A stretch of 64,000 bases of DNA from sequence record KX452698. The stretch is one strand, 5' to 3'. The notes under the pieces were generated by a model. That model did no database searches. It worked only from the letters and a program-made list of their open reading frames with translations, and was not told the DNA's origin. This document shows, one piece after another, positions 1 through 64,000 of the stretch (position 1 is its first letter; every line of letters starts with the position of its first letter). A program made the position numbers and the translations under genes. The stretch is from Shigella phage KNP5.

Positions 1-774
1 TGCATATTTTGGTGCTAAAGCTCTGAGCTGTTTAACATCTTTATTTTTGAGAGACTCAAGAACATCATCAATAGCACCACGATCGTTAGTAACCAGTGAT
101 AAAATACCAGCATCCAAAACACCTTTAGATGAATAACTATCGAGCTCACCAATAGTTTTACGAAAATCAGGAAAATTCTTTTTAACCAAAGCTGCTACAA
201 CTTTCATATCAGCTATAGCAATTCCTTCATGCTTGCAGATTTCAGTCAATCGACGAATCATCTGCTTCATCATTTCAATTTTATCTTCATCGGTCGGTTG
301 ACCGAATGTAATAACTCGGCAGCGTGACTGAAGCGGTTTAATAATACCATCAATATTGTTAGCAGTAATAATAATACTACAGTTTGAACTATAAGCTTCC
401 ATAAAGGAACGAAGATGTCGCTGAGACTCTGCTAACCCTGAACGGTCAAATTCATCAATAACGATTACTTTTTGACGACCATCAAATGAAGCTGCACTAG
501 CAAAATTAGTCAAAGGACCACGAACGAAATCAATTTTACAATCTGATCCATTCACAAACATCATATCAGCATTTACATCATGACACAATGCTTTTGCTAC
601 AGTTGTTTTACCTGTTCCTGGAGAAGGAGAATGAAGAATAATATGTGGAATTTTACCTTTACTTGTAATAGATTTAAAGGTTTCTTTATCAAAGGCGGGA
701 AGAATACATTCATCGATAGTAGATGGACGATATTTCTGTTCAAGAATGTGTTCTTTTTCATTTACAGTAATCAT
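1..774 (-). CDS. 44: Clamp loader subunit gp44 (AAA+), first 258 codons; 3' end lies beyond window edge
   Basis: ATG at 772-774 with GAGG RBS; translation MITVNEKEHILEQKYRPS..., P-loop SPSPGTGKTT, Walker B VIVIDEFD; sits 3' of gene 45 as in T4. Confidence 0.9.
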   Translation of the reverse strand, partial: MITVNEKEHILEQKYRPSTIDECILPAFDKETFKSITSKGKIPHIILHSPSPGTGKTTVAKALCHDVNADMMFVNGSDCKIDFVRGPLTNFASAASFDGRQKVIVIDEFDRSGLAESQRHLRSFMEAYSSNCSIIITANNIDGIIKPLQSRCRVITFGQPTDEDKIEMMKQMIRRLTEICKHEGIAIADMKVVAALVKKNFPDFRKTIGELDSYSSKGVLDAGILSLVTNDRGAIDDVLESLKNKDVKQLRALAPKYA

Positions 775-805
775 AATTTCCTCATTCAAGTTTTAGTGTA
801 AATTT

Positions 806-821
806 AAGGGCCGAAGCCCTT
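806..821 (-). terminator. GC stem-loop (GGGC-UUCG-GCCC on transcript) directly 3' of gene 45 stop; likely RNA-stability or attenuating hairpin
   Basis: Inverted repeat aagggccgaagccctt; same motif recurs at 5993, 9634 and 37245. Confidence 0.35.
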
Positions 822-823
822 TA

Positions 824-1510
824 TTAAAAGTCGTGGGTAGAATCAGCTTCAAGAGCTACTACATAATTCGCGTGTTCACCTTCAAATTTAGCAGCACCCT
901 GTTTACCTTTTGCCCAGAGCAGAAGTTTATAATTTCCTGGTTGCATTTTCATATTTGCCATATTGATAATGAAATTAAATGTATTTTCACCATCATAATC
1001 ACCAAGAGTCAAAGAATATTTAACGCGAGTCAAAGCAGAATCTTCTACTTTATTAAAACCATTAATTACGATTTTACCTTCTTTTACTGTGATAGCAATT
1101 GTATCAATCTGCAGACCACGAGATACACGCAATAGCTGTTGAAGGTCTTCAGCTTTAATTTCGGTAACAACAGATGCTACCGGGAATGGAATTGGTTTAT
1201 TAGGAGCAACTACTGTACTCGGATCGGCTGCTGGCCAAAAAATCGTTGAACGGGCATCAGCAATTTTAATATTTCCATCTTCTGACTGGGAAATTTCTGC
1301 ATCGTCATTAACTAGAGACAGAATACCGAGAAAACCGTTCAAATCGTAAATTGCTACATCAAAATCAATGGTGTCGGAAATATTTGCTTCCGCATAAGTT
1401 GTACCATTAACTGCGCGAGTCATAATAAATTGACCGGATTTAAGCATAATACCAGAGTTAATAGTAGCGAAATTTTTAAGCAGAGCAGTAGTATCTTTAG
1501 ACAGTTTCAT
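824..1510 (-). CDS. 45: Sliding clamp gp45 (228 aa)
   Basis: ORF MKLSKDTTALLKNFATINSGIMLKSG...EADSTHDF, same length and near-identical to T4 gp45 as recalled. Confidence 0.95.
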   Translation of the reverse strand: MKLSKDTTALLKNFATINSGIMLKSGQFIMTRAVNGTTYAEANISDTIDFDVAIYDLNGFLGILSLVNDDAEISQSEDGNIKIADARSTIFWPAADPSTVVAPNKPIPFPVASVVTEIKAEDLQQLLRVSRGLQIDTIAITVKEGKIVINGFNKVEDSALTRVKYSLTLGDYDGENTFNFIINMANMKMQPGNYKLLLWAKGKQGAAKFEGEHANYVVALEADSTHDF

Positions 1511-1565
1511 GTAATTTCCTTCAATTCAAATGAGATTTAATTTTATAACTAATTTAATAAAGCAA
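1511..1565 (-). promoter_or_regulatory. Putative MotA-dependent middle promoter of gene 45
   Basis: MotA box TGCTTTA (plus-strand taaagca at 1558-1564) followed about 12 nt later by TAAAAT -10 on the minus strand. Confidence 0.4.
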
Positions 1566-1955
1566 TTAACGATTAAAATCAGCAGCAATTGTTTCTGCAA
1601 CAATTTGAGCAGCAACAATTAGACGTTCATCTGCATTACCGCAATAATCATCTTCAAGGCGTTCACCACATGAAGTCATAATAAATTTGGCACCAGCGTT
1701 TAGAGATTCTGCCGTATGTTTGCGCATTAGTTCAATCCATTTATCACTCACTTCACGATCGATAGCTTCATAATACGCATGACGAGCAGGTGCAGATTTA
1801 ATTTTGCTCTGAATAACTTCCATCGCGTTATCAGAAAGAGACAAAACCCATGCTCGACGAATTTTATTTTGGTTTTGCGGATTTGATTCAGAACGCACGT
1901 GTTTTGGCTGAATATCTTTTACATCAACAGTATAATTCACAGTAATTTTAGTCAT
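1566..1955 (-). CDS. rpbA: RNA polymerase-binding protein RpbA-like (129 aa)
   Basis: 129-aa ORF between genes 45 and 46, matching T4 rpbA in position and length. Confidence 0.65.
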
Positions 1956-1964
1956 AATACACCT

Positions 1965-2153
1965 TTAGTCATAATAATCAGTAACAGTCCAAGCTTCATT
2001 CCTGTTGGACATTATTTTCGTATATTCTGATTTAAATGCATTCTTAAGCATAGATTCAGTAACTATATGCTCTTCATTAGAAAAATTATTTCTCAGAATA
2101 TATCGTTTTATTTCAGGAATAGTTAATAGATGCTGTCCAGTTGAATATTCCAT
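1965..2153 (-). CDS. Hypothetical small protein (62 aa)
   Basis: Minus-strand ORF between rpbA and gene 46. Confidence 0.5.
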   Translation of the reverse strand: MEYSTGQHLLTIPEIKRYILRNNFSNEEHIVTESMLKNAFKSEYTKIMSNRNEAWTVTDYYD

Positions 2154-2208
2154 GTTTTTCCTCCATAGAGATTATACTCTAATAAATTAAAGCATAATCT
2201 CTTATAAA

Positions 2209-3891
2209 TTAAACCATTACAGTAAATCGACCAACTTTCTTCATTTGAAGATGCTGACCATATTCTTGCGGGTCATGGTCTTTATGCGAAATTATAAAAA
2301 CATTAGTATTTTTCATTGAATTTATAATATTAGCTACACCTTTAATACCTTCGGCATCAAATGACCCATCAAACACTTCATCGAGTATTAATGTACTAAT
2401 ACTAACACCAGATACAATAGAAGCAATATCACGCCAAGTAAATAAAAGAGCAATATCAATTCGTGCTTTTTCACCTTCACTAAATGAAGCATAACTAAAA
2501 TCTTCACGACCGCGGGATTTAATTGTCTCATTAAATTCTTCATCTAATGTAAACACATAATCCGCTTCCATTATTTTAAGATAATGGTTAATCTGCTTAT
2601 TAAATAATGGAATGTACTTTTTAATGATAGCACCTTTAATACCAGAATCTTTTAGCATATCAGTCAAAATTCCTCTATGGTATTTTTCCATTACTAAATT
2701 AGTTTTTGTCTTAACAATTTTATCAAGTTCTTCTTGAAGCAGTGCTATTTCATCAGCATGGTCAATAAACTCGGATGATGCTTTTTCTATAGCTGCTTTA
2801 ACTTTTTTAGCTTTATCTACCGTCGTGATTAGAGATTGCTTTTTATTGCGAATATCATTCGCCAACGTCTGCTGGGTTTTAATATTATCTCGGTATTCAT
2901 CAACGAGAACTTTTAAATTATCACGATGTGTTGAAAGCTGTTCAAACGAATGCGTGCATTCAGAAACTTTATCTTTAATTTTAGAAACAACTTTATCACC
3001 GGAACTTAATTGCGACAAACAGGTTGGACATAATCCACCTTCGTGATACATATTAATGACTTTATTATACGAGTCAATTTTTGATTTAATTAAAAATGCT
3101 TCTTGACCGATTTTATTAAATGCATCAGTCGGGTCTTCATCCAAAACAATATTAACTAGTCTTTCATTAGCTTCTTCTATTTCCGATTTTAGCGTTCTAG
3201 CTTCTTTTGCCAAATCATCATACATATTCTGTAGACGAGTAAGGTTGTCACCAGTTAATTTTTTCTGGCGTTCAACGTTATCATTATATATTTTAATTTG
3301 TTGGATAATACTATCTTTTTTAACATCAAGCACTTGGTTTTGTGAATTTAATTCACGTATTAGTGCTTTATTAAGCTTATCCATTTCAGCTAATGTTCCT
3401 ACCTCGAGCAGGTCTTCCACAAGCTTTCTTCGTGCAGGGGTCGACAAACCCATGAAAGGGGTATACCCTGCTGTACCAAGGACAACAATCTGCTTGAAAC
3501 TGGCATATGACATTCCGATAAGCTGTTCAAATTCTGCTTGGAAATCTTTACTGCTGGCAGATTCATTAAGACGTGTACCGTTAACGGTGATTTCGAAAAC
3601 ATTCGGTTTTTGTCCTCTTTTGATATAGTACTTTTTCTCATCATATTCCATCCACAGTTCAACTAAAAGTTCTTTCTTATTCGTGCTGTTTATTAATTGA
3701 CCTTTCTTTACATCACGGAATGGCTTGCCAAAAAGCCCAAACGTGATGGCTTCTAACATAGTAGACTTACCACCACCATTTCGGCCAGTAATAAGAGTTT
3801 TTTGAACCTTATCTAGTTGAATGTCAATAGGATTTCCACCTACTGACATTATATTTTGATACCTAACTCGGTTTAGTTTAAAATTCTTCAC
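2209..3891 (-). CDS. 46: Recombination endonuclease subunit gp46 (Rad50/SbcC-like ATPase, 560 aa)
   Basis: Walker A GRNGGGKST at N-terminus, long coiled-coil middle, C-terminal signature/Walker B region; length equals T4 gp46. Confidence 0.95.
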   Translation of the reverse strand: MKNFKLNRVRYQNIMSVGGNPIDIQLDKVQKTLITGRNGGGKSTMLEAITFGLFGKPFRDVKKGQLINSTNKKELLVELWMEYDEKKYYIKRGQKPNVFEITVNGTRLNESASSKDFQAEFEQLIGMSYASFKQIVVLGTAGYTPFMGLSTPARRKLVEDLLEVGTLAEMDKLNKALIRELNSQNQVLDVKKDSIIQQIKIYNDNVERQKKLTGDNLTRLQNMYDDLAKEARTLKSEIEEANERLVNIVLDEDPTDAFNKIGQEAFLIKSKIDSYNKVINMYHEGGLCPTCLSQLSSGDKVVSKIKDKVSECTHSFEQLSTHRDNLKVLVDEYRDNIKTQQTLANDIRNKKQSLITTVDKAKKVKAAIEKASSEFIDHADEIALLQEELDKIVKTKTNLVMEKYHRGILTDMLKDSGIKGAIIKKYIPLFNKQINHYLKIMEADYVFTLDEEFNETIKSRGREDFSYASFSEGEKARIDIALLFTWRDIASIVSGVSISTLILDEVFDGSFDAEGIKGVANIINSMKNTNVFIISHKDHDPQEYGQHLQMKKVGRFTVMV

Positions 3892-4151
3892 AAAAGGTTC
3901 CTTTTAATGTATCTTTTAGACCATTCTATCATATCATCATAATCTAAAAAGTATTCATCAAATTCAGCCATGCAAACAACACCTTGTGCTGCTTTTGATG
4001 TGATATAAATTATTCCAACATATCTAGAATCTTCTTCGGTGTAATCAATATTTGCTACGAATTCATCGTTAATGTCAAATGTCGAAAACTTCACAGTATG
4101 CATCCTTAATACAAGATACAGCCATATCTTGTAATGATTTAGGTGTGTCAT
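3888..4151 (-). CDS. Hypothetical protein (87 aa), start uncertain
   Basis: ORF between genes 47 and 46; overlaps next ORF by 77 nt in another frame. Confidence 0.4.
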   Translation of the reverse strand: MTHLNHYKIWLYLVLRMHTVKFSTFDINDEFVANIDYTEEDSRYVGIIYITSKAAQGVVCMAEFDEYFLDYDDMIEWSKRYIKRNLL

Positions 4152-4338
4152 TATCTAAAATGTTGAAGTTAAAAGATACAGCCCAGTCAGTGCAGACCGT
4201 AACCTTTTTAATACAATTATCTTCAACCTCTAGCGGTTCAAACCAATATTCAATAATTTCTTTATGCCCAATATCATCTTTTACTTCGCATTCAAAATGC
4301 TGACTCATCATAACATTTTTAAATTCATCAAAAGTCAT
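4075..4338 (-). CDS. Hypothetical protein (87 aa)
   Basis: ORF directly 3' of gene 47 with ATGA-type start/stop overlap. Confidence 0.45.
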   Translation of the reverse strand: MTFDEFKNVMMSQHFECEVKDDIGHKEIIEYWFEPLEVEDNCIKKVTVCTDWAVSFNFNILDNDTPKSLQDMAVSCIKDAYCEVFDI

Positions 4339-5354
4339 TGTGTTGCCTCTACATATAGCTGATTTGCATATTGAATAAGTGCTTCGCGGTCAGAATCAGT
4401 GATGTCTGGAATTGCATTAATGTATTCTTCCATCAACGTCTGAAGAGATTGAACTTCAACTTCTTCACTATCATCTGACTCGACAGAGTTATCAATCTTT
4501 GACACAACTCGTAATGAATGCACAACTTTTTCTAGTTCAGATTCAAACTTCGTTAGATTTTTGTCTACTTCAGTTACTATAACACGTACTGATAGATTTG
4601 TAAAATCTTTATAGTCAATTTTTCCCTTAAATGGATATTGAATTCGACGATGCCAGGTGGTGTTGTTTGGAATAAATTCCATTCGTTCTGTTTCTGTATC
4701 AAACATCCAGAACCCGCGAGGGTCATTCTCGTCACCTGCAGTTAGTGTCCATGGTGTCCCAATATATCTGACGTTAGCAGCCTCAGAGATAGTATGGAAG
4801 TGACCAGACCACACCTCTTTATAAGTCTTAAGGAAATCAGGTTCAAGACCGTGAGATTTCATTCCTTTATAAAAATAAAATCCATTCAGTTCCCAGTGAC
4901 CAACACAAAAAGAAGCAGATGAAGTTTTGATGTGTTCAAGAATTTCACCAGTATTTTCTTCACACATCCAAGGAATTAAATCAATCAAACATCCGTCAAA
5001 ATCTACTGTAGTAGGCTTATCATATACTTTAACATTAGGATATTTAGCCAAAAGCTCAGTAGAAGCATTTGGATGCATTACATTTTTGTAGTGGAGATCA
5101 TGATTTCCTACAACAGTATGTAGGGTAATACCAGCATCATCAAGCATTTGAACTATTTCACGGGCAAACTCCATAGTTTTATGCGTGATTGCTTTTCGCA
5201 CATCAAAAATATCACCATATTGAATCCATACAGTAATTCCATTTTTCTTAGAATATTCTATCGCTTGCTTAATTCCATCAATTTGAATACCGCGAATCCA
5301 CTCATCATCAGCTTTAACGCCTAAATGCCAATCACCCAAGTTTAGTATTTTCAT
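4335..5354 (-). CDS. 47: Recombination exonuclease subunit gp47 (Mre11/SbcD-like phosphoesterase, 339 aa)
   Basis: N-terminal LNLGDWHLG metallophosphatase motif, GNHD motif; length equals T4 gp47. Confidence 0.95.
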   Translation of the reverse strand: MKILNLGDWHLGVKADDEWIRGIQIDGIKQAIEYSKKNGITVWIQYGDIFDVRKAITHKTMEFAREIVQMLDDAGITLHTVVGNHDLHYKNVMHPNASTELLAKYPNVKVYDKPTTVDFDGCLIDLIPWMCEENTGEILEHIKTSSASFCVGHWELNGFYFYKGMKSHGLEPDFLKTYKEVWSGHFHTISEAANVRYIGTPWTLTAGDENDPRGFWMFDTETERMEFIPNNTTWHRRIQYPFKGKIDYKDFTNLSVRVIVTEVDKNLTKFESELEKVVHSLRVVSKIDNSVESDDSEEVEVQSLQTLMEEYINAIPDITDSDREALIQYANQLYVEATQ

Positions 5355-5831
5355 GGTGTCTTTTCCATCCTAATTTAGCTGCTTTTGAAACCAGTTCTTT
5401 AATTTTTCCTTTTGTCCATTCAGGACCAGGAGGTTCATGACATAACATTTGCTTAACTCCGTTATTATACCATTTTTTACCTTTATTATGTGATGAAGCT
5501 TTAAATTTATTTGACCTTCCTTTTACATAACCTTTTGGAATATAAGGCAAAAAGGNNNNNNNNNNNNNNNNNNNNNNNNNNNNNNNNNNNNNNNNNNNNN
5601 NNNNNNNNNNNNNNNNNNNNNNNNNNNNNNNNNNNNNNNNNNNNNNNNNNNNNNTGAATCAAATAAGTGAGGATTATCTGAAAGCTCTTTATTATAAATT
5701 TTCTTATACTTTTTAGATAAAACTGAACCATGATATCCAGCTAAATGCCTATCTAAAGACGTAGATCCAATATAAAAAGGAGGAAGTTTATCTCCACTAT
5801 ATATTGTTAAATAAGTTATATATTTTTTCAT
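5332..5831 (-). CDS. GIY-YIG-like ORF (possible seg-type free-standing homing endonuclease) broken by a 99-N gap
   Basis: N-terminal fragment KKYITYLTIYSGDKLPPFYIGSTSLDRHLAGYHG resembles the GIY...YIG...R...H nuclease motif; basic C-terminal fragment on other side of gap in a different frame. Confidence 0.35.
5556..5654. other. Run of 99 N (assembly gap or masked sequence)
   Basis: Direct observation; ORF calls crossing it are unreliable. Confidence 0.99.
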
Positions 5832-5992
5832 ATATCAAGAACCGTCATTGAAATGCAAAATAAAATTATTGAAATAAATCCATCTGGAGTGCTAAAGAAC
5901 CCAATCCAACATGCTCTAGTGAATAGATAAAACGCGAGAAAAAGTATCACATATCCAAGAAATATCATTATATCAAACTCCGTATAAAGCTA

Positions 5993-6008
5993 AAGGGCCG
6001 AAGCCCTT
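5993..6008 (-). terminator. GC stem-loop (GGGC-UUCG-GCCC) 3' of a-gt
   Basis: Inverted repeat gggccgaagccc followed on transcript by TTTAGCTTTAT. Confidence 0.45.
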
Positions 6009-7210
6009 TATTTTGTAATAATGTCAAACTGTTCTTTAAAGCAGAAGCTTGAATCTTGATGCTGATACAAAAATTCATAAGCTTTTTCGCGTTCACGGTC
6101 ATAAAGAGCTCGGTCAGATGACAGTTCTTTAATACGTTCAAATGTTGATTCCATGTCATTTTCATCAAACCAAACGATACCGCTATCATGTGAAATTAAC
6201 GGAGTATTATCAACACGGAATTTTAAATTTTCGCCAGTAGATTTCCAAAATACCGGAATTGTTCCGCACGCACCAAGCTCGAGATGAGTATATTCTAAAG
6301 AACGTTGTAGATATTTTTTGTCCAACTTACTCAACTGATAACCAAATCCGGATTTACTCATGCGTTCAAGCATTTCGCTATTTACATAACGGTCGAGAAT
6401 TTGCGTTGGCAAATTAGGAGCAATTTTAATTTGGTCTACTTGATGAAGACGATAATACTCGTATGGAATTCCTTTTTCTTTAATAGGAATGAACGCTGGA
6501 GAACGTTCCAGACCTTCCATAATAGTACTTAGTCCAGCAGGTTTAAGATGTTTTTCGTGAAAATCAAACATCTGATAAAAGCCTTTCCATGTAGTCGTAC
6601 GACCGATCCAACGGTTGACATTCATATTAATTTCAGAAACATCTTTCCAGTAGGTTGATCGAACCTTCGCAATATCCATAGGAGGCTGAAAGTTGTATAC
6701 GGTCGGTGCTTCTTCAATATCATCAAACAGAGAAACTATTTCTGGATACCATTCTTTCATCAAAACTTTATTAAAATCACCATTATCAGAATGGCTAAAA
6801 ATAACATCAGCACGACGAACAGTTTCTTCTAATCCCAAATTTCGACGTAAAGAAAGAGAAGAATGGTCATGTTGATAAACTACAACACGAACCGAAGGTT
6901 TAATGTTATCAATAATTTTTTTATAGTTATTAATAGTGTCTTCTTCTACTGAAGTAGCAGGAACTGAATTGATAATTAGAATATCACAATCATTTACCAG
7001 CTTAAGTGTTTTATCGTATTCTTTTGCCAATAAAACCGGAATTGAAAATGATTTATAATCATGCGCACAATTACGGGTAAATGATTTATCTTTAGCATAA
7101 ACCAAAGTTACTTCATGACCATTTTTAATAAACCAATCACGCTGCTCGAGAGAAAATTTAGTTACGCCGCAACCTTCAAGACCTCGAGCCATAAAAATAC
7201 ATACTTTCAT
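6008..7210 (-). CDS. a-gt: DNA alpha-glucosyltransferase (400 aa)
   Basis: ORF MKVCIFMARGLEGCGVTKFSLEQRDWFIKNGHEV...QFDIITK, same length and colinear with T4 a-gt as recalled. Confidence 0.95.
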   Translation of the reverse strand: MKVCIFMARGLEGCGVTKFSLEQRDWFIKNGHEVTLVYAKDKSFTRNCAHDYKSFSIPVLLAKEYDKTLKLVNDCDILIINSVPATSVEEDTINNYKKIIDNIKPSVRVVVYQHDHSSLSLRRNLGLEETVRRADVIFSHSDNGDFNKVLMKEWYPEIVSLFDDIEEAPTVYNFQPPMDIAKVRSTYWKDVSEINMNVNRWIGRTTTWKGFYQMFDFHEKHLKPAGLSTIMEGLERSPAFIPIKEKGIPYEYYRLHQVDQIKIAPNLPTQILDRYVNSEMLERMSKSGFGYQLSKLDKKYLQRSLEYTHLELGACGTIPVFWKSTGENLKFRVDNTPLISHDSGIVWFDENDMESTFERIKELSSDRALYDREREKAYEFLYQHQDSSFCFKEQFDIITK

Positions 7211-7258
7211 TTAATATCCTCATTGTTTTGGTTTATTTTACCAAAAATTTATAAAGCA
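7211..7258 (-). promoter_or_regulatory. Putative MotA-dependent middle promoter of a-gt
   Basis: TGCTTTA (plus-strand taaagca 7249-7255) followed by A/T-rich -10-like TAAAAT. Confidence 0.3.
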
Positions 7259-7453
7259 ATATAGGAGCCGAAGCTCCTATCCGCATAATACACCGTACAG
7301 AGGCTCATTAGAGCTTCTAAATTTTATACGCTTATATGTTATAGTTCCTTCTGCTTTAGCTTTATCATGAGACTCTTTAAAGCGTCTCATCATTTCTACT
7401 TTAGAGGAACGAATTTTATTATAATCTATTTCAGAAGTCTGGGTGTTCATCTT

Positions 7454-7660
7454 TCACAGTTGCCACCATTTTTTGACTTGATAGGAATCAACCCACACTT
7501 TCATATTAGGGTCTGCTCTTACAATAGGAGGATTAACTTCTTTAATTGAACTATCATGGTATTCTTTTTCAGAAATTTTCACACAAAGATGACCGTTCAA
7601 AGATTCAGTAAATCCTGCATTAATTTTAAGACGCTTGAATTTTACGTGTGTAAGCATCAA
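7454..7660 (-). CDS. Hypothetical protein (68 aa)
   Basis: Minus-strand ORF between gene 55 and a-gt. Confidence 0.45.
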   Translation of the reverse strand: MMLTHVKFKRLKINAGFTESLNGHLCVKISEKEYHDSSIKEVNPPIVRADPNMKVWVDSYQVKKWWQL

Positions 7661-7943
7661 TCATATCCTCAATCTGCGATCTAGTAGTCTTCCAAAGAAT
7701 ACTAATGAGTTCATCGTTATATGGCTGTTTTAGAATATCCCGACTTTTCTTGATAGCATATTCGTATTGAGCAAAATTATTGTTTTCAGCTGCAATCTGA
7801 GCGTGCTTATAAAGACGGTTCAGTTCGCGTTTGTTTTTAGACAATAACTTATTTGCTTTTCTTTCTGCTTCAAGACGGTTCTTTTCTTCAATAGAAGAAA
7901 TAAGCTTTTCCACTTCATCATTAATTTCGGGTTTATCAGTCAT
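7626..7943 (-). CDS. Hypothetical coiled-coil protein (105 aa)
   Basis: Minus-strand ORF, charged helical sequence. Confidence 0.5.
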   Translation of the reverse strand: MTDKPEINDEVEKLISSIEEKNRLEAERKANKLLSKNKRELNRLYKHAQIAAENNNFAQYEYAIKKSRDILKQPYNDELISILWKTTRSQIEDMIDAYTRKIQAS

Positions 7944-7944
7944 A

Positions 7945-8163
7945 TTATTTCTCTAATATAAAATAAAAATCATCATCTGTTAAATGATACCGATAGTTTA
8001 ATTCTACACCATTAGATTTAAAAGCGGTATCATACGGATTTTCTGGATCAATATCAATGTCAAGAGCTAAAACTTCCCTGAGATACATTTTAAGTAAATA
8101 GGGAATAGCTTCAACTTCAGGTATTTCTTCCAAGAATCCGGAGAGGTTAATCGTTAGCCTCAT
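7945..8163 (-). CDS. Hypothetical protein (72 aa)
   Basis: Minus-strand ORF immediately 3' of gene 55. Confidence 0.5.
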
Positions 8164-8704
8164 ATAAAAAATCCAAACTAGGAGAATCGTCTACAACACT
8201 TTTCTTTTCAGCCCCCGGTGTTCTATAGGTTGATTCTTCGTAATGCGTCATTTTATCGTAGATGTCTTGAATAAAAGTTTCATCTACTAACGCAACCATA
8301 TCGTCGTCACGACTGTCATAGACATTGTGAACGAAGTAACTGTATTTCTTTGCAACTTCCTTACGTTCTTTTTTAATACGTTGGACGAATGCATTAAAAC
8401 AAGCTTGAGTTATATATGCATGTGGGTTTTTATATTTCGTTTCATCAAAATTATGAAGCCCCTTAATAGAAGCTTCTATACCATCTGCAATCATTTCTTG
8501 TTTCCAGGATTGGGTGTATCCTGAAAAGTTGAAACGTTTAGATAAGCCTTCTGCAATAAGCATAATGGCCAATCCGATAGTATCATTCTGACGAACTACT
8601 TTATTTGGGTCTTTATTATTTGCTAATTCTGTTTTCCAATCAATAATAGCTTGTAAAAGCTCTTTATTGTTTACGTAATTATATTTAGGCTTAGTTTCTG
8701 ACAT
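8147..8704 (-). CDS. 55: Late-transcription sigma factor gp55 (185 aa)
   Basis: ATG at 8702-8704 with GAGGTG RBS; [24 protein letters not shown]...; ORF track extends 2 codons upstream from a GTG. Confidence 0.9.
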
Positions 8705-8782
8705 TTTCACCTCTTAGCTCAATTCATAGATCTATTATATCATAATATTTGAAGATCTATCTTAAAGCATAGAGGGTATCAG

Positions 8783-9052
8783 TTATCTAAGTAAGCAGTA
8801 TGCTTGGAATACTTTCTCCATCATCTTTTTAAATTCATGAATATCTATGTAATGACTAGTTAAATCAGCCTGATATAAAAAGTCTAAAAACTTTTCATGC
8901 GTGCTAACATATTCGCTTTCATTTAATTCAGAAACATGACTTTCCCAATATCCAACACCAGTCTTATTTGGGAAAAATGAAATTTTCATGTATTGGTCAA
9001 CATAGAAAATTCCATAATTTTCAATAGTAATAGAAATATTAATAAATTTCAT
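8783..9052 (-). CDS. Hypothetical protein (89 aa)
   Basis: Minus-strand ORF; ATGA overlap with upstream ORF. Confidence 0.5.
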   Translation of the reverse strand: MKFINISITIENYGIFYVDQYMKISFFPNKTGVGYWESHVSELNESEYVSTHEKFLDFLYQADLTSHYIDIHEFKKMMEKVFQAYCLLR

Positions 9053-9270
9053 ACATTCATCAACTTAGCCGCTTCAAGAGCTGCATCTAGTGAATCAAAC
9101 TGGTCAACATATTCAATCAATTCGCCATAATTAGCGTATAACCACCATTGGCTAAATTCATACTCAAGGATGAATCCATTTCCTTCAATTTGAGTTAAAC
9201 CAATGCCATTTGTATTTACTTCATATCCGGCAAGACGCAAATCGTTAATAAGAGCTTCGTTCATATTCAT
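9049..9270 (-). CDS. Hypothetical protein (73 aa)
   Basis: Minus-strand ORF; overlapping start/stop with neighbours. Confidence 0.5.
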   Translation of the reverse strand: MNMNEALINDLRLAGYEVNTNGIGLTQIEGNGFILEYEFSQWWLYANYGELIEYVDQFDSLDAALEAAKLMNV

Positions 9271-9593
9271 ACCTTAGCAATTTTCAGGTCAGCAAATTTT
9301 TTCTTGCGTTGATTTTTCATACGACGAATAGTTTTATCGGAAATTTCATGCTTTTGATAAGCTTTAGATTCTACACCAAAAGCTTTAACATCAAATTCTG
9401 ACAAGATATATTGAACCAACAATTCACGGACAGTATTGCGTCCAATCTTCTGATCGTTCTGTTTCATCGTCTGATGAAGCTCTTTTTCCCATTTATCCAA
9501 AATTTGAGGAGTTACAATATCGCCTTTTTCTAGCAAAGAAACCACTTTATCATATGCGTAAGAATTGATGGCGTTTTTAATTTGAATAGTCAT
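9267..9593 (-). CDS. Hypothetical protein (108 aa)
   Basis: Minus-strand ORF. Confidence 0.5.
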   Translation of the reverse strand: MTIQIKNAINSYAYDKVVSLLEKGDIVTPQILDKWEKELHQTMKQNDQKIGRNTVRELLVQYILSEFDVKAFGVESKAYQKHEISDKTIRRMKNQRKKKFADLKIAKV

Positions 9594-9628
9594 ACATTAT
9601 CCTCAATTGCGTTAAAATTTTATTATCC

Positions 9629-9648
9629 AAAAAGGGCCGAAGCCCTTA
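9629..9648 (-). terminator. Intrinsic terminator (GGGC-UUCG-GCCC + U-run)
   Basis: gggccgaagccc followed on minus strand by TTTTT. Confidence 0.5.
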
Positions 9649-9846
9649 GCTAAACTGTTTGGCGCCCTTCCAGCCTTCGTACATCATTGCGGCTGATATT
9701 AATATTGCTCCTGAGCAACTTGAATATTTGTGATTCCAAAACCAATTTAGAAAAACTTCGTCATCAATACCCTGGGCTATCATATTTTCAAAGAACTGAC
9801 GACGAGCTTCAGCAATTCGTTGTGATAATTTAGATTCAGGATTCAT
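9646..9846 (-). CDS. Hypothetical protein (66 aa)
   Basis: Minus-strand ORF ending at the terminator. Confidence 0.45.
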   Translation of the reverse strand: MNPESKLSQRIAEARRQFFENMIAQGIDDEVFLNWFWNHKYSSCSGAILISAAMMYEGWKGAKQFS

Positions 9847-9978
9847 TTAAATTTTCCAGTTACCATTTTCATCAATAAATTTAATCCAGTCATTTACTGA
9901 CCACTTGGTCGTATCGCCTTTTGGAGCAACATTTAAAGTGTATAATCCTTGTTTAAAAAGCATGCGTTTGATATTCAT
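9847..9978 (-). CDS. Hypothetical small protein (43 aa from internal ATG; track ORF extends to 10062)
   Basis: ATG 9976-9978 preceded by strong GAGGAA RBS and coupled to stop of upstream ORF. Confidence 0.4.
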   Translation of the reverse strand: MNIKRMLFKQGLYTLNVAPKGDTTKWSVNDWIKFIDENGNWKI

Positions 9979-9985
9979 ATTTTCC

Positions 9986-10279
9986 TCAGCTGTAACGATA
10001 GCACTCGTTTGATTTACGCTTAGCAACTCGTTGAGAAGTATTATAATCAAAATCATCGTCAATGTAAACTGATTTTTTCAACTTTCTTACTTCACCACGT
10101 AATTGGCGATTTAGCTCATCTTTAACTTCTGAATCGATGCCTTTCATTCTACGCCATTTATCAGAGCGAAAAATGTTTTCGACCATATCTTTATGACTTA
10201 CACCATCAGGAGCTTTACGCTTTCCGAAATAGTCATAATCACGTACTTTCAAGTCTTTACGACGATACGTTTTACCCAT
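9986..10279 (-). CDS. Hypothetical basic protein (97 aa)
   Basis: ATG 10277-10279 after AAGGAA RBS; Lys/Arg-rich. Confidence 0.45.
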   Translation of the reverse strand: MGKTYRRKDLKVRDYDYFGKRKAPDGVSHKDMVENIFRSDKWRRMKGIDSEVKDELNRQLRGEVRKLKKSVYIDDDFDYNTSQRVAKRKSNECYRYS

Positions 10280-10454
10280 GGAGTTTAATTTCCTTAGCAA
10301 CTGAACTAAATACAGCACGGTCACAAATCATCTGTTTATGTAACTTGAGTATAAGATAATAAACTTCAAAACCGTTTACATAAGTAACACGAACAACATT
10401 ACCATTAATAAAATAATATTGTCCCTTTTTAATTTCTTTATCAACCACAACCAT
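10272..10454 (-). CDS. Hypothetical protein (60 aa), first gene after early promoter
   Basis: Minus-strand ORF with GAGGA RBS just 3' of early promoter motif. Confidence 0.45.
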   Translation of the reverse strand: MVVVDKEIKKGQYYFINGNVVRVTYVNGFEVYYLILKLHKQMICDRAVFSSVAKEIKLHG

Positions 10455-10477
10455 ATCAAATCCTCAAAGGCAATTCA

Positions 10478-10520
10478 TGTGTTAATAATACCACAGTTTG
10501 AACTTCTTGTAAACAACTTT
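10478..10520 (-). promoter_or_regulatory. T4-type early (sigma70) promoter
   Basis: Minus-strand GTTTAC -35 (plus-strand gtaaac 10509-10514), 18-nt spacer, TATTAT -10. Confidence 0.5.
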
Positions 10521-10586
10521 GTGAAAATTATTTTAGGGAATGATAAGAAGGGAACGATAGCTTAGAATGGTAATATACAGAATGTG

Positions 10587-10606
10587 AGAAAGAAAGGCCC
10601 AGAGGG
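10587..10606 (-). terminator. Intrinsic terminator 3' of nrdH
   Basis: GGCCC-loop-GGGCC stem followed by T-rich tract on minus strand. Confidence 0.4.
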
Positions 10607-10612
10607 CCCGTC

Positions 10613-10936
10613 TTAGTCTTCTATGATATCTCTATCATATCCAAGTGAAATGAGAGTTTCTTTGAAGTGTTTAATGTTCTTTTGTCTAGAATCATTAATG
10701 AAAATGACTGGATAACGAATGTTAAGAGATGTAAATCCAGCGCGTTTAGCAAGAGATACAATCAGTGGACGATCATACTCGATCTTACCATTATTTGTAA
10801 GAACTTTATAGAAAGTAAAAGGAGCATTGAGCTCCTTTAGAAGTTTTGTAACTGATTGACATCCAGGACAACGACCAACTTCATCTGGAATTCCATAGAC
10901 TTCAATCTTATTCTTTAAGTTCGAGTTTTGTTCCAC
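10613..10936 (-). CDS. nrdH: NrdH-like glutaredoxin (about 107 aa; probable GTG start)
   Basis: KIEVYG...CPGCQ redoxin motif; no in-frame ATG near motif, GTG at 10934-10936 after AGGAA RBS; overlaps upstream ORF. Confidence 0.55.
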   Translation of the reverse strand: MEQNSNLKNKIEVYGIPDEVGRCPGCQSVTKLLKELNAPFTFYKVLTNNGKIEYDRPLIVSLAKRAGFTSLNIRYPVIFINDSRQKNIKHFKETLISLGYDRDIIED

Positions 10937-11219
10937 GAGAAATAATTCCTTGATAAGCCCAATATGGCGGGTTAACAGAATCATCGCCAGAATTTTCTTC
11001 AGGAAAATAAACCTGGATAACAAATCCAGATTCATCAAAGGTAAAATAAACCGTAGGTAATTCACCTAACAATTCAGCACGATTATTAATTTCTTCGAGT
11101 TCTCGTTCACGTCCGGCCCAAAAACTAGGATTTAGACTACATTCATAGAAATAATAGTCATTACCGAACATATCAAAACCATTCCAACTCTCTACCACAT
11201 ACCGCTCAAAACTAATCAT
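10908..11219 (-). CDS. Hypothetical protein (103 aa)
   Basis: Minus-strand ORF. Confidence 0.5.
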   Translation of the reverse strand: MISFERYVVESWNGFDMFGNDYYFYECSLNPSFWAGRERELEEINNRAELLGELPTVYFTFDESGFVIQVYFPEENSGDDSVNPPYWAYQGIISRGTKLELKE

Positions 11220-11221
11220 AA

Positions 11222-11437
11222 TTAAGCCTTTTTATCAAGAACAGCATTCAGTTTGTTAGTAATTTTATCCAGACGCTCATTGAACTCGCTAGAAGACAGT
11301 CCTTTTTCTGGAGAAATCAAACTAATCACGAAAAATATAGCAATAAAAGGAATAAGGAAAATAGCTCCAACTGCCATAAACAGAAAGAATGTTACGGTTG
11401 TAAGAAAATCAGCTAAACCTTTACGAAATTTATACAT
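11222..11437 (-). CDS. Small membrane protein (71 aa)
   Basis: Central hydrophobic helix FLTTVTFFLFMAVGAIFLIPFIAIFFVISLI. Confidence 0.5.
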   Translation of the reverse strand: MYKFRKGLADFLTTVTFFLFMAVGAIFLIPFIAIFFVISLISPEKGLSSSEFNERLDKITNKLNAVLDKKA

Positions 11438-11552
11438 ATTTTACCCTTAATTGATTAACCAAGCATTGATAAGCACTAAACTATATTGTGAATAAAATTC
11501 TGGACCAAAATGAAAAATCATATCATTTATAGTGTCCATGATATAATTCAAT

Positions 11553-12023
11553 TTAATCATGTTTCCACACCCCATCAGTATTTGACCAAAGTCGCTGATT
11601 ATCTGATCCTCGCCACAGCTTTTTGGTCGGAAGATTTTTCTCATACTTCCCATCAATAATAACATCAACATATTTAAGCATTTCTAGTTGTTTAATATCT
11701 TCAAACTTATATCCTGTCCACAACCAAATGCTTTTATTTGGATAAAGATTTTTTACTGTTTGAACAATGCAATGAACAGCATCTCGGTTATCAGGATAGA
11801 GAGGGTCTCCTCCAGTTATAGTTAATCCTTCTATATAATCATTATTCAAACATTCAATTAATTGTTCTAGTGTTTCACCAGTGAATGGAACGCCATTTCT
11901 AGCATTCCATGTTGATTTATTATAACACCCTTCGCATTTATGCAAACACCCCGTAACGAAAAGAACGACCCTGCATCCAGGGCCATTCACAAAATCGCAA
12001 GGATAAAATCTATCATAATTCAT
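11553..12023 (-). CDS. nrdG: Anaerobic ribonucleotide reductase activating protein NrdG (radical SAM, 156 aa)
   Basis: Radical-SAM cluster motif CLHKCEGCYN; immediately 3' of nrdD with ATGA overlap. Confidence 0.9.
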   Translation of the reverse strand: MNYDRFYPCDFVNGPGCRVVLFVTGCLHKCEGCYNKSTWNARNGVPFTGETLEQLIECLNNDYIEGLTITGGDPLYPDNRDAVHCIVQTVKNLYPNKSIWLWTGYKFEDIKQLEMLKYVDVIIDGKYEKNLPTKKLWRGSDNQRLWSNTDGVWKHD

Positions 12024-13837
12024 TGGTGTTTAACCCTATGCATGATTTCTTTATTTTTGCCGAGATTAAATCCGCGTTCATTCGGATTTCCCAAATAACC
12101 ACAAGTTCTTCTTATTGTGTTCATCTTTTTAGGATCAGTTTCTCCACAAATAGAACAAACAAATCCGTTTTCAGTAGGAGTCATTTCATGTGTACTTCCG
12201 CATGTAAAACACTTATCTACTGGCATATTAACGCCAAAATAATCTAAATGCTGTGCAGCATAATCCCATACAGCCTCAAGACCTTTTAGGTTATTTTTCA
12301 TATCAGGAAGTTCAACATAAGAAATGTGACCACCTGTCGCAATGAAATGATATGGTGCTTCACGAGAAATCTTTTCAAATGGAGTGATATTTTCTTCTAC
12401 TGAAACATGGAAACTATTAGTGTACCAGCCTTTATCAGTAACATCCTTTACACTTCCATATTTTTCAGTATCAAGTTTACAGAAGCGATAGCACAGGTTT
12501 TCAGCGGGAGTGGAATACAAGCTAAAAGCAAAACCAGTTCTTTCAGTCCACTGCTTAAGACGAGCATTCATTCTAGTTAAAATTTCCTGTCCAATATCAC
12601 GACCGATAAGAATATTCAATTCGTGAATACCAATGTATCCTAGGGACACTGAACTTCTACCGTTTTTAAATAACTCAATTATGTCGTCATCAGGTTTAAG
12701 ACGAACCCCGAATGCACCTTCTTGGTAAAGAATAGGAGCAACAGTCGCTTTAACTCCTTTTAAGGAACTAATTCTACACATCAAAGCTTCAAAACACAAA
12801 TCCATTCGTTCATTGAACAATTCGGCAAATTTCTGTTCATTGAATTGTGTTCCAATTTAAGAATCTAACGCAATGCGAGGAAGATTCAGTGTTACAACAC
12901 CAAGATTATTACGTCCATCAAGAATTTCATTACCAGTCGAATCTTTCCATACGCTTAAGAAACTGCGGCAACCCATTGGAGAAACAGGAATAGATGAACC
13001 GGTGATAGCTTTATTATTCTTAACTGAAATAATATCAGGATACATTCTTTTGCTTGCACACTCTAGAGCAAGCTGCTTAATATCATAGTTCGGATCGTCT
13101 TTATAAAGATTAACACCTTCTTCAACGAACATAACAAGCTTAGGGAAAATAGGAGTTATCCCATCGCGACCAAGGCCTTTAATACGATTTTTCAGAATTG
13201 CTTTCTGAATCATTCGTTCAGTCCAGTCAGTTCCCGTACCAAATGTAATTGTTACAAAAGGCGTTTGTCCGTTTGAACTAAAGAGAGTATTTACTTCATA
13301 TTCATAAGCTTGGAATGCATCGTATACGTCTTTTTCTGTTTTAGATTGGGCATAATTCAACGCATCAGCGATTTGCCATTTTTCTGCATCCTCAATATGT
13401 TTTGCATAGGTGCGTTTAACATAAGGAGAAAGTACTTTATCTACATTAGCAAAAGTCGTTCCGCCGTACTGATGTGAAGCAACCTGTGCGGTAATTTGTG
13501 CCATAATTGCAGTAGCAACACCGATTGATTTAGGAGTTTCAATCTGTGCATTACCGAGCTTAAATCCGTTCTCAAGCATTCCTTTTAAATCTACTAAACA
13601 GCAATTAGTAAATGGAAGAGCAGGGGAATAATCAATATCATGGAAATGAATAATTCCGCTTTCATGCGCTTTCATAATAAAAGACGGGACCATATTTTTG
13701 GCAATGTGTTTAGACACAATACCAGCCATAAGGTCCCGTTGAGTTGGAAAAACACGAGAATCTTTATTAGCATTCTCGTTCAAAAGGTCTTTATTAGTTT
13801 TATGAATCAATCCTTCAATTTCTTTTTCAATTGTCAT
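12020..13837 (-). CDS. nrdD: Anaerobic (class III) ribonucleotide reductase NrdD, 605 codons, intron-less, with an in-frame TAA at 12857-12859
   Basis: Two ORFs in one frame separated by one ochre codon; C-terminal glycyl-radical motif RRTCGYLG and Cys cluster; total length equals T4 NrdD. Confidence 0.85.
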
Positions 13838-14307
13838 TTTAAACTCTTTCTAAGCTGCTTCTTAAATGAAGCTATTAATTGTGTTTTAGTGTCAGATTCA
13901 TTATATTCAAATCCTCTTTGAAGCATCTCAGCCATCATTTCCTCTTTTCCTAAACGAGAAAATTCCTTTGATTTATCTCCAACGAAGTTAGGGTGAATAT
14001 TATTTTGGGTGTAATCGGATTTTAAATAAGTAAGTAAATTTTCCAACCATTCAAGATAATCAACACCTTGTCCCTTTAAGCCAGAACGATTAAATTTGTG
14101 CTTCATTTGACCTTCCGCAGCGTTGCAGAGATTACAGAGCAATCCACGCACCTTTCCTGCTTTTGGTCCATTTAATTCATGGTCATGGTCGAGGTGATTA
14201 GCTTGAACATCAGGATTTAGTTCTCGTTGGCAAATTAAGCATTTACCGTTTTGCGCATTATAAAATTTTTGTTTTTCTTCTTTGTATAATTTGCCAGTCA
14301 ATAACAT
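13834..14307 (-). CDS. 49: Endonuclease VII, Holliday junction resolvase gp49 (157 aa)
   Basis: MLLTGKLYKEEKQKF...CLICQRELNPD...HLDHDHELNG zinc/HNH-like motif; same length as T4 gp49. Confidence 0.95.
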   Translation of the reverse strand: MLLTGKLYKEEKQKFYNAQNGKCLICQRELNPDVQANHLDHDHELNGPKAGKVRGLLCNLCNAAEGQMKHKFNRSGLKGQGVDYLEWLENLLTYLKSDYTQNNIHPNFVGDKSKEFSRLGKEEMMAEMLQRGFEYNESDTKTQLIASFKKQLRKSLK

Positions 14308-14350
14308 AATAAAAACCCTTACCTTGAATAGATAAGGGTATTTATTATTT

Positions 14351-14527
14351 TCAAGTATTGTAAAACATTCGATGCAATCGCTTATATTGCCGAATCATCT
14401 TTTTAGTAGGTCGAACATAAGTTCCTACACAAGTGGTCATATTAGAGTCGGTAGGACTTCCTTTAATAAAAAGTTTCCAAACCTTACCACCATTTAACTT
14501 TTCAGTATAAATTAATTCGGTTTTCAT
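14351..14527 (-). CDS. Hypothetical small protein (58 aa; below ORF-track cutoff)
   Basis: ATG 14525-14527 overlaps upstream stop as TAATG; MKTELIYTEKLNGGKVWKLF... Confidence 0.35.
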   Translation of the reverse strand: MKTELIYTEKLNGGKVWKLFIKGSPTDSNMTTCVGTYVRPTKKMIRQYKRLHRMFYNT

Positions 14528-14991
14528 TAAAACGCTCGGTCAGAAAAAGAATTTTGAGTTTCAAGCCATTCAATATATTCTGCCGCAGCTTGCATTAAAT
14601 TTCCTTCATAACCATCGTTATTTTCTTGTGCAGCTAATTTAGCTAATGCGTATGAAATACGTTCACCTTGAAAAGCGGCTTCAGGCTTCCGAATAACTTG
14701 ACTAGTTCGTTCTACAACTTCTTCAATTTCGCCATTTTCTACTGATTCAGTATTCCACAAGCACCAATACGTAATTGGCTTATCGTAAATGTTAATAATC
14801 TTTCCATCAGAAAGTTCAATTTCAATAATTCCAGTATCAGGTTCTATATCATCTTCGCATTCTTTTGTAAGTTCACGAACTTTAAAGACAGTACCTGCAC
14901 TAAGTTCCGGCCAGTAATTACACAACCCTTTATCAGCACGATTAATTCTAAACCACTTATCTACTGTAATCATGTCCCATCTCCATATCAA
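14527..14991 (-). CDS. Hypothetical acidic protein (154 aa) at the position of T4 pin
   Basis: Minus-strand ORF; identity with pin not established. Confidence 0.5.
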   Translation of the reverse strand: MIWRWDMITVDKWFRINRADKGLCNYWPELSAGTVFKVRELTKECEDDIEPDTGIIEIELSDGKIINIYDKPITYWCLWNTESVENGEIEEVVERTSQVIRKPEAAFQGERISYALAKLAAQENNDGYEGNLMQAAAEYIEWLETQNSFSDRAF

Positions 14992-15096
14992 TTATGTCAT
15001 TTATCGTTAGTTCATTATATACTGTTTCTTCATCAGTGTAAACCGGTTCTTCCGGCTCTGGCTCTACAGTTTCCCATCTAGCCGCCCACCAAGGTT

Positions 15097-15417
15097 TTAT
15101 AGCGTAATCCATTCTCGTACTGTCTGAGTTACTACGCGTTCACGAGGCTCGACTAGTTCAACAGTCGGAACTGCATAATACCAGTCAGAATGGTAAGAAC
15201 CTGAGCGAGTTTCATTTACGGAAACATGTACATTGTGTTTTGGACTAAAATAAACACACTGACGATATTGGCATTTACCATCTTGCACCCAGTCTTCTAT
15301 TTCGATAGGTTTAAGATAATCTGAAAAATCGAAATCATAATTTTCTGAAAATGCATCATGGTCTTCGATGATTTCGCTCAGAACTGCATCAACATCTAAT
15401 TTATTTTCAATATTCAT
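15097..15417 (-). CDS. Hypothetical protein (106 aa)
   Basis: Minus-strand ORF. Confidence 0.5.
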   Translation of the reverse strand: MNIENKLDVDAVLSEIIEDHDAFSENYDFDFSDYLKPIEIEDWVQDGKCQYRQCVYFSPKHNVHVSVNETRSGSYHSDWYYAVPTVELVEPRERVVTQTVREWITL

Positions 15418-15427
15418 TTTTCACCAA

Positions 15428-15637
15428 TTAATTTCGCAATTTATTAAGTTCTTCATAATCAATCCAGGATTCTAATCCTGATGGCAAATCAGATTCAATT
15501 TCCCAAAGAAGCTCTTCAATTTTCTGAAGACGATCTAATTCTTCAGCTGGAATAGTAACCATCGACGGAGTTCTTGATACACTAATATCGTAAATCATAT
15601 TTACCCCAATTTGACCATACAATCGCCATATTTCCAT
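15428..15637 (-). CDS. Hypothetical protein (69 aa; start may be internal ATG at 15598)
   Basis: Minus-strand ORF overlapping neighbour. Confidence 0.4.
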   Translation of the reverse strand: MEIWRLYGQIGVNMIYDISVSRTPSMVTIPAEELDRLQKIEELLWEIESDLPSGLESWIDYEELNKLRN

Positions 15638-15816
15638 TTAGAAATAGACTTTTCACCATTAGAATAATAAACTTCGAGTTTAGCACGGTTATTTTTAATT
15701 TGAATAACCTTGGCTGTCATCAAAGTTCCATATCCATAATAAACTGCAACCTCATCACCTACATATACCGCGCTTCCGCGATAGTCATGGATATAATCAG
15801 TTCCTTCGAGCATCAT
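15601..15816 (-). CDS. Hypothetical protein (71 aa)
   Basis: Minus-strand ORF 3' of nrdC with ATGA overlap. Confidence 0.5.
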   Translation of the reverse strand: MMLEGTDYIHDYRGSAVYVGDEVAVYYGYGTLMTAKVIQIKNNRAKLEVYYSNGEKSISKWKYGDCMVKLG

Positions 15817-16076
15817 TTAAAGTATTCCCGCAATTGGTCAAATCCGCCAATATGACTTCCATCAGGAGCAAATACCTGAGGCATCGTCAAACCAATTTGA
15901 GTATCACGACCTAGTTTCGTCAGAAGCTCAGCGATTTTCTCATCATCAAAAACACCTTTTTCCGGCATAATATTGATAAATTCAAACGGCTGTTTCTTAA
16001 CAGTCAAAAGACGTTTTGCATTATCGCAATACACACATTTGTGGATGTTGCTATCATAACCATATACTTTAAACAT
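15813..16076 (-). CDS. nrdC: Phage thioredoxin/glutaredoxin NrdC (87 aa)
   Basis: MFKVYGYDSNIHKCVYCDNAKRLL... with CVYC active site; same length as T4 NrdC. Confidence 0.9.
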   Translation of the reverse strand: MFKVYGYDSNIHKCVYCDNAKRLLTVKKQPFEFINIMPEKGVFDDEKIAELLTKLGRDTQIGLTMPQVFAPDGSHIGGFDQLREYFK

Positions 16077-16077
16077 A

Positions 16078-16320
16078 TTATTCCTTAATTCCTAGTACTT
16101 GTTTAAAAGTCTCGTCGTAATCAAGACTTTGGCCCGTTTGTTCTTTATGTTTGTATATAATATCACTTACTTCTGATAGCATATTTTTATATGAACGAGT
16201 TAAAGCAGATTTAAGCACGCTGTATCTATCAGGAAATTTACCATGTTCATTATAATACGCTATTGCTAATTCACGGACTGCCTTTTCAGCAGTCTTCATA
16301 TATTCTTTACGCTTGGCCAT
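16078..16320 (-). CDS. Hypothetical protein (80 aa)
   Basis: Minus-strand ORF. Confidence 0.5.
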
Positions 16321-16624
16321 TTTCTTCTCGGTTAAATCGGTGTTTGCAATGACGGCATTTATAACGAAGAATACTAGTCTGCCAATGAATTAATTGAACC
16401 TGTTCAGTACCGCATTCAGGGCAATTAGGAACGTTTTTAGAAGCCCTTTCGCGACGTTCAACCATAGCCATAATAGCATCCCAGGCTGGAGGTTTAAAAT
16501 CTAAATCATCACAACCATGAATCTTTCCACGCATTTCCAGATCGTCTTCTTCACCAGCCATAATAATTTTAATTAGACTTGAATTACTTGAAGCTGCAAT
16601 GTCTTCTAATAGACGCTTTTTCAT
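16307..16624 (-). CDS. Zinc-ribbon protein (105 aa)
   Basis: CPECG...(x17)...CRHCKH four-Cys ribbon near C-terminus. Confidence 0.5.
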
Positions 16625-17550
16625 TTCAATACCTCAATGGCATTACGTAAACCATTTGCTTTTGCATTAAGAGCTTTTAACAATTTGGTGTGTTCGGCAA
16701 TCTGGGCTTCAACTTCAATCAAGCGAGCATTGAGATATTCACGTTCTTCGCTCAAGTTATCAGCCTTTTCTACTTTAGGTTCTTTTACGTTTGGCTTATA
16801 TGTATTAGGGTTCTTCAGTTTAATTAGAATACGTGAACTGTATAACATTGAACCATTATCTTCGGTTTCGTCATACATTTCTACTACGTCCATGATTTTT
16901 AACATCATGCGGAGTTTATAAGACAACGAACGAATAGTTTTGTTGTGCTTATTAATTTCTCTAGAGTTCATGGTGCCGAGATTACGTGAGTAATAATAAG
17001 GAACCTGGATATTAATTAACACTGATGAACCACCTGGCTTGTGTGTTACTTCATCAGCAATAACCCAATCCTTAACATGAACTGTATTTGTACGGTCATC
17101 GCCTGCGGTAAATAGTTTGCGAGCATGCTTAAAAAGCATATTCACTTGGGCATTGAATTGACAAGCAAATTTATCAGCAAATTTAGTTTCAGGAATGGTA
17201 GATAACCAATCAGCCAAATGGGTCTTTTTAACATCGTTAACAATAGTAAATTCAACCAAATCGGTTATAGATGTCGTAGATTTAATGAAGCTCGGCTTCA
17301 TAAAGTTTTTAATGTTATCGCGAGCTACAGTAGAAGATAACATACGAGAACGTTTAAACCATTCAAGCAAATTGCCTAACGAATGAGAATAAGCGTTTTG
17401 AGTATCTTTACAGATATGATTTTCCTGGCCAACATATTGAAGGAAATCACGAAGAATATTATTGATTACTGCTCTGTGTCCGATCTGATAATTACGGTGT
17501 TTAGTAATAAGACTGTCAAAATAATCAATATAATGTTTACGAGTTTTCAT
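16621..17550 (-). CDS. Hypothetical protein with C-terminal coiled coil (309 aa), family member 1
   Basis: Globular N-terminal region then about 50-aa heptad-rich tail starting PKVEKADNLSEE... Confidence 0.55.
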   Translation of the reverse strand: MKTRKHYIDYFDSLITKHRNYQIGHRAVINNILRDFLQYVGQENHICKDTQNAYSHSLGNLLEWFKRSRMLSSTVARDNIKNFMKPSFIKSTTSITDLVEFTIVNDVKKTHLADWLSTIPETKFADKFACQFNAQVNMLFKHARKLFTAGDDRTNTVHVKDWVIADEVTHKPGGSSVLINIQVPYYYSRNLGTMNSREINKHNKTIRSLSYKLRMMLKIMDVVEMYDETEDNGSMLYSSRILIKLKNPNTYKPNVKEPKVEKADNLSEEREYLNARLIEVEAQIAEHTKLLKALNAKANGLRNAIEVLK

Positions 17551-17602
17551 GTTCTTCTCACTTGGTTAATGATTTATACTCCGAGCCATCCTTGGCTTTA
17601 AA

Positions 17603-18604
17603 TTACTTAATTAACTGTAAAGCTTGTTCAAGACGATCCAGGCGATTAACAGATTCTTCCCAAATCCTTTTAGCCTGCTCATATTCTTTCTGTGCTTTAT
17701 TAGAAATTTCTAGAACTTCTTTATAAGCTTTTTCTAATGCAATAACTTCTGGACGAATTTCTACCGGTTCAGGTGAATCATCAAGATTATCCATTAGTTC
17801 CTCAAGGGTAGTTTCTTCTTTAGGAGTATTCACAATTTCTTCACATTTTTGTTGGTAAATTTCTTTATCAGTCGGTGAGTACGCACATTTCACTTCACGA
17901 AGGCTAATTATAATTTTATATCCTTCCCAACCACACATATTTTTGAAAGGATATGTATGAATACTTTTTACAGTTTCCATACAGCCCAAAGCCGCCTCTA
18001 ATTGATAAGTTATAGTGCTAGCAATTGAGAAAAATTTATTAATATTCTTTTGGTTAGCGTTTGGTGTAAAAAATCCATAATTCACAAAAATAGCTACTTT
18101 ATTTTTATCAAGCTCATTTTCTTTTACGATAATCATATCAGAAGCCAAAGGATGAATTTGACGATAATCGCCATAACATAATTTAGAAGCTGATTTTAGA
18201 ATTTGTCCTTTGAAAAGTCTGAAATTACTAATCCAACGACGAGTAAAAATATTCTCAGGATCTTCTTTATTATTAAGATGATAAGAATTAACATCACCGA
18301 ACCAATTATATCCTACTACATCTTTAGTTCGTTTAATTTCTTTCCCAAATTTACTAAGAATATCTCTGTTGACTAAGTATGAAAGAAGACGAGAACCTTT
18401 AAAGGTTTCCTTAATGTCATCTTTATATGTACGACTAGAAATTTCACAAACTTCATAAATAAATTTGTCGGAAGAAACAATACTTGCACTAGTATTATTG
18501 ATCCATTGATTGATAATAGAAATCACACTATTCTGACTAGACATAGGTTTAACTTTATCATCAATAACGCTATTGAACGATTTGATATATTCGTTACGAG
18601 TCAT
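17603..18604 (-). CDS. Hypothetical protein with C-terminal coiled coil (333 aa), family member 2
   Basis: ATG 18602-18604 after GGAG RBS; tail EPVEIRPEVIALEKAYKEVLE... Confidence 0.55.
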   Translation of the reverse strand: MTRNEYIKSFNSVIDDKVKPMSSQNSVISIINQWINNTSASIVSSDKFIYEVCEISSRTYKDDIKETFKGSRLLSYLVNRDILSKFGKEIKRTKDVVGYNWFGDVNSYHLNNKEDPENIFTRRWISNFRLFKGQILKSASKLCYGDYRQIHPLASDMIIVKENELDKNKVAIFVNYGFFTPNANQKNINKFFSIASTITYQLEAALGCMETVKSIHTYPFKNMCGWEGYKIIISLREVKCAYSPTDKEIYQQKCEEIVNTPKEETTLEELMDNLDDSPEPVEIRPEVIALEKAYKEVLEISNKAQKEYEQAKRIWEESVNRLDRLEQALQLIK

Positions 18605-18661
18605 ATTAATCTCCTCAGTAGAAAGTAAGAACATTATACCACATCCTTGTGGCAAAGTAAA

Positions 18662-19684
18662 CTAGTTTAGTGCATTTAGTGCATTGTTCAGTTTAGAACG
18701 TTGCTTTGTCAGATTTTGAACCCTTGACTGAGCTTGTTCTAACACCTTTTCAGCTTCTAGCACTTCATTGGTCGCTTTAACGAGTTCATCATCTACTGCC
18801 TTAAGAGACTTCTCAATCGCATCGGCGTGCCATTTTTCTACAGGTTTAAAATTTGAATTTTCAGTAGGAAGAAAACTCACTTTATTAAGTTTACATGCAT
18901 CTATATTGCTTGAGCTATACATCCAAAATTTAGGATCGTTTGATGAGTAATTGGATAAATTTAAGATATCTTGCACTTCCTGCTTTTTCTCTTGCGGGAC
19001 TTCGTCCTTTCTCAAAAAATCGTATTTAAATGAAACGAACATATCAAGTTCATACGTTGTTGTGTCTAATTTAAATCGCTCAAAACGAGGTAAAATCTTA
19101 GACTGAACAGCGGCAACAACATCCATATACTTAAATGCTTCTGTCAATTGCGATTTAAGGCATTCGCAAATTGAAAGAGAATTTTTTGTGTTAGGTTTAA
19201 AGCTAATTCGCGCAGTTCTGTTATTTTCTTTTAATGGTCTTACTTCCATCTGAAGAGTATAACCATCAAATTTCAGGTTCTTTAAGTTAATGTCAGAACC
19301 TTTTAATCGACTAGCCGTCGACAAAATTTGCTTTAATTGTTTACGGAACAGAGCAATAAATCTCCATTCAATACGATAATGATTTGGATTGAAAAATCCA
19401 GATGATAAATCGACCTTACTTTGACCAACGCCTTGAACAAATAGAGGATTTTTATAATCAATAGTTTTACAGAAATTGGTGAGTTGCTCACGAGCCGTCA
19501 TTTGTGTAATATACCCCGCTTTACTAAAATTACTCACCCATTCACTGCTATTTAGATATTTAAAGTGATGAATAGCACGATTAACTTTATCAGGGTCTAA
19601 ATTATTTTCGCACAAAAATGTCATAACATTACGAGTATCGCTGGCAGTACGAACCATATCTTCAATTTGAGAACGAGTTTTCAT
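18662..19684 (-). CDS. Hypothetical protein with C-terminal coiled coil (340 aa), family member 3
   Basis: AAGGAA RBS; tail KPVEKWHADAIEKSLKAVDDEL...NALNALN. Confidence 0.55.
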   Translation of the reverse strand: MKTRSQIEDMVRTASDTRNVMTFLCENNLDPDKVNRAIHHFKYLNSSEWVSNFSKAGYITQMTAREQLTNFCKTIDYKNPLFVQGVGQSKVDLSSGFFNPNHYRIEWRFIALFRKQLKQILSTASRLKGSDINLKNLKFDGYTLQMEVRPLKENNRTARISFKPNTKNSLSICECLKSQLTEAFKYMDVVAAVQSKILPRFERFKLDTTTYELDMFVSFKYDFLRKDEVPQEKKQEVQDILNLSNYSSNDPKFWMYSSSNIDACKLNKVSFLPTENSNFKPVEKWHADAIEKSLKAVDDELVKATNEVLEAEKVLEQAQSRVQNLTKQRSKLNNALNALN

Positions 19685-19692
19685 GGTATTCC

Positions 19693-20583
19693 TTAAGATT
19701 TAAGTAAATCGACAATTTTAATTAACTTTTCACGCTCAGATTTAGCTTTACTACTCAATCCAGATAGTCTGAAAATTTCATCATCATATTGTTGAATAGA
19801 AATATTCAGCTCTTCAATCTGTTTATTAAAATAATCAATTTGTTCAGAATGTTTTTCGTTACTATGAACTTGTACAGGTTTTGTAGGCAATTTAGTTGAA
19901 CTGGATTCATCCGGGCGATAAATTAAAATACAACTTGAACCAATAGGGCATTTTGCACCAGATGAATATTCTAATGTTTCAGCTTCTTTTAAAACTTCAA
20001 AAGCTAAACAGAGATGATGACCCATATTGACATAATCTGTAGAGTGAGCTCTGATATAATAATCATCGCCACGAGTACTAAATTTAAAGCATTTAAGGTC
20101 TTCTGTATTATTGGTCTTAAAAATCATTTGTTTATCTAGACCTTTAGCTAATCGAGCGCCTAATGCTAATAATCGTCGTTGATTTTCCCACAAATCCGCA
20201 ATCATTTGATCGAATGATAATTTTGGCATTAGTCGACCATAAAGGTCATATCCTTTATTATAATTACGAAGGATTTCACTCGCGTTAATACGAGACAATG
20301 CTCCAATTTTATTAAGGGCTTTCATAATGCGATTAGATAAACTCATTCCAGACCCGTTTGTTCGCTGCAAATGTTTTTCTAATCCAAATCCAATATCAAC
20401 TTTAAACTTATCTAAAATTTCTGCATGAACATCTCTGTCAATAACATTTAAATCCAAAGTTGGGTTAAATCTATGAAAAAATTTATCTGGCTCTGCACTG
20501 CGAAATACAGTCCATTCATTCATCATTTTTTTATTAACTAAAGATTTAATTACTGCATTGACATTATTAATTACTACTGACAT
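19693..20583 (-). CDS. Hypothetical protein with C-terminal coiled coil (296 aa), family member 4
   Basis: ATG 20581-20583 after GAGG RBS; tail KPVQVHSNEKHSEQIDYFNKQIEELN... Confidence 0.55.
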   Translation of the reverse strand: MSVVINNVNAVIKSLVNKKMMNEWTVFRSAEPDKFFHRFNPTLDLNVIDRDVHAEILDKFKVDIGFGLEKHLQRTNGSGMSLSNRIMKALNKIGALSRINASEILRNYNKGYDLYGRLMPKLSFDQMIADLWENQRRLLALGARLAKGLDKQMIFKTNNTEDLKCFKFSTRGDDYYIRAHSTDYVNMGHHLCLAFEVLKEAETLEYSSGAKCPIGSSCILIYRPDESSSTKLPTKPVQVHSNEKHSEQIDYFNKQIEELNISIQQYDDEIFRLSGLSSKAKSEREKLIKIVDLLKS

Positions 20584-20590
20584 ATTTTCC

Positions 20591-20998
20591 TCACTCAATT
20601 TCAATTTTACTAAATATACAGAATAAGATGGAACAGACTATATAAGCACCACACACAGATTGAACTAATACCATTCCAAAGAACCAAACAATATTATCAA
20701 ACAATGTCTGTTTTACGTCGAAAGGACGTAAACTTACAGTAATATTATCACCTTTTTCTATTGAAGAATACATCTCTGGGGAAATATATTCACTAAATCT
20801 ATAGCCGTCTTTAAGTTCATATACTGCAATAAACGATAAACTAGACCCTTTTCCTTGTGTTCCTGTAATGGTATTAACTACAGTAACATCATAATCTTTA
20901 TAATGCATATAATCATTAATTGCGTAATAACCATATGCAACTACTACACATAAACAACATATCAATAAATTCAATCTTTTAATTATCAACTGTTTCAT
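20591..20998 (-). CDS. Membrane protein (135 aa), two hydrophobic segments
   Basis: N-terminal LLICCLCVVVAYGYYAI and C-terminal WFFGMVLVQSVCGAYIVCSILFCIF helices. Confidence 0.5.
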   Translation of the reverse strand: MKQLIIKRLNLLICCLCVVVAYGYYAINDYMHYKDYDVTVVNTITGTQGKGSSLSFIAVYELKDGYRFSEYISPEMYSSIEKGDNITVSLRPFDVKQTLFDNIVWFFGMVLVQSVCGAYIVCSILFCIFSKIEIE

Positions 20999-21053
20999 AA
21001 TAATCTCAATTAAAAGGGCTTAGAACCATTATACCATCCTTGGTATAAAGCGG

Positions 21054-21581
21054 TTATGCGAGTACCGTCTTTAACCGTTCTTCAAACTTCCGAAGAGTAT
21101 TTTGGCGTTCAGCTCTTTGCTTTTTGTAAGTTTCAATACGCTCTGAAATGAGAGAGTATCGTTCATTTACTGATTCTTTCATAAAATCAGGAATTTCACG
21201 AGAAGCTTTAATCTCGTCAAATTTATCAATAACAGCTTGCTCTTCAGCAATTAAGTTATCATACATTAAAATATCTTTCTTGATGAACTCAATATCTTCT
21301 TGAGTTACACGAGATAATTTAGATGCTTTATCCTTTTTGTACTGTTCGTTAGTATCACGAGACCAGTGTAATGTACGATTTTTATTCGTATTCTTGTAAA
21401 TTTCTACAATACCGATCTCATCGATAATAACGATCCAATTCCAACGGGATTTGTAAATTTGTCCTCCATCAACAGTGATTTCACCTCCGATTGAGATGTC
21501 ATTAAAGAACTTGCTTTGTGCCTCAGATTTAAATTTACCATCGTTGTAATTTACCAAGTTGAAAATATCTTTAGCGTTCAT
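21054..21581 (-). CDS. Hypothetical protein with C-terminal coiled coil (175 aa)
   Basis: GGAGG RBS 3' of early promoter; charged helical tail. Confidence 0.5.
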   Translation of the reverse strand: MNAKDIFNLVNYNDGKFKSEAQSKFFNDISIGGEITVDGGQIYKSRWNWIVIIDEIGIVEIYKNTNKNRTLHWSRDTNEQYKKDKASKLSRVTQEDIEFIKKDILMYDNLIAEEQAVIDKFDEIKASREIPDFMKESVNERYSLISERIETYKKQRAERQNTLRKFEERLKTVLA

Positions 21582-21599
21582 TTTGTGTTCCTCCGTAGT

Positions 21600-21642
21600 T
21601 GATAGTTGTATAGTACCACAGAGGAACAGTCTTGTAAACCAC
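21600..21642 (-). promoter_or_regulatory. T4-type early promoter
   Basis: Repeat family: plus-strand gttgatagttgtatagtacc ... cttgtaaacc (= -10 TACTATACA and -35 GTTTAC on minus strand). Confidence 0.5.
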
Positions 21643-21956
21643 TAAAAGAAACTTCTTTCACAATTTTTTCCACTGAACCATGCACTTACCGCTTTCTTGG
21701 TCTCAGGAGCAGTGTTATCCATAAACCATTCAAAGGCAGCCTTTTTGTGATTCTGGAGGGCTTCTCGGGCTTTAATCTGCTCACGGTCTATTAACACTAA
21801 CATATGAGCCTTTCTTGTCACCATGGGCTTCTTATGATTTTTTGAATACTCCCAATCATTTGTCCATCGCATCGTTGTTGCGAACTGAAATACTGCTTCT
21901 TTAATTTTAGTTTCGTAAATTTCACGAGCCTTTGAGTATAACATCACTACCTCCAT
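21642..21956 (-). CDS. Hypothetical protein (104 aa; alternative start at M5 with GGAGGT RBS)
   Basis: Minus-strand ORF. Confidence 0.45.
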   Translation of the reverse strand: MEVVMLYSKAREIYETKIKEAVFQFATTMRWTNDWEYSKNHKKPMVTRKAHMLVLIDREQIKAREALQNHKKAAFEWFMDNTAPETKKAVSAWFSGKNCERSFF

Positions 21957-22045
21957 TCACCAGTTTAATTCTAGTCATCTTTTTAATGGCAGTCCATATA
22001 ATCTATTTCTGAACTGCCTTTTTGTCATAGAAGTCCTCTTATGAA

Positions 22046-23026
22046 TTATTTCAGAAGAGTAACCTCAGCAATTTCTTCCCAACCGTTTTTGTCGGTCATA
22101 ATAAAGTCAGCAAGATAAAGAGCAGTACGCAGTGAAACATTGCGTAAACGATTAACATTAACTTTCATCCATGATAATGCTTTATAAGTTTCTTCATCAG
22201 AAAGACCGCGCTTTTGCATCATGTCAGTTGAAAGAATAACATCTTCAACCCTGACCATAATTTCTTCATTAGTGTGAACACCCAAATCCAAATAAACCGA
22301 GCGGGACACTAATGCTTGTAAATGTGGAGCAAGTTTAGTACCACGGTCTAATTCGCGGTCAATGTCAACGTTTGTGATAAAAACAATCGTTCCTTTAAAT
22401 TCAAACTCACGCTCAATGCCTTTTTCTTCTAAGTAAGAAGACGCAGTGCTCCAGCAGACTTTACGGGTCTCTCCAGTGTCCAGAGCGGCTTTTAGAAGAT
22501 TAAGAATGTCCATATCAGAGAAAACATCTACATCATCAATCAAAAGGACAGAATTCTCTTCACGATTATTCCAAAGCTGCTCATAAAGACCAATACCAGA
22601 GATTTTACCATTAATGCTTTTATATTCAATGTATCCAATATCATTTGCTTTATTTAAAGCTTTATCTAAAGAATACGTTTTACCAATACCTGCTGCGCCA
22701 GAGATAATCAATGAACGAATATTTCCATTAATAATACCATTCGTCATCATTCCCATAACATTAAATCTTTTATTAATGCGGGTTTTCATATCTTCATATG
22801 ATTCTTTAACTTCTTCAACTTTTACACCATCATATGAAATATCTGATTTGTAAACCCAAACACCGCGACGTTTACCGTCAATTTCAACAAAAACTTTACC
22901 ATCTCCTTGTGCATCTACCGGAGCATTATCTGGGAACCATTCGCCTAAGAGCTCAAAAGTTCCAGAGATTTCTTTACCGAAGTAGATACCCTTATTGATA
23001 GTTACAGTTTTCATTTTATTCTCCAA
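22046..23026 (-). CDS. AAA+/P-loop ATPase of unknown function (326 aa)
   Basis: Walker A SGAAGIGKTY, Walker B VLLIDDVD, sensor-like FITNVD; GGAG RBS; first gene after early promoter. Confidence 0.7.
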   Translation of the reverse strand: MENKMKTVTINKGIYFGKEISGTFELLGEWFPDNAPVDAQGDGKVFVEIDGKRRGVWVYKSDISYDGVKVEEVKESYEDMKTRINKRFNVMGMMTNGIINGNIRSLIISGAAGIGKTYSLDKALNKANDIGYIEYKSINGKISGIGLYEQLWNNREENSVLLIDDVDVFSDMDILNLLKAALDTGETRKVCWSTASSYLEEKGIEREFEFKGTIVFITNVDIDRELDRGTKLAPHLQALVSRSVYLDLGVHTNEEIMVRVEDVILSTDMMQKRGLSDEETYKALSWMKVNVNRLRNVSLRTALYLADFIMTDKNGWEEIAEVTLLK

Positions 23027-23039
23027 ATCCGTATCAGTT

Positions 23040-23082
23040 GATAGTTGTATAGTACCATAAAGCTTTATGCTTGTAAACCGTT
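23040..23082 (-). promoter_or_regulatory. T4-type early promoter
   Basis: Same repeat family (gttgatagttgtatagtacc ... cttgtaaacc). Confidence 0.5.
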
Positions 23083-23106
23083 TTGTGAAAAAATTTTGAA
23101 ATAAAA

Positions 23107-23128
23107 AAGGGAGCCCGAAGGCTCCCTA
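23107..23128 (-). terminator. Intrinsic terminator 3' of nucleotidyltransferase gene
   Basis: GGGAGCC-UUCG-GGCUCCC stem-loop followed by UUUUUU on minus strand. Confidence 0.6.
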
Positions 23129-24142
23129 TCATTTATAATAACTTCGGTGGTTTTCAAGATAAACCCTCTCAAGGAAGTCATCCCAGAAACCCATGTCTAC
23201 TTTTTGCTGCATACCGTTCTTAGAAGCTTCAATGGATGCTGCTTCTACTTGATCGACCACATCTTCCAAAAACTCTTGAACAGTTTTAAATGGATGTTTA
23301 CCCAACTTCACGTCGAGAATAAATGGAGCGTCTTGAAGTGGATAGACTAAGTCACCAGTTTTGTAAATTTCCAATAGTTGGAGTCCACCACGGCAAGCAT
23401 GACTCAGAGCTTTCCAGTCAATGCCCTCATTCGCTTCAGCCTTACGAGCACGTTCGCCGTATTCAGCATCAAGTTTATTCAAAGACTGCTTAAGCTCAAT
23501 AAGAGAAAGCGTTGTTTGATATTTACGACCCAACACAGTGTAGAACGTTTGTGGACCTGTTTTCTCATGATTATGGAATACCCATTCACAGAATTCGTTC
23601 TCTGGAAGACGATGCTTAATATCTTCAACTTTAGTTCGACGCTGCTTAATGGAACCGTCTTCTTGGTAATCAACCCATTGCTCAGGGATTTGATTAACTA
23701 CTTTCAACACATCACGTAATGCGGCCAAACGAGAACCCTTAACACCGTATTTAGAAGCTTGCTTGCGAACATATCCTAAGTAGGATTTCATGTTGGTCGT
23801 ATAAAAACGAGAACGGTTGTCTTGAATAAACTTCCATACATCAGGCAAATCAGATTTAACTACTAGTTCCGGTGGAGTGTGGAGCATATCCAATGCTACA
23901 GTTTCACCATCTGCTGCTAATTTAAAGAAATACTTAAGACTGTATAGTTCATGGTCAATATCATCTTTAGTGTTTTTAGATGATGTGTTGTTAGTGTTTT
24001 TACTCATATGCTCTTTAACATTTCCAATAAGAATATCGCGAGCAGGAGGAACAAAGATTTCTTTAAAATCTACATCAGATTCTGGAGTAGAAGTTCCATA
24101 AAGATGACTACCAAAATAGCTTTTCATTACTGTTTTCATCAT
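23129..24142 (-). CDS. Pol-beta-superfamily nucleotidyltransferase-fold protein (337 aa)
   Basis: N-terminal GSHLYGTSTPESDVDF matches the hG[GS]x(9-13)DxD NTase signature; ATGA coupling to upstream membrane-protein gene. Confidence 0.6.
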   Translation of the reverse strand: MMKTVMKSYFGSHLYGTSTPESDVDFKEIFVPPARDILIGNVKEHMSKNTNNTSSKNTKDDIDHELYSLKYFFKLAADGETVALDMLHTPPELVVKSDLPDVWKFIQDNRSRFYTTNMKSYLGYVRKQASKYGVKGSRLAALRDVLKVVNQIPEQWVDYQEDGSIKQRRTKVEDIKHRLPENEFCEWVFHNHEKTGPQTFYTVLGRKYQTTLSLIELKQSLNKLDAEYGERARKAEANEGIDWKALSHACRGGLQLLEIYKTGDLVYPLQDAPFILDVKLGKHPFKTVQEFLEDVVDQVEAASIEASKNGMQQKVDMGFWDDFLERVYLENHRSYYK

Positions 24143-24600
24143 TCAGCCTTATATTCAATAACAGGACATACTTTAGCTTTACGCGCTTTTAAAAATTCGA
24201 CGATAATAGATTTCTTGGGTTGAATAGGAGGTAAACCTTTATACGCCCTATCAATATTTTCTACATGTAAAGCATAATCCTTTTTCCATTTATAATCTTT
24301 ATATTTTTCATGCAGTTGTGCAGGAATAACAAATGAACCAATAATAAGTAAAACAAGCAAAATGGCAAGTATAAATGCTGATGGAATAAGAGTCCATAAA
24401 CTACCAAAAATAAGCCATTTCTGCATGATTTCTGCACAGATAATAGTTAGACCTGCGAGTATAGTACATCCGAAAAAAGAAACGAAAAATGTAGGGATAA
24501 CAATAGACCAAAAGTATGCACACAGTGTCTTAGGTCGTTTCCATTCATCATTAAACAGTTTGAATAATTTATAGTGCCAAGAGTTTTCATTAATAATCAT
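24139..24600 (-). CDS. Integral membrane protein (153 aa)
   Basis: Several hydrophobic helices (FWSIVIPTFFVSFFGCTILAGL..., ILAILLVLLIIGSFVI). Confidence 0.55.
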   Translation of the reverse strand: MIINENSWHYKLFKLFNDEWKRPKTLCAYFWSIVIPTFFVSFFGCTILAGLTIICAEIMQKWLIFGSLWTLIPSAFILAILLVLLIIGSFVIPAQLHEKYKDYKWKKDYALHVENIDRAYKGLPPIQPKKSIIVEFLKARKAKVCPVIEYKAE

Positions 24601-24602
24601 AA

Positions 24603-25124
24603 TTATCCTTTCATTGAAGGTGTAACAGTTGTTAAATACTTAATCATAGCTTCAGCTTCTGATTTTGATAATGAAATTTCTCCATTGTTTTGACGAATAG
24701 AAATAAAATCCGGATGACGGTCACCACCAGCTTTTAAAACACACATATAAGTATCAGTTTCATCTTCAATATCTGAAATAATTGAAGCAGTTCCGCATGA
24801 ATGTGGTTTTTGATAAATCAATGCAGCTTTTCTTCCACCGTTTGACTGTTCATAAACTTTTAACACATCAAACAAATCGCTTCTTTTATCAATAGCTAAG
24901 ATGTTGTTTTCATCTTCAATGTTAAATCCTTCGGATACTTCATAAAGTGTCACCCATAAATCACCTATATCGATAGTAGCATTTCCTTTTCCACGACTTT
25001 CAAGAATGTGACAAATTTTCTTAATTTCATCATAACTCATTTTAATAATATCATCTCCTTGACTAAGGAAGATGTCATTTTTAAATTCAACACGAATTAA
25101 ACCACTTTCACTTGAAATAAACAT
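24603..25124 (-). CDS. Hypothetical protein (173 aa), paralogue pair member
   Basis: GAGGAA RBS; C-terminus ...SEAEAMIKYLTTVTPSMKG resembles next ORF. Confidence 0.5.
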   Translation of the reverse strand: MFISSESGLIRVEFKNDIFLSQGDDIIKMSYDEIKKICHILESRGKGNATIDIGDLWVTLYEVSEGFNIEDENNILAIDKRSDLFDVLKVYEQSNGGRKAALIYQKPHSCGTASIISDIEDETDTYMCVLKAGGDRHPDFISIRQNNGEISLSKSEAEAMIKYLTTVTPSMKG

Positions 25125-25130
25125 ATTTCC

Positions 25131-25664
25131 TCACTTTGAAATCATAGTTGGAATGACAGAATCAAGATAAGTCTTTAGCGCAATAGCTTCGTCTTTGGTA
25201 AATGTGACAATATGCGATCGAAAATCGTCAATTTGACGAATAGTTAAGACATCTCCATCTTCATAGCATTTTGACACATTTAAAACAGTTTCATCATTCT
25301 GATTACAAGCGTTAGTAATAATAGCATTGCAATTTTTAAACCATTTTAAACTATGTTTTCTTTCATTAGAATAATAAAAATATTTAATCTTATCTATAAA
25401 ACTGTCCCAATAAATAACTGATAGGCATATTGACTCGCTTTCAATATTAAATCCTGGGCATGAAGAATAAAAATGAATTTTATGCTCATCATTAATGCTT
25501 ACTATTTTATCAGTATAAGGATATTCAATTTGGGTTAAATGAATGATTTCACTGGGCGTAAAATATAGCATATCGTCTTCTTGCGTCAAACGATACATAT
25601 TATTTACTTTTTCTATAGCCAATTCGCCAAAAAGTGGACTAACTTCTAATACTAATCGTTTCAT
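25131..25664 (-). CDS. Hypothetical protein (177 aa), paralogue pair member
   Basis: ATG 25662-25664 after AAAGGA RBS; C-terminus ...DEAIALKTYLDSVIPTMISK. Confidence 0.5.
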   Translation of the reverse strand: MKRLVLEVSPLFGELAIEKVNNMYRLTQEDDMLYFTPSEIIHLTQIEYPYTDKIVSINDEHKIHFYSSCPGFNIESESICLSVIYWDSFIDKIKYFYYSNERKHSLKWFKNCNAIITNACNQNDETVLNVSKCYEDGDVLTIRQIDDFRSHIVTFTKDEAIALKTYLDSVIPTMISK

Positions 25665-25665
25665 A

Positions 25666-25944
25666 TTAATCCTTTTTACTGACATAAATTTGTTCTAAAA
25701 TTTTAGAGTATTCCTTTGTATCAGATTTACGTACAATCGATACACTATAAGGCATACTATCAGTGTCTTTTATAAAGCGTTCCAAATGACACTCTAACAA
25801 AATTTCTGGATTATAAATCGTGTACATCAAATTACCTGTTGCTCCACGATATTGACAGATTTCTACTGATTGAGCGTCATTCCACAATTTTGTTAAGACT
25901 AAATCACCTACTTCTAATTTCGGAAAGCTCACATTATTCACCAA
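25666..25944 (-). CDS. Hypothetical protein (about 92 aa; non-ATG start)
   Basis: ORF begins TTG/GTG; no internal ATG until codon 40. Confidence 0.4.
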   Translation of the reverse strand: MVNNVSFPKLEVGDLVLTKLWNDAQSVEICQYRGATGNLMYTIYNPEILLECHLERFIKDTDSMPYSVSIVRKSDTKEYSKILEQIYVSKKD

Positions 25945-26117
25945 TTAAAGTTTCAATTAATTCTCTTAACTTAAAAGCTTGTTCACTTGTCATTACATAC
26001 TCCTTTGAATAATATCAATAATATTGTTCACCAGATTATAAGTAAACATTGGGTAATTATATTGAATCATCGCATACACAACAAACAAAACTTTCATTCT
26101 CTTCTCCTTGGCAGTTG

Positions 26118-26160
26118 ACAAGATTACTATATCATAACCTTGCCAACTTGTAAACCATTA
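26118..26160 (-). promoter_or_regulatory. Possible early promoter inside the 25945-26320 intergenic region
   Basis: Minus-strand GTTTAC, 17-nt spacer, TATAGT, then AAGGAG and short ORFs. Confidence 0.3.
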
Positions 26161-26320
26161 AATGACGTTTTCAATAAAATTCTGAAGCTTTGTGTGAGCA
26201 TCAACCATAATTTTCATTTCTTCCTTTGCGAAAGCTGTACCTCTTTCCCGAGAAGAATACTCATAGTCAGAAACTGCATTAGCGTATTCTTCAATTAGCT
26301 TCATTAAAAACATCTGCTTT

Positions 26321-26515
26321 TCAGTTTTCATTATTCCACCTAATCATTTCAAGATATTGAACTAACTTAGCTTTGGATTTATCCAAATCCTTTTTAGCTG
26401 CTTCTATACCATCGTATGAATATCCTTCACAATGCTCAACTGCCAATTGATATGAATCTATTTCAACATCACGTGCTAATTTAATGATTTTTTCAAACTG
26501 TTCACGTGTTAGCAT
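26321..26515 (-). CDS. Small acidic protein (64 aa)
   Basis: Minus-strand ORF MLTREQFEKIIKLARDVEID... Confidence 0.5.
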   Translation of the reverse strand: MLTREQFEKIIKLARDVEIDSYQLAVEHCEGYSYDGIEAAKKDLDKSKAKLVQYLEMIRWNNEN

Positions 26516-26517
26516 AC

Positions 26518-26721
26518 TTAAACTCTCGTATTGTGATCGATAATTTCATCAAGAAACATATCTAAAGCTTCTACAGCATTATCAACTTTAGCTTCAAATT
26601 TTTCAATACCTTTATTTGCAATGCCTGACGAAAACCAAGCAAAGTCACTAAGTTCCTCATCTGCTTTGCGAATTAAAGCTACCAATTCTTTAATTTTATC
26701 TGCTTGTTCAATGCTAATCAT
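26518..26721 (-). CDS. Small acidic protein (67 aa)
   Basis: ATG 26719-26721 overlapping upstream stop (TAATG); [23 protein letters not shown]... Confidence 0.5.
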   Translation of the reverse strand: MISIEQADKIKELVALIRKADEELSDFAWFSSGIANKGIEKFEAKVDNAVEALDMFLDEIIDHNTRV

Positions 26722-26909
26722 TATTCCACCACATATGAAAGAGAGAATATTGCACACGCCATGTGAGTTGCAGCTTCATCACACATATCATAACGTTTCT
26801 TAAGAAGTTCTACAAGTTCTTCACTAGTAACTTCATCCATGTCGACGAAAAAATCACCATTAATGATGACGTAGATATTTCCTTCTTGATTGAGTGCTTC
26901 AATTTTCAT
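26721..26909 (-). CDS. Small acidic protein (62 aa)
   Basis: ATG 26907-26909 after GAGGAG RBS; track start at 26954 would lie upstream of the promoter -10. Confidence 0.5.
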
Positions 26910-26927
26910 GATGTTCTCCTCTTTATC

Positions 26928-26970
26928 CGATAGTTGTATAGTATCACAGCTCAAATGGAAAGTAAACCGG
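26928..26970 (-). promoter_or_regulatory. T4-type early promoter
   Basis: Plus-strand gatagttgtatagtatcac ... agtaaaccgg repeat family. Confidence 0.5.
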
Positions 26971-26982
26971 TAAAATGAAAAA

Positions 26983-27002
26983 AGTCTCCCGAAGGAGACT
27001 AA
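26983..27002 (-). terminator. Intrinsic terminator
   Basis: GUCUCC-UUCG-GGAGAC stem-loop followed by UUUUUU on minus strand. Confidence 0.6.
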
Positions 27003-27004
27003 TG

Positions 27005-27391
27005 TTATTCGAGGGAAAGAAGATATTTACTCTGGTAAAACATCCCAGTAATATCATCTATCGTGCTTTGAATGGCTGGAGGCATTTCTTTATAAATGCT
27101 GTTAGATTGGTCTAGTATGCGATCAATCATTTTAATTGTGTCGGTAGGAAGTTTACTGGCATCTGGAATAGAAGGCGTGTATTTTCTACCAGAATACCCC
27201 AAATATTGCTCACCAAATTTATCAATCAAATCTGGCAACTCAGAGAAAATAAAATCGTATGCTTTGTGTCTAGCATAACTTTTAGTTTCAAAATGTGCAG
27301 AATGAAAATAAGCTTGTGCAGCCATTAATAAACCTAAGTATTCATCTGCCTTTGAAGGTTTTCCACTTTGTGAAAAGTCGCTGAATTTCAT
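27005..27391 (-). CDS. Hypothetical protein (128 aa) directly 3' of rI
   Basis: Minus-strand ORF, ATGA overlap with rI. Confidence 0.5.
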
Positions 27392-27681
27392 TCAGTCTCC
27401 AATTTAATGTTCATAATTCTAGCGTATGATTGTGCCATCTCCGCGCCTCGCTCTATACATTCAAAATCGGAAGAGCACGGGTCATTTTTATAAGTCGTTC
27501 GCATAAAACTATAGAACTGTTCAGATGATTCTACGCTTTTATTTTCAAAAAGCATATAAACATGTCTAATACCAGATTCCATAAATTTATCAAAATGAGG
27601 ATCGACATTCGCTTCAATCGGTGGAGATAAAGCAAACGCTAATCCTAGCATGGCAAATAGTGCCGTTGCTTTTAAGGCCAT
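27388..27681 (-). CDS. rI: Lysis-inhibition regulator RI (97 aa)
   Basis: MALKATALFAMLGLAFALSPPIEANVDPHFDKF... signal-anchor then periplasmic domain; same length as T4 RI. Confidence 0.9.
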   Translation of the reverse strand: MALKATALFAMLGLAFALSPPIEANVDPHFDKFMESGIRHVYMLFENKSVESSEQFYSFMRTTYKNDPCSSDFECIERGAEMAQSYARIMNIKLETE

Positions 27682-27693
27682 AAAGGCCTCCTA

Positions 27694-27906
27694 TCATTTT
27701 TGTCCTGTATTTACTTTATGCCGATGCACGGCCTTAACTTTATCAAGGTATTTTTCAAAATTTCGCAATCTAGTATAGTCTGCCGGAGATTGGTTGAGTG
27801 ATACTTCTCGACGCAAAGCTGAAATGATATTTCCAACTTCCCTACGAATTTCATCTAATTGAAGAACAGTAAGATTGCGAAGTTGCTTTTCAGTTAATTG
27901 TAGCAT
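27694..27906 (-). CDS. Hypothetical protein (70 aa)
   Basis: Minus-strand ORF between tk and rI. Confidence 0.5.
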
Positions 27907-27948
27907 ATATACCCCTTTAGTTAGATAAACCTATTTATAACTTTTGCA

Positions 27949-28530
27949 CTAACCGAGCTTTTTAGTTAATTCATTCCACTGTTTTCTACACAAAGAAACA
28001 TAAATTTCATCACCAATACAGATTTGATTACCTTCTTTAACTGGTGTTCCATCTTCCATTAATCGAGCTGTCATAATAGCTTTTTTACCACAATGACAAA
28101 CTGCTTTTAGTTCAATAAGTTTATCTGCAATCGCCAAAAGTTCTTTAGAACCTTCAAATAATTTTCCAGCGAAATCAGTCCTTAGACCATAAGCCATAAC
28201 AGGAACATTATATGTATCAACAATTCGGCTTAATTGATGCACCTGTTCAGTTTTTAAAAACTGGGCTTCATCTACAAATACACAATGAATATCTTTTTGT
28301 GCTTCTGCCCATTTATAGAACTCAAAAATATCCATATCATCCGTAATAATATTCGCTTCCTGTTTAATTCCAATGCGAGAAACGACTTCACAGACAGAAT
28401 CGCGAGTATCAATAGCAGGCTTAAGAACTAATACACCCATTCCGCGTTCTTTATAATTGTGTGCAGCAGTCAAAAGAGAAGCAGATTTTCCAGCATTCAT
28501 TGCTGCATAAGTAAAAATTAAACTCGCCAT
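27949..28530 (-). CDS. tk: Thymidine kinase (193 aa)
   Basis: P-loop AAMNAGKSASLL, VDEAQF Walker B, C-terminal Cys zinc-ribbon pairs. Confidence 0.9.
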   Translation of the reverse strand: MASLIFTYAAMNAGKSASLLTAAHNYKERGMGVLVLKPAIDTRDSVCEVVSRIGIKQEANIITDDMDIFEFYKWAEAQKDIHCVFVDEAQFLKTEQVHQLSRIVDTYNVPVMAYGLRTDFAGKLFEGSKELLAIADKLIELKAVCHCGKKAIMTARLMEDGTPVKEGNQICIGDEIYVSLCRKQWNELTKKLG

Positions 28531-28531
28531 C

Positions 28532-28720
28532 TTAGTCCTTAGTTAAATTTTCTAAATATGTTTCTAAATCATTTTCAGCTTTATCGATAGATTTTACTAA
28601 TTCGTAGTATGTTTCAGCATCTCCATAATCAGAAGATATTTCAAAAGACAAATCTTGTTCTAAACTAATAATTTCACCAACTAAAAATAATATTTCGTTC
28701 TTTTGTTCGCGAGTAATCAT
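28532..28720 (-). CDS. Small acidic protein (62 aa)
   Basis: MITREQKNEILFLVGEIISLEQD...; paralogous to next ORF. Confidence 0.5.
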   Translation of the reverse strand: MITREQKNEILFLVGEIISLEQDLSFEISSDYGDAETYYELVKSIDKAENDLETYLENLTKD

Positions 28721-28902
28721 AAGGAATTTATATAATTAATAAGTTCTTGTTCTTTATCGTCGAAATCTTTACACAGTTCTTCGTATTCATCGGTATTAAA
28801 AGGACCGCATTCATCACAAACTTTTTCCAATTCGCTATTTTTATCCATAACTTCGTGAATAAGAGAAAATAGTCTGTCTTTTTGTTCTTTGCTTAGGCTC
28901 AT
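28717..28902 (-). CDS. Small acidic protein (61 aa)
   Basis: MSLSKEQKDRLFSLIHEVMDK... Confidence 0.5.
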   Translation of the reverse strand: MSLSKEQKDRLFSLIHEVMDKNSELEKVCDECGPFNTDEYEELCKDFDDKEQELINYINSL

Positions 28903-29072
28903 ATATTAATTTCCAAAAGTTTTAAAATAATTCGCTTTTGCTTAAATATTTCCATAGTTAAATGATCAGTATCTTTTTGACCGATTCCAATGGCAAAACC
29001 TTTATTAACAGCGAGTTCAATTAAATTATCAAGTTCACGTAACACTTCATATTGTAGCTCAGAACTATTCAT
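28899..29072 (-). CDS. Hypothetical small protein (57 aa; below ORF-track cutoff)
   Basis: ATGA overlaps at both ends fill the gap between annotated ORFs. Confidence 0.35.
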   Translation of the reverse strand: MNSSELQYEVLRELDNLIELAVNKGFAIGIGQKDTDHLTMEIFKQKRIILKLLEINI

Positions 29073-29296
29073 TTCGGTTTACCTTCTTTAACGAAATCAG
29101 GATAAGGATAAAATCCCGAATAAAATCCTTCACCTTTATGATTGATGCATCCTTTATTAGAACAATAGCACCAATAATCGAAATCACAAGCCATTTCATC
29201 ATTACATAAAGCAAAAACAACTGGCCATTCACACTTTTCGCAGTGTGCATTTTTAAGAATACTAGTTTGGCTCATAACCATGTAACCTTTAAGCAA
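29069..29296 (-). CDS. Cys-rich small protein (75 aa), possible zinc-binding
   Basis: HCEKCEW...C...C...CYC...C spacing. Confidence 0.45.
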   Translation of the reverse strand: MLKGYMVMSQTSILKNAHCEKCEWPVVFALCNDEMACDFDYWCYCSNKGCINHKGEGFYSGFYPYPDFVKEGKPK

Positions 29297-29484
29297 TATT
29301 CTTCTACGTGCTGTTTACGACCTTTCTTATCAATAAAGGTATATTCAACGAATGTTCCAATATAGTCTTTATTTACATCATGTGGACTATTAATTGGGCA
29401 TTTAGTACGGCAAATGCGTTCCCATTGACGAATAATTTCCACTCTGTTTTTAGGATCAAACGGATGCGGGTAATGTACTTTCAT
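29272..29484 (-). CDS. Hypothetical protein (70 aa)
   Basis: Minus-strand ORF. Confidence 0.45.
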   Translation of the reverse strand: MKVHYPHPFDPKNRVEIIRQWERICRTKCPINSPHDVNKDYIGTFVEYTFIDKKGRKQHVEEYCLKVTWL

Positions 29485-29935
29485 AATCCACCACTATTAA
29501 ATCAATATCAGGAGTAAACATGTCGATTAATTTAGAAACCTTGTCCCAATCACCACCAGCAATACCGCAACCTATGCGTGGAATGTAAATTACTGGTTTA
29601 AACAAAAGGGTTTCTGCCTGTAGATTTAATTCTATCATGCAGTTTACTAAAGCACCATAATCAAGATTAGGACCCGGTTCGTATTGCGTATACAAATTAT
29701 AGCATATACCAAATCCCGTAGGACTATGTTTAAAAACAATAGACATATCGCCTAATTTATCACGAGAACCGTACTCGGTAGTGGTTTTATCTATTTCTAA
29801 AATTTTGGGATAGGCTCTTGCTAATTGACCTGCTACGCCAGAGCCCATTGTGTGGAAGCAATTGCACCCGTGCGCAATAATATTACCTTGAAGAAATAGG
29901 GCGACAATATCGCCCTTGATATATTTTACAATCAT
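29456..29935 (-). CDS. Macro-domain (ADP-ribose binding/processing) protein (159 aa)
   Basis: NIIAHGCNCFHTMGSGVAGQLA and IPRIGCGIAGGDW match the two macro-domain glycine-rich loops. Confidence 0.6.
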   Translation of the reverse strand: MIVKYIKGDIVALFLQGNIIAHGCNCFHTMGSGVAGQLARAYPKILEIDKTTTEYGSRDKLGDMSIVFKHSPTGFGICYNLYTQYEPGPNLDYGALVNCMIELNLQAETLLFKPVIYIPRIGCGIAGGDWDKVSKLIDMFTPDIDLIVVDYESTLPASV

Positions 29936-30279
29936 CTAGTACTCAATCCTCGATTATAAGAATCTACCAAACGGTCAACCATTGAATGACAAGCGGCTTT
30001 ATCTTTCTCCTCCGCAACTGAACATTCTAAGGTATTCCATTTTTTAGCATATCGTTTTAACAATGTATCATTTTTGTATCTGCTTGATTTATCTCTTTCT
30101 CCGTCTTTATATGCATATATTAATTTCTGTGCAAATTCAGCTTGGCATGCTTTATTTTTCCCGCAATAATCCGCGGCAGTACGATTTACATACTCTCTAA
30201 TTTCAGTATATGATGTATCTGCTGATGCAGAAGCAGAAAATGAAATTAATCCTATACATAAAACCAAAATTTTAGTCAT
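29932..30279 (-). CDS. Secreted/periplasmic protein with signal peptide (115 aa)
   Basis: MTKILVLCIGLISFSASASA signal sequence; four Cys. Confidence 0.5.
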   Translation of the reverse strand: MTKILVLCIGLISFSASASADTSYTEIREYVNRTAADYCGKNKACQAEFAQKLIYAYKDGERDKSSRYKNDTLLKRYAKKWNTLECSVAEEKDKAACHSMVDRLVDSYNRGLSTR

Positions 30280-30817
30280 TTACTATTTCCAAAAGTTTAT
30301 TATTTTTAAGGTAATTAGCCTTTTCTAGGACTTCAGAAGCATATTTAGAACCTGCTTTAACATTCCATCCCGAATTATAAGAGGATATTGCTTTTCTTAT
30401 ATCGCCCTTATGTATATTTAACCAATAAGAAAGTTCAATGTACGCCCAGGAAGCTGAATTGGACCGTTTATTCAACATTCTTTTTATTTCAGCATCGGTC
30501 ATATTATAACCAAGTTCCTTAACTCTTGCTCGCATAGTTGGCAAATAATTTTGGAACATTCCATAGGCATGATGCTTTGGTTTAGATTTTAAATTAACTC
30601 CGGCAGAGCTTTCTTGCCACAAAATAGCAGCCATTATATGACCCAATCCGCTCTTGTGGATATTTTTGTGTGTTTTATATTTTCCATCCTTAGAAAATTG
30701 TTCCCCGAATTGATATGCGTAACGCATGTTATCGAGTTGGACATTACTGAAAGTATGCTCGGAGCTATGCGCCATCATTGAAATGGCCAATAGACCAGCG
30801 AGTAGTGCTTTTCTCAT
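30272..30817 (-). CDS. Periplasmic lytic-transglycosylase-like (SLT domain) protein (181 aa)
   Basis: Signal peptide MRKALLAGLLAISMMAHS; catalytic-type motif ILWQESS ... AYGMFQ. Confidence 0.55.
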   Translation of the reverse strand: MRKALLAGLLAISMMAHSSEHTFSNVQLDNMRYAYQFGEQFSKDGKYKTHKNIHKSGLGHIMAAILWQESSAGVNLKSKPKHHAYGMFQNYLPTMRARVKELGYNMTDAEIKRMLNKRSNSASWAYIELSYWLNIHKGDIRKAISSYNSGWNVKAGSKYASEVLEKANYLKNNKLLEIVND

Positions 30818-30824
30818 GCTTACC

Positions 30825-31286
30825 TCATTGAGTTTTAATTACTGCTTTAGAAGCCTTTCCTGGTAAACGACGACTGTTGATAATTGCCATCCTGCATTGA
30901 AGCGACGGGTCTTTGAACTTCGCATTAGGTTTACAAACTGTAAATCCAAGCCAAAGATTTCCATCTGTGATTTCTAAACGTCCAGGACGGTATTCAACCC
31001 CATCAATAAAATCCTCGTCAATATCAGGACGCGGAGGCATACTCAGGAATTCATTAACTTCTAAAACATGGTCTTTTATTTTGTGGAATAATTCAAAAAC
31101 ATATGTCTCATCAATCTCTCGTTGAATTGCACGATCAAGAAGATGCTGAGAATATTTTAGATGAAACGATGAGACCCCTGCTGCTTTTGATGCCTCACGA
31201 ATCTCATTGTTAATTTGACGAAACTCCGACTCAAAGTGACGACGAAGCTTATTTCGACGGATAAAAACTTCTGTGTTGATAGTCAT
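30825..31286 (-). CDS. regB: Sequence-specific endoribonuclease RegB (153 aa)
   Basis: MTINTEVFIRRNKLRRHFESEFRQINNEIREASKA...; same length as T4 RegB. Confidence 0.85.
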   Translation of the reverse strand: MTINTEVFIRRNKLRRHFESEFRQINNEIREASKAAGVSSFHLKYSQHLLDRAIQREIDETYVFELFHKIKDHVLEVNEFLSMPPRPDIDEDFIDGVEYRPGRLEITDGNLWLGFTVCKPNAKFKDPSLQCRMAIINSRRLPGKASKAVIKTQ

Positions 31287-31345
31287 GTTATTCTCCTCTT
31301 AACTGATAGAGAAATTATACCACAGTCAAGAGGAAAAGTAAACAG

Positions 31346-31624
31346 TTATTCTTTAAATCTAATCAATTTATTCATAGACTTTGTAACTTCTGCACGAACC
31401 TCATGTAGGTTTTTAAGCTGTTCAAGACGCTGCTCATAGTAAGCAATTTCATCTTCTTCTAGACAGTCCTGTGAATCTTCTTTAAGATAACGCGCATAGT
31501 CCTGGAAAGCTTTACGGACTACTTCCTGGAAGTCATCAAGACTTTGAATTTTCTTAGGAGCAACAGATACACGACGAGGGGCAGTATAATACTCATAACC
31601 AAACCCTGCGCTTAATTGAGCCAT
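31346..31624 (-). CDS. Hypothetical protein (92 aa from ATG 31622-31624)
   Basis: TAATG coupling to upstream ORF; acidic helical C-terminus. Confidence 0.45.
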
Positions 31625-31926
31625 TAATATTTTTCCTCTGGTTGGAACACAGCACGACAAGCCCACATACTGGCTTCTTTGAGTTTCGTTTTAGCAATAG
31701 TTAACTGATCGAGGCTTTCAGCATAATTCTTCGCGAATTCACAGTCTTCACAATTATCCAGTGCTTCCCAGAATTCATCGTATAAAGCGTCAAAGATAAG
31801 TCCTAAACGAACTTCAGCATCTTTGATAGCATTCACTTTACCGATTTTCTCTTCAGTATGTGGCTTATAACCTTTAATATCTTCAATCATATTTGACTTC
31901 CTCACCAGTACATAAATCATATTCAA
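31624..31926 (-). CDS. Hypothetical protein (100 aa; start may be internal)
   Basis: Minus-strand ORF. Confidence 0.45.
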
Positions 31927-32104
31927 CTAAACGAATAGGTTCATGAATGCCATATCCTTGAACAGAAATTTCTGTCGTAGGATAAATTCCATCAATATCA
32001 CCCATGGTCCACGCTTCATTAAATTGCTGTTCGCCTGAATTACTAAACCACTCGGCGAAAGCATTTAACACATCTTTAGAACCTTCAATAATTATCTTTG
32101 CCAT
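31883..32104 (-). CDS. Hypothetical protein (73 aa)
   Basis: Minus-strand ORF directly 3' of grcA-like gene. Confidence 0.45.
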   Translation of the reverse strand: MAKIIIEGSKDVLNAFAEWFSNSGEQQFNEAWTMGDIDGIYPTTEISVQGYGIHEPIRLVEYDLCTGEEVKYD

Positions 32105-32466
32105 TACAAGCTCTCAGTAAAGGTACGAGCGATAACGTCGCGCTGCTGTTCCGGAGTCAGAGAGTTAAAGCGAACTGCATAACCGGATACACGGATGGTC
32201 AGCTGCGGATATTTTTCCGGATGCTTAACTGCATCTTCCAGAGTTTCACGACGCAGAACGTTAACGTTCAGGTGTTGACCACCTTCAATTTTAACTGTAG
32301 GCTGTGGTTCAATTTCAATTTCACGGGTGTGCAAACCGTAGAAAATTTCTGGGTCTACAAAAGAGTCCTCTTTAAAGGTTTTAGAAACAATAATTCGTGC
32401 TTGAATACCATCTTCAAAATAAATAGTACCTTTATGTGTGCCTTCAAGAATTTGATATGCTTTCAT
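32104..32466 (-). CDS. Autonomous glycyl-radical cofactor GrcA/YfiD-like protein (120 aa)
   Basis: C-terminal ...[33 protein letters not shown] glycyl-radical motif; this half is much more GC-rich than surrounding phage DNA. Confidence 0.8.
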
Positions 32467-32472
32467 ATAACC

Positions 32473-32802
32473 TCAATTAGAAAATAAATTTATCCAAGAC
32501 TGTTCTTTAATTAAAAATGGCTCAGAATCATATGCCATTAAACTTTGGGTGATTAGTCCTTTAAAAGGTCCATCAATAAATTCCATGGTAAAATATGGAA
32601 TTTTATTCATTAATCTTGCATTAGGAGCAGTACACAAAACTCTGCATCCTTTGAATACACCTTTTTGTAATTTGTATTGCTTAGGATAAAATTCGCTCAA
32701 GACGTTGTTATTTGCCAAAATTTCAAAATGATTCACCAATTTATTTTTAATAGTTTTTGGCGAAAAATAAAGATATTCGAAAAGCTGTGTGTCTGTCATC
32801 AT
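32473..32802 (-). CDS. Hypothetical protein (109 aa from ATG 32800-32802)
   Basis: ATGA coupling to upstream P-loop gene. Confidence 0.45.
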   Translation of the reverse strand: MMTDTQLFEYLYFSPKTIKNKLVNHFEILANNNVLSEFYPKQYKLQKGVFKGCRVLCTAPNARLMNKIPYFTMEFIDGPFKGLITQSLMAYDSEPFLIKEQSWINLFSN

Positions 32803-33386
32803 TGCATTCCGATTACGAAAAACTGCGGACGAGTAATACCACCAGTGCAACATTTACTATTGCAACAGTATTGTACAGTTTCAATATGAATATCGTAAAT
32901 TTTATCCATATCGGGAGATTTAACCGGCTCATCGATTATATACAAAATCCGCGAAAGCGATAAACCTCTGAACTTGCTGCCTCTATTACCGATAAAACTA
33001 CGGACAGAATCAGTAAATAAACGAAAACGTATATCATCACTAGAATAACGAGAAAATTCTTTTTTAATGTGGCCTGCAGAAATTTTAGCGTAAGCTGAAG
33101 TATTAGAAAGAACAATAACTGTTCCACCGTCATACAGCCAATTAGCAGCAAAGTTAGTCACAGCAGTTGATTTACCGGATTGACGTCCACCATCTAGTCG
33201 AAGTGTGCAATACTGTTTGAGTAAGTCTTCAAATGGTAGGATATAATCGTTTTTACAAATTTCTTCTACTCTAGCATCAGAATGGTATGTAAAAGCATTC
33301 ATCAGGGATAGATAAGGACCAGTTAAAAATGTTCTCATTTTATTCTCTCTAAATTTGGGCCATTCCATGGCGCATGAATTGTCCAT
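32799..33386 (-). CDS. Small P-loop NTPase (195 aa)
   Basis: Walker A GGRQSGKST, Walker B ILYIIDEP. Confidence 0.55.
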   Translation of the reverse strand: MDNSCAMEWPKFRENKMRTFLTGPYLSLMNAFTYHSDARVEEICKNDYILPFEDLLKQYCTLRLDGGRQSGKSTAVTNFAANWLYDGGTVIVLSNTSAYAKISAGHIKKEFSRYSSDDIRFRLFTDSVRSFIGNRGSKFRGLSLSRILYIIDEPVKSPDMDKIYDIHIETVQYCCNSKCCTGGITRPQFFVIGMQ

Positions 33387-33491
33387 TTCTGTATTTACCC
33401 ATTACCGCACTTGGGCTCGACCTTATTACAGGTTGGCGGGAATCCCTCATAGAATCATGAGGTCCAGCTTGTTCCCATATTTCTTATTTGC

Positions 33492-33965
33492 TTATTTGAA
33501 TGATTTGACGTACTGAATAGAGCCTTTGCTATTCACGAAAGCGATTTTACCATTTTTGTTATACATGGTAGCAGTACGCTGATAACCATAAGTTTGTTTA
33601 CCAGATTGATAACCAACTAATGCAAAATTATCTTCACCCATTTTATTCTGCTTCGCGCGGATACGTTCATGACCATGTGCCATAAGAACCTTAGCGTCGC
33701 CAGTTGCAATGGATCTACGAGTTTTTTCATCTTCAACTGTATTAACAAAGTCGTCAAATGAATCAAATTTAGCGTGAGATTTATTATACAGTTTTCCATC
33801 TACTGCATAATTATATCCCTGTACATCCATCTCAACTTCTGTACCATCATCCAATACAGCAGTGATTTTTTGACCTTTTTTAAATTTCAAAAGATCAGTA
33901 AAAGATTCAGCGATAATTTGAGAATTAATAGCTGCTTCAGTGATAAATTCTTGATATGTTTTCAT
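33492..33965 (-). CDS. Internal-protein-like head protein with capsid-targeting leader (157 aa)
   Basis: N-terminus MKTYQEFITE-A matches T4 internal-protein CTS and prohead protease site. Confidence 0.6.
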   Translation of the reverse strand: MKTYQEFITEAAINSQIIAESFTDLLKFKKGQKITAVLDDGTEVEMDVQGYNYAVDGKLYNKSHAKFDSFDDFVNTVEDEKTRRSIATGDAKVLMAHGHERIRAKQNKMGEDNFALVGYQSGKQTYGYQRTATMYNKNGKIAFVNSKGSIQYVKSFK

Positions 33966-33974
33966 GTGTTTCCT

Positions 33975-34391
33975 TTAAATGTAAATAGTTTTACCGTAGT
34001 ATTTATACCAGTGTGGCTTCATTAAAATTTTTTCATCGAGTCGTTGTTGACTCAACTTAATAGCTGATTTGCATGGATTATAATCATTTTTCCATTCTGC
34101 TGGAATATCGCTGATGTCAGGAACTTCAGTATCTTTTATATTAAACCCACGTTTTAAGCATTCCGTTATAATGTCTGATTGACGCTTTCGCAAAAATTCT
34201 AACTTATCATAAAAGAACGTAACATGACCAGAGCCTAAAATAAACTCGGAAGATATTTTAAAATCTTTAACCCGCTTACCATTTGCAACATGTTTACGAA
34301 CTATACCAAAAACACGCGGCAGTTCACGGTATTCTGCGATTAAATGTTGATCAGCAAGTTCAGATACTAAAGTCAAATTAATACGAGTCAT
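33975..34391 (-). CDS. denV: Endonuclease V, pyrimidine-dimer DNA glycosylase (138 aa)
   Basis: [28 protein letters not shown]...; same length as T4 DenV. Confidence 0.9.
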
Positions 34392-34450
34392 TTTATCCCT
34401 CCAAGTAACTGTGAATATACTATCACAGTTCTAGAAGAAAGTAAACAACT

Positions 34451-34981
<531 letters not shown>

Positions 34982-35437
34982 TTAAAAGAGGCTGTTCATT
35001 ATTCGGTAAAGTGAAGGACCCATCACATATTGCCACTGAGTACGAGGAATAAGGGCAAAAGCATCCATCTCTGGAATCATAACACCATCTTTATTTTCAA
35101 AATAAGACTCGCAATGGCAATTTCTAAACATCTCATGCTCTACTGGAATCGTATAATAAAATAACTGTAAGTCTTTATTACTAGAATATTTAAATACACC
35201 TAGGTCTTCTAGAAGGTCTGAATTATAATCGATAAAACCAGTCTCTTCTGAGCATTCTCTTTTTGCAGCTTCCAGTGCATTCAAATCAGAACTTTCTACA
35301 CGGCCCTTTGGAATATCCCAGCGATGTGCCATCATTCCAGGTTTACGAGAACCAGTAACTCGTCCCATAAATAAATCTTTATCTTCTGTCATAAAGATAA
35401 TACCAGCTGATAATGTTTTCATTTTAATTTCCTGCAT
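34982..35437 (-). CDS. nudE: Nudix hydrolase (151 aa)
   Basis: Nudix box GRVESSDLNALEAAKRECSEETG. Confidence 0.8.
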   Translation of the reverse strand: MQEIKMKTLSAGIIFMTEDKDLFMGRVTGSRKPGMMAHRWDIPKGRVESSDLNALEAAKRECSEETGFIDYNSDLLEDLGVFKYSSNKDLQLFYYTIPVEHEMFRNCHCESYFENKDGVMIPEMDAFALIPRTQWQYVMGPSLYRIMNSLF

Positions 35438-35907
35438 TCAGTGATAAAGTTATTTAAATTTTGAGTATATTTCTTTTCATCAAAAATCTTTTGTTGTCTG
35501 CGTAGCCGCCATGGCATTTCAATGAACGTGTACCATATCCCAGATAATATTGCTGCTGTAAAAATATTAACAAGTATGGTTAAAAGAATCCAATCTCCTA
35601 TTCTGTCCATTGGATTTTTTATAAAAAAGTAAAATACGAATGATGTCACAGGAAGACTAATAATATACCACAGAATCATAATTTTATCTGTGAACCAATC
35701 AGCGTTCGTTAACTTAGCGCGACCATTATGAATACACACGAATTTATCGTCTGTTATAGTAGATGGCTTAACTGGTTGATATCCCATTCTAAACTCCCTA
35801 ATCAACAAATTTTTCATATCTTCGGAACAGCCATTCCAGTCAACTCTATCAACTGGAATGCCATCATCCCCATCATCTAAATCATACCAGCGAGTTTTTA
35901 AAATCAT
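35419..35907 (-). CDS. Membrane protein (162 aa)
   Basis: Two hydrophobic helices (IMILWYIISLPVTSFVFYFFI, ILLTILVNIFTAAILSGIWY). Confidence 0.5.
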   Translation of the reverse strand: MILKTRWYDLDDGDDGIPVDRVDWNGCSEDMKNLLIREFRMGYQPVKPSTITDDKFVCIHNGRAKLTNADWFTDKIMILWYIISLPVTSFVFYFFIKNPMDRIGDWILLTILVNIFTAAILSGIWYTFIEMPWRLRRQQKIFDEKKYTQNLNNFITECRKLK

Positions 35908-36266
35908 TTGATTTTCCTACAATCATTCACGAATTCTTTCATTGATTCATTTTCAATATAAGACATGTAGCTATTGTATTCTTTTAATTGTATTTTGTAA
36001 TCCTTTTTTCTTTGCCAATTTATTTTAAAATTATCATAATGAAAAAATAGCATGGTACCAAAGAATGAAAATAATGAAATCGCTATAGTAAAACGAAGTT
36101 CACTCCAAACATCTGTTATAATTGCTGAACTATCGATGTTTAAAATAATACAGTCAATCATTAATCCAATAAGACTACCAGCAAGAGCTGCAGCCAACGC
36201 CACAGCAAGAATTAATAGCGCCTCGGGAAACGAATATTTGACTTTATTTAGTTTTGGCTTTTGCAT
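35904..36266 (-). CDS. Membrane protein (120 aa)
   Basis: Two hydrophobic helices; ATGA coupling. Confidence 0.5.
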   Translation of the reverse strand: MQKPKLNKVKYSFPEALLILAVALAAALAGSLIGLMIDCIILNIDSSAIITDVWSELRFTIAISLFSFFGTMLFFHYDNFKINWQRKKDYKIQLKEYNSYMSYIENESMKEFVNDCRKIK

Positions 36267-36661
36267 CGTGATTCCTTAACAAATTTCATAATTTCATCAA
36301 ATTCATACGCAGCAAGTTTAAGCTGATGTTCTTTTTTAATCTTTTTGCACTGGGCTTTCCAATCACGTATACGTTTACGATAGTGTCTTCCTTGATACCA
36401 GTATCCTACCCAATTCACAGGTACTAATAAAAGCGGAACTACCAATGGAAAAATTAGTGTTGCTCCAAATATTACACCAGATTCAATATCAGTCATAACG
36501 TCTATAACCATTCCAGCAATCAGCAAAATCACAAATGATACAGCTACCACAGGACCTATTAACACATCAGTAGAAATTAGCTGACGCTTTGGTTCATACT
36601 TCACAGGTTTACTTGGAAGGTATAGTGATGGCTTTGACATATTCTCTACATTCCTTAACAA
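36248..36661 (-). CDS. Membrane protein (137 aa)
   Basis: Two hydrophobic helices (VLIGPVVAVSFVILLIAGMVI, IFGATLIFPLVVPLLLVPV). Confidence 0.5.
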   Translation of the reverse strand: MLRNVENMSKPSLYLPSKPVKYEPKRQLISTDVLIGPVVAVSFVILLIAGMVIDVMTDIESGVIFGATLIFPLVVPLLLVPVNWVGYWYQGRHYRKRIRDWKAQCKKIKKEHQLKLAAYEFDEIMKFVKESRCKSQN

Positions 36662-37223
36662 ATTTTTCTAATAATAAATCGCTTTCAAAATTGGGATTTT
36701 CTACGAATTTATCAAAAAGATCATCAACAATAGTTAAGATATTCTTTTTACTAAGAATACGTTTATTTTCATGCTTTGTTTCAGAATCAATTATAAGAGT
36801 AAAGAAATATTTCTTTCCCTGAAATTTTACCGTAGTATCAATATAAAATAAATTTGACTTTTGTAAATTACGTTTAAACCATGCGTCACTTAAACTATAA
36901 ACGCCAAGATAATCATAATCGTCGTTTAAATAACAAACCGTCCATTCAGGAGAAATGAAATCAGTAAATTCAACATCAAAATCACATGTCAATGAATGAA
37001 TTGATTCAATACTGTTAATGAGTATTCCAGGACGTATTAAAGACTTTTTACCTCTAGAAAATCTTCCGGAAAGGCTTTCATCAGTTTCATATGAAGACCC
37101 CCAATAGTAATTACGTCCTTCTGCCATACGTTTAAGAGCATTTAGTAATTGGTCTGGAACATCAACCTGTCTTTGGAACTCTTCAAACATTGAATTGAAA
37201 TCACTTTGCATTTTCATTTTCAT
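36609..37223 (-). CDS. Hypothetical protein (204 aa)
   Basis: Minus-strand ORF. Confidence 0.5.
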   Translation of the reverse strand: MKMKMQSDFNSMFEEFQRQVDVPDQLLNALKRMAEGRNYYWGSSYETDESLSGRFSRGKKSLIRPGILINSIESIHSLTCDFDVEFTDFISPEWTVCYLNDDYDYLGVYSLSDAWFKRNLQKSNLFYIDTTVKFQGKKYFFTLIIDSETKHENKRILSKKNILTIVDDLFDKFVENPNFESDLLLEKFVKECREYVKAITIPSK

Positions 37224-37264
37224 TCCTATTTACTCCAAGTATAAGGGGCCGAAGCCCCTTATCA

Positions 37265-37858
37265 TTATTTCAGAGAATTAATGTATTCCTGAACATCGGC
37301 AGAGGTAGTTTCAACCCCAGAAATATTACCGTTAAAGGTTTCAACTCGAGCAAGGGTATCTTCAATATCAACCTTAGTCAGTGCTGCAATTTCAACTACA
37401 TCATCGGCAGTACTAATTCCAAGGGCATTTGCTGCACGAGTTTCACGGATATATTCCAATTTAACCGCAAGTTCTTGACGAGCATCATCTAACTCAACTA
37501 CTTTCTTGGCGATTTCAATTCGCATTTCAGCATAACCGTCAGCCTTAGTAGTCAACTGCTCAGCTGTTCGACGATATAGCAAGCCGAGTTTAGCGTGCAT
37601 TGTTACATCTTGACCTTCGGAAAGAAGTTTACGAATTTCACGCTCTTTTGATTCGGCCTGTCGATTCTTTTCGACAATAAGTTCACGAATACGTTTTTCT
37701 TCATTAATAGATTTAACAGAAGCAGTTTTTAGATCTTTAATTTTATCAAGCAGTTTTGCTGCTGCAGCAGTATACTGTTCTTCAACAGATAGATTTTTAG
37801 CCATAGCAGAACCAAGTTTAGTGCGAATAAATTCAACAATTTTCTTCAGTGTGTTCAT
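37265..37858 (-). CDS. Hypothetical all-helical/coiled-coil protein (197 aa)
   Basis: Heptad-rich charged sequence; weak PspA/IM30-like pattern, not confirmed. Confidence 0.5.
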
Positions 37859-37900
37859 AGTATTTCCTTAGGTTGATTAAAAATAAAATCTGTGGAAGAA

Positions 37901-38446
37901 TTATATCATACTATTTAAGAGATGTAAACTATTTTTAATTTTACAAATTCGTTCAGCTTCTTCAACGGCGGCGGCGATAATGCTTTTAGCTATAGGAGTA
38001 CTAATACTAGTAGCTTTTACACTTAACACGATTTCTTTATCTTTACTAGGCCAACCCCATGATTTTTCACCATGAGTGCCTTTAATAACAGCAGACACCT
38101 CAAGTGAGCATCCACTGTCACATGTTTTTACATTAACAACCCAAGGGTCACTTTTCTCAACCGATTTCTCAGCCGGTTTATCCCAGTAAATATTAAGAAT
38201 ACGTGGGACATCAAATTTAGCAGGGCAAATCTTAACTGTAAGACCTTCGCTTTCTAGCCAATTAATAAGAGGGCGTTCATACATGCGGCGATGTGGGCTT
38301 TGGACTCGACAAGCCTTGTGCCCATTGCTTGCGGCTTCACTAAGCTGTTCTAATACCTGTTTTTGCATTATTGATAAGATATCATCAAAAGATTTTTCGG
38401 AAGTTTCATTCAGTTCGGTATAAAGAGACATAACGGTTTTCCTCAA
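37901..38446 (-). CDS. Hypothetical protein (181 aa)
   Basis: Minus-strand ORF. Confidence 0.5.
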   Translation of the reverse strand: MRKTVMSLYTELNETSEKSFDDILSIMQKQVLEQLSEAASNGHKACRVQSPHRRMYERPLINWLESEGLTVKICPAKFDVPRILNIYWDKPAEKSVEKSDPWVVNVKTCDSGCSLEVSAVIKGTHGEKSWGWPSKDKEIVLSVKATSISTPIAKSIIAAAVEEAERICKIKNSLHLLNSMI

Positions 38447-38487
38447 ATTGTAGGCTCATAATATCTCAATCATGAGCCTATGTAAAC

Positions 38488-38751
38488 TTATTTCATATTA
38501 TTGAAATATTCTTCTGCGATTTCGTCGTTATCGTGGTAAACTTTAGAAGACAGTTTAACATAACCTTCTGCTGTGAACATATTAATCACAACCTTTACAG
38601 TATACCACTGTCCGTCTTCATTACCCATTACTGCGTAAGTTTCAAACATCGGATGGTCAGGACCGATAACTTTAATATCATTCACTGTACGACCGAAATC
38701 TTCTGAAACGCATTTCATAAAGAAGTTGAACAGTTCGCCGTAATTATCCAT
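38488..38751 (-). CDS. Hypothetical protein (87 aa from ATG 38749-38751)
   Basis: GGAG RBS; track start at 38805 lies inside promoter -10 element. Confidence 0.5.
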   Translation of the reverse strand: MDNYGELFNFFMKCVSEDFGRTVNDIKVIGPDHPMFETYAVMGNEDGQWYTVKVVINMFTAEGYVKLSSKVYHDNDEIAEEYFNNMK

Positions 38752-38781
38752 TTCATTCTCCAAGTTGTTTTTCTGTATCAG

Positions 38782-38828
38782 TAGTTGATAGTTGTATAGT
38801 ACCATGGAAGAGCAGGGATGTAAATAGT
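38782..38828 (-). promoter_or_regulatory. T4-type early promoter
   Basis: Plus-strand gttgatagttgtatagtacc ... atgtaaatag repeat family. Confidence 0.5.
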
Positions 38829-38959
38829 TTTGTGAAAAAATTTTTAAAAATTTTTAGGGAATTCTAGGGCAGGGAGGGGCAATTAAAAGATAGGATAATA
38901 TATTATAAAGGGTAGAAACTAAATGATGTCTAGAGAGGTCCAGAAAGGCCTAGATACCA

Positions 38960-38990
38960 AAAAGCCCCAACCTTTTGGTCGGGGTTAAGA
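38960..38990 (-). terminator. Intrinsic terminator 3' of internal-protein-like gene
   Basis: CCCCGACC-AAAA-GGUUGGGG stem-loop followed by UUUUU; near-identical copy at 39519-39549. Confidence 0.6.
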
Positions 38991-38993
38991 ATG

Positions 38994-39467
38994 TTATTTG
39001 ATTTGTTTAGCAGACCAAATGCGGTCTTTAATAATTTTTTGAATGTCTTCAACATACTCAAGAGAGTGAACATGTGGATTATCTTTGAAACTATAAGCAC
39101 GGGCTAACTTTTGGCCTTCGGTTTTGATTACTAAAAGCTCTTTAAGGATAGCTTCATATTTAGAGATAATTCCTTTAACAATATTTTTTTCTTGTGCAAC
39201 TTTAGGATCTGCTTTAGGAGCAGGTTTACCCGAAGCCTTTGCAAAAGCAGCGCCAGTAGCAACTAGACTTTTCCAGGCCATACTAACCGCATTTCCCGTA
39301 AATCCTTCTGCTTTCATGTCGCGAGCAAATTGGAATCGTGATTCGTCAGAAGCATCTTTATAGGAATATTTACCCGCTGCAATGGCTGCTTTTGCGACAG
39401 CTTGAATTTCGGTGCTAGATGCTTCATTTAACACCGCTTCATTTAAAAATTGAGCATATGATTTCAT
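38994..39467 (-). CDS. Internal-protein-like head protein with capsid-targeting leader (157 aa)
   Basis: N-terminus MKSYAQFLNE-A; Ala/Lys-rich body; bracketed by repeated terminator hairpins. Confidence 0.55.
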   Translation of the reverse strand: MKSYAQFLNEAVLNEASSTEIQAVAKAAIAAGKYSYKDASDESRFQFARDMKAEGFTGNAVSMAWKSLVATGAAFAKASGKPAPKADPKVAQEKNIVKGIISKYEAILKELLVIKTEGQKLARAYSFKDNPHVHSLEYVEDIQKIIKDRIWSAKQIK

Positions 39468-39518
39468 CTTATTTCCTGTTTTAATTCGTGGATTTAATAT
39501 ACTACTATATTTATACTA

Positions 39519-39549
39519 AAAAGCCCCAACCTTTCGGTCGGGGCTAAGC
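39519..39549 (-). terminator. Intrinsic terminator, likely 3' end of stable RNA
   Basis: CCCCGACC-GAAA-GGUUGGGG followed by UUUUU on minus strand. Confidence 0.55.
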
Positions 39550-39550
39550 C

Positions 39551-39850
39551 TTGCGGCAACCTTGTCGGGGTTCCACCTGCTAAGGCAAGTGTTTGTACGA
39601 AACGCCGGGATTCGAACCCGGTTATTAAGCAGTTGACGCTACTCAATATTTTTAAAAGGCCATATCTCGACCATATCCGAACGTTCCGTCAAAAACGCTA
39701 CTCGGCTTACGGCAAAGATATTTCCTCGAATCGATAATTCGGTGCGCCGTTTCAGCTGTGATAGTAAAGAACCAGAACACAGTAAAACTGTGGGAGGAAC
39801 TATACTCCAGGGAACATCAGTCCGACGACTTACCGGTAGCGACCCGGTTT
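39551..39850 (-). ncRNA. Putative stable small RNA(s) with tRNA-like T-arm
   Basis: No credible ORF, locally elevated GC, CCGGGUUCGAAUCCCGG T-arm-like element, ends at terminator; boundaries uncertain. Confidence 0.35.
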
Positions 39851-39851
39851 C

Positions 39852-40202
39852 TTAATATTCTTTTAAAGTATCAATCTGTTCACGACGTTTACGCCATAAA
39901 TCAATTGCTTCATACGCAGATTCAGCATTTCGAATTAGTCGGCATTTGTGTAAAGACTTATGATTTTGATATTGTGTAGATAACGGAATTTTATCTAAAA
40001 GGTCTTTACGTTCAAAGTATTCGTAACCATCTAAGCCAAATGAACGATTTTTAAGAAATTGCCAATGACCATATTCGTTTTCGACATAAACATAATCCGC
40101 ATGTTGATAAAGCAAATTAATTACACGTTCAGAAATAACAGTGTCATTGTGATTAAAATAAAATGTTAAATCATGAACTACTAAATAAACATTACCTTTC
40201 AT
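39852..40202 (-). CDS. Hypothetical protein (116 aa) directly 3' of tRNA-Arg
   Basis: Minus-strand ORF. Confidence 0.5.
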   Translation of the reverse strand: MKGNVYLVVHDLTFYFNHNDTVISERVINLLYQHADYVYVENEYGHWQFLKNRSFGLDGYEYFERKDLLDKIPLSTQYQNHKSLHKCRLIRNAESAYEAIDLWRKRREQIDTLKEY

Positions 40203-40219
40203 ATTTTCCTCACTTAATT

Positions 40220-40295
40220 GGTCGAGACAGTAGGGATCGAACCTACGACCTAGGACTTAGAAGGTCCTTGCTCTTCCTTCTGAGCTATGCCTCGT
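40220..40295 (-). tRNA. tRNA-Arg (anticodon UCU), CCA encoded
   Basis: Cloverleaf folded by hand; anticodon loop CUUCUAA; T-arm GUAGGUUCGAUCCCUAC. Confidence 0.8.
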
Positions 40296-40299
40296 ATTT

Positions 40300-40374
40300 G
40301 GCGGACATGCATGGATTCGAACCATGGACCAATTGATTAACAGTCAACTGCTCTACCACTGAGCTACACATCCA
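40300..40374 (-). tRNA. tRNA-Asn (anticodon GUU), CCA encoded
   Basis: Acceptor GGAUGUG/CAUGUCC, anticodon loop CUGUUAA, T-loop GGUUCGAAUCC. Confidence 0.7.
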
Positions 40375-40378
40375 AATT

Positions 40379-40465
40379 GGTGGGGAGTGATGGAGTCGAA
40401 CCACCCGAGTCGCAATGACAATGGATTTACAGTCCACACCGCTACCTCTACGGGATAACTCCCCT
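40379..40465 (-). tRNA. tRNA-Tyr (anticodon GUA), long variable arm, CCA encoded
   Basis: Acceptor GGGGAGU/ACUCCCC, anticodon loop CUGUAAA, class II extra arm. Confidence 0.7.
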
Positions 40466-40477
40466 AATTCTTAATTT

Positions 40478-40552
40478 GGTGGCCCTGGGTGGAATTGAAC
40501 CACCATCTGGCGATTATGAGTCGCTTGCTTGAACCTTCCAGCTACAGGGCCT
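40478..40552 (-). tRNA. tRNA-Ile (anticodon CAU, probably lysidine-modified; tRNA-Met not excluded)
   Basis: Perfect acceptor GGCCCUG/CAGGGCC; anticodon loop CUCAUAA; adjacent to tRNA-Thr as in the T4 Thr-Ile dimer. Confidence 0.75.
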
Positions 40553-40553
40553 T

Positions 40554-40629
40554 GGTGCTGATTGACGGAATCGAACCGCCGACCTTCTCATTACAAGTGA
40601 GTTGCTCTACCTACTGAGCTAAATCAGCA
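40554..40629 (-). tRNA. tRNA-Thr (anticodon UGU)
   Basis: Acceptor GCUGAUU/AAUCAGC; anticodon loop CUUGUAA. Confidence 0.8.
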
Positions 40630-40634
40630 AAACT

Positions 40635-40724
40635 GGCGGAGGCGATAGGATTTGAACCTATGAGTCGCCGGAGCGACTGCCGGTTTTCAAGACCGGTGCA
40701 TTAAACCACTCTGCCACGCCTCCA
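40635..40724 (-). tRNA. tRNA-Ser (anticodon UGA), long variable arm
   Basis: Acceptor GGAGGCG/CGCCUCC; anticodon loop CUUGAAA. Confidence 0.8.
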
Positions 40725-40726
40725 GT

Positions 40727-40800
40727 CTCCATACAAGGATTTGAACCTTGGACCTCCTGATCCCAAATCAGGCGCTCTACCAAACTGAGCTACACGGAGT
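40727..40800 (-). tRNA. tRNA-Pro (anticodon UGG), CCA not encoded
   Basis: C1-G72 acceptor; anticodon loop UUUGGGA; 2 nt from tRNA-Ser (dimeric precursor arrangement). Confidence 0.75.
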
Positions 40801-40809
40801 AAATTAAAT

Positions 40810-40884
<75 letters not shown>

Positions 40885-40889
40885 AATTT

Positions 40890-40976
40890 GGTGCGAGAAG
40901 TGGGACTCGAACCCACAAGGAAATCATTCCGCAGCATTTTAAGTGCTGTGCCTTTACCAATTTGACCATTCTCGCG
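40890..40976 (-). tRNA. tRNA-Leu (anticodon UAA), long variable arm
   Basis: Acceptor GCGAGAA/UUCUCGC; anticodon loop CUUAAAA. Confidence 0.8.
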
Positions 40977-40977
40977 C

Positions 40978-41050
40978 TGGGAATAAAGGACTCGAACCTT
41001 TGCATCCTGGAATCAAAATCCAGTGCCTTACCAACTTGGCTAATTCCCAA
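40978..41050 (-). tRNA. tRNA-Gln (anticodon UUG), CCA not encoded
   Basis: U1-A72 acceptor UGGGAAU/AUUCCCA; anticodon loop UUUUGAU; 1 nt from tRNA-Leu. Confidence 0.75.
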
Positions 41051-41135
41051 TTATTAACAAAGGCTCTTAAGCAAGAACCCTTGATGATAGAGGGTATTAA
41101 TCAGTGCGATATGAGTTAATAATAACAAATAATTC

Positions 41136-41415
41136 TTAAAGCAAATTAAACATTTTAACGGTCGGCAAAACAATTTCTTCTTCTATATAAGAGTATTTAA
41201 CACTCTCAACTACACGCAAAAAATCATAATCATAATACTCAGAAGCATTACCTAAAATATTAATAAGTCCTTCAAGCACTTTATTACCATTCACAAAGAA
41301 TAAGTCAAATACACGTTCTTCATCTTCTTCAGATTTATTACCAAGATCAACTTCTATGCGAAAGACCTTTTTAATGAATTCTGGATAAAGCTGGTCTGAG
41401 AACAGTCCTTCAACC
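41136..41415 (-). CDS. Hypothetical protein, C-terminal fragment (N-terminus lost in N-run)
   Basis: ORF runs into gap at 41416. Confidence 0.4.
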
Positions 41416-41514
41416 NNNNNNNNNNNNNNNNNNNNNNNNNNNNNNNNNNNNNNNNNNNNNNNNNNNNNNNNNNNNNNNNNNNNNNNNNNNNNNNNNNNNN
41501 NNNNNNNNNNNNNN
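41416..41514. other. Run of 99 N (assembly gap or masked sequence)
   Basis: Direct observation; identical length to the gap at 5556-5654. Confidence 0.99.
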
Positions 41515-41715
41515 ACCACAATAGCGCTCAATTTTAGTACTAGAATATCTGCTTTTAAACTTCTTCAAAAGATACTGAAATTGTAAGATTTCATGCTCTT
41601 CTACGCCAAACAATGTTTTGGTTTTATTGTTGTCGCCATCATTTTCCCAGGTAGTGACATCAATTACGTAGCCCTGCGGAATTGTAGTACCTAAACAAAT
41701 ATTCATTTTCACCAC
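41515..41715 (-). CDS. Hypothetical protein, N-terminal fragment (3' part lost in N-run)
   Basis: ORF MVKMNICLGTTIPQGYVIDVTTWENDGDNN... runs into gap. Confidence 0.35.
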
Positions 41716-42005
41716 GCTGCATTAATGTAAGTATATTTAATACATTCAAGACCCAAAGGATTCTTGAAAATATCATATTCAAGAGGACCTTTTTCTGTTT
41801 CAATAAAGAAATCAAAATTTACTGTATTAAATGTACGGTCTTCCTTTACTAATTTAACTTGAGAAGATGAACGGCCAATGTAAACCTTTTCAACTTCAAA
41901 ATATGTTAAAACGCCATAATCATCAATCAAGGCTTTAGCTGCTTCTTGATCATATTTATATCCATTTTCAATGGATGATACTTTCGCATAAAGAATCACT
42001 ATCAA
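41709..42005 (-). CDS. Hypothetical protein (98 aa)
   Basis: Minus-strand ORF. Confidence 0.5.
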   Translation of the reverse strand: MIVILYAKVSSIENGYKYDQEAAKALIDDYGVLTYFEVEKVYIGRSSSQVKLVKEDRTFNTVNFDFFIETEKGPLEYDIFKNPLGLECIKYTYINAAW

Positions 42006-42412
42006 CCTCTATCAACAATAACATGAGTATGAGCATTTACAATTTGCCACCAATCGAAACGATTGGAACCATAATCTGGTTTATTTTCATTTTCTTTAAT
42101 GATATCACGCAGTTTATCTTCTGTTTCAGCATACGCAATTAAATCATCATATCCACCACAAGGATAATAATTATCACCTGCGAATAAAAGAAAATTTACC
42201 TTAGATGGATTTACGTAATAATGGTCTTTAGGATATTTAGTTCCTCTCCAATCAGTTACTTCAACATAACGATAAGAAAATCCATTTTTACTTTCAATCC
42301 AACTCCACGCTTCAAAAGGAGTATTAAAAACTTTATCAGGTATTAAATTACCTTCAAAATGAGAAGGATTTGCATAATCCCCAGCATAAACATAGTATTC
42401 GTTAATACTCAT
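42002..42412 (-). CDS. Hypothetical protein (136 aa)
   Basis: Minus-strand ORF, Tyr/Trp-rich. Confidence 0.5.
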   Translation of the reverse strand: MSINEYYVYAGDYANPSHFEGNLIPDKVFNTPFEAWSWIESKNGFSYRYVEVTDWRGTKYPKDHYYVNPSKVNFLLFAGDNYYPCGGYDDLIAYAETEDKLRDIIKENENKPDYGSNRFDWWQIVNAHTHVIVDRG

Positions 42413-42598
42413 CTATTCACCTTTAGAAATTTTATCCATAACGATAGCAATTAAACCAATTAAAAATGCTACTACAAGTGAAAAAACATTTTCTGCTGTA
42501 GTCAATAATCCGCAAATAAATCCAACAAACATTGAAAAACTAAAAGCGGAAGCAGAAATTGCAATAGCAACATTTCGAATTAATTCACAACGTTTCAT
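42413..42598 (-). CDS. Small membrane protein (61 aa)
   Basis: Two hydrophobic helices; GAGGAG RBS 3' of early promoter. Confidence 0.5.
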   Translation of the reverse strand: MKRCELIRNVAIAISASAFSFSMFVGFICGLLTTAENVFSLVVAFLIGLIAIVMDKISKGE

Positions 42599-42611
42599 TT
42601 TATTCTCCTCG

Positions 42612-42660
42612 GTAGTTGATAGGGTAATAGTATCACAACTAAAACCCTATGTAAACAACT
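42612..42660 (-). promoter_or_regulatory. T4-type early promoter
   Basis: Plus-strand ...tatgtaaacaactttgtgaaattattttaaatc repeat family. Confidence 0.5.
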
Positions 42661-42668
42661 TTGTGAAA

Positions 42669-42926
42669 TTATTTTAAATCTTCTAATCGTTTCTTCATCT
42701 TAGAACCATTTTTAGCAATTTCTCCTGCATCGGAGCATAATGCTAAAAGTGCTTTAACTTTAGTTTGGTCTCCTTTAAAAGATGAAGGATCGACTGCAGC
42801 AGCAAGTTCTTTAATACGAGAGAAAAGACGCTCAGCTTCAGCTAAAGCCATTCCAAGCTTTACTTCCATACCGTGAGAAGATTCAGTGATAGTGGTTTTT
42901 GTAGCAAACTCTTTGAAAGTTTTCAT
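42669..42926 (-). CDS. Internal-protein-like head protein with capsid-targeting leader (85 aa), at the T4 ipI position
   Basis: N-terminus MKTFKEFATK...; directly 3' of 57B and its own early promoter. Confidence 0.55.
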   Translation of the reverse strand: MKTFKEFATKTTITESSHGMEVKLGMALAEAERLFSRIKELAAAVDPSSFKGDQTKVKALLALCSDAGEIAKNGSKMKKRLEDLK

Positions 42927-42947
42927 TTTATTTTCCTAATTAATTTT

Positions 42948-42990
42948 GATGAGATAATAGTATCACTACCTCATCAGCATGTAAACAACT
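42948..42990 (-). promoter_or_regulatory. T4-type early promoter
   Basis: Plus-strand ...catgtaaacaactttgtgaaattattttaaatc, nearly identical to the copy at 42640-42670. Confidence 0.5.
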
Positions 42991-42998
42991 TTGTGAAA

Positions 42999-43695
<697 letters not shown>

Positions 43696-43696
<1 letters not shown>

Positions 43697-44421
43697 TATA
43701 GTACCTTTAGTGTATTTTTAATTTTAGAAAAAAGTTCTTCAAGAGAACCATCGTTTGTAATTACTAAATCGCCATCACGAATTGGCAATCCAGCTTCTGT
43801 AATATGAGTATCATTGGATTTTTGACCAGGACGAACTACATGAATTACTGTAGCACCCATCGCCCTAGCCGCATCCATTTCATGATCTTGACGAGTATCA
43901 GGAACGATATAATAATCATAGCCTGAGTTAAATTTATCAAGATAATCTAAAGCAAATAATTTTACCCAATACATGCGGTCGAAGTTATTAACAATCAAAT
44001 CCGTACCTAGGGCTTGCATCAGACGACGGACTGACCATTGATCTTCAATATTATTTATAACGTCAGCAATCTTATTAAATGCTACGAAAGTAACTGATTC
44101 TTTTCCTTCGTCATCAAAAACAAACACGCCTTTAATTGGGCTTTTACTATTAAGATAGCAAAATGCTTGTTCCATAATCGTAATTACTTCTAATTTAGTC
44201 AAATTCAAATTAGTCTCACGATCATAGTCAATTCCTTCAAACTCTTTACGAGTTAAGCAAGGATAGTCAGTGTTTGCTGCAAATACGCCCCATGCATAAG
44301 CCAATGCATCTTTAATAGGACCAGCAAGTTGATATTTAGCTGCAGAATAATTATTCATGATAAAATCTGCAGTAGTATCTTTTCCACTACGCTTTACACC
44401 ACTTAAAAAGATTAGTTTCAT
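43696..44421 (-). CDS. 1: Deoxynucleoside monophosphate kinase gp1 (241 aa)
   Basis: P-loop LSGVKRSGKDT; same length as T4 gp1. Confidence 0.9.
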
Positions 44422-44470
44422 ATGTTTCTCCTCAAATTTAGTTAAGATTATAACACATGAAACTGAAGCA

Positions 44471-45001
44471 TTAAACTTCTGCTATAATTTTGCCATCTTT
44501 TTCTACTTGAAAATACGTATAAGGAATCGTTGCTGTGCATACTAAAGCTGGGTCTGAATCTTCTGTGTAGCTAAATTCTACTTCAGACAGGTCAGAAACC
44601 CAAGGCTTATAAAAATTTATTGACATCACAATTTCAGTTTTACTATTATCTAAAATGTAAAGCGTAATGTATTCAGGACCTGTTTTTTGGGCAGTATTTT
44701 CACCTGTAAGATAGTTACTAGTTCCTAGCATCCATTCATACATTCCTATCCACGACTTAAGCTCTTCATCAACTATAAATCTCACGATGAGTGGATCGTA
44801 CTCAAATGTAACTCCTGGACGCTGTGCTCTACCTAGTCCAAACGGCCCAGTCACGGTATCAGTAACAGGTATTCTAATTCCCGGAATAGGAACTGATTGA
44901 GCATTTAAAGTAAAAGCAGATGTAGTATTACTATGTGGTATTGATACTACAAAGTTAGTTGTATTTGCTTGGTTAAAAATTTGTTGCAGTGCTTGCGACA
45001 T
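44471..45001 (-). CDS. 3: Tail completion and sheath stabiliser gp3 (176 aa)
   Basis: ATG 44999-45001 after GAGGAA RBS (MSQALQQIFNQ...); ORF track extends 27 codons upstream. Confidence 0.85.
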   Translation of the reverse strand: MSQALQQIFNQANTTNFVVSIPHSNTTSAFTLNAQSVPIPGIRIPVTDTVTGPFGLGRAQRPGVTFEYDPLIVRFIVDEELKSWIGMYEWMLGTSNYLTGENTAQKTGPEYITLYILDNSKTEIVMSINFYKPWVSDLSEVEFSYTEDSDPALVCTATIPYTYFQVEKDGKIIAEV

Positions 45002-45107
45002 ATATTCCTCATAATGCTTTATAAATGTTGGTGGTATAATGGGTCTAAGTCCCTTCCATTCAATTCCAATTAGAACAAACAATAGAAAAGAATGGAAGAT
45101 AATAGAA

Positions 45108-45932
45108 TTAGATATTTGACCAGACTTTGTTTGCAGAGAAACGTTTTCCTTTTGAAACGAACTGCTGAAGTGGCATTAACACAACGTTCGCCCAGTCTTT
45201 CGGGGCGATTTCAACAAGGCTACCCATAATATTACCAGGTATATATGCCTTAATCATTTGGTCTGCACCTCTAAATCCTTTCACTTGACTCCAATCAATT
45301 TTTAATTTCGTTTTATTAGTAATAGTAGGTGTATTTGAATATTGCTTTAAAAGCTCTTCTAGAAATTGCTGACGAGCTTTAGGTGGAATATAGTGCAAGT
45401 TCAATCCGTACATTAAATTATGTTTACCTAAACCAAGATAAATTATCAAAGGAAATTTATCCCAGTAAGGAAGAGTTTCCTTGTGTTTAGCATCATAAGC
45501 AAAAGCATATATTCGTCCCGGCTGCGGGCGAACAACCTTATGTCCTTTTACTTGCTTAATAGTTTCAGCAAACCACTTTCTGGTTTTATTATTAATTGCT
45601 GCGCCTTCATTACGAATTTTATCACGTAATGTTTGCCTGAATGAATTTATCATAAGCAGTTGTCTTTCTTGCTTATTGAGTTTATTCATTGGTTTTGATT
45701 CAAGCTTTTGAATCTTTTCAGCTGTTTTAATTCCTGAAGCATATTTTGACATTGCTGAAGTAAACGTAGAGTATTTGATTCCTCTTTCTTCGGCAAATTG
45801 CTTTCCTGTCATTCCTTTTGCTTTGGCCTTTCTGTATTCAAGACCTATCTGAATCCATTTCTTTTCGTTTAATGATTGCTTAACCTTTGGAACTTGGGGA
45901 GTGCTTTCATTAATTATTTGAAAAATAGCCAT
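45108..45932 (-). CDS. 2: DNA end-protector protein gp2 (274 aa)
   Basis: Length and order 4-2-3-1 as in T4. Confidence 0.85.
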
Positions 45933-46384
45933 TATGCCCCCTTAAAGCCAAGAGCTCGTAATCCATCTTCTGTTAGAATTCTAAATTTTATTCCACGCTT
46001 TTCAGCTAAAGCTTGCGCTGCTTTCCATTTGTCAGTATTAACGGAATATGTATAAATTTCATTCATAAATCTTTTCTTCGCTGCAGTTGTTAGATGTGCT
46101 GGTTTAACTGGTGGTTGTGTTTCTTTTTTAGGTTTTATTTCAATAAAAAATTCTTGTCCAGAAGAATCTTTCATCCAAATATCCATGAAGTATCTACGTT
46201 TTTTCCCTTCTGCATTACAAAAATAAGGAATTACTGCTGTTTCACTACCCCATGCAATAATTTCTGGATTTTTATCTAACCATTCAAAAAAGAATTTTTC
46301 CCAATTTGATCTATACGTAATTTTTTTAGGGTCACCTCTATATTTTGATATATTTTTAGGAACCCATTTTCCAGAATATGCCAT
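45932..46384 (-). CDS. 4: Head completion protein gp4 (150 aa)
   Basis: AAGGAG RBS; length and position match T4 gp4. Confidence 0.85.
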
Positions 46385-46395
46385 TGGATTCTCCT

Positions 46396-46403
46396 TATAA
46401 ATA
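46396..46403 (+). promoter_or_regulatory. Late promoter (TATAAATA) for gene 53
   Basis: Exact TATAAATA 29 nt before gene 53 ATG; divergent with the gene 4 late promoter. Confidence 0.55.
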
Positions 46404-46410
46404 GATAATA

Positions 46411-46418
46411 TATTTATA
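46411..46418 (-). promoter_or_regulatory. Late promoter (TATAAATA) for gene 4
   Basis: Plus-strand tatttata = minus-strand TATAAATA about 27 nt before the gene 4 ATG. Confidence 0.55.
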
Positions 46419-46431
46419 AACAGGAGGGCCC

Positions 46432-47022
46432 ATGCTCTTTACATTTTTTGATCCGATTGAATATGCGGCCAAAACGGTGAATAAAAACGCGCCGACTATT
46501 CCTATGACAGATATTTTTAGAAACTATAAAGACTATTTCAAACGTGCTCTTGCGGGATACCGCTTACGTACTTATTATATTAAAGGTTCACCACGCCCGG
46601 AAGAATTAGCAAATGCTATATATGGAAATCCGCAGTTGTATTGGGTTTTATTGATGTGTAATGATAATTATGATCCGTATTATGGATGGATTACTTCGCA
46701 AGAAGCTGCTTATCAAGCATCTATACAAAAATACAAAAACGTAGGTGGAGACCAAATAGTATATCATGTGAATGAAAACGGTGAAAAATTTTATAATTTA
46801 ATATCATACGATGATAATCCATATGTTTGGTATGACAAAGGTGATAAAGCTAGAAAATATCCTCAATATGAAGGAGCACTTGCTGCGGTCGATACGTATG
46901 AAGCTGCTGTTCTTGAAAATGAAAAACTTCGTCAAATAAAAATAATAGCAAAATCAGACATCAATTCATTTATGAACGACCTTATACGTATAATGGAGAA
47001 ATCTTATGGAAATGATAAGTAA
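46432..47022 (+). CDS. 53: Baseplate wedge protein gp53 (196 aa)
   Basis: GGAGGG RBS; length and position match T4 gp53. Confidence 0.9.
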   Translation: MLFTFFDPIEYAAKTVNKNAPTIPMTDIFRNYKDYFKRALAGYRLRTYYIKGSPRPEELANAIYGNPQLYWVLLMCNDNYDPYYGWITSQEAAYQASIQKYKNVGGDQIVYHVNENGEKFYNLISYDDNPYVWYDKGDKARKYPQYEGALAAVDTYEAAVLENEKLRQIKIIAKSDINSFMNDLIRIMEKSYGNDK

Positions 47023-48733
47023 TAACCTTAATTGGTTTGTTGGTGTTGTTGAAGATAGAATGGACCCATTAAAATTAGGTCGTGTTCGTGTTCGTGTGGT
47101 TGGTCTGCATCCACCTCAAAGAGCACAAGGCGACGTAATGGGTATTCCAACTGATAAATTACCATGGATGTCAGTTATTCAACCTATAACTTCTGCAGCA
47201 ATGTCTGGAATTGGAGGCTCCGTTACTGGTCCAGTAGAAGGAACTAGAGTTTATGGTCATTTTTTAGACAAATGGAAAACTAACGGAATTGTCCTTGGCA
47301 CGTATGGTGGAATAGTTCGCGAAAAGCCTAATAGACTTGAAGGATTTTCTGACCCAACTGGACAGTATCCTAGACGTCTAGGAAATGATACTAACGTATT
47401 AAACCAAGGCGGAGAAGTAGGATATGATTCGTCTTCTAATATTATTCAAGATAGCAATCTAGACACTGCGATAAATCCTGATGATAGACCGCTATCAGAG
47501 ATTCCAACTGATGATAATCCAAATATGTCAATGGCTGAAATGCTTCGCCGTGATGAAGGATTAAGACTAAAAGTTTATTGGGATACCGAAGGATATCCGA
47601 CAATTGGTATTGGTCATCTTATCATGAAGCATCCAGTTCGTGATATGACTCAAATTAATAAAGTTTTATCAAAACAAGTTGGTCGTGAAATTACCGGAAA
47701 TCCGGGTTCTATTACAATGGAAGAAGCGGTAACTTTATTTGAACGTGATTTGGCTGATATGCAACGTGACATTAAATCACATTCTAAAGTTGGCCCAGTT
47801 TGGCAAGCAGTTAATCGTTCTCGTCAAATGGCATTAGAAAATATGGCATTTCAGATGGGCGTTGGCGGTGTAGCTAAATTTAACACAATGTTAACTGCTA
47901 TGTTAGCCGGAGATTGGGAAAAAGCATATAAAGCTGGTCGTGATTCATTGTGGTATCAACAAACAAAAGGCCGTGCATCCCGTGTTACCATGATTATTCT
48001 TACCGGGAATTTAGAATCATACGGTATTGAAGTGAAAACACCGACTAGGTCTTTGTCAGCAATGGCTGCTACTGTAGCAAAGTCTTCTGATCCAGCTGAT
48101 CCTCCTATTCCGAATGATTCGAGAATTTTATTTAAAGAACCTGTTTCTTCATATAAAGGTGAATATCCATATGTTCACACAATGGAAACTGAAAGCGGTC
48201 ATATTCAGGAATTTGATGATACTCCTGGGCAAGAACGATACAGATTAGTTCATCCGACTGGAACGTATGAGGAAGTATCACCGTCAGGAAGAAGAACAAG
48301 AAAAACTGTTGATAATTTGTATGATATAACAAATGCTGATGGTAATTTTTTGGTAGCTGGCGATAAAAAGACTAACGTCGGTGGATCAGAAATTTATTAC
48401 AACATGGATAATCGTCTCCACCAAATAGATGGAAGCAATACAATATTTGTGCGTGGCGATGAAACTAAGACGGTTGAAGGTAATGGAACTATCCTAGTAA
48501 AAGGTAATGTTACTATTGTAGTTGAAGGTAATGCTGACATTACAGTTAAAGGAGATGCTACCACTTTAGTTGAAGGAAATCAGACTAATACAGTAAATGG
48601 AAATCTTTCTTGGAAAGTTGCTGGGACAGTTGATTGGGACGTTGGTGGTGATTGGACGGAAAAAATGGCATCTATGAGTTCTATTTCATCTGGTCAATAC
48701 ACAATTGATGGATCGAGGATTGACATTGGCTAA
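47006..48733 (+). CDS. 5: Baseplate hub/cell-puncturing protein with lysozyme domain gp5 (575 aa)
   Basis: N-terminal OB domain, central lysozyme domain (MAEMLRRDEGLRLKVYWDTEGYPTIGIGHL), C-terminal VxGxxxxx beta-helix repeats. Confidence 0.95.
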   Translation: MEMISNNLNWFVGVVEDRMDPLKLGRVRVRVVGLHPPQRAQGDVMGIPTDKLPWMSVIQPITSAAMSGIGGSVTGPVEGTRVYGHFLDKWKTNGIVLGTYGGIVREKPNRLEGFSDPTGQYPRRLGNDTNVLNQGGEVGYDSSSNIIQDSNLDTAINPDDRPLSEIPTDDNPNMSMAEMLRRDEGLRLKVYWDTEGYPTIGIGHLIMKHPVRDMTQINKVLSKQVGREITGNPGSITMEEAVTLFERDLADMQRDIKSHSKVGPVWQAVNRSRQMALENMAFQMGVGGVAKFNTMLTAMLAGDWEKAYKAGRDSLWYQQTKGRASRVTMIILTGNLESYGIEVKTPTRSLSAMAATVAKSSDPADPPIPNDSRILFKEPVSSYKGEYPYVHTMETESGHIQEFDDTPGQERYRLVHPTGTYEEVSPSGRRTRKTVDNLYDITNADGNFLVAGDKKTNVGGSEIYYNMDNRLHQIDGSNTIFVRGDETKTVEGNGTILVKGNVTIVVEGNADITVKGDATTLVEGNQTNTVNGNLSWKVAGTVDWDVGGDWTEKMASMSSISSGQYTIDGSRIDIG

Positions 48734-49262
48734 TATACTTCCAATGAGCGCTGATTTAGGAGAATCCATGGAAGGTTCTTCTATCGACGTCACCTTTACC
48801 GCTCAATTAGAAACAGGTGAAACGTTAGTATCTATAAATATAACTAGTTACGAAGAAACTCCTGGGGTTTTAGTAGAAGAAAATCGTTTATATGGAACGT
48901 ATGAATCTGTATTTGGATTTGGAAATGATGCGTTGAAATATCGTTTAGATAATGAATTTAAAACTGCTGCTTCATGGGAAGACCTTCCAACTGATTCTAA
49001 TACTCAGTTATATTTATGGAAAGCTCCTCAGAACCTCCAGAAGACATTCACTTACGAAGTAACATTAATATATGACTACCAAGAACAAAGTGAATCTGGA
49101 GGTTCTGGCAGTAATTCTAGGTCATCTTCTGATACCACTGAACCAACGAATCCTCCAGCTCCAATAAGAAAAACTCTCGTTAAAAATTACACAAAAACTA
49201 TAGTTGGAAATTGGAGTCGTTGGGCTAATAAACTGAGAAGCTACGTGTATGAGAGGCCATAA
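48708..49262 (+). CDS. Hypothetical protein 5.1 (about 184 aa; start uncertain)
   Basis: Plus-strand ORF between genes 5 and 5.4; Ser/Gly-rich linker. Confidence 0.55.
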
Positions 49263-49556
49263 ATGTCAGGATTAAGTTATGATAAGTGTGTTACTGCTGG
49301 CCATGAAGCGTGGCCTCCAACAGTCGTGAATGCTACACAAAGTAAAGTATTCACTGGAGGAATTGCTGTTCTCGTAGCAGGTGATCCAATTACAGAACAT
49401 ACAGAAATTAAAAAGCCATATGAAACACATGGCGGAGTGACACAACCTAGAACTTCTAAGGTATATGTCACTGGAAAGAAAGCTGTTCAAATGGCTGATC
49501 CAATATCATGCGGTGATACAGTGGCTCAGGCATCATCTAAAGTATTCATTAAATAG
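49263..49556 (+). CDS. 5.4: PAAR-repeat spike-tip protein gp5.4 (97 aa)
   Basis: PAAR-like motifs with conserved His/Cys metal ligands; same length as T4 gp5.4. Confidence 0.85.
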
Positions 49557-49564
49557 GATTTAAA

Positions 49565-51547
49565 ATGGCAAATACCCCTGTAAATTATCAATTAACAAGA
49601 ACAGCAAATGCTATTCCCGAGATATTCGTCGGGGGTACATTTGCTGAAATAAAACAAAACCTCATTGAATGGCTTAATGGTCAAAATGAATTTTTGGATT
49701 ATGATTTTGAAGGCTCAAGATTAAACGTTCTGTGCGACCTTTTGGCTTATAATACATTATACATTCAGCAGTTTGGTAATGCTGCCTTGTACGAAAGCTT
49801 TATGCGTACTGCTAATTTGCGTAGTTCAGTAGTTCAAGCTGCACAAGATAATGGATATTTACCTACTTCAAAATCAGCTGCTCAAACTGAAATTATGCTA
49901 ACTTGTACAGATGCATTGAATAGAAATTACATTACTATTCCTCGCGGTACTCGCTTTTTAGCATATGCAAAAGATACTTCCGTTAATCCTTACAACTTTG
50001 TATCTACCGAAGATGTTATTGCTATTCGCGATAAAAATAACCAATATTTTCCACGTTTAAAATTAGCCCAGGGGCGTATAGTAAGAACTGAAATCATTTA
50101 TGATAAATTAACACCTATTATCATTTATGACAAAAATATAGATAGAAACCAAGTTAAACTATACGTTGATGGAGCAGAATGGATTAACTGGACAAGAAAG
50201 TCAATGGTTCATGCTGGTTCTACATCGACAATTTACTACATGCGTGAAACTATTGATGGGAATACCGAATTTTATTTTGGTGAAGGTGAGATTTCTGTTA
50301 ATGCCGCAGAAGGAGCATTAACCGCTAATTATATTGGAGGTCTTAAACCTACCCAGAACTCTACGATTGTTATTGAGTACATCAGTACTAACGGCGCAGA
50401 TGCGAATGGCGCAGTCGGATTTTCATATGCAGATACATTAACAAATATAACTGTCATCAACATTAATGAAAATCCAAACGATGACCCAGATTTTGTTGGG
50501 GCAGATGGCGGCGGTGATCCAGAAGATATTGAACGTATTCGTGAATTGGGTACTATTAAACGCGAGACCCAGCAACGCTGCGTAACTGCGACGGATTATG
50601 ATACATTCGTTTCAGAGAGATTTGGTTCTATTATTCAAGCAGTTCAGACTTTCACTGATTCTACTAAACCTGGTTATGCATTTATTGCTGCTAAACCTAA
50701 ATCAGGGCTATATTTAACTACTGTACAGCGCGAAGATATTAAAAATTATCTCAAAGACTATAATTTAGCTCCTATTACACCGTCAATTATTTCTCCTAAT
50801 TATCTTTTTATTAAGACTAATTTAAAAGTCACATATGCTTTAAATAAGCTGCAAGAATCCGAACAGTGGCTCGAAGGTCAAATAATTGATAAAATTGATC
50901 GTTATTATACCGAAGATGTAGAAATTTTTAACTCATCTTTCGCTAAATCTAAGATGTTGACATATGTAGATGATGCAGACCATTCTATCATTGGTTCATC
51001 AGCGACAATTCAAATTGTTCGTGAAGTACAAAACTTCTATAAAACGCCTGAAGCAGGTATTAAATACAATAATCAAATAAAAGATCGTTCTATGGAATCT
51101 AATACGTTTTCATTTAATTCCGGACGAAAGGTTGTAAATCCTGACACTGGTTTAGAAGAAGATGTATTATATGACGTTCGCATAGTATCAACAGACCGAG
51201 ATTCTAAAGGAATTGGTAAAGTTATTATTGGTCCATTTGCTTCTGGCGATGTTACAGAAAATGAAAACATTCAGCCATATTCAGGCAACGATTTTAACAA
51301 ATTAGCAAATTCTGATGGACGCGACAAATACTATGTTATCGGTGAAATAAATTATCCAGCTGATGTGATTTATTGGAATATCGCTAAAATTAATTTAACA
51401 TCTGAAAAATTTGAAGTTCAGACTATTGAATTATATTCTGATCCAACCGATGATGTTATCTTTACTCGCGATGGTTCACTGATTGTATTTGAAAATGACT
51501 TACGTCCACAATACTTAACTATCGATTTGGAGCCTATATCACAATGA
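49565..51547 (+). CDS. 6: Baseplate wedge protein gp6 (660 aa)
   Basis: Length and order match T4 gp6. Confidence 0.9.
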   Translation: MANTPVNYQLTRTANAIPEIFVGGTFAEIKQNLIEWLNGQNEFLDYDFEGSRLNVLCDLLAYNTLYIQQFGNAALYESFMRTANLRSSVVQAAQDNGYLPTSKSAAQTEIMLTCTDALNRNYITIPRGTRFLAYAKDTSVNPYNFVSTEDVIAIRDKNNQYFPRLKLAQGRIVRTEIIYDKLTPIIIYDKNIDRNQVKLYVDGAEWINWTRKSMVHAGSTSTIYYMRETIDGNTEFYFGEGEISVNAAEGALTANYIGGLKPTQNSTIVIEYISTNGADANGAVGFSYADTLTNITVININENPNDDPDFVGADGGGDPEDIERIRELGTIKRETQQRCVTATDYDTFVSERFGSIIQAVQTFTDSTKPGYAFIAAKPKSGLYLTTVQREDIKNYLKDYNLAPITPSIISPNYLFIKTNLKVTYALNKLQESEQWLEGQIIDKIDRYYTEDVEIFNSSFAKSKMLTYVDDADHSIIGSSATIQIVREVQNFYKTPEAGIKYNNQIKDRSMESNTFSFNSGRKVVNPDTGLEEDVLYDVRIVSTDRDSKGIGKVIIGPFASGDVTENENIQPYSGNDFNKLANSDGRDKYYVIGEINYPADVIYWNIAKINLTSEKFEVQTIELYSDPTDDVIFTRDGSLIVFENDLRPQYLTIDLEPISQ

Positions 51548-54500
51548 CAGTAAAAGCACCTTCAGTCACTAGTCTCAGAATTTCCAAGTTATCCGCAAAT
51601 CAGGTGCAAGTACGCTGGGATGACGTTGGTGCTAATTTCTACTATTTTGTAGAAATCGCTGAGACAAAAACAAACTCGGGGGAAAATCTCCCGAGTAATC
51701 AATACAGATGGATTAACTTAGGATATACTGCAAATAACAGCTTCTTTTTTGATGATGCTGACCCGTTGACATCATACGTTATTAGAGTAGCTACAGCTGC
51801 ACAAGATTTTGAGCAGTCTGATTGGATTTATACCGAAGAGTTTGAAACTTTTGCTACAAATGCTTATACATTTCAAAACATGATTAAAATGCAATTAGCC
51901 AATAAATTCATTCAGGAAAAATTTACTCTTAATAATTCTGATTATGTTAATTTTAACAATGACACTATAATGGCTGCATTGATGAATGAATCATTCCAAT
52001 TCAGCCCATCATATGTTGACGTTTCATCAATAAGTAATTTTATTATTGGTGAAAATGAGTATCATGAAATACAGGGTTCTATTCAGCAAGTATGTAAGGA
52101 TATTAACCGAGTTTATTTGATGGAATCAGAAGGGGTTCTATATCTTTTTGAGCGCTATCAGCCTGTAGTTAAAGTATCCAATGATAAAGGACAAACCTGG
52201 AAAGCTGTAAAGCTCTTCAATGACCGCGTAGGATATCCTTTATCTAAGACGGTATATTACCAATCTGCAAACACAACATACGTTCTAGGATACGACAAGA
52301 TTTTCTATGGCCGCAAATCTACTGATGTTAGATGGTCAGCCGATGATGTCAGATTTAGTTCTCAGGATATAACATTCGCTAAACTTGGCGACCAATTGCA
52401 TTTAGGATTTGATGTAGAAATTTTTGCCACTTACGCGACTTTACCGGCGAATGTATACCGCATTGCAGAAGCTATTACTTGCACCGATGATTACATTTAC
52501 GTTGTTGCCAGAGACAAAGTTAGATACATAAAAACAAGTAATGCACCTATAGATTCTGATCCATTATCTCCAACATATTCGGAAAGGCTTTTTGAACCTG
52601 ATACAATGACTATAACTGGAAATCCTAAAGCAGTATGCTATAAAATGGATTCTATCGGTGATAAAGTTTTTGCTCTTATTATTGGTGAAGTTGAAACATT
52701 AAATGCTAATCCTAGAACATCAAAAATAATTGATTCTGCTGATAAAGGAATATATGTTTTAAATCATGACACAAAAACGTGGAAAAGAGTTTTTGGCAAT
52801 ACTGAAGAAGAAAGAAGACGTATTCAACCGGGGTATGCGAATATGTCAACTGATGGTAAATTAGTTTCTCTATCATCGAGTAATTTTAAATTTTTAAGTG
52901 ATAACGTTGTTAATGACCCTGAAACTGCAGCAAAATATCAGTTAATCGGTGCTGTTAAATATGAATTTCCTCGTGAATGGTTAGCTGATAAGCATTATCA
53001 TATGATGGCATTTATAGCAGATGAAAAGTCTGATTGGGAAACTTTTACGCCTCAGCCGATGAAATACTATGCAGAACCATTCTTTAACTGGTCTAAAAAA
53101 TCTAACACACGGTGTTGGATAAACAACTCTGATAGAGCTGTAGTAGTTTATGCTGATTTAAAATACACTAAAGTTATTGAAAATTTTCCAGAAACATCTC
53201 CAGATAGATTAGTTCATGAATACTGGGATGACGGCGATTGCACTATAGTAATGCCAAATGTTAAATTCACTGGATTTAAAAAATATGCATCTGGGATGCT
53301 TTTCTATAAATCCTCCGGTGAAATAATTTCTTACTATGATTTTAACTATCGTGTTAGAGACACTGTCGAAATTATTTGGAAGCCAACTGGAGTATTTTTA
53401 AAGGCATTTTTACAAAACCAAGAACATGAAACTCCTTGGTCGCCTGAAGAAGAGCGTGGATTAGCTGACCCTGATTTAAGACCATTAATTGGCACAATGA
53501 TGCCTGATTCTTATTTGTTGCAGGATTCGAATTTTGAGGCATTTTGCGAAGCATATATTCAGTATCTTTCTGATGGATATGGAACTCAGTATAACAATTT
53601 ACGAAATTTAATTCGTAACAAATATCCACGAGAAGAGCATGCGTGGGAGTATTTGTGGTCAGAGATATATAAAAGAAACATTTATTTAAATGCTGACAAA
53701 CGTGATGCTGTTGCAAGATTTTTCGAATCACGTAGCTATGATTTTTATTCTACTAAAGGAATTGAAGCATCATACAAATTTCTTTTTAAAGTTCTTTATA
53801 ATGAAGAGGTTGAAATTGAAATTGAATCTGGGGCTGGTACTGAATATGATATAATCGTTCAATCTGATTCTTTGACCGAAGACTTAGTAGGACAAACGAT
53901 TTATACAGCTACAGGAAGATGTAATGTTACTTATATAGAAAGAAGCTATTCTAATGGTAAATTGCAATGGACCGTAACTATTCATAATCTTTTGGGAAGA
54001 TTGATTGCCGGTCAAGAAGTTAAAGCAGAAAGACTTCCGAGTTTTGAAGGCGAAATTATTCGTGGGGTTAAAGGAAAGGATTTGCTTCAAAATAATATAG
54101 ACTATATTAATAGAAGTCGATCATATTATGTAATGAAAATTAAATCCAATTTGCCTTCTTCCCGCTGGAAATCTGACGTTATTCGTTTTGTTCATCCAGT
54201 AGGATTTGGATTTATAGCAATTACCCTTTTAACGATGTTTATTAATGTTGGTTTAACTCTTAAACACACAGAGACTATAATTAATAAATACAAAAACTAT
54301 AAATGGGATTCTGGATTGCCTACTGAATATGCTGATAGAGTAGCTAAATTGACTCCGACTGGTGAAATTGAGCATGATTCGGTAACAGGCGAAGCAATTT
54401 ATGAACCTGGCCCAATGGCTGGCGTAGAATATCCTCTTCCTGATGACTATAATGCTGAAAATAACAATTCAATATTTCAAGGTCAATTGCCGTCTGAACG

Positions 54501-54642
54501 ACGCAAATTAATGAGTCCTCTATTTGACGCATCTGGAACAACATTTGCGCAATTTAGAGATTTAGTTAATAAACGTCTAAAAGATAATATAGGAAATCCA
54601 AGAGACCCTGAAAATCCAACACAGGTTAAAATAGATGAATGA
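51544..54642 (+). CDS. 7: Baseplate wedge protein gp7 (1032 aa)
   Basis: Length and order match T4 gp7; ATGA overlap with gene 6. Confidence 0.9.
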   Translation: MTVKAPSVTSLRISKLSANQVQVRWDDVGANFYYFVEIAETKTNSGENLPSNQYRWINLGYTANNSFFFDDADPLTSYVIRVATAAQDFEQSDWIYTEEFETFATNAYTFQNMIKMQLANKFIQEKFTLNNSDYVNFNNDTIMAALMNESFQFSPSYVDVSSISNFIIGENEYHEIQGSIQQVCKDINRVYLMESEGVLYLFERYQPVVKVSNDKGQTWKAVKLFNDRVGYPLSKTVYYQSANTTYVLGYDKIFYGRKSTDVRWSADDVRFSSQDITFAKLGDQLHLGFDVEIFATYATLPANVYRIAEAITCTDDYIYVVARDKVRYIKTSNAPIDSDPLSPTYSERLFEPDTMTITGNPKAVCYKMDSIGDKVFALIIGEVETLNANPRTSKIIDSADKGIYVLNHDTKTWKRVFGNTEEERRRIQPGYANMSTDGKLVSLSSSNFKFLSDNVVNDPETAAKYQLIGAVKYEFPREWLADKHYHMMAFIADEKSDWETFTPQPMKYYAEPFFNWSKKSNTRCWINNSDRAVVVYADLKYTKVIENFPETSPDRLVHEYWDDGDCTIVMPNVKFTGFKKYASGMLFYKSSGEIISYYDFNYRVRDTVEIIWKPTGVFLKAFLQNQEHETPWSPEEERGLADPDLRPLIGTMMPDSYLLQDSNFEAFCEAYIQYLSDGYGTQYNNLRNLIRNKYPREEHAWEYLWSEIYKRNIYLNADKRDAVARFFESRSYDFYSTKGIEASYKFLFKVLYNEEVEIEIESGAGTEYDIIVQSDSLTEDLVGQTIYTATGRCNVTYIERSYSNGKLQWTVTIHNLLGRLIAGQEVKAERLPSFEGEIIRGVKGKDLLQNNIDYINRSRSYYVMKIKSNLPSSRWKSDVIRFVHPVGFGFIAITLLTMFINVGLTLKHTETIINKYKNYKWDSGLPTEYADRVAKLTPTGEIEHDSVTGEAIYEPGPMAGVEYPLPDDYNAENNNSIFQGQLPSERRKLMSPLFDASGTTFAQFRDLVNKRLKDNIGNPRDPENPTQVKIDE

Positions 54643-55639
54643 TTCAAGTGTTATCTATCGTGCGATAGTTACTTCAAAATTTAGAACAGAAAAAATGCTG
54701 AATTTTTATAATTCAATTGGAAGTGGTCCGGATAAAAACACTATCTTTATCACATTTGGAAGATCAGAACCGTGGTCATCAAATGAAAATGAGGTGGGCT
54801 TTGCTCCACCTTATCCAACTGATTCTGTATTGGGTGTAACTGACATGTGGACTCATATGATGGGAACTGTAAAGGTTCTTCCATCTATGCTTGATGCAGT
54901 TATTCCTCGTAGAGATTGGGGAGATACTAGATATCCGGATCCATACACATTTAGAATTAACGATATTGTAGTGTGTAACTCAGCTCCTTACAATGCTACT
55001 GAATCAGGCGCAGGCTGGTTAGTATATCGTTGTTTAGATGTTCCTGATACCGGAACGTGTTCAATAGCATCTTTAACTAATAAGGATGAATGTCTTAAGT
55101 TAGGTGGAAAATGGACTCCTTCTGTTAGGTCAATGACTCCTCCTGAAGGTCGAGGAGACGCTGAAGGAACAATCGAACCCGGCGACGGTTATGTTTGGGA
55201 ATATCTTTTTGAGATTCCGCCTGATGTATCTATAAATAGATGCACGAATGAATATATCGTAGTTCCTTGGCCTGAGGAATTAAAAGAAGACCCGGCTAGA
55301 TGGGGGTATGAAGATAATCTCACTTGGCAACAAGATGATTTTGGATTAATTTACCGTGTTAAGGCAAATACTATCCGTTTTAAAGCATATTTAGATTCAG
55401 TTTACTTTCCTGATGCTGCATTACCGGGAAATAAAGGATTTAGACAAATATCAATAATCACCAATCCTCTTGAAGCTAAAGTTCATCCAAATGACCCAAA
55501 CGTTAAAGCTGAAAAGGATTATTATGATCCGGAAGATTTAATGAGGCATTCGGGCGAAATGATTTATATGGAAAATAGGCCACCTATTATCATGGCAATG
55601 GATCAAACAGAAGAAATCAATATTCTGTTTACATTTTAA
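54635..55639 (+). CDS. 8: Baseplate wedge protein gp8 (334 aa)
   Basis: Length and order match T4 gp8. Confidence 0.9.
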   Translation: MNDSSVIYRAIVTSKFRTEKMLNFYNSIGSGPDKNTIFITFGRSEPWSSNENEVGFAPPYPTDSVLGVTDMWTHMMGTVKVLPSMLDAVIPRRDWGDTRYPDPYTFRINDIVVCNSAPYNATESGAGWLVYRCLDVPDTGTCSIASLTNKDECLKLGGKWTPSVRSMTPPEGRGDAEGTIEPGDGYVWEYLFEIPPDVSINRCTNEYIVVPWPEELKEDPARWGYEDNLTWQQDDFGLIYRVKANTIRFKAYLDSVYFPDAALPGNKGFRQISIITNPLEAKVHPNDPNVKAEKDYYDPEDLMRHSGEMIYMENRPPIIMAMDQTEEINILFTF

Positions 55640-55644
55640 CTTAA

Positions 55645-55662
55645 GGGAGCCCATGGGCTCCC
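55645..55662 (+). terminator. Intrinsic terminator 3' of gene 8
   Basis: GGGAGCCC-AUGGGCUCCC palindrome followed by UUUUUCUU. Confidence 0.6.
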
Positions 55663-55670
55663 TTTTTCTT

Positions 55671-55678
55671 TATAAATA
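55671..55678 (+). promoter_or_regulatory. Late promoter (TATAAATA) for gene 9
   Basis: Exact TATAAATA 25 nt before gene 9 ATG. Confidence 0.55.
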
Positions 55679-55702
55679 CTATAAACTCATAAGGAAACCG
55701 CT

Positions 55703-56569
55703 ATGTTCATTCAAGAACCAAAGAAATTGATTGATACCGGCGAAATTGGTAACGCTTCTACTGGTGATATCTTATTCGACGGTGGTAATAAAATTAATAG
55801 TGATTTTAACGCAATTTATAATGCGTTTGGCGATCAGCGTAAAATGGCAGTAGCAAATGGCACTGGAGCAGATGGCCAAATTATTCATGCTACTGGATAT
55901 TATCAAAAACACTCTATTGCAGAGTACGCAACTCCAGTAAAAGTTGGCACTAGGCATGATATTGATACCTCTACTGTAGGTGTTAAAGTTATCATTGAAA
56001 GAGGCGAACTTGGTGACTGCGTTGAATTTATTAACTCAAATGGATCTATATCAGTTACTAATCCTTTAACGATTCAAGCGATTGATTCAATAAAAGGTGT
56101 TTCAGGTAATTTAGTAGTAACTAGTCCATATAGTAAAGTAACTTTACGCTGTATTTCATCTGATAATTCTACGTCTGTTTGGAATTATTCTATTGAAAGT
56201 ATGTTTGGACAAAAGGAATCACCAGCTGAAGGTACATGGAATATTTCTACATCCGGGTCAGTTGATATTCCACTATTTCATCGTACTGAATACAATATGG
56301 CTAAATTGCTAGTTACATGCCAATCGGTAGATGGAAGAAAAATTAAAACAGCAGAAATAAATATTCTTGTAGATACTGTTAATTCAGAGGTAATTTCTTC
56401 TGAATATGCTGTCATGCGGGTTGGAAATGAAACCGAAGAAGACGAAATCGCTAATATTGCATTTAGTATTAAAACAAATTATGTAACAGCGACTGTAAGT
56501 TCTTCTATTGTTGGCATGAGAGCGGCAGTTAAAGTTATCGCTACGCAGAAAATCGGGGTGGCTCAATAA
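55703..56569 (+). CDS. 9: Baseplate protein gp9, long-tail-fibre socket (288 aa)
   Basis: Length and order match T4 gp9. Confidence 0.9.
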   Translation: MFIQEPKKLIDTGEIGNASTGDILFDGGNKINSDFNAIYNAFGDQRKMAVANGTGADGQIIHATGYYQKHSIAEYATPVKVGTRHDIDTSTVGVKVIIERGELGDCVEFINSNGSISVTNPLTIQAIDSIKGVSGNLVVTSPYSKVTLRCISSDNSTSVWNYSIESMFGQKESPAEGTWNISTSGSVDIPLFHRTEYNMAKLLVTCQSVDGRKIKTAEINILVDTVNSEVISSEYAVMRVGNETEEDEIANIAFSIKTNYVTATVSSSIVGMRAAVKVIATQKIGVAQ

Positions 56570-58374
56570 TGAAACAAAATATTAATATCGGTAATGTTGT
56601 AGATGATGGTACCGGTGACTACCTGCGTAAAGGTGGTATAAAAATAAATGAAAACTTTGATGAGCTTTATTATGAACTCGGTGATGGTGATGTTCCATAT
56701 TCAGCCGGTGCCTGGAAAACTTATAACGCTTCATCTGGGCAAACATTAACAGCAGAATGGGGAAAATCATACGCTATTAATACTTCGTCTGGGAGAGTAA
56801 CACTACAACTTCCTAAAGGAACTGTTAATGATTACAACAAGGTAATTAGAGCTAGAGACGTATTCGCTACATGGAACATCAATCCAGTTACGCTAGTAGC
56901 TGCTTCTGGTGATACGATTAAAGGATCGTCATCATCTGTTGAAATTAATATTCAATTTAGTGATTTGGAGCTAGTTTATTGTGCTCCAGGACGTTGGGAA
57001 TATGTCAAAAATAAGCAAATTGACAAAATTACCAGTTCAGACATTAGTAATGTAGCTCGTAAAGAATTTTTAGTTGAAGTTCAAGGACAAACTGACTTTT
57101 TAGATATTTTCCATGGAACTAGTTATAATGTCAATAACATCAGAGTAAAACATCGTGGTAACGAATTGTATTACGGCGATGTATTTAGCGAAAACAGTGA
57201 CTTTGGTTCTCCAGGGGAAAATGAAGGAGAATTAATTCCTCTCGATGGATTTAATATTAGGCTAAGACAGCCTTGTAATATTGGTGATACTGTTCAAATT
57301 GAAACATTTATGGATGGTGTATCACAATGGAGAAGTTCATATACAAGACGCCAAATAAAAGTACTAGATTCAAAACTAACATCAAAGACTTCTTTAGAAG
57401 GAAGCATTTATGTTACTGATTTATCGGCGATGAAATCAATTCCATTCTCCGCATTTGGATTAATTCCTGGCGAACCCATTAATCCTAATTCTCTTGAGGT
57501 TCGTTTTAATGGAATTTTACAGCAGCAGGCTGGAACAGCTGGATATCCTCTGTTTTTGTGTGAAGGTGCTAATTCAGATACGCAAGAAGGATGTATATCT
57601 CTTGGTGGCGAATGGAAAGAATCAAACACCGATTATTCTATAGAATATGAAGACGGAAAACCTATCAGTCTTTTATTTGATAGAAAATTTGAATCCGGTG
57701 ACATTATCGTTATAACATGGTTCAATAATGATTTAGGAACTCTTTTAGAAAAAGATGACATCATTGAATTGACTGATGACCGTTATGTTAGTAAAGGATC
57801 ATCTACTGAAGTTACTGGTGATGTGGCCTTAACAGATTTTGATAAAATCGGTTGGCCAAATGTTGAAAAAGTTGATTCTTATACTAGAACGTATAATTCA
57901 ATATCATCTATTTTCGACAGCATTTATCCTGTTGGTTCAATTTATGAAAATGCTATAAACCCAAATAATCCGGTGACTTATATGGGATTTGGTTCATGGA
58001 AATTATTTGGTAAAGGACAAGTTTTAGTAGGATGGAATGATGATGTTACGGATCCAAACTTTGCTTTAAACAATAATGATTTAGATTCTAGCGGAAATCC
58101 TTCACATACGGCAGGTGGAACGGTTGGAACAACATCAGTAACGCTTGAAAACGCAAATCTTCCTGCAACTAAAACCGACGAAAGAGTTTTAATTGAAGAC
58201 GAAAATGGATCGGTTATTATTGGAGGTTGCCAATATGACCCAGATGAAACTGGTCCTATATATACAAAATATCGTGAAGATTACGCAACAACAAACTCTT
58301 CACATACTCCTCCTGCTAATATTAGTAATATTCAACCGTCTATTACTGTATACCGTTGGATAAGGATTGCATAA
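56569..58374 (+). CDS. 10: Baseplate wedge protein gp10 (601 aa)
   Basis: Length (T4 about 602) and order. Confidence 0.9.
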
Positions 58375-59033
58375 TGAGTTTACTTAATAATAAAGCGGGA
58401 GTTATTTCCCGCTTAGCAGATTTTCTTGGTTTTAGAACTAAGAAAAATGATATTTCGGTTATGAATAATCAGCCAGTAGGTGCTGTAACAATTTCACAAA
58501 TAGCAAAAGGGTTTTATGACCCAAATGTAGAATCTGCTATTAATGATGTTAGAAATATGGCAGAGCAACAGGTTGGAGCTGTATTAGTTAATATAAGTGG
58601 CGTATCTCCTACTGGCGTGCAGCAAACAGACTATTGGTCATTTGAAGGAACTGTCAATGATACTTCAGCCAAACCAGGTGACCCGGTTATTGTTAACATG
58701 TTTGGCATTCCTGTTAAAGCTACTAATGGAATGACTTCAATCGAATTTACCAGTGCCGTTAGAACAGCTCTGCAGGAAATGGTTGCAAAATTTATTGCAA
58801 TTGATTCATTTGAAGACCATCCTACCATAGGAAATAAAATACAAGTTAAGTATTTAGATAATCAAGAACATATCTTAGAACAATACTCTGATAAAGGAAT
58901 TACTTTCAAACAAGAAATAATTTCTCCTTCTAAACCTGGGTATGGAACTTGGCAATTATTAGGTGCGCAAACTGTTACGCTAGATAGTCACACACAACCT
59001 ACAGTATTTTATTATTTTGAGAGAATAGCATGA
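58374..59033 (+). CDS. 11: Baseplate wedge protein gp11, short-tail-fibre attachment (219 aa)
   Basis: ATG 58374-58376 overlapping gene 10 stop (TAATG); [17 protein letters not shown]... Confidence 0.9.
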
Positions 59034-60580
59034 GTAACAATACATATCAGCACGTATCAAATGAATCAAAATATGTTAAATTCGATCCTACTGGATCGAA
59101 TTTTCCTGACACTGTCACGACAGTGCAGTCTGCATTATCAAAAATAAGTAATATCGGCGTAAATGGTATTCCTGATGCAACTATGGAAGTTAAAGGAATA
59201 GCAATGATTGCGTCAGAGCAAGAGGTTTTAGATGGAACTAATAATTCTAAAATCGTTACACCCGCTACATTAGCAACAAGATTATTGTATCCAAATGCTA
59301 CTGAAACTAAATATGGTTTAACGCGCTATTCAACAAATGAAGAAACATTAGAAGGCTCAGATAATAATTCATCAATAACGCCGCAAAAACTGAAATACCA
59401 TACCGACGATGTGTTCCAAAATAGATATTCGTCTGAGTCATCAAATGGAGTTATTAAAATATCATCTACACCTGCAGCTTTAGCTGGAGTTGATGATACT
59501 ACGGCAATGACTCCATTAAAAACGCAAAAACTTGCAATAAAATTAATTTCACAAATAGCTCCTTCCGAAGATACTGCATCAGAATCTGTGAGAGGCGTAG
59601 TTCAATTATCTACTGTTGCGCAAACTCGTCAAGGAACTCTCCGCGAAGGATATGCAATTTCTCCGTATACCTTTATGAATTCTGTTGCAACACAAGAATA
59701 TAAGGGTGTTATACGTTTAGGAACACAATCGGAAATTAACAGTAATTTAGGAGATGTTGCAGTAACAGGTGAAACATTAAATGGTCGAGGAGCTACTGGT
59801 TCTATGCGCGGTGTAGTAAAATTAACGACGCAAGCCGGTATTGCCCCCGAGGGTGATGGCTCTGGAGCATTAGCATGGAACGCAGATGTAATTAATACAC
59901 GCGGTGGACAAACTATTAATGGTTCTTTAAATTTAGACCATCTTACAGCAAATGGAATTTGGTCGCGCGGCGGTATGTGGAAAAATGGTGATCAACCTGT
60001 TGCCACTGAAAGATATGCGTCTGAAAGGGTTCCAGTTGGAACTATTATGATGTTTGCGGGTGATTCTGCACCTCCAGGTTGGATTATGTGCCATGGTGGA
60101 ACCGTGTCAGGAGATCAATATCCTGATTATAGAAACACAGTTGGAACAAGATTTGGTGGTGATTGGAATAACCCTGGCATTCCTGATATGCGAGGTCTTT
60201 TCGTCAGAGGAGCTGGCACAGGAGGTCATATTTTAAATCAACGAGGACAAGATGGTTATGGAAAGGATAGACTTGGCGTAGGATGTGACGGAATGCATGT
60301 TGGCGGTGTTCAAGCACAACAAATGTCATACCATAAACATGCTGGTGGCTGGGGAGAATACCAAAGACATGAAGCTCCATTTGGCGCGTCCGTTTATCAA
60401 GGATATCTTGGAACTAGAAAATATGCCGACTGGGATAACGCTTCATACTTCACTAATGATGGATTTGAATTAGGTGGACCGAGAGATGCCCTTGGTACAC
60501 TTAATCGTGAAGGATTAATTGGTTATGAAACTAGACCATGGAATATATCATTAAACTATATTATTAAAATTCATTACTAA
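59030..60580 (+). CDS. 12: Short tail fibre protein gp12 (516 aa)
   Basis: Repetitive beta-structure middle, C-terminal receptor-binding region; position after gene 11. Confidence 0.9.
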
Positions 60581-60589
60581 GGATTACAA

Positions 60590-62047
60590 ATGATTGAATT
60601 AAAAGAGTTACCTTTTGTTGATAGCGTTCCTGGCGAAGGTCAGGAACGTATTTCATGGATTAAAAATGGTGAAGAAATATTAGGAGCTAGTACTAAGTAT
60701 GGAAACGATGGGTCAATGAATAGACCAACTGTTTCCGTGTTTAAAAACGTCGAGGTTCTCGACGAAAATGTAGGAATTCTTAAAACTGCCATTGAAACAT
60801 CTCAGGAAGATATTAAAACTATTCAAGGCATTTTAGATGTATCAGGAGATATAGAAGCGCTATCACAGATCAGCGTTAATAAAAATGATATATCAAGTTT
60901 AAAGACGCTCACAAGTGAACATACTGATATATTAAATGGTACAAATACTACGGTTGATAATATTCTTTCTGATATTGGTCCATTTAATTCGCAAGCAAAT
61001 TCAGTTTATAGAACGATTAGAAATGATTTGCTGTGGATTAAAAGGGAACTAGGACAATATGCTGGACAAGATATTAATGGTCTTCCTGTTGTAGGAAATA
61101 GCAGCACGGGGATGAAGCACCGTATCATTAATAATACAGATGCTATAACTTCCCAAGGAATACGTCTAAGTGATTTGGAAGAAAAATTTATTGAATCTGA
61201 TGTAGGTTCGCTTACAATCGAAGTAGGAAATCTTAGACAGGAATTAGGACAAAGACCGCCTTCATTTAGTGAAAGTATATATTCACGTGTGCATAATTTA
61301 GATCAATCACAAATTAATCTTAATTCCGAAATTAAATCTATCAAAACTTCTATTGGATATCCAGGAAATACTTCAATAATCACAGATGTTAACACTAATA
61401 CACGAGAAATTTCAGCTTTAACTGATGAGCTAAATAAAAGCGGAGGTGTTAAACAGCGATTAACTGTCATTGAAACATCAATTGGCTCAGATGATATTCC
61501 TTCTAGTATTAAAGGTAAAATTAAAGATAATACAACATCTATTGAGTTTTTAAATGGAATTGTTGGTGAAAACACTTCATCTGGACTACGAGCAAACGTT
61601 TCGTGGTTAAACCAAATTGTTGGAACTGATTCTAGCGGTGGACAACCTTCTCCTCCTGGGTCTCTTTTAAATAGAGTTTCAACTGTTGAAACTTCCGTTA
61701 ATAGACTGAATAATGATGTTCAAAACTTGCAAGTTGAAATTGGTAATAACAATTCCGGAATTAAAGGACAGGTTGTAACATTAAATAAATTAGTAAATGG
61801 AACAAATCCAAATGGTTCAACTGTCGAAGAACGTGGATTAACTAATTCAATAAAAGCTAATGAAACTAACATTTCTTCTATTAATCAAGAAATGCGTAGT
61901 ATTAAAAGTAATGTATCTTCATTACAGGCGGATGTTCAGACTTTACAGGAAGCAGGTTATATTCCTGAAGCTCCAAAAGATGGTCAAGCTTACGTTCGTA
62001 AAGACGGCGAATGGGTATTACTTTCTACCTTTTTATCACCAGCATAA
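60590..62047 (+). CDS. wac: Fibritin, whisker/neck protein (485 aa)
   Basis: Long coiled-coil with C-terminal foldon [27 protein letters not shown]. Confidence 0.95.
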
Positions 62048-62050
62048 CAT

Positions 62051-62066
62051 GGGGCCGCAAGGCCCC
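62051..62066 (+). terminator. GC stem-loop (GGGGCC-GCAA-GGCCCC) 3' of wac
   Basis: Perfect 6-bp stem with GNRA loop; weak U-run. Confidence 0.45.
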
Positions 62067-62079
62067 AAAGGATTTTTAA

Positions 62080-63781
<1,702 letters not shown>

Positions 63782-63822
63782 TAAATATTATAAACTAATT
63801 AAAGCCCAGATTAGGAGAAATC

Positions 63823-64000
63823 ATGTTTGGTTATTTTTATAATTCGTCTTTTAGACGATATGCTACCTTGATGGGCGATTTGTTTTCAAATATCCAAATC
63901 AAACGTCAGTTAGAATCTGGTGATAAGTTTATACGTGTTCCTATTACGTATGCATCAAAGGAACACTTCATGATGAAATTAAATAAATGGACATCGATAA
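63823..64000 (+). CDS. 15: Tail sheath stabiliser/terminator gp15, first 59 codons; continues beyond window
   Basis: ATG 63823 after AGGAG RBS; MFGYFYNSSFRRYATLMGDLFSNIQ... Confidence 0.85.
   Translation, partial: MFGYFYNSSFRRYATLMGDLFSNIQIKRQLESGDKFIRVPITYASKEHFMMKLNKWTSI

Follow-up and report, generated by a model that had tools for sequence, protein, structure and literature searches.

The minus-strand gene directly downstream of denV in Shigella phage KNP5 (KX452698; the window below is the whole 64,000-nucleotide stretch that was analysed) is, on sequence comparison, almost certainly ip4 (IpIV). This gene, already catalogued and widely annotated, codes for one of the internal proteins that are polymorphic among T-even phages. 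Its product opens with a genuine capsid-targeting leader set in a gp21 cleavage context, so that the internal-protein class named in the original prediction stands. The features of the gene and its surroundings are collected in Table 1.

Table 1. Coordinates of ip4, its subregions, its neighbors, and other features of the window (the arrow marks a gp21-type cleavage position)
Feature	Position	Strand	Description	Basis
ip4 (IpIV) CDS	33492..33965	(-)	157-aa precursor, 17.8 kDa, pI 8.9	ORF list, Pfam, PHROG, T2 match
Capsid-targeting sequence MKTYQEFITE, with gp21 motif I-T-E↓A at its end	33936..33965	(-)	Codons 1-10	9/10 as T4 IPII/IPIII
Variable linker ending in second motif I-A-E↓S	33906..33935	(-)	Codons 11-20; predicted second site
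Predicted mature domain S21-K157	33495..33905	(-)	137 aa, 15.5 kDa, pI 9.3
5′ UTR and Shine-Dalgarno block TATTTACATTTAAAGGAAACAC	33966..33987	(-)	Common to T4 ipII	Comparison with T4 ipII, ipIII and T2 ip4
Putative late-promoter element TATAAATA	34000..34007	(-)	Inside the denV 3′ end, 34 nt ahead of the ip4 ATG	T4 late-promoter -10 consensus
denV (endonuclease V)	33975..34391	(-)	Directly upstream of ip4	Pfam Pyr_excise, PHROG 1183
e-denV intergenic block	34392..34450	(-)	Early promoter and stem-loop (PeSL-type)	Sequence comparison
Hairpin CCTCATGATTCTATGAGG	33445..33462	(-)	In the conserved right-hand junction block	Sequence comparison
nudE	34982..35437	(-)
e (lysozyme)	34451..34945	(-)
vs.8 homolog	32799..33386	(-)		PHROG 1488
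vs.6 homolog	32104..32466	(-)	C-terminal glycyl-radical domain	Pfam Gly_radical, E 2.6e-18
DNA alpha-glucosyltransferase	6008..7210	(-)		Pfam AGT, E 3e-235
Second leader-bearing ORF	42669..42926	(-)	85 aa, MKTFKEFATKTTITE↓SSHG	PHROG 3499 'internal head protein', E 1e-49
tRNA cluster	40219..41049	(-)	Ten genes
Run of exactly 99 N	5556..5654
Run of exactly 99 N	41416..41514

Identity and family of the gene

The 157-aa ORF, whose translation opens MKTYQEFITEAAINSQIIAESF and whose product begins MKTYQEFITEAAINS, is recovered end to end by the Pfam family DUF7412 (PF24183; E 5.7e-96, 319.4 bits against a gathering cut-off of 27; residues 1-157 aligned to profile positions 1-158 of 158) and over its full length by PHROG 3155, 'internal virion protein' (E 6e-102). 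The protein had been put forward as a novel variant; it is instead identical to T2 IpIV (UniProt A0A2Z5WKT6) and 99% identical to Ip4 of phage K3 (UniProt Q38388). Proteins 100% identical to that of the window are likewise encoded by RB3, RB18 and RB33 (tblastn) and, in the BASEL collection, by bas43_0232 and bas44_0237, and the exact sequence is present on 459 contigs under the UniRef name 'IpIV internal head protein', with a T2 entry as representative. The record of phage Sf21 annotates its homolog as 'similar to phage T2 Ip4', and several phage records matched by tblastn carry the names Ip4, ipIV or 'internal head protein 4'. The name has been in the sequence databases for years, with Pfam and PHROG families of its own and annotations in hundreds of genomes. 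It belongs to a polymorphic set of 'at least 10' T-even internal proteins (Repoila et al. 1994, as cited in PMC12373910).

The frame is truly coding and under strict purifying selection, the window gene differing from that of T2 by 22 synonymous and no non-synonymous substitutions (pN = 0, pS = 0.23) and from that of Sf21 by nine synonymous and, again, no non-synonymous ones. By tblastn, Ip4 is found in 469 records of the phage collection searched, 289 of them at least 99% identical, as against 261 records for T4 IPIII, whose homologs are spread over 80-95% identity; Ip4 is hence much the more conserved of the two. Its close homologs share 49 invariant columns.

The family is very small. A profile search of 1.84 billion representatives returned only seven proteins, which leaves Ip4 without a link to any larger family, and a follow-up search with one remote homolog (P0016) retrieved only P0016 itself. 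Three of the seven are metagenomic homologs with 35-39% identity, two of which bear a leader of the form MNF(E/K)xFLNE↓S. Metagenomic DUF7412 homologs of this kind (positions 139..1215 of L007, from JGI metagenome 3300044579, and 181..654 of L006) represent unsequenced phage lineages; one of the two has a denV-like gene directly upstream, and in the other a terminator hairpin and a pair of TATAAATA motifs stand ahead of the gene.

The invariant columns of the close homologs include His, Asp and Glu residues, on which an enzymatic reading was considered; it was dropped, as these residues are lost in the homologs with 35-39% identity. With the remote homologs included, what remains invariant is chiefly G, N, K, A, Q, Y and T, and this lack of catalytic-looking positions fits a binder better than an enzyme. 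The fold offers no functional clue: the family profile run against solved structures (PDB) gave nothing convincing (four matches, E 0.5-1.2), Foldseek against the viral models of BFVD found Ip4 of Enterobacteria phage K3 (Q38388) as the sole neighbor, and PADLOC and NCBIfam models produced only noise. Our searches of the literature for Ip4, ipIV and DUF7412 recovered no functional study, the one match drawing on T2 ipIV solely as a non-variable repeat control.

A modular locus between e and vs.8

The minus-strand gene order in the window is nudE, e, denV, ip4, vs.8, vs.7 and vs.6. The gene therefore does lie 3′ of denV and not between denV and e, as had been noted from the DNA itself; the placement is nonetheless an ordinary one, for this is the standard polymorphic internal-protein locus bounded by e and vs.8, and about 193 records share the order e-denV-ip4-vs.8. 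T4, with the order vs.8-denV-ipII-ipIII-e as against vs.8-ip4-denV-e in the window, fills the interval with PeSL-ipIII-PeSL-ipII-PeSL-denV; T2 fills it with PeSL-ip4, encoding the same protein as the window directly after e and without the denV that the window has between the two; Bas37 has denV only and no ip4; and the window, along with those roughly 193 other records, has PeSL-denV-ip4. The ip4 genes of Gelderlandvirus and Jiaodavirus begin at, or overlap with, the end of the lysozyme gene e, and the metagenomic homolog with 35% identity has a denV-like gene directly upstream as well. Salmonella phage vB_SenM-AKM_NP4 (Gelderlandvirus; L004) has a three-gene internal-protein array near e, in which ip4 has a leader-bearing ORF on either side (272..538 and 3561..3824), the two coding for proteins of 88 aa (MKTYQEFINE↓S) and 87 aa (MKTYEEFINE↓S).

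Repoila and colleagues are said to have described, in 1994, ten internal-protein ORFs with a conserved leader and with 70-nt promoter/inverted-repeat blocks on their flanks. At the present locus, the PeSL block between e and denV is the same block that stands ahead of ipIII in T4 and of ip4 in T2. On the other side, the right-hand junction block, GGGAACAA(C/G)CTGGACCTCATGA, is common to the window, T4 and T2, lying 3′ of denV in T4 and 3′ of ip4 in T2 and the window. The Shine-Dalgarno and 5′-UTR block of ip4 hardly differs from its T4 ipII counterpart, and the last codons of denV together with its stop codon lie within it: the window codons ACT ATT TAC ATT TAA form part of the block TATTTACATTTAAAGGAAACA, found ahead of ipII in T4, and DenV consequently ends in KTIYI in the window versus KAIYA in T4. 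These shared junctions fit the published PeSL model, in which modules are shuffled by way of conserved promoter-terminator motifs (PMC4122927). The RNA structure predicted for the spacer 3′ of ip4 is unremarkable (whole-spacer fold energy z = -0.28), and no Rfam family other than tRNAs was detected near the gene.

The denV gene directly upstream is probably co-transcribed with ip4. A late promoter for ip4 may also lie inside denV, where the window codons TGG TAT AAA TAC generate a match to the T4 late-promoter consensus; T4 denV reads TACAAATA at the same codons, a synonymous TAC Tyr codon abolishing the motif, whereas Sf21 denV carries it too, and one remote ip4 homolog has two such motifs at most 40 nt upstream of its start. 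The position of ip4 right next to e in Gelderlandvirus and Jiaodavirus would likewise accord with late expression. A scan for sigma-70-type promoters gave nothing specific.

Over the 2-kb stretch around ip4, the window matches Escherichia phage KNP1 (a Tequatrovirus whose record is an unverified draft) at 100% identity, and numerous T-even phages of Shigella and Escherichia at 96-99%. The two runs of N in the window, each of exactly the same length, are assembly gaps or masking, as would suit a KNP1 record with the draft status 'UNVERIFIED'; ORFs of the trna.2 region are interrupted by the second. The tRNA cluster of the window encodes Arg, Asn, Tyr, Met, Thr, Ser, Pro, Gly, Leu and Gln tRNAs, compared with eight tRNA genes in T4; it has the Asn, Tyr and Met genes, with neither an Ile gene nor the segB homing endonuclease. 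Among the neighbors of ip4, the vs.8 homolog has a Walker-A-like GRQSGKST motif and weak matches to the terminase large-subunit N-terminal ATPase and the PtuA AAA ATPase; its label in some GenBank records, 'large terminase subunit', looks over-annotated. The vs.6 homolog is GrcA-like, as in the T4 annotation.

Leader, cleavage motifs, and predicted packaging

The first ten residues of Ip4 are identical at nine positions to the MKTYQEFIAE↓A leader of T4 IPII and IPIII, the sole difference (A9T) falling at the free X position of the motif L/I-X-E, after which the gp21 protease cleaves (PMC9026906). Mutational work on IPIII assigned residues 4 and 7 to targeting and residues 8 and 10 to processing (PMC9026906), and all four determinants are kept in Ip4 as Y4, F7, I8 and E10. 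The alignment with the T4 proteins thus upholds the leader proposed at the outset, and I8-T9-E10↓A, read from the sequence, likewise agrees with the prohead-protease context proposed with it. In a six-frame scan of 127,936 positions, the ip4 leader was the only match of at least 7/10 in the window. Across the Ip4 family M1, K2, F7 and E10 are nearly invariant, and the leader is retained even where overall identity drops to 61-71%, in homologs of phages of Klebsiella, Salmonella and Serratia.

A second motif, (L/I/M)-x-E↓(S/A), occurs at residues 19-21 in all 13 of the full-length close homologs (61-99% identical), among which the ten residues preceding it vary. In the window its tripeptide, I18-A19-E20↓S, is one that gp21 cuts in T4 IPII and IPIII. 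A cleavage-type motif of this kind at residue 20 sets Ip4 apart from those two proteins. The conserved second site at residues 20/21 points to a propeptide of 20 residues, close in length to that of T4 IPI, which has 19 residues and ends I-T-E↓A. The mature protein would then be S21-K157; the predicted mature form of Ip4 is small and basic (15.5-16.5 kDa, pI 9.1-9.3).

As had been anticipated, the 157-aa protein differs in size from T4 IPII (100 aa) and IPIII (193 aa), and its body resembles none of T4 IPI, IPII and IPIII (leaderless BLASTP E-values above 0.2). What it shares with IPII and IPIII is the locus between e and vs.8, the leader and a small basic character, while the mature bodies are unrelated. 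T4 IPI, in turn, has a compact fold without known relatives, in which it resembles Ip4, but differs in its locus between 57B and the tRNA genes, its MKTFKEF leader and its unrelated 76-aa body.

The packaging machinery itself is present. KNP1, from which it was read since the corresponding genes lie outside the window and KNP1 is 100% identical over the 2-kb probe around ip4, encodes gp21, gp22 and gp68 that are 99.5%, 98.9% and 98.3% identical to those of T4. Given the near-identity of gp21 and gp22, gp21 should trim the Ip4 leader. In T4, ten leader residues are enough to package foreign proteins into heads (PMC9026906). Packaging or cleavage experiments, proteomic data and N-terminal data for Ip4 were looked for in the searchable literature, with no returns. 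By analogy with the T4 proteins, we consider it very probable that Ip4 is packaged into the head and processed.

The leader could alternatively be a mere scar of the recombination that shuffles these cassettes, on a protein that is cytoplasmic, early and never packaged, as its coding DNA and the 5′ UTR both belong to the homology blocks that mediate the shuffling and, in the window, ip4 is without an early promoter block belonging to it alone. This we regard as very improbable: homologs whose DNA has long diverged still keep the leader in their protein, and it is kept in another form in the remote metagenomic ones, the two protease motifs are conserved around a linker that varies, and the sufficiency of the 10-residue leader for packaging foreign cargo in T4 speaks against it as well.

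We therefore return to a packaged Ip4 and, drawing on what is established for T4 IPIII, IPII and IPI, propose the following course. The 157-aa precursor would be synthesized late in infection, with early synthesis also possible by read-through from the promoter ahead of denV. Its capsid-targeting sequence would dock it onto the scaffolding core of the assembling prohead, where gp21 would remove the leader after Glu10 and probably after Glu20 too. The basic mature protein (~15.5 kDa) would stay in the head with the DNA and then be ejected into the cell alongside it.

A largely structural role for such a protein, in neutralizing DNA charge or aiding packaging and ejection with no specific host target, would suit its basic character (pI 9.3, 17 Lys in 137 aa) and the precedent of T4, where the head houses about 1000 internal-protein molecules, whose lysines make contact with DNA phosphates (PMC3012670). 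We judge such a role to be quite unlikely as its main one: a well-ordered fold with many invariant non-basic residues of surface type (G, Y, N, Q, T) exceeds what charge neutralization needs, phages without any internal protein at the e-vs.8 locus exist (Bas37), and T4 internal proteins formerly considered structural now have specific targets.

Possible host target of Ip4

An injected anti-defense role, the standing hypothesis of the field for all internal proteins, is plausible for Ip4 by analogy. T4 IPI/IPI*, an inhibitor of GmrSD-CT596, is encapsidated and injected, and IPIII is active from the host cytoplasm without its leader, complementing a host-specific plating defect. For Ip1, Ip2 and Ip3 inhibition extends to a single GmrSD variant apiece, without cross-protection (PMC12373910); ip4 shares its cassette locus with ip2 and ip3, and mature Ip4, once the leader is removed, has no sequence similarity to the Ip1, Ip2 or Ip3 bodies of T4. 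That the targets of internal proteins extend beyond GmrSD is indicated by Bas37_0260, a leader-bearing accessory protein of a Tequatrovirus internal-protein locus that inhibits McrBC (bioRxiv 10.1101/2025.11.20.689424); it is akin to Ip4 in these respects, but has 77 aa and belongs to the ipI locus. The window has no counterpart of it, only 70 nt separating trna.4 from the second leader-bearing ORF.

That ORF lies in the ipI locus between 57B and trna.4, belongs to no Pfam family, has a body unrelated to T4 IPI and corresponds in length and position to bas37_0261, disruption of which gives a log2FC of -2.09 in a single one of the HIDEN-SEQ comparisons. The Bas37 arrangement is e-denV-vs.8 without ip4, and the HIDEN-SEQ tables thus hold no fitness entry for Ip4.

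The alpha-glucosyltransferase gene of the window implies that the phage makes DNA with glucosylated hydroxymethylcytosine, and the organism names listed for Ip4 records are also listed for records of dCMP hydroxymethylase. Klebsiella contributes 135 Ip4 and 137 dCMP-hydroxymethylase records, with PKO111 having both genes; Aeromonas, with 48 of the 771 dCMP-hydroxymethylase records, is absent among the Ip4 matches listed.

On these analogies, it is an even question whether Ip4 acts on a host defense system. When ip4-10 were assayed against 15 GmrSD groups, no reproducible inhibition was observed (PMC12373910), and T2, with exactly the same Ip4, is restricted by GmrSD-ECOR21 and GmrSD-ECOR17 (PMC12373910), the very enzymes that T4 IPII and IPIII inhibit; the GmrSD enzyme of UTI89 restricts T2 too. 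Moreover, Ip4 is conserved far above what would be expected of an arms-race inhibitor (pN of 0 and 289/469 records at or above 99%, against 80-95% for IPIII homologs), which points to a different, more conserved target. We tentatively propose, with more doubt than confidence, that Ip4 neutralizes a target other than GmrSD, either a modification-dependent nuclease of another class (McrBC-, Mrr- or PvuRts1I-like, for example) or a conserved host factor common to Escherichia, Klebsiella, Salmonella and Serratia, by means of a fold without known relatives.

The same conservation might instead mark an injected take-over effector that, like Alt, acts on a conserved housekeeping factor of the host in place of a variable defense. 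Its extreme degree within Tequatrovirus, with pN at zero, the 61-71% identity of homologs from no fewer than four genera that differ in host, the 49 invariant columns and the uniformly negative GmrSD tests would all be in keeping with such an effector. We nevertheless find this unlikely, in that ip4 is dispensable and polymorphic for presence and absence (T4 and Bas37 are without it), all the leader-bearing proteins of the two loci with known function (Ip1, Ip2, Ip3 and Bas37_0260) inhibit type IV enzymes, and neither an enzyme fold nor conserved catalytic residues were found in Ip4.

In the anti-defense reading that we prefer, Ip4 would, once in the cell, most likely be a stoichiometric binder that disarms a first-line defense against glucosyl-hydroxymethylcytosine DNA, the best guess for its target being a modification-dependent (type IV) restriction nuclease outside the GmrSD variants tested so far. 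The pathway taken whole, from leader-directed packaging through gp21 processing and ejection to the anti-defense binder, has in our estimate slightly better than even prospects.

As a discovery the gene carries little weight, being already named and in a common arrangement; the worthwhile experimental question is its host target. Four leader-bearing proteins of the two internal-protein loci are now paired with type IV restriction enzymes, and Ip4 is still an orphan, which makes it a reasonable next target in the search for a new pair of defense and counter-defense systems, with tractable carriers in T2 and in Bas43 and Bas44 of the BASEL collection. Should the target prove to lie outside GmrSD, then no other occupant of the internal-protein site next to e would be as old or as widespread as Ip4, and the T4 genes ipII and ipIII would be later replacements.

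What the first reader, a model, noticed from the sequence alone, without database searches (positions are those of the whole stretch)
38960..39549. Second internal-protein-like gene carried as a cassette between two near-identical terminator hairpins
ORF 38994-39467 starts MKSYAQFLNE-A (CTS-like) and is Ala/Lys-rich. It is bracketed by two copies of the same 31-nt terminator element (38960-38990 and 39519-39549), differing at 2-3 positions. Repeated flanks of this kind provide homology for swapping accessory cassettes between related phages.
Basis: partly seen in the sequence, partly recalled or inferred. Interest (0 to 1): 0.55.

Follow-up and report, generated by a model that had tools for sequence, protein, structure and literature searches.

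The report
Hairpin-bounded internal-protein gene cassette
In this T4-like phage, a small late gene whose product looks like a capsid-packaged, injected "internal protein" sits between two copies of one terminator hairpin, and comparison with relatives shows that this hairpin is the joint at which such genes are lost, gained and stacked; the mechanism is known, but this gene family and this locus have not been recognised.

Summary
A 36-nt direct repeat (38954-38989 and 39513-39548, 33/36 identical, none expected by chance) brackets ORF 38994-39467 on the minus strand. Each copy is a minus-strand intrinsic-terminator hairpin.

The window is a Tequatrovirus. The ORF lies between e.8 and the rnaC/tRNA cluster, where T4 has one hairpin and no gene. 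The difference is an exact 559-bp indel bounded by the repeat. Relatives show four states:
- empty;
- this gene;
- a second gene X with the same kind of leader;
- X plus this gene.

The X-plus-gene junction is the chimera expected from unequal crossing-over at the hairpin. Two Mosigvirus genomes lose homology exactly at the hairpin.

The unit is self-contained: terminator, late promoter TATAAATA, Shine-Dalgarno, ORF, terminator. The protein starts MKSYAQFLNE|A, like T4's capsid-targeting leader; only three ORFs in the 64 kb start this way. A 97%-identical ortholog was detected in purified fD1 virions.

It is most likely an injected anti-defence protein, and its target is unknown. This is a new member of a known kind: an unannotated IP-like family at a third IP locus. 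Interest is moderate.

The parts
38954..38989 (-). Downstream copy of the 36-nt repeat. It is the intrinsic terminator of the cassette: stem-loop 38965-38984 (CCCCGACC-AAAA-GGUUGGGG) followed by CUUUUU. It begins 4 nt after the ORF's stop codon.
   Evidence: -15.1 kcal/mol
38994..39467 (-). ORF of 157 aa (17.3 kDa, pI 9.5; Ala 16.6%, Lys 13.4%). It has a CTS-like leader MKSYAQFLNE|A and a second LNE|A at residues 13-16. It belongs to PHROG 2280 (function unknown) and is named 'hypothetical' in every source. It is predicted all-helical with a disordered leader and a Pro/Lys-rich linker.
   Evidence: virion detection of the 97%-identical fD1 g140
39472..39477 (-). Shine-Dalgarno AGGAAA, 4 nt upstream of the ATG.
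   Evidence: read from the sequence; context printed
39508..39515 (-). Perfect T4 late-promoter box TATAAATA. It starts 2 nt after the U-tract of the upstream hairpin and ends 40 nt before the ATG.
   Evidence: The same string GGGGCTTTTTAGTATAAATA occurs upstream of the homolog in Klebsiella phage phiKp_22; ESCO10 has a close variant (GGGCCTTTTTGGTATAAATA).
39513..39548 (-). Upstream copy of the 36-nt repeat. It is the intrinsic terminator that closes the tRNA/rnaD/rnaC transcription unit: stem-loop 39522-39545 (AGCCCCGACC-GAAA-GGUUGGGGCU) followed by UUUUU. It is orthologous to the single hairpin of T4.
   Evidence: (-20.3 kcal/mol)
38488..38751 (-). Context: the e.8 homolog, the conserved gene on the downstream side of the site. 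The mechanical ORF runs to 38805. A promoter-like site (TTTACA-17-TACTAT) lies at 38824-38796.
39596..39852 (-). Context: homologs of T4 rnaC and rnaD (approximate limits, by alignment to T4). They form the conserved upstream side of the site, followed by the tRNA cluster at 40219-41049.

Best explanation
This is a self-contained late-gene cassette for a probable phage internal protein (IP). It sits at a recombination-prone site between e.8 and rnaC of a T4-like phage. Each step below is marked as shown or inferred.

1. The upstream hairpin ends the tRNA/rnaD/rnaC transcript (inferred from sequence).
2. Two bases after its U-tract lies the late promoter TATAAATA. It starts a monocistronic mRNA with its own Shine-Dalgarno sequence, and the downstream hairpin ends that mRNA 4 nt after the stop codon (inferred from sequence).
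3. The 157-aa product carries the T4-type capsid-targeting leader. That leader should deliver it into the prohead core, where the prohead protease removes it at LNE|A. The result is a basic, Lys/Ala-rich protein of about 16 kDa that is packaged with the DNA and injected. The motifs are shown, and virion association of the ortholog is shown by published proteomics. Cleavage and injection are inferred.
4. By analogy with the four characterised members of this class, its job after injection is most likely to disarm a host defence, plausibly a modification-dependent (type IV) restriction enzyme (inferred by class only).
5. The two 36-nt hairpin copies are the joint at which the cassette is lost, gained and stacked. 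Recombination between copies in one genome excises the gene and leaves one hybrid hairpin, the T4 state. Unequal exchange between a genome carrying this gene and one carrying gene X gives the X-plus-gene tandem and the empty site. The junction sequences are shown. The recombination itself is inferred.
For: Repeat and terminators.

Exact indel:
- T4 has e.8, one hairpin, then rnaC.
- T4 positions 4302-4860 align to window 38429-38988, and T4 4826-5169 align to window 39513-39852. The 35-nt T4 hairpin element therefore maps to both window copies.

Junction catalogue in 16 loci:
- Left flanks are the e.8 side, the X upstream (promoter-side) region, or the late promoter of this gene.
- Right flanks are this gene's stop codon or rnaC.
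- Combinations seen: e.8|gene, e.8|rnaC, Xup|gene, Xup|rnaC and P|rnaC.
- The middle hairpin of HP3.1, Sfk20 and G29 is the predicted chimera.

Breakpoints:
- About 23 of the 60 rows listed have an alignment that starts or ends at the hairpin.
- Homology between RB69 and SA35RD resumes at the first base of the hairpin.

Paired related hairpins also flank the homolog in Mosigvirus (26/36 by eye, both with the CCCCTTCC arm) and in Dhakavirus.

Internal-protein identity:
- Leader alignment.
- The motif ^MK[STA][YF].[EQ]F occurs in only three ORFs in the window.
- Late promoter.
- fD1 g140 scored PPAP at the strict threshold.
- The IP class is defined by a shared CTS only (PMC3012670).

Function by class:
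- Ip1, Ip2 and Ip3 each inhibit a different GmrSD (PMC12373910).
- Bas37_0260 inhibits McrBC (bioRxiv 10.1101/2025.11.20.689424).

Mechanistic precedent: PeSL-mediated shuffling and short-homology recombination in T4-type phages (PMC2839356).
Against: - There is no direct evidence of cleavage, packaging or injection for this protein.
- The fD1 proteome flagged 113-137 of 277 gene products as particle-associated, along with 672 host proteins, so it is not specific.
- The target is unknown. Pfam, NCBIfam, PDB sequence and fold searches gave nothing.
- Thirty-six nt is short for T4 homologous recombination. The literature cited speaks of patches below 50 bp.
- Exchange between co-infecting phages could use the long homology in e.8 and rnaC instead.
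- Gene X is bounded on its e.8 side by a different hairpin that shares only GGGCTTTTT with this one.
- In Jiaodavirus the gene persists with unlike hairpins.
Confidence: 0.75

Rival explanations
1. The gene is an ordinary late, non-virion accessory gene. The N-terminal resemblance to IP leaders is a leftover of recombination among 5' gene ends and does not direct packaging.
For: No family annotation and no structural match. The gene lies outside the two loci that the literature says hold all IP genes. The fD1 particle proteome is permissive.
Against: The leader is kept across four genera while the rest of the protein diverges to about 40% identity. Gene X shares nothing with this gene by BLASTP except those 11 residues. 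The motif is otherwise confined to the IP loci in this window. The ortholog passed the strict particle threshold.
Confidence: 0.15
2. The two hairpins are alike only because both must be good terminators. They play no part in rearrangements, which arise from recombination in the flanking conserved genes or from illegitimate events.
For: The same 20-nt stem-loop CCCCGACCGAAAGGTTGGGG recurs four times in an unrelated 251-kb viral contig, so the sequence may simply be a favoured terminator. The Jiaodavirus homolog has unlike flanking hairpins.
Against: The identity extends beyond the stem to the loop, the tail and 4-5 nt on each side (33/36). The indel against T4 is exact to the repeat. The tandem-state junction is a precise chimera. 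Homology breaks at the first base of the hairpin in RB69 versus SA35RD. Within SA35RD both copies share the lineage-specific CCCCTTCC arm.
Confidence: 0.1
3. The polymorphism is driven by a nuclease rather than by plain homologous recombination. One route is co-conversion from a nearby homing endonuclease. Another is a structure- or sequence-specific nick at the GCCC...GGGC palindrome.
For: T4 carries segB inside the adjacent tRNA cluster. Dhakavirus ESCO10 has a T5orf172/GIY-YIG-like ORF next to the cassette. Mosig's T4 deletions often involved GGGC/GCCC motifs, as summarised in PMC2839356.
Against: The window has no endonuclease gene between e.8 and tRNA-Arg. Co-conversion tracts normally end at variable points, whereas the junctions here are fixed at the hairpin.
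Confidence: 0.1

Closest known systems
T4 internal proteins IPI, IPII and IPIII, and other CTS-bearing IPs of T-even phages (e.g. Bas37_0260)
   Same: About 10-aa N-terminal leader (MK-T/S-Y-x-E/Q-F-I/L-x-E) ending in a prohead-protease-type site. Small, basic, Lys-rich and non-conserved body. Late promoter. Patchy presence among relatives. The ortholog was found in particles.
   Different: No sequence similarity beyond the leader. The gene lies at a third site, e.8/rnaC, not at the ipI or ipII-ipIII loci that the literature calls the only IP loci. Its target is unknown. Processing and injection are untested.
IP-associated repeats of about 70 bp at the T-even IP loci (Repoila et al. 1994, as described in PMC2839356)
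   Same: Direct repeats 5' and 3' of an IP gene that carry regulatory signals and are proposed to mediate shuffling.
   Different: Those repeats are built on T4 early promoters with weak AT-rich stem-loops. The window's own ipI-locus gene has such a pair: 69 nt, 83% identical, 42616-42684 and 42946-43014. Here the repeat is a 36-nt GC-rich intrinsic terminator, and the upstream copy abuts a late promoter.
PeSLs (promoter-early stem-loops) of RB49/phi1, PST/T4 and nt-1/KVP40 (Arbiol 2010; Comeau 2014)
   Same: A GGGG/CCCC stem-loop terminator is repeated on both sides of a small non-essential ORF. The related phage has a single element at the empty site. The cassette is transcriptionally insulated.
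   Different: No sigma-70-like early promoter is part of the element. The associated promoter is a late one. The element is shorter, 36 nt against about 100 bp. Minicircles were not tested.
Morons of lambdoid phages
   Same: A single accessory gene with its own promoter and terminator, inserted between conserved genes.
   Different: Morons are not defined by conserved flanking repeats and are thought to move by illegitimate recombination (discussion in PMC2839356). Here the flanks are homologous and coincide with the breakpoints.

Membership tests
T4-type internal proteins (CTS-bearing, encapsidated, injected) | N-terminal capsid-targeting leader resembling MKTYQEFIAE | tested here: met
   MKSYAQFLNE against MKTYQEFIAE. 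The motif ^MK[STA][YF].[EQ]F occurs in only three ORFs in 64 kb, and the other two are at the classical IP loci. The leader is conserved in homologs from four genera.
T4-type internal proteins (CTS-bearing, encapsidated, injected) | Prohead-protease (gp21) cleavage motif L/I-x-E followed by a small residue at the end of the leader (consensus taken from my own knowledge) | tested here: met
   LNE|A at residues 8-11 and again at 13-16. This is a motif only; cleavage was not observed.
T4-type internal proteins (CTS-bearing, encapsidated, injected) | Late expression | tested here: met
   Perfect TATAAATA at 39508-39515, 40 nt before the ATG. This is a motif only; there are no transcript data.
T4-type internal proteins (CTS-bearing, encapsidated, injected) | Present inside the virion | tested here: inconclusive
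   The 97%-identical fD1 g140 is listed as PPAP at the strict threshold. That study called 113-137 of 277 phage proteins particle-associated.
T4-type internal proteins (CTS-bearing, encapsidated, injected) | Leader removed in the prohead; protein injected with the DNA | not testable with these tools
   Needs N-terminal mapping of virion protein and injection assays.
T4-type internal proteins (CTS-bearing, encapsidated, injected) | Encoded at the ipI or the ipII-ipIII locus (a literature generalisation, not a mechanistic requirement) | tested here: not met
   The gene lies between e.8 and rnaC. [quoted passage not shown]
PeSL (promoter-early stem-loop) cassettes | Strong sigma-70-like early promoter combined with the stem-loop in one element of about 100 bp | tested here: not met
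   No promoter-like site overlaps either hairpin. The nearest on the minus strand is at 38824-38796, about 140 nt from the downstream copy. The upstream copy is followed by a late promoter instead.
PeSL (promoter-early stem-loop) cassettes | GC-rich (GGGG...CCCC) stem-loop acting as terminator or attenuator | tested here: met
   CCCCGACC/GGUUGGGG stems, -15 and -20 kcal/mol, each with a U5 tail. Function is inferred.
PeSL (promoter-early stem-loop) cassettes | Two copies flank a non-essential ORF; the relative lacking the ORF has one copy | tested here: met
   Window against T4, and 16 loci.
PeSL (promoter-early stem-loop) cassettes | Excision as minicircles | not testable with these tools
   Needs inverse PCR on infected cells or virion DNA.
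Repoila-type IP-locus repeats | Direct repeats of about 70 bp with a T4 early promoter and an AT-rich stem-loop on both sides of the IP gene | tested here: not met
   At this locus the repeat is 36 nt and is a GC-rich terminator. The classical type is present at the window's ipI locus (69 nt, 83%).
Intrinsic (rho-independent) terminators | GC-rich hairpin followed directly by a U-tract on the transcribed strand | tested here: met
   Relatives' annotators also call both terminators. Termination itself was not measured.

The most novel reading that the evidence does not exclude
The e.8/rnaC site is a third, so far unrecognised internal-protein locus of T-even phages. Its two CTS-bearing proteins, the 157-aa protein here and the 187-aa protein X, are injected inhibitors of host defences not covered by Ip1-3 or Bas37_0260. 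The GC-rich terminator hairpin acts as a dedicated recombination linker, a late-gene counterpart of PeSLs, that lets phages drop, pick up or stack these inhibitors.
Probability: 0.3. Interest if true: 0.6.

Novelty: new member of a known kind. Interest (0 to 1): 0.4.

Why it matters
All four characterised proteins with this leader (T4 Ip1, Ip2 and Ip3, and Bas37_0260) inhibit type IV restriction enzymes, each with a narrow target. Reviews and recent papers state that T-even phages hold such genes at two loci only.

This site adds a third locus with two further leader-bearing proteins. Both fall in PHROG 2280 but share only the leader by BLASTP. One is found in about 510 and the other in about 165 of roughly 770-780 related genome records. 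T4 and T2 have an empty site here, and T6 shows the hairpin without either cassette junction. Every source names both proteins 'hypothetical'. They are ready-made candidates for new anti-defence functions.

The four interconvertible states of the locus also give a simple natural system. With it one can measure how short regulatory hairpins drive gene gain and loss in large virulent phages.

Tried and rejected
Function from sequence or structure:
- Pfam, NCBIfam and PHROG searches gave no function.
- An AlphaFold2 model from 13 sequences reached pLDDT 73 and pTM 0.46. It is all-helical, with a disordered leader and linker.
- Foldseek against PDB gave only non-significant ferritin-like helical matches.
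- Foldseek against BFVD found only the protein's own family and uncharacterised proteins.
- The PDB profile search gave one hit to a designer PPR protein over 22 residues, which I take as compositional.

Wider sampling:
- The exact hairpin pattern found only 6 loci in IMG/VR, too few for a census.

Census of states:
- I tried junction-specific megablast queries.
- The tool joins the two hairpin copies into one place, so exact counts cannot be read off. Only rough numbers are given.

Papers:
- Repoila 1994 and the T4 genome review are not in the library.
- The fPS-2/65/90 paper contains no proteomics.

Ideas rejected:
- Target-site duplication by a transposable element. The repeat is a functional terminator, the cassette has no transposase, and the same element is the single-copy terminator in T4.
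- Chance similarity.
- A bidirectional terminator. On the plus strand the stem is not followed by a T-tract.

Full report
WHAT IS THERE

The window is a T4-like phage of the genus Tequatrovirus. The region 38400-40300 is 99.9% identical to Escherichia phage KNP1 and matches 778 phage records. Genes here run on the minus strand.

It encodes 157 aa beginning MKSYAQFLNEAVLNEASS. It has 16.6% Ala and 13.4% Lys, and pI 9.46.

They differ at 2 of 31 positions, and none is expected by chance (0.00 in 100 shuffles). The homology extends to 36 nt (38954-38989 and 39513-39548, 33/36, spacing 559 nt). There is no third copy in the window.

On the minus strand each copy is a GC-rich stem with a 4-nt loop followed by a U5 run. 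Predicted energies are -20.3 kcal/mol upstream and -15.1 kcal/mol downstream.

ANATOMY OF THE UNIT

Read along the minus strand, the order is as follows.
- Homologs of rnaD and rnaC, aligned to T4.
- The upstream hairpin with its U5 run.
- Two bases later, a perfect T4 late-promoter box TATAAATA (39508-39515).
- 30 nt later, a Shine-Dalgarno AGGAAA (39472-39477).
- The ORF.
- 4 nt after the stop codon, the downstream hairpin with its U5 run.
- About 140 nt further on, a promoter-like site (38824-38796), then the e.8 homolog.

The gene is therefore a monocistronic late unit, insulated on both sides. That these signals work is inferred from sequence. Annotators of related genomes independently mark both hairpins as terminators, and in phage Lutter they mark a promoter between them.

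COMPARISON WITH T4

T4 has e.8, a 285-bp spacer and then rnaC, with no gene between them and one copy of the hairpin.
- T4 locus positions 4302-4860 align to window 38429-38988 (94%).
- T4 positions 4826-5169 align to window 39513-39852 (90%).

The 35 nt of the T4 hairpin element therefore map to both window copies. The two genomes differ by an exact 559-bp segment made of one hairpin, the late promoter and the ORF. T4's single element has the left flank of the window's downstream copy and the loop and stem variants of the upstream copy. A crossover inside the repeat would leave exactly that.

THE LOCUS IN RELATIVES

I fetched 15 further loci and catalogued every hairpin with its flanks. Four states occur in Tequatrovirus.
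- A, empty: T4 and FriedrichZschokke. By alignment span, also T2, RB10, PST and KIT06.
- B, this gene between two hairpins: the window, G4507, Lutter, phiD1 and two IMG/VR contigs.
- C, a different gene X of 187-188 aa: Shfl2. X starts MKTYAEFLTE|AAKL. It has the hairpin upstream and a different AT-richer hairpin downstream.
- D, X, then the hairpin, then this gene, then the hairpin: HP3.1, Sfk20 and two IMG/VR contigs. G29 is the same, with X split by a frameshift.

Only three left flanks occur: the e.8 side, the X upstream (promoter-side) region, and this gene's promoter. Only two right flanks occur: this gene's stop codon and rnaC. The combinations seen are those expected if the hairpin is a universal joint. 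The middle hairpin of state D is the chimera Xup|hairpin|gene-stop. An unequal exchange between a B genome and a C genome would create it, and the reciprocal product is state A.

In the search with the T4 e.8-rnaC interval, about 23 of the 60 rows listed have an alignment that starts or ends at the hairpin.

Rough frequencies in the phage collection:
- This gene occurs in 510 records, 385 of them at 80% identity or more.
- Gene X occurs in 165 records.
- The D junction occurs in about 125 records.
- The empty state probably occurs in 100-160 records.

Exact counts are not possible because the tool merges the two hairpin copies.

OTHER GENERA

- Mosigvirus, breakpoint. RB69 carries e.8, the AT-rich hairpin and a frameshifted X at 96% protein identity to the Tequatrovirus version. 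SA35RD carries a 76%-identical homolog of this gene instead. The two genomes are collinear on both sides, and homology resumes at the first base of the hairpin.
- Mosigvirus, hairpin pair. In SA35RD the two hairpins flanking the gene are again related to each other (26/36 by eye). Both carry the lineage-specific arm CCCCTTCC, which suggests exchange between the copies.
- Dhakavirus. In ESCO10 the homolog is also flanked by two related hairpins, and the upstream one is followed by TATAAATA.
- Jiaodavirus. In Klebsiella phage phiKp_22 a 177-aa homolog sits directly after the tRNA genes. It is preceded by GCCCCGTC-TTCG-GACGGGGC-TTTTT-AG-TATAAATA, but its downstream hairpin is unrelated.

The gene and the terminator-plus-late-promoter arrangement are therefore old at this position. 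By parsimony the empty T4 state is a loss. The paired repeat is a feature of the T-even-proximal genera and is not a requirement for keeping the gene.

IS IT AN INTERNAL PROTEIN?

The IP class is defined by a shared capsid-targeting sequence on otherwise unrelated proteins (PMC3012670; PMC12373910).
- T4 IPII and IPIII start MKTYQEFIAE|A, and this protein starts MKSYAQFLNE|A.
- A scan of every ATG-initiated ORF of at least 40 aa in the 64 kb for ^MK[STA][YF].[EQ]F finds three. They are the gene at the ipII-ipIII locus (33492-33965, PHROG 'internal virion protein'), the gene at the ipI locus (42669-42926, 'internal head protein'), and this one.
- Homologs from four genera keep the leader while the body diverges to about 40% identity, and the C-terminal half is replaced in some.
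- Gene X shares only the first 11 residues with this protein by BLASTP, although PHROGs places both in family 2280.
- The sequence has L-x-E followed by Ala twice, at residues 8-11 and 13-16. This is the prohead-protease type of site, a consensus I take from my own knowledge.
- In the published LC-MS/MS analysis of purified fD1 particles, g140 is scored as particle-associated at the strict threshold and marked as having no T4 counterpart (PMC8309999 Table S3). It is 97% identical to the window protein.

That proteome is permissive: 113-137 of 277 phage proteins and 672 host proteins were detected. I count it as supportive, not decisive. I put the IP reading at about 0.7-0.75.

LIKELY FUNCTION

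Nothing can be read from the fold. The model is all-helical, with a disordered leader and a Pro/Lys-rich linker. It has no significant match in PDB or BFVD outside its own family, and there is no Pfam or NCBIfam hit.

The class gives the best guide.
- Ip1, Ip2 and Ip3 each block one GmrSD type IV restriction enzyme.
- The leader-bearing Bas37_0260 blocks McrBC.

An injected inhibitor of a host defence is therefore the most likely role, perhaps another modification-dependent nuclease. This is inference by class, at about 0.35-0.4 for type IV restriction specifically.

COMPARISON WITH WHAT IS KNOWN

Shuffling of IP genes between repeated regulatory elements has been described since Repoila et al. 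1994. PeSLs generalised the idea to T4-type phages, with a single element left at the empty site (PMC2839356 and PMC4122927).

The present case works the same way but is not a member of either element family.
- PeSLs and the IP-locus repeats are built on early promoters.
- The window's own ipI-locus gene shows the classical type, a 69-nt repeat at 83% identity that holds an early promoter and a small stem-loop.
- Here the repeat is a 36-nt GC-rich intrinsic terminator joined to a late promoter.

The GCCC...GGGC palindrome recalls the motif Mosig found at T4 deletion end-points, as summarised.

The literature states that IP genes are confined to two loci. All database names for this protein and for X are 'hypothetical'. 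The mechanism is therefore known, while the locus and the two leader-bearing proteins appear unrecognised.

VERDICT

This is a new member of a known kind, of moderate interest at 0.4. The main value lies in two testable anti-defence candidates and a tidy natural system for hairpin-mediated cassette gain and loss.

Noticed in passing
window 42616-42684 and 42946-43014: The IP-like gene at the ipI locus (42669-42926, MKTFKEFATK...) is flanked by a 69-nt direct repeat at 83% identity. The repeat contains an early-promoter-like TTTACA...TACTAT and a small stem-loop. This matches the published description of the IP-locus shuffling elements and differs in type from the hairpin repeat of the finding.
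   Followed up: partly
window 33492-33965: A third leader-bearing gene (157 aa, MKTYQEFITE|A, PHROG 'internal virion protein') lies directly after denV, with TATAAATA inside the 3' end of denV (34000-34007). The gene order here is e, denV, IP. In T4 it is e, ipIII, ipII, denV.
   Followed up: partly
window 39852-41049: The tRNA cluster has 10 tRNAs, including Asn, Tyr and Met, against 8 in T4. It has no segB. It has an extra 116-aa ORF (39852-40202, PHROG 3355, unknown) between rnaD and tRNA-Arg.
   Followed up: no
window 5556-5654 and 41416-41514: Two 99-base runs of N (masked sequence). The second interrupts ORFs between the tRNA cluster and the ipI locus.
   Followed up: no
L007 5205-8637 (IMG/VR contig IMGVR_UViG_3300045125_000071, 251 kb): An unrelated large viral contig has four intergenic repeat copies (78-100% identical over 37 nt). 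Three carry the same 20-nt stem-loop CCCCGACCGAAAGGTTGGGG plus a T-run; the fourth has CCCCAACC in the 5' arm. Each is followed about 65 nt later by a second repeated palindrome, and the copies bound small ORFs. This is a PeSL-like array that uses the same hairpin core.
   Followed up: partly
L018 1429-1991 (RB69) and L014 1287-1849 (G29): Gene X is split into two ORFs by a frameshift in RB69 and in G29, so this cassette gene is decaying in some genomes. RB69's copy is 96% identical in protein to the Tequatrovirus version, which suggests recent transfer between genera.
   Followed up: partly
L020 1736-2290 (Dhakavirus ESCO10): A T5orf172/MUG113 (GIY-YIG-like) ORF sits between tRNA-Arg and a shortened rnaC remnant, next to the cassette. 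Several annotations in this record look wrong; for example, the e.8 homolog is labelled 'RNA ligase 2'.
   Followed up: partly
L001 4193-4286 and L014 2574-2667: The rnaC homolog is annotated as tRNA-Lys(ttt) in G4507 and G29. In the window, ARAGORN and Rfam do not call it a tRNA.
   Followed up: no

What the first reader, a model, noticed from the sequence alone, without database searches (positions are those of the whole stretch)
39551..39850. Non-coding, GC-elevated segment with tRNA-like T-arm ending at a strong terminator
Between the ORF after tRNA-Arg and the terminator at 39519-39549 there is about 300 nt with no convincing ORF and higher GC than the flanks. It contains CCGGGUUCGAAUCCCGG, a T-stem-loop consensus, but no complete cloverleaf. 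This fits a stable small RNA or a degenerate tRNA remnant, as T4 has species 1 and 2 RNAs in this region.
Basis: partly seen in the sequence, partly recalled or inferred. Interest (0 to 1): 0.45.

Follow-up and report, generated by a model that had tools for sequence, protein, structure and literature searches.

The report
T4 species 1/2 stable RNAs
This non-coding stretch is the counterpart, in a T4-like phage, of the small stable RNAs rnaD (species 2) and rnaC (species 1, tRNA-like), plus a conserved tail that ends the tRNA transcript; the locus has been known since the 1970s but its function is still unknown.

Summary
The window is a Tequatrovirus (T4-like) genome. Read on the minus strand, the region after the ten-tRNA cluster aligns to T4 rnaD and rnaC.

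- **rnaD:** about 39855..39741. The ends are conserved and the middle hairpin has been swapped.
- **rnaC:** 39734..39596, 137 of 139 bases identical to T4.
- **Trailer:** 39595..39518, about 78 nt, ending in a strong intrinsic terminator.

Rfam has no family for any of the three parts.

Across 17 distinct rnaC sequences from several Tevenvirinae genera, covariation supports a tRNA-like fold. A 10-bp hairpin and a long, partly invariant hairpin replace the anticodon and D arms. The rival fold, a 95-nt tRNA that some pipelines annotate, is not supported.

rnaD, rnaC and the trailer core occur in different combinations in related phages, so they behave as separate modules.

The RNAs are most likely cut out of the tRNA-cluster transcript by host tRNA-processing enzymes. 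Their biological role remains unknown. One published adaptive SNP in a near-identical phage restores a base pair in the rnaD apical hairpin.

Verdict: already known, modest interest.

The parts
39741..39855 (-). rnaD (species 2 RNA) homologue, about 115 nt. The 5' end is placed by homology only and overlaps the UAA stop of the upstream 116-aa ORF.
   Evidence: Aligns to T4 rnaD (NC_000866 71171..71053). The first ~45 nt and last ~22 nt are nearly identical to T4. The middle ~45 nt is a different hairpin type, shared with other phages.
39832..39848 (-). rnaD 5' hairpin: ACCGG / GUCGCUA loop / CCGGU
   Evidence: Present in all 18 distinct rnaD sequences. The closing pair switches from A-U to G-C in 2 of them. 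The terminator scan also picked it up as a palindrome on the + strand.
39778..39792 (-). rnaD apical hairpin: CACAG / UUUUA / CUGUG, in the variable middle part
   Evidence: Window position 39780 corresponds to the convergent adaptive SNP of phage BW-1 (PMC12685909). The window already carries the evolved allele, which completes the C-G pair.
39741..39762 (-). rnaD conserved 3' box AUCACAGCUGAAACGGCGCACC. It pairs with GUCGUCG at 39829..39823 to close the molecule.
   Evidence: Nearly invariant across 18 sequences. The closing helix appears in the RNAalifold consensus but never varies, so it is untested. The pair 38:110 covaries U-A to A-U in 6 sequences.
39596..39734 (-). rnaC (species 1 RNA) homologue, 139 nt, tRNA-like. 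The conserved CAA that follows runs to 39593.
   Evidence: 137 of 139 bases identical to T4 rnaC. MFE is -50.2 kcal/mol with z = -4.55. Covariance model R1 scores 163 bits and finds it as the only copy in the window.
39727..39734 (-). rnaC acceptor-like stem, 5' strand (positions 1-8). It pairs with 39604..39597 (positions 131-138).
   Evidence: Pair 4:135 is A-U in 7 sequences and G-C in 10, and is never broken. The tandem U.U pairs 5:134 and 6:133 become U-A and C-G in the TG1 lineage. Pair 1:138 is A-U in some lineages.
39657..39726 (-). rnaC long hairpin (positions 9-78), occupying the place of a D arm. Its 42-nt core (39705..39664) is nearly invariant.
   Evidence: 27 pairs that are 96.5-100% paired, 6 of them with compensatory changes. 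The core CCGAGUAGCGUUUUUGACGGAACGUUCGGAUAUGGUCGAGAU is largely invariant across genera.
39623..39648 (-). rnaC 10-bp hairpin with conserved loop CGUCAA (positions 87-112), occupying the place of an anticodon arm
   Evidence: 8 of 10 pairs show compensatory double changes, and 97% of cells are paired.
39605..39621 (-). rnaC T arm: CCGGG / UUCGAAU / CCCGG (positions 114-130).
   Evidence: Unique in the window. 100% paired, with 2 of 5 pairs covarying G-C to U-A. The loop sequence is not canonical in some relatives (L002, L007).
39559..39594 (-). Conserved trailer core AAACACUUGCCUUAGCAGGUGGAACCCCGACAAGGU. P1 hairpin is at 39591..39574.
   Evidence: One copy in the window. The core is almost invariant in Tequatro-, Mosig-, Dhaka- and Roskildevirus, even where rnaC and/or rnaD are absent. 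P1 has one compensatory G-C to A-U change. Folding z = -4.3 for the whole trailer.
39518..39545 (-). Intrinsic terminator: 10-bp stem, GAAA loop and U run
   Evidence: In T4, transcription of the tRNA cluster is reported to end after the species I gene (PMC2330249, citing Broida and Abelson).

Best explanation
The segment is the 3' end of the phage's tRNA transcription unit. It encodes the two T4-type small stable RNAs followed by a conserved structured tail that ends in an intrinsic terminator.

- **rnaD** (species 2): about 39855..39741.
- **rnaC** (species 1): 39734..39596.
- **Tail and terminator:** 39595..39518.

rnaC is a tRNA mimic. Its two ends form a 7-8 bp acceptor-like stem stacked on a genuine T arm. 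In place of the D and anticodon arms it has a long hairpin with an almost invariant core, and a 10-bp hairpin with a conserved CGUCAA loop.

Most likely mechanism (inferred):
1. The region is transcribed together with the tRNAs.
2. The acceptor/T-arm minihelix makes rnaC a substrate for host tRNA-processing enzymes. RNase P would cut at the 5' end, and 3' trimming would occur at the conserved GUA|CAA. This excises and stabilises the RNA.
3. The invariant hairpin core is the part that does the work, by binding a host or phage factor.

rnaD is a separate structured RNA with conserved ends and a swappable apical hairpin. In this window it is cut from the 3' UTR of a 116-aa ORF rather than from behind tRNA-Arg.

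The biological role of all three modules is unknown. My best guess is a non-essential accessory function whose value depends on the host.
For: **Shown here**
- Homology to annotated T4 rnaD and rnaC, in the same order, on the same strand and with the same terminator.
- 814 phage records carry the locus. Several annotate it as rnaC or rnaD.
- The rnaC fold is 92.7% paired over 17 distinct sequences. 17 pairs have compensatory changes. 0 of 500 shuffles reach this, and slid controls give about 40%.
- A single high-scoring CM hit falls in the window. The only other hits, all weak, are true tRNAs.
- In Winkler-, Moon- and Tegunavirus, rnaC sits between tRNA genes. It has tRNA-like spacing (CCA + 5 nt upstream, CAA + 1-6 nt downstream).
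- The core is absent from 185,579 bacterial and archaeal species genomes.
- The BW-1 adaptive SNP restores a pair in the rnaD hairpin.

**From papers**
- A Northern blot with an RNAC probe backed the authors' classification of RNAC and RNAD as late RNAs in T4 infection (PMC9697503).
- The roles of both RNAs are unknown (PMC3014915, PMC12685909).

**From my own knowledge, not re-read here**
- An acceptor-stem/T-arm minihelix is a sufficient RNase P substrate.
- T4 species 1 was sequenced as a stable RNA of about 140 nt in the 1970s by Paddock and Abelson.
Against: - No expression or end-mapping data exist for this particular phage.
- The acceptor stem carries two U.U mismatches in 15 of 17 sequences.
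- The conserved 3' tail is CAA, not CCA, so processing and CCA addition may differ from tRNAs.
- The T loop is non-canonical in some relatives. Strict tRNA mimicry is therefore not universally required.
- The 5' end of rnaD cannot be made the T4 way here, because an ORF intervenes.
- Most helices of rnaD and the trailer never vary, so their folds are only weakly tested. rnaD folding energy is no better than shuffled sequence (z = -0.84).
- Nothing here identifies a binding partner or a phenotype.
Confidence: 0.9

Rival explanations
1. The 3' 95 nt of rnaC (about 39689..39596) is a real, unusually long tRNA with a long variable arm. Its acceptor stem would be formed by positions 46-53 with 131-138.
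For: - Rfam tRNA-Sec gives a weak hit (16.6 bits, E = 2.9) with exactly this fold.
- ARAGORN calls a 95-nt tRNA-Met in the homologue of Enterobacter phage vB_Ecl_id4496.
- A 'tRNA-Lys' is among the features annotated under the match (rnaC plus trailer) in phage G29; I did not check its exact position.
- In T4-type sequences this helix is a perfect 8 bp (90% of cells paired).
Against: - There are no compensatory changes. Pair 49:135 is broken in 9 of 17 sequences, and three consecutive pairs are broken in the TG1 lineage.
- The same positions covary with other partners instead: 42:49 and 4:135.
- ARAGORN and the Rfam tRNA model call nothing in this window.
- The putative anticodon region varies freely between genera.
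- By the T4 annotation, the mature RNA includes the 45 nt upstream.
Confidence: 0.03
2. A decaying tRNA pseudogene or remnant with no function of its own, carried along with the tRNA cluster.
For: - The T arm and acceptor stem are tRNA-like.
- The locus lies in a hyperplastic region where tRNA genes come and go.
- As I recall from older work, T4 deletions of the region are viable.
- The T loop has degenerated in some relatives.
Against: - The non-tRNA helices are maintained by 17 compensatory pairs.
- A 42-nt core is nearly invariant across several genera.
- rnaC plus trailer is at least 99% identical in 366 of 804 records, while the neighbouring rnaD middle part diverges.
- A Northern blot with an RNAC probe supports its accumulation in T4 infection (PMC9697503).
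Confidence: 0.05
3. The segment acts mainly in cis. It would be a structured 3' end that ends, punctuates and protects the tRNA/ORF transcript and insulates the downstream late gene. rnaD and rnaC would be by-products of processing with no role in trans.
For: - A strong terminator is followed directly by a late-promoter-like TATAAATA.
- The trailer core also follows an ordinary ORF in L027.
- The terminator is duplicated around an inserted gene cassette, as in PeSL-type shuffling (PMC4122927).
Against: - A terminator alone does not need 260 nt of conserved, covarying RNA upstream.
- rnaC also occurs in the middle of tRNA clusters, far from any terminator.
- rnaD occurs without the trailer.
- The adaptive SNP lies in an rnaD hairpin, not in the terminator.
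Confidence: 0.15
4. One or more short proteins are encoded here, for example the 50-aa TTG ORF at 39646..39494 or the 42-aa GTG ORF at 39780..39652.
For: Many GenBank records of relatives place 'hypothetical protein' features over this stretch.
Against: - The ORFs have non-ATG starts. One runs through the terminator.
- Variation between relatives follows base-pairing rather than codon structure.
- Curated T4-group records annotate these as RNAs.
Confidence: 0.02

Closest known systems
Bacteriophage T4 rnaC (species 1 / species I RNA; NC_000866 71046..70908)
   Same: - 137 of 139 bases identical.
- Same strand and same position between rnaD and the terminator.
- Same predicted fold.
   Different: Two substitutions. 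One falls in an unpaired base and one changes U-A to U-G in the 10-bp hairpin. Otherwise it is the same gene.
Bacteriophage T4 rnaD (species 2 / species II RNA; NC_000866 71171..71053)
   Same: - Conserved 5' hairpin and about 45 nt of 5' domain.
- Conserved 22-nt 3' box.
- Same position upstream of rnaC.
   Different: - The central hairpin is a non-homologous type. By eye, about four types appear among the relatives.
- A 116-aa ORF, not tRNA-Arg, lies immediately upstream.
- T4's terminal CCA reads CCG here and CAG in others, so it is not a conserved tRNA-like end.
Canonical tRNA, and tRNA-like domains of other RNAs (tmRNA tRNA-like domain, bacterial Y-RNA-like YrlA)
   Same: - Ends paired into an acceptor-like stem that abuts a 5-bp T stem with a UUCGAAU loop.
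- Embedded among tRNA genes with tRNA-like spacing in other genera.
   Different: - No anticodon arm and no D arm.
- Not detected by tRNA or tmRNA finders, nor by Rfam at gathering score.
- Tandem U.U in the stem, and a 3' CAA instead of CCA.
- No tag ORF.
- In YrlA the tRNA-like part is apical rather than terminal (from my own knowledge).
3'ETS-leuZ type sRNA of E. coli, a functional RNA released from the 3' external spacer of a tRNA operon (from my own knowledge; analogy for the trailer only)
   Same: The trailer is the stretch between the last tRNA-like RNA and the intrinsic terminator of a tRNA operon. It is more conserved than termination alone would require.
   Different: - No sequence similarity.
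- No evidence here of release, Hfq binding or a target.
- The core also occurs after an ORF and after rnaD.
PeSL composite terminator/promoter cassettes of T4-type phages (PMC2839356, PMC4122927)
   Same: A conserved stem-loop terminator sits next to a promoter-like element. It is repeated at the borders of a variable ORF in a hyperplastic region.
   Different: - The promoter-like element is a late-type TATAAATA, not the early sigma-70 type that defines PeSLs.
- The upstream 36-nt core is not part of described PeSLs, as far as I could read.

Membership tests
T4 rnaC (species 1 RNA) | Full-length sequence homology to T4 rnaC | tested here: met
   137 of 139 bases identical. CM R1 scores 163 bits.
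T4 rnaC (species 1 RNA) | Same strand as the tRNA cluster, distal to it, and followed by the intrinsic terminator | tested here: met
T4 rnaC (species 1 RNA) | Conserved secondary structure maintained by compensatory changes | tested here: met
   92.7% paired, 17 covarying pairs, 0 of 500 shuffles reach this.
T4 rnaC (species 1 RNA) | Accumulates as a discrete stable RNA of about 140 nt during infection | not testable with these tools
   A Northern blot with an RNAC probe is reported for T4 only (PMC9697503).
T4 rnaD (species 2 RNA) | Sequence homology to T4 rnaD | tested here: met
   The 5' ~45 nt and 3' ~22 nt are nearly identical. The middle ~45 nt is non-homologous but of a type shared with other rnaD genes.
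T4 rnaD (species 2 RNA) | Lies between the tRNA cluster and rnaC on the same strand | tested here: met
   A 116-aa ORF is inserted between tRNA-Arg and rnaD.
T4 rnaD (species 2 RNA) | Accumulates as a stable RNA of about 120 nt | not testable with these tools
   No expression data for this phage.
Canonical tRNA (Rfam RF00005) | T arm: 5-bp stem with a 7-nt T loop | tested here: met
   CCGGG/UUCGAAU/CCCGG at 39621..39605. The stem covaries.
Canonical tRNA (Rfam RF00005) | Complete cloverleaf with D arm and a 5-bp/7-nt anticodon arm, detectable by tRNA models | tested here: not met
   No ARAGORN call and no RF00005 hit even at E <= 10.
Canonical tRNA (Rfam RF00005) | 3' end NCCA, encoded or added | tested here: inconclusive
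   The encoded tail is a conserved (U)A-CAA in all 17 sequences. Whether CCA is added cannot be told from sequence.
tmRNA | tRNA-like domain plus a tag-peptide reading frame | tested here: not met
   ARAGORN finds no tmRNA. No Rfam tmRNA hit.
tRNA-operon 3'ETS-derived sRNA (trailer only) | Lies between the last tRNA(-like) gene and the operon terminator | tested here: met
   39595..39518.
tRNA-operon 3'ETS-derived sRNA (trailer only) | Released as a stable fragment that binds Hfq and base-pairs with targets | not testable with these tools
   No data. A BLAST of the whole 339-nt unit (39517-39855, rnaD to terminator) against E. coli genomes found nothing, but short seed matches could not pass the E-value threshold.
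PeSL terminator/promoter cassette | Stem-loop terminator joined to an early sigma-70-type promoter, repeated at indel borders | tested here: inconclusive
   The terminator is repeated at the borders of an inserted ORF. The adjacent promoter-like motif, however, is late-type TATAAATA.

The most novel reading that the evidence does not exclude
rnaC, rnaD and the 36-nt trailer core are three independently mobile RNA modules of the Tevenvirinae accessory genome.

rnaC would be a tRNA-mimic cassette. It uses the host tRNA-processing machinery for excision and stability, and presents an invariant hairpin as a decoy or sponge for a host factor. That factor could be a tRNA-directed defence nuclease or another tRNA-binding protein.

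The trailer core would be a separate functional RNA of the 3'ETS type rather than mere terminator context.

None of the three is in Rfam. On my reading, the single convergent SNP reported for BW-1 falls in the rnaD apical hairpin, which hints at a host-specific fitness effect.
Probability: 0.2. Interest if true: 0.6.

Novelty: already known. Interest (0 to 1): 0.25.

Why it matters
As a scan finding it is ordinary. It rediscovers the T4 species 1 and 2 RNA genes, which were sequenced in the 1970s.

It has some residual value because these are among the oldest known phage non-coding RNAs and still have no function (PMC3014915, PMC9697503, PMC12685909). They are missing from Rfam, so they are unannotated or mis-annotated as ORFs or odd tRNAs in most of the roughly 800 related genomes.

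The comparative results here could be turned into Rfam families and used to design clean deletion and probing experiments:
- a covariation-backed tRNA-like fold for rnaC;
- rejection of the 95-nt tRNA reading;
- modular presence and absence of rnaD, rnaC and the trailer core;
- mapping of a published adaptive SNP to a base pair in rnaD.

Tried and rejected
- **Rfam:** searched at gathering and at permissive thresholds on the window and on three related loci. Only true tRNAs and chance-level hits appeared.
- **The 95-nt tRNA fold:** tested explicitly and rejected by pair counts.
- **rnaD as a diverged copy of rnaC or a tRNA:** the rnaC covariance model and Rfam tRNA do not hit it. T4's terminal CCA is not conserved.
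- **A tRNA-Lys anticodon-loop decoy:** the linker reads CUUUUAA in T4-type rnaC, but it varies freely in other genera, so I treat the resemblance as chance.
- **Host origin or host target:** no BLAST match in 5,426 E. coli genomes. This is uninformative for short seeds. The rnaC core and the trailer core have 0 hits in 185,579 bacterial and archaeal species genomes.
- **Wider relatives:** looser core patterns in IMG/VR returned the same 18 loci. The metagenome scan gave 11 contigs; the eight long ones are T4-sized (130-174 kb) and three are fragments of 4.6-7.7 kb.
- **Trailer pattern outside T4-like phages:** the hits are chance matches in G+C-rich coding DNA.
- **Flanking ORFs:** they match only PHROGs of unknown function and no Pfam family.
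- **Classical papers:** the library does not hold Paddock and Abelson, Broida and Abelson, or Miller 2003. What I say about them is from memory or second-hand via PMC2330249.

Full report
**1. What is there**

The window is a T4-like (Tequatrovirus) genome. The stretch 39480-39900 is 100% identical to Escherichia phage KNP1 and 98% identical to phage BW-1, and 814 phage records carry it. Ten tRNA genes lie on the minus strand at 41049..40219, ending with tRNA-Arg.

Downstream on that strand come, in order:
- a 116-aa ORF (40202..39852);
- about 340 nt with no credible ORF;
- a strong intrinsic terminator (stem 39545..39522, U run to 39518).

Only 0.6% of 300-nt windows are as high. The motif CCGGGTTCGAATCCCGG is present once, at 39621..39605 on the minus strand, with none expected by chance. 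No tRNA is called there.

**2. Identity**

The T4 reference (NC_000866) annotates two misc_RNA genes directly after tRNA-Arg:
- rnaD, 'species 2 RNA', at 71171..71053;
- rnaC, 'species 1 RNA', at 71046..70908.

The window aligns to this stretch at 90% mean column identity.
- **rnaC** maps to 39734..39596, with 137 of 139 bases identical.
- **rnaD** maps to about 39855..39741. Its first ~45 nt and last ~22 nt are nearly identical, and its middle is different.
- **The remaining ~78 nt** (39595..39518) match the T4 sequence up to and including the terminator.

A few curated relatives (RB3, RB27, RB59, Kha5h) annotate rnaC and rnaD here. Most records leave the stretch empty or place hypothetical ORFs over it.

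Rfam 15 has no family for any part. The best non-tRNA hit is a tRNA-Sec match of 16.6 bits, E = 2.9.

**3. rnaC is a maintained tRNA-like RNA**

I collected homologues from five annotated phage records (T4, Virsaitis27, KM16, vB_Ecl_id4496, TG1), 18 IMG/VR contigs and 11 metagenome contigs. The four genera named in those records are Tequatro-, Winkler-, Moon- and Tegunavirus; the Enterobacter phage record gives no genus. This gave 17 distinct sequences (alignment A3).

The fold predicted from the single sequence has an MFE of -50.2 kcal/mol and z = -4.55. Numbering from 1 = 39734, it consists of:
- positions 1-8 paired with 131-138;
- a long hairpin at 9-78;
- an A/U-rich linker;
- a 10-bp hairpin at 87-112 with loop CGUCAA;
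- the T arm at 114-130.

On A3 this fold behaves as follows:

| Measure | Result |
|---|---|
| Cells paired | 92.7% |
| Pairs with compensatory double changes | 17 |
| Shuffles reaching the observed value | 0 of 500 |
| Pairing when 3' partners are slid by 1-3 columns | 38-45% |

Details of the covariation:
- Pair 4:135 is A-U in 7 sequences and G-C in 10, never broken.
- The two U.U mismatches in the acceptor-like stem become U-A and C-G in the TG1 lineage.
- The T stem switches G-C to U-A.
- 8 of the 10 pairs of the 87-112 hairpin covary.

*The rival fold.* The rival makes the last 95 nt a long tRNA, with 46-53 paired to 131-138. The weak Rfam tRNA-Sec hit uses this fold. ARAGORN calls it as 'tRNA-Met' in an Enterobacter phage, and a 'tRNA-Lys' is annotated under the match in phage G29. 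It has no compensatory change. Pair 49:135 is broken in 9 of 17 sequences, and three consecutive pairs are broken in TG1. Position 49 covaries instead with position 42. I therefore reject it.

*Copy number.* A covariance model of the supported fold finds exactly one copy in the window (163 bits). Otherwise it gives only weak hits, 10-27 bits, to genuine tRNAs.

*What deviates from strict tRNA mimicry:*
- A 42-nt core of the long hairpin (39705..39664) is almost invariant across genera. This points to sequence-specific recognition.
- The T loop itself is non-canonical in two lineages.
- The conserved 3' tail is (U)A-CAA, not CCA.

**4. rnaD**

Eighteen distinct rnaD sequences share four features:
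- a 5' hairpin whose closing pair switches A-U to G-C;
- an invariant closing helix, GUCGUCG with CGGCG-AC;
- one covarying internal pair, U-A to A-U in six sequences;
- an apical hairpin that, by eye, comes in about four unrelated versions.

The folding energy of the single sequence is no better than that of shuffles (z = -0.84), so the structure is only partly supported.

T4's terminal CACCA is CACCG here and CACAG elsewhere. The tRNA-like 3' end in T4 is therefore a coincidence.

*The BW-1 SNP.* A 2025 study found a single convergent SNP (BW-1 position 164264, T to C) in all lines evolved on E. coli ECOR34, and placed it in rnaD (PMC12685909). I mapped it to window position 39780, where this window already has the evolved base. 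On the RNA strand the change is A to G. It turns CACAG/CUAUG into the fully paired CACAG/CUGUG hairpin found in the other rnaD genes of this type. The base-pair reading is my inference, not the paper's. It suggests selection on the rnaD structure in at least one host.

**5. The trailer, and modularity**

The 36-nt core AAACACUUGCCUUAGCAGGUGGAACCCCGACAAGGU (39594..39559) is almost invariant in Tequatro-, Mosig-, Dhaka- and Roskildevirus. The small hairpin and the terminator that follow it vary. Its first hairpin shows one compensatory G-C to A-U change. Sequence conservation, not covariation, is the main signal.

The three parts occur in different combinations:

| Combination | Where seen |
|---|---|
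| rnaD + rnaC + trailer | T4, this window |
| rnaD fused directly to the trailer (GCGCACCG\|AACACUUGCC) | IME08, ESCO47 and others |
| rnaD without the trailer; the trailer follows an ORF about 600 nt away | L027 |
| rnaC alone between tRNA genes | Virsaitis27, KM16, TG1 |
| Trailer core alone | IT22, L040 |

They are therefore separate modules. rnaC looks like a ~146-nt insertion between rnaD and the trailer.

Neither the rnaC core nor the trailer core occurs in 185,579 bacterial and archaeal species genomes. No E. coli genome matches the region by BLAST.

**6. How it most likely works**

*Reported for T4.* The tRNA cluster and the species I and II RNAs are made as one primary transcript of about 1.75 kb, mainly from a middle promoter upstream of the cluster. 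It ends after the species I gene (PMC2330249, citing Broida and Abelson). RNAC and RNAD were classified there as late RNAs, and a Northern blot with an RNAC probe backed this (PMC9697503).

*Seen here.* The same gene order and terminator are present. A MotA-box-like motif lies about 95 nt upstream of the first tRNA. This is a pattern match only.

*Inferred.*
- The acceptor/T-arm minihelix of rnaC is the feature that lets host RNase P and the 3' tRNA-trimming enzymes excise it and leave a nuclease-resistant product. From my own knowledge, such a minihelix is a sufficient RNase P substrate.
- The spacing around rnaC in other genera is what one sees between tRNA genes: CCA + 5 nt before, CAA + 1-6 nt after.
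- In this window rnaD must be released from the 3' UTR of the 116-aa ORF rather than from behind tRNA-Arg.

*Unknown.* What any of the three RNAs does. I commit to a non-essential trans-acting role, dependent on the host, for rnaC (about 50%), with its invariant hairpin as the binding surface. A purely cis role, as by-product and terminator context, is the main alternative (about 15%). A functionless remnant is about 5%.

**7. Comparison with known things**

The segment is a member of the T4 rnaC and rnaD gene families by sequence, synteny and, for rnaC, structure.
- It works like a tRNA in its terminal domain but fails the tRNA membership test. It has no D or anticodon arm and is not detected by tRNA models.
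- It is not a tmRNA.
- The trailer resembles 3'-external-spacer RNAs of bacterial tRNA operons in position only.
- The duplicated terminator resembles the PeSL shuffling cassettes of T4-type phages, but it carries a late-type promoter motif (PMC4122927).

**8. Verdict**

The finding is real, correctly interpreted and already known. Interest is low to modest. The locus is a 50-year-old unsolved case that lacks an Rfam family and is widely mis-annotated. The comparative structure and modularity shown here make it easier to test, but nothing here reveals a new kind of system.

Noticed in passing
window 38954-38989 and 39513-39548; ORF 39467..38994 (minus strand): A 36-nt direct repeat (92% identical, 559 nt apart) gives two copies of the same intrinsic terminator. 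The copies bracket a late-promoter-like TATAAATA (39515..39508) and a 157-aa ORF (phrog_2280, no Pfam). T4 has one terminator and no ORF here. This looks like a gene cassette inserted by terminator duplication, in the manner of PeSL-mediated shuffling.
   Followed up: partly
window 39852-40202 (minus strand): A 116-aa ORF of unknown function (phrog_3355, no Pfam) lies between tRNA-Arg and rnaD, where T4 has nothing. Its UAA stop overlaps the first bases homologous to T4 rnaD. rnaD would therefore be a 3'-UTR-derived RNA in this phage.
   Followed up: partly
L026 (Erwinia phage IT22, OP586623) about 1570-1790; also L040: Downstream of a lone trailer-core copy, between two tRNA-Met genes, lies about 220 nt of non-coding sequence. 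It ends in a T-arm-like UGGGUUCGAGUCCCA followed by GCGAGGGGU, which can pair with an upstream CCCCUCAC. This may be a different tRNA-like RNA. It has no Rfam hit and no hit with the rnaC model.
   Followed up: partly
Relatives of window 39596-39734 in GenBank (for example MK327940 G29, PQ824230 vB_Ecl_id4496): Automatic annotation often places 'hypothetical protein' ORFs over rnaC. A 95-nt 'tRNA-Met' overlaps it in vB_Ecl_id4496, and a 'tRNA-Lys' is listed under the match in G29. Only a few curated records name rnaC and rnaD. An Rfam family would fix this.
   Followed up: partly
window 40219-41049 (minus strand): The tRNA set is Gln, Leu, Gly, Pro, Ser, Thr, Met(CAU), Tyr, Asn, Arg, with no segB gene. 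It is therefore not the T4 arrangement. PMC2330249 reports that segB-lacking relatives (T2L, RB1, RB3) carry tRNA-Asn, which holds the preferred SegB homing-endonuclease site. SegB recognises the T-arm motif, so the rnaC T arm could also be a secondary SegB site.
   Followed up: no
window 41146 and 40117 (minus strand): MotA-box-like ATTTGCTTTA motifs occur about 95 nt upstream of tRNA-Gln and inside the 116-aa ORF. They are possible middle promoters for the tRNA/rnaD/rnaC unit. These are pattern matches only.
   Followed up: no
L014, L030, L031 upstream of rnaD: In some relatives rnaD is preceded by ...CCAGCAUUCACCGGCGCAACAAACA, whose GGCGCAAC resembles the 3' box of rnaD itself (GGCGCACC). 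This may be a remnant of a tandem rnaD-like element.
   Followed up: no

What the first reader, a model, noticed from the sequence alone, without database searches (positions are those of the whole stretch)
42669..42926. Third CTS-bearing small protein at the ipI position
An 85-aa ORF beginning MKTFKEFATK lies directly after 57B and has its own early promoter (42948-42990), the arrangement of ipI in T4. The sequence appears distinct from T4 IPI as I recall it, consistent with the known hypervariability of this locus. It is a candidate alternative injected anti-restriction protein.
Basis: partly seen in the sequence, partly recalled or inferred. Interest (0 to 1): 0.5.

Follow-up and report, generated by a model that had tools for sequence, protein, structure and literature searches.

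The report
Known T-even internal protein gene ip5
The 85-codon gene is real, but it is the already named internal head protein gene ip5 of T2/T6-type phages, sitting where T4 carries ipI; what it acts on in the host is still unknown.

Summary

It resembles T4 IPI only in the N-terminal leader; the mature part is unrelated. Against T4, DNA homology (97%) runs through codon 7, breaks, and resumes at the stop codon, so this is a clean cassette swap. [quoted passage not shown]

The leader has the capsid-targeting determinants (F4, F7) and a gp21 cleavage motif (ITE15|S). That predicts a 70-aa mature protein of pI 9.2, modelled as a three-helix bundle with no informative structural match. The gene is under strong purifying selection (dN/dS about 0.05).

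The best reading is a packaged, injected counter-defence protein. Its target is unknown: a 2025 study tested ip4-10 against GmrSD variants and found no reproducible inhibition.

The parts
42669..42926 (-). ip5 coding sequence (85 codons plus stop): precursor of internal head protein Ip5
   Evidence: ORF list and sequence. 100% identical to RB15 Ip5 CAA84462, T6 and RB32. PHROG 3499 at 1.2e-49. dN/dS 0.05.
42882..42926 (-). Leader / capsid-targeting sequence, codons 1-15 (MKTFKEFATKTTITE), ending in the predicted gp21 cleavage motif I-T-E
   Evidence: F4 and F7 match the CTS determinants and L/I-x-E matches the gp21 motif described in PMC9026906. The Gaprivervirus orthologue has a 10-aa leader, MKTYQTFITE, joined directly to the same SSHGMEV. 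In T4 IPI the ITE19|A site gives the published 76-aa IPI*. The leader has low pLDDT and looks disordered.
42672..42881 (-). Predicted mature Ip5* (70 aa, 7.5 kDa, pI 9.2), a three-helix bundle
   Evidence: AlphaFold2 gives pLDDT about 90 over residues 21-80, with helices at 17-44, 54-63 and 67-83. Composition. No significant sequence or structure match in the PDB.
42932..42937 (-). Shine-Dalgarno AGGAAA, 5 nt upstream of the ATG
   Evidence: Read directly from the sequence. Invariant in the alignment of IP-locus intergenic regions.
42957..42986 (-). T4-type early promoter of ip5 (GTTTACA, 17-nt spacer, TG-n-TACTAT)
   Evidence: Promoter scan. Motif count 3 against 0 expected. Near-identical to the T4 57B-ipI intergenic sequence.
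42947..42976 (-). Inverted repeat / stem-loop overlapping the -10 box (GAUGAGGUAGUGA...UCUCAUC)
   Evidence: MFE -14.8 kcal/mol, z -3.6, 0 of 200 shuffles fold as well.
42946..43014 (-). Upstream copy of the 69-nt flanking repeat (last codons DDLK* of 57B, early promoter, stem-loop)
   Evidence: Direct-repeat family D1, 83% identical to the downstream copy. Aligned with the T4 and RB32 elements.
42616..42684 (-). Downstream copy of the 69-nt flanking repeat (last codons EDLK* of ip5, the early promoter of trna.4 at 42627-42656, stem-loop at 42619-42650)
   Evidence: Stem AUAGGG/CCCUAU: MFE -16.9 kcal/mol, z -3.9.
42675..42905 (-). Segment with no DNA homology to T4: the swapped cassette body, from ip5 codon 8 to the penultimate codon
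   Evidence: Pairwise blastn of window against T4. Homology is 97.5% down to 42906 and 97.1% from 42674 onward. The 231 nt in between replace 268 nt of T4 ipI.
42999..43454 (-). Upstream neighbour 57B = Acb1 (anti-CBASS phosphodiesterase); context only
   Evidence: Pfam PF23474 Acb1 at 3e-60. Annotated 57B in PP01, RB32 and T4.
42413..42598 (-). Downstream neighbour trna.4 (61-aa predicted membrane protein); context only
   Evidence: PHROG 1692 at 6e-35. Annotated trna.4 in PP01, RB32 and T4.

Best explanation
This is the gene ip5 (IpV) of the T-even phages, one of the alternative internal-protein cassettes that occupy the ipI slot between 57B and trna.4.

Proposed mechanism, with the status of each step:

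1. The gene is transcribed from its own T4-type early promoter. Late in infection it is presumably also transcribed by read-through from upstream late promoters (inferred).
2. The 85-aa precursor is recruited into the prohead scaffolding core by its N-terminal capsid-targeting sequence. The motif is shown here; packaging is inferred from T4 IPIII/IPI work.
3. The prohead protease gp21 cuts after I-T-E15. This releases a 70-aa basic three-helix protein that stays in the head with the DNA. The site is inferred from the motif and from orthologue comparison.
4. The protein is injected with the DNA. It acts at once in the cytoplasm by binding and blocking one specific host defence nuclease that would attack the incoming glucosyl-hmC DNA, most likely an as yet unidentified GmrSD-family or other type IV enzyme. 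This is inferred by analogy: T4 Ip1, Ip2 and Ip3 each block a different GmrSD.

My estimates are about 0.99 for the identity as Ip5, about 0.85 for packaging and processing, about 0.55-0.6 for a specific counter-defence function, and about 0.35 for a GmrSD-family target.
For: Identity:
- RB32 annotation note: 'similar to RB15 T6 T2 RB70 Ip5 ... replaces ipI'.
- PHROG 3499 'internal head protein' at 1.2e-49.

Locus:
- Same gene order as T4.
- Homology to T4 breaks after codon 7 and resumes at the stop codon.
- 69-nt flanking repeats with early promoter and stem-loop. These are the IP-locus elements that Arbiol et al. 2010 attribute to Repoila et al. 1994.

CTS and cleavage:
- F4, F7 and I-x-E fit the determinants summarised in PMC9026906.
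- Leader length varies between 10 and 15 aa among orthologues, while the mature N-terminus SSHG/ATDT stays in register.

Real, constrained protein:
- dN/dS 0.05, and 13 synonymous against 0 non-synonymous changes versus T2.
- A confident all-alpha model.

Function by analogy and context:
- Ip1, Ip2 and Ip3 each inhibit a distinct GmrSD (PMC12373910).
- IPIII acts in the cytoplasm with or without its CTS (PMC9391042).
- The upstream neighbour is Acb1, an anti-CBASS protein.
Against: - No direct evidence here that Ip5 is in virions or is injected.
- No homology or fold match points to a target.
- Silas et al. 2025 tested ip4-10 against the active GmrSD variants and found no reproducible inhibition (Supplementary Fig. 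9).
- T2 and T6 carry Ip5 yet are restricted by GmrSD-ECOR17 and GmrSD-ECOR21, so Ip5 does not neutralise those enzymes.
- Only an early promoter lies next to the gene. The nearest late-promoter-like TATAAATA is about 1.1 kb upstream, inside gene 1.
- Near-invariance of the protein across about 250 genomes is not the signature expected of an antagonist in a fast arms race.
Confidence: 0.85

Rival explanations
1. Ip5 is packaged and injected, but its target is a defence outside the GmrSD family. Candidates are another modification-dependent nuclease, a DNA glycosylase of the Brig type, or an Abi/TA-type system.
For: - Tests of ip4-10 against GmrSD variants were negative.
- T2 and T6, which carry Ip5, are still restricted by several GmrSDs.
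- The predicted fold is unlike IPI* (PMC3012670).
- A 47%-identical homologue is kept in Mosigvirus. By my own recollection of PMC6024577, whose title appears, these RB69-like phages carry arabinosyl-hmC rather than glucosyl-hmC. That would argue against a target that reads glucose specifically.
Against: - All three characterised T4 IPs target GmrSD enzymes.
- GmrSD diversity is very large: 20 clusters were examined and only 8 systems were active in the assay.
- No positive evidence points to any alternative target.
Confidence: 0.25
2. Ip5 is a generic internal head protein. It is a small basic filler that neutralises DNA charge or helps packaging and ejection, and it has no specific host target.
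For: - The mature protein is basic, pI 9.2.
- Its sequence is nearly invariant across about 250 genomes and under strong purifying selection, unlike a typical arms-race antagonist.
- No target was found in the GmrSD screens.
Against: - The gene is present or absent as a cassette and is interchangeable with unrelated proteins (IPI, Ip6-9) in otherwise 97%-identical genomes. That is not expected of a structural requirement.
- T4 IPs are non-essential, and each has a specific defence target.
- Conserved surface motifs (KLGxALxEAE, EIAKNGSxMKxRLE, Cys64) persist at 47% identity, which suggests a specific interaction.
Confidence: 0.18
3. The ORF is an early cytoplasmic accessory protein that is not packaged. 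Its CTS-like start would be only a scar of recombination within the conserved 5' end of the cassette.
For: - DNA homology to T4 covers the promoter and the first 7 codons, so MKTFKEF could be inherited passively.
- Only an early promoter is adjacent.
Against: - The I-T-E cleavage motif lies beyond the recombination joint and is conserved.
- The Mosigvirus homologue sits at a different locus, between e and denV, with a diverged DNA context. It still keeps MKTY-EF plus an L-x-E leader.
- The first 10 residues of IPIII suffice to package foreign proteins, so a protein with this start would be packaged whatever its origin.
Confidence: 0.05
4. The ORF is a previously undescribed internal protein, that is, a novel alternative to IPI.
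For: None beyond its lack of similarity to T4 IPI.
Against: - Annotated as Ip5/IpV in RB32, PP01, PST and GiZh.
Confidence: 0.01

Closest known systems
[not shown]
   Same: The amino-acid sequence is identical (85 of 85) to RB15, T6 and RB32. The position directly after 57B, the leader and the flanking promoter/stem-loop elements are the same.
   Different: Nothing of substance. In this window ip5 is the only IP gene between 57B and trna.4, as in PP01, Shfl2 and pSs-1. T6 and PST add ip6, RB32 adds ip9 and ip7, and RB15 adds ip9, ip7 and ip8.
T4 IPI / IPI* (Ip1), injected inhibitor of the type IV restriction enzyme GmrSD of E. coli CT596
   Same: Same genomic slot and the same early promoter, near-identical in DNA. 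The leader type is the same (MKTFKEF...ITE|). Mature size (70 against 76 aa) and basic pI (9.2 against 9.0) are similar.
   Different: The mature sequences are unrelated: BLASTP similarity stops at residue 22. Ip5 is predicted to be an all-alpha three-helix bundle. IPI* has two beta sheets flanked by helices (PMC3012670). No GmrSD target is known for Ip5.
RB69ORF127c-type 'internal head protein' of Mosigvirus (e.g. PhAPEC2 gp114)
   Same: A true homologue at 47.6% identity over 82 aa (E 7e-16). It has the same leader logic and the same conserved motifs and helix pattern.
   Different: It lies at the other IP locus, between lysozyme e and denV. It has a 9-aa C-terminal extension. dN/dS against the window gene is 0.27-0.30.
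PeSL (promoter-early stem-loop) cassettes of RB49/phi1 (Arbiol et al. 2010)
   Same: A single small accessory gene is bracketed by repeats of about 70 bp. Each repeat combines the upstream stop codon, an AT-rich tract, an early promoter, a stem-loop overlapping the -10 box, and the SD/ATG. The arrangement suits cassette shuffling by homologous recombination.
   Different: Arbiol et al. state that the IP-locus elements are analogues, not homologues, of PeSLs. They are built on T4 early promoters and have weaker, AT-rich stems without polyG/polyC.

Membership tests
Ip5 (RB15/T6/T2 internal protein 5; PHROG 3499) | Full-length sequence identity to the type Ip5 (RB15 CAA84462.1) | tested here: met
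   [not shown]
Ip5 (RB15/T6/T2 internal protein 5; PHROG 3499) | First gene after 57B in the 57B-trna.4 IP locus | tested here: met
   Window order is 57A-57B-ORF85-trna.4-trna.3. The same order is seen in PP01, RB32, PST, T6 and T2.
T-even internal proteins (CTS-targeted, injected head proteins) | N-terminal capsid-targeting sequence MKT(Y/F)xEF, with the targeting determinants at residues 4 and 7 | tested here: met
   MKTFKEF has F4 and F7. Determinants as summarised in PMC9026906. M1, T3 and F7 are invariant across the family alignment.
T-even internal proteins (CTS-targeted, injected head proteins) | gp21 prohead-protease site (L/I-x-E|) at the end of the leader | tested here: met
   I13-T14-E15|S16. 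E15 is invariant, and the leader varies between 10 and 15 aa while the mature start stays in register. The motif is from PMC9026906. Actual cleavage was not observed.
T-even internal proteins (CTS-targeted, injected head proteins) | Flanked by elements of about 70 bp carrying a T4 early promoter and an overlapping inverted repeat | tested here: met
   69-nt direct repeat at 83% identity. Promoter hexamers. Stem-loops with z -3.6 and -3.9. Alignment with the T4 and RB32 IP intergenic regions. Described for the IP loci.
T-even internal proteins (CTS-targeted, injected head proteins) | Small basic mature protein | tested here: met
   70 aa, 7.5 kDa, pI 9.2.
T-even internal proteins (CTS-targeted, injected head proteins) | Physically present in the mature head and ejected into the host with the DNA | not testable with these tools
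   Needs virion proteomics or injection assays. No paper reporting this for Ip5 was found in the searchable library.
T4 IPI (Ip1) family of GmrSD-CT596 inhibitors | Homology of the mature (post-cleavage) region to IPI* | tested here: not met
   The BLASTP alignment covers only residues 1-22, the leader. DNA homology to T4 is lost from codon 8 to the stop codon.
T4 IPI (Ip1) family of GmrSD-CT596 inhibitors | IPI* fold: two beta sheets flanked by N- and C-terminal helices | tested here: not met
   [not shown]
T4 IPI (Ip1) family of GmrSD-CT596 inhibitors | Inhibits a GmrSD-family type IV restriction enzyme | not testable with these tools
   From the literature only: ip4-10 showed no reproducible inhibition of the GmrSD variants tested. 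Phages T2 and T6, which carry Ip5, are restricted by GmrSD-ECOR17 and GmrSD-ECOR21.

The most novel reading that the evidence does not exclude
Ip5 is an injected inhibitor of a defence system outside the GmrSD family. Examples would be a different modification-dependent nuclease or a glycosylase acting on hmC-type DNA. That would extend the target range of T-even internal proteins beyond the one enzyme family known so far. Three observations leave this open: the tested GmrSD variants were not inhibited, the fold is unrelated to IPI*, and a homologue is retained in Mosigvirus phages, whose DNA modification differs by my recollection.
Probability: 0.25. Interest if true: 0.5.

Novelty: already known. 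Interest (0 to 1): 0.1.

Why it matters
For the scan, the result is a clean negative on novelty. The feature is a correctly recognised gene that was named long ago (ip5), is present in T2 and T6, and occurs in hundreds of sequenced Tequatrovirus genomes.

One biological question remains open. Ip5 is among the commonest internal proteins of T-even phages: 267 phage records hold it at 80% identity or more, plus 228 with Mosigvirus homologues, against 292 records for IPI. Yet it has no known target. Finding that target would name one more host defence that limits T-even phages, including therapeutic ones. It would also test whether all internal proteins are GmrSD inhibitors.

Tried and rejected
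- **Pfam and NCBIfam:** nothing significant for the ORF.
- **PDB sequence search:** only noise, E above 0.7.
- **Word-indexed search of 5.8 billion proteins:** only Ip5 itself and close variants. A second search seeded with the Mosigvirus homologue found only that subgroup.
- **Exhaustive HMMER against 1.84 billion cluster representatives:** three clusters in all. The family appears confined to T-even phages, and no cellular relative suggests a function.
- **Plasmid collection (tblastn):** no match.
- **Literature searches for 'Ip5':** swamped by inositol phosphates, and no phage Ip5 functional or proteomic paper was found.
- **Papers not held in the library:** Repoila 1994, Bair 2007 and Miller 2003. 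What I attribute to Repoila 1994 rests on citing papers and my own recollection. The RB15 record does not itself name that paper.
- **Idea rejected, DNA mimic:** the mature protein is basic, pI 9.2.
- **Idea rejected, Ip5 as a diverged IPI:** no similarity beyond the leader, and a different predicted fold.
- **Failed query:** a first promoter pattern search with the wrong spacing found nothing. It was corrected.

Full report
**1. The observation.**
The minus strand of the window carries an 85-codon ATG-initiated ORF at 42669-42926. It begins MKTFKEFATKTTITESSHGMEV..., and an AGGAAA Shine-Dalgarno lies 5 nt upstream.

The surrounding genes on the same strand are:
- dNMP kinase (gene 1), 43696-44421
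- 57A, 43454-43696 (Pfam GP57, 3e-50)
- 57B, 42999-43454 (Pfam Acb1, 3e-60)
- the ORF
- trna.4, 42413-42598
- trna.3, 42002-42412

This is the T4 order 1-57A-57B-ipI-trna.4-trna.3.

The composite motif GTTTAC-N12-16-TGATACTAT occurs three times in the window, and none of 100 shuffles gave a match.

**2. What it is.**
A megablast of the locus hits 747 phage records, all T4-like. In the annotated records the ORF is called ip5 or ipV "internal head protein" (PP01, RB32, PST).

Identity to named Ip5 proteins:
- 100% to RB32 Ip5
- 100% to T6
- 98.8% to T2

PHROG 3499 "internal head protein" matches end to end at 1.2e-49. The RB32 record notes "similar to RB15 T6 T2 RB70 Ip5 ... replaces ipI". The gene is therefore already known and named.

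**3. Relation to T4 IPI.**
BLASTP of the ORF against T4 IPI aligns only residues 1-22, the leader.

At the DNA level the window and T4 are 97.5% identical from 57B down to 42906, the end of codon 7. They have no detectable homology from 42905 to 42675. They are 97.1% identical again from 42674, the last codon and the stop, onward through trna.4. The body of the gene is thus a cleanly swapped cassette: 231 nt here against 268 nt in T4.

The cassette is bracketed by a 69-nt direct repeat (42946-43014 and 42616-42684, 83% identical). Each copy contains the final codons and stop of the upstream gene (DDLK* and EDLK*), an AT-rich tract, the early promoter, and an inverted repeat overlapping the -10 box. 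The two stems differ in sequence (GAUGAG/CUCAUC against AUAGGG/CCCUAU), but both fold significantly better than shuffles (z -3.6 and -3.9).

The same elements flank ipI in T4 and ip5, ip9 and ip7 in RB32. Arbiol et al. 2010 attribute these "PeSL-like" IP-locus elements to Repoila et al. 1994. They regard them as analogues of PeSLs that mediate shuffling of IP genes.

**4. Anatomy of the protein.**
The CTS determinants defined on IPIII are residues 4 and 7 for targeting and an L/I-x-E motif for gp21 cleavage (PMC9026906). The ORF has F4 and F7, and its first I-x-E is I13-T14-E15.

T4 IPI has the same logic. Cleavage at ...STITE19|A gives 76 residues, the published size of IPI*.

Comparison of orthologues supports E15|S16 as the processing site. 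The Gaprivervirus orthologue (TH22, 82% identical) has a 10-aa leader, MKTYQTFITE, joined directly to SSHGMEVKLG. The Mosigvirus homologues have 15-aa leaders ending L-x-E before ATDTF.

The predicted mature protein is 70 aa, 7.5 kDa and pI 9.2. AlphaFold2 on a 7-sequence alignment gives mean pLDDT 81, about 90 over the mature part. It shows three helices (17-44, 54-63, 67-83) and a low-confidence leader.

Conserved positions at 47% identity include KLGxALxEAE, RIxELA, Cys64 and EIAKNGSxMKxRLE.

The gene is under strong purifying selection:
- dN/dS 0.05 against TH22
- 0.27-0.30 against Mosigvirus
- 13 synonymous and 0 non-synonymous differences against T2

**5. Distribution.**
tblastn finds Ip5 in 495 phage records:
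- 267 at 80% identity or more (Tequatrovirus, Gaprivervirus)
- 228 at about 47%, the RB69ORF127c type of Mosigvirus

The Mosigvirus genes lie at the other IP locus, between lysozyme e and denV. Mature IPI is found in 292 records.

An exhaustive HMMER search of 1.84 billion cluster representatives returns only three clusters, and there is no plasmid match. The family appears confined to T-even phages.

The "hypervariability" of this locus is therefore one of gene content. T6 and PST have ip5 and ip6. RB32 has ip5, ip9 and ip7. RB15 has ip5, ip9, ip7 and ip8. T2 has ip5 and one more. This window, PP01, Shfl2 and pSs-1 have ip5 alone. The protein sequence itself is not hypervariable.

**6. How it most likely works.**
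*Shown here:* the identity of the gene, its CTS and cleavage motifs, its promoter, its cassette structure, its constraint and its predicted fold.

*Inferred from T4 biology:* the leader targets the precursor to the scaffolding core. gp21 removes the leader. The mature basic protein remains with the DNA and is ejected into the cell.

*Inferred by analogy:* it binds and blocks one specific host defence enzyme. In T4, Ip1, Ip2 and Ip3 each inhibit a different GmrSD-family type IV restriction enzyme with no cross-protection (PMC12373910). IPIII works in the cytoplasm with or without its CTS (PMC9391042). The upstream neighbour 57B is the anti-CBASS nuclease Acb1, so the region is a counter-defence neighbourhood.

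*Against a GmrSD target:* Silas et al. tested ip4-10 against the additional active GmrSD variants and could not reproduce any inhibition (Supplementary Fig. 9). T2 and T6, which carry Ip5, are restricted by GmrSD-ECOR17 and GmrSD-ECOR21.

No structural or sequence relative gives a clue to the target.

My estimates:
- packaging and processing: about 0.85
- a specific counter-defence role: about 0.55-0.6
- a GmrSD-family target: about 0.35
- a non-GmrSD target: about 0.25
- a generic structural role: about 0.18
- not packaged: about 0.05

**7. Comparison with what is known, and novelty.**
The ORF is a member of the Ip5 family by identity. It belongs to the T-even internal-protein class by every sequence-level criterion. 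Physical presence in the virion is the one defining feature that cannot be tested here.

It is not a member of the IPI family, because mature-region homology and fold were both tested and not met. It shares IPI's slot, promoter and leader, and probably its mode of delivery.

Nothing in the finding goes beyond what is already annotated in public records and described in the literature. Its proposed experiment has been partly done, with a negative result for the enzymes tried.

**8. Verdict.**
Novelty is "already known" and interest is low (0.1). The open point is the host target of Ip5.

Noticed in passing
window 38994-39467 (-), flanks 38961-38986 and 39518-39543: A 157-aa ORF, MKSYAQFLNEAVLNE|ASSTEIQ..., has a CTS-like leader (Y4, F7, two L-N-E motifs). 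It lies between the e.8 region and the tRNA cluster, outside the two canonical IP loci. It matches RB32ORF133c (157 aa, same leader; a few substitutions), which is annotated 'flanked by 34 bp imperfect direct repeat', and PHROG 2280 (unknown function). Relatives annotate it only as 'hypothetical'. A late-promoter-like TATAAATA (about 39506-39513) precedes it, and near-identical GC stem-loop plus T-run terminators bracket it. It is a candidate additional packaged protein at a third locus.
   Followed up: partly
window 33492-33965 (-): A 157-aa ORF, MKTYQEFITE|AAINS..., is identical to RB32 Ip4 ('similar to T2, RB70 Ip4'). It matches PHROG 3155 'internal virion protein' at 6e-102. It sits directly after denV (33975-34391) and lysozyme e (34451-34945), so the ipII/ipIII locus of this phage holds Ip4 instead of the T4 pair.
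   Followed up: partly
window 42999-43454 (-): Gene 57B is the anti-CBASS phosphodiesterase Acb1 (Pfam PF23474, 3e-60). RefSeq records still call it 'RNA ligase'. It ends with the same DLK-stop plus promoter element as ip5.
   Followed up: partly
window 5556-5654 and 41416-41514: Two runs of exactly 99 N mask sequence. The second interrupts ORFs downstream of trna.2 and upstream of the tRNA cluster.
   Followed up: no
window 40219-41049 (-): A cluster of 10 tRNA genes (Arg, Asn, Tyr, Met, Thr, Ser, Pro, Gly, Leu, Gln). T4 has 8 in this region; Asn and Tyr are extra here. No segB-sized ORF was seen in the ORF list for this stretch.
   Followed up: no
L007 (Escherichia virus TH22, Gaprivervirus) 492-2032: Between 57B and trna.4 this phage carries five consecutive CTS-type ORFs: 121, 90, 99, 80 (the Ip5 orthologue) and 77 (Ip6-like) aa. 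This is a much larger IP array than in the window, and the record is unannotated.
   Followed up: no
window 26938-26967 (-): A third exact match to the IP-type early promoter motif GTTTAC-N14-TGATACTAT lies far from either IP locus. Its downstream gene was not examined.
   Followed up: no
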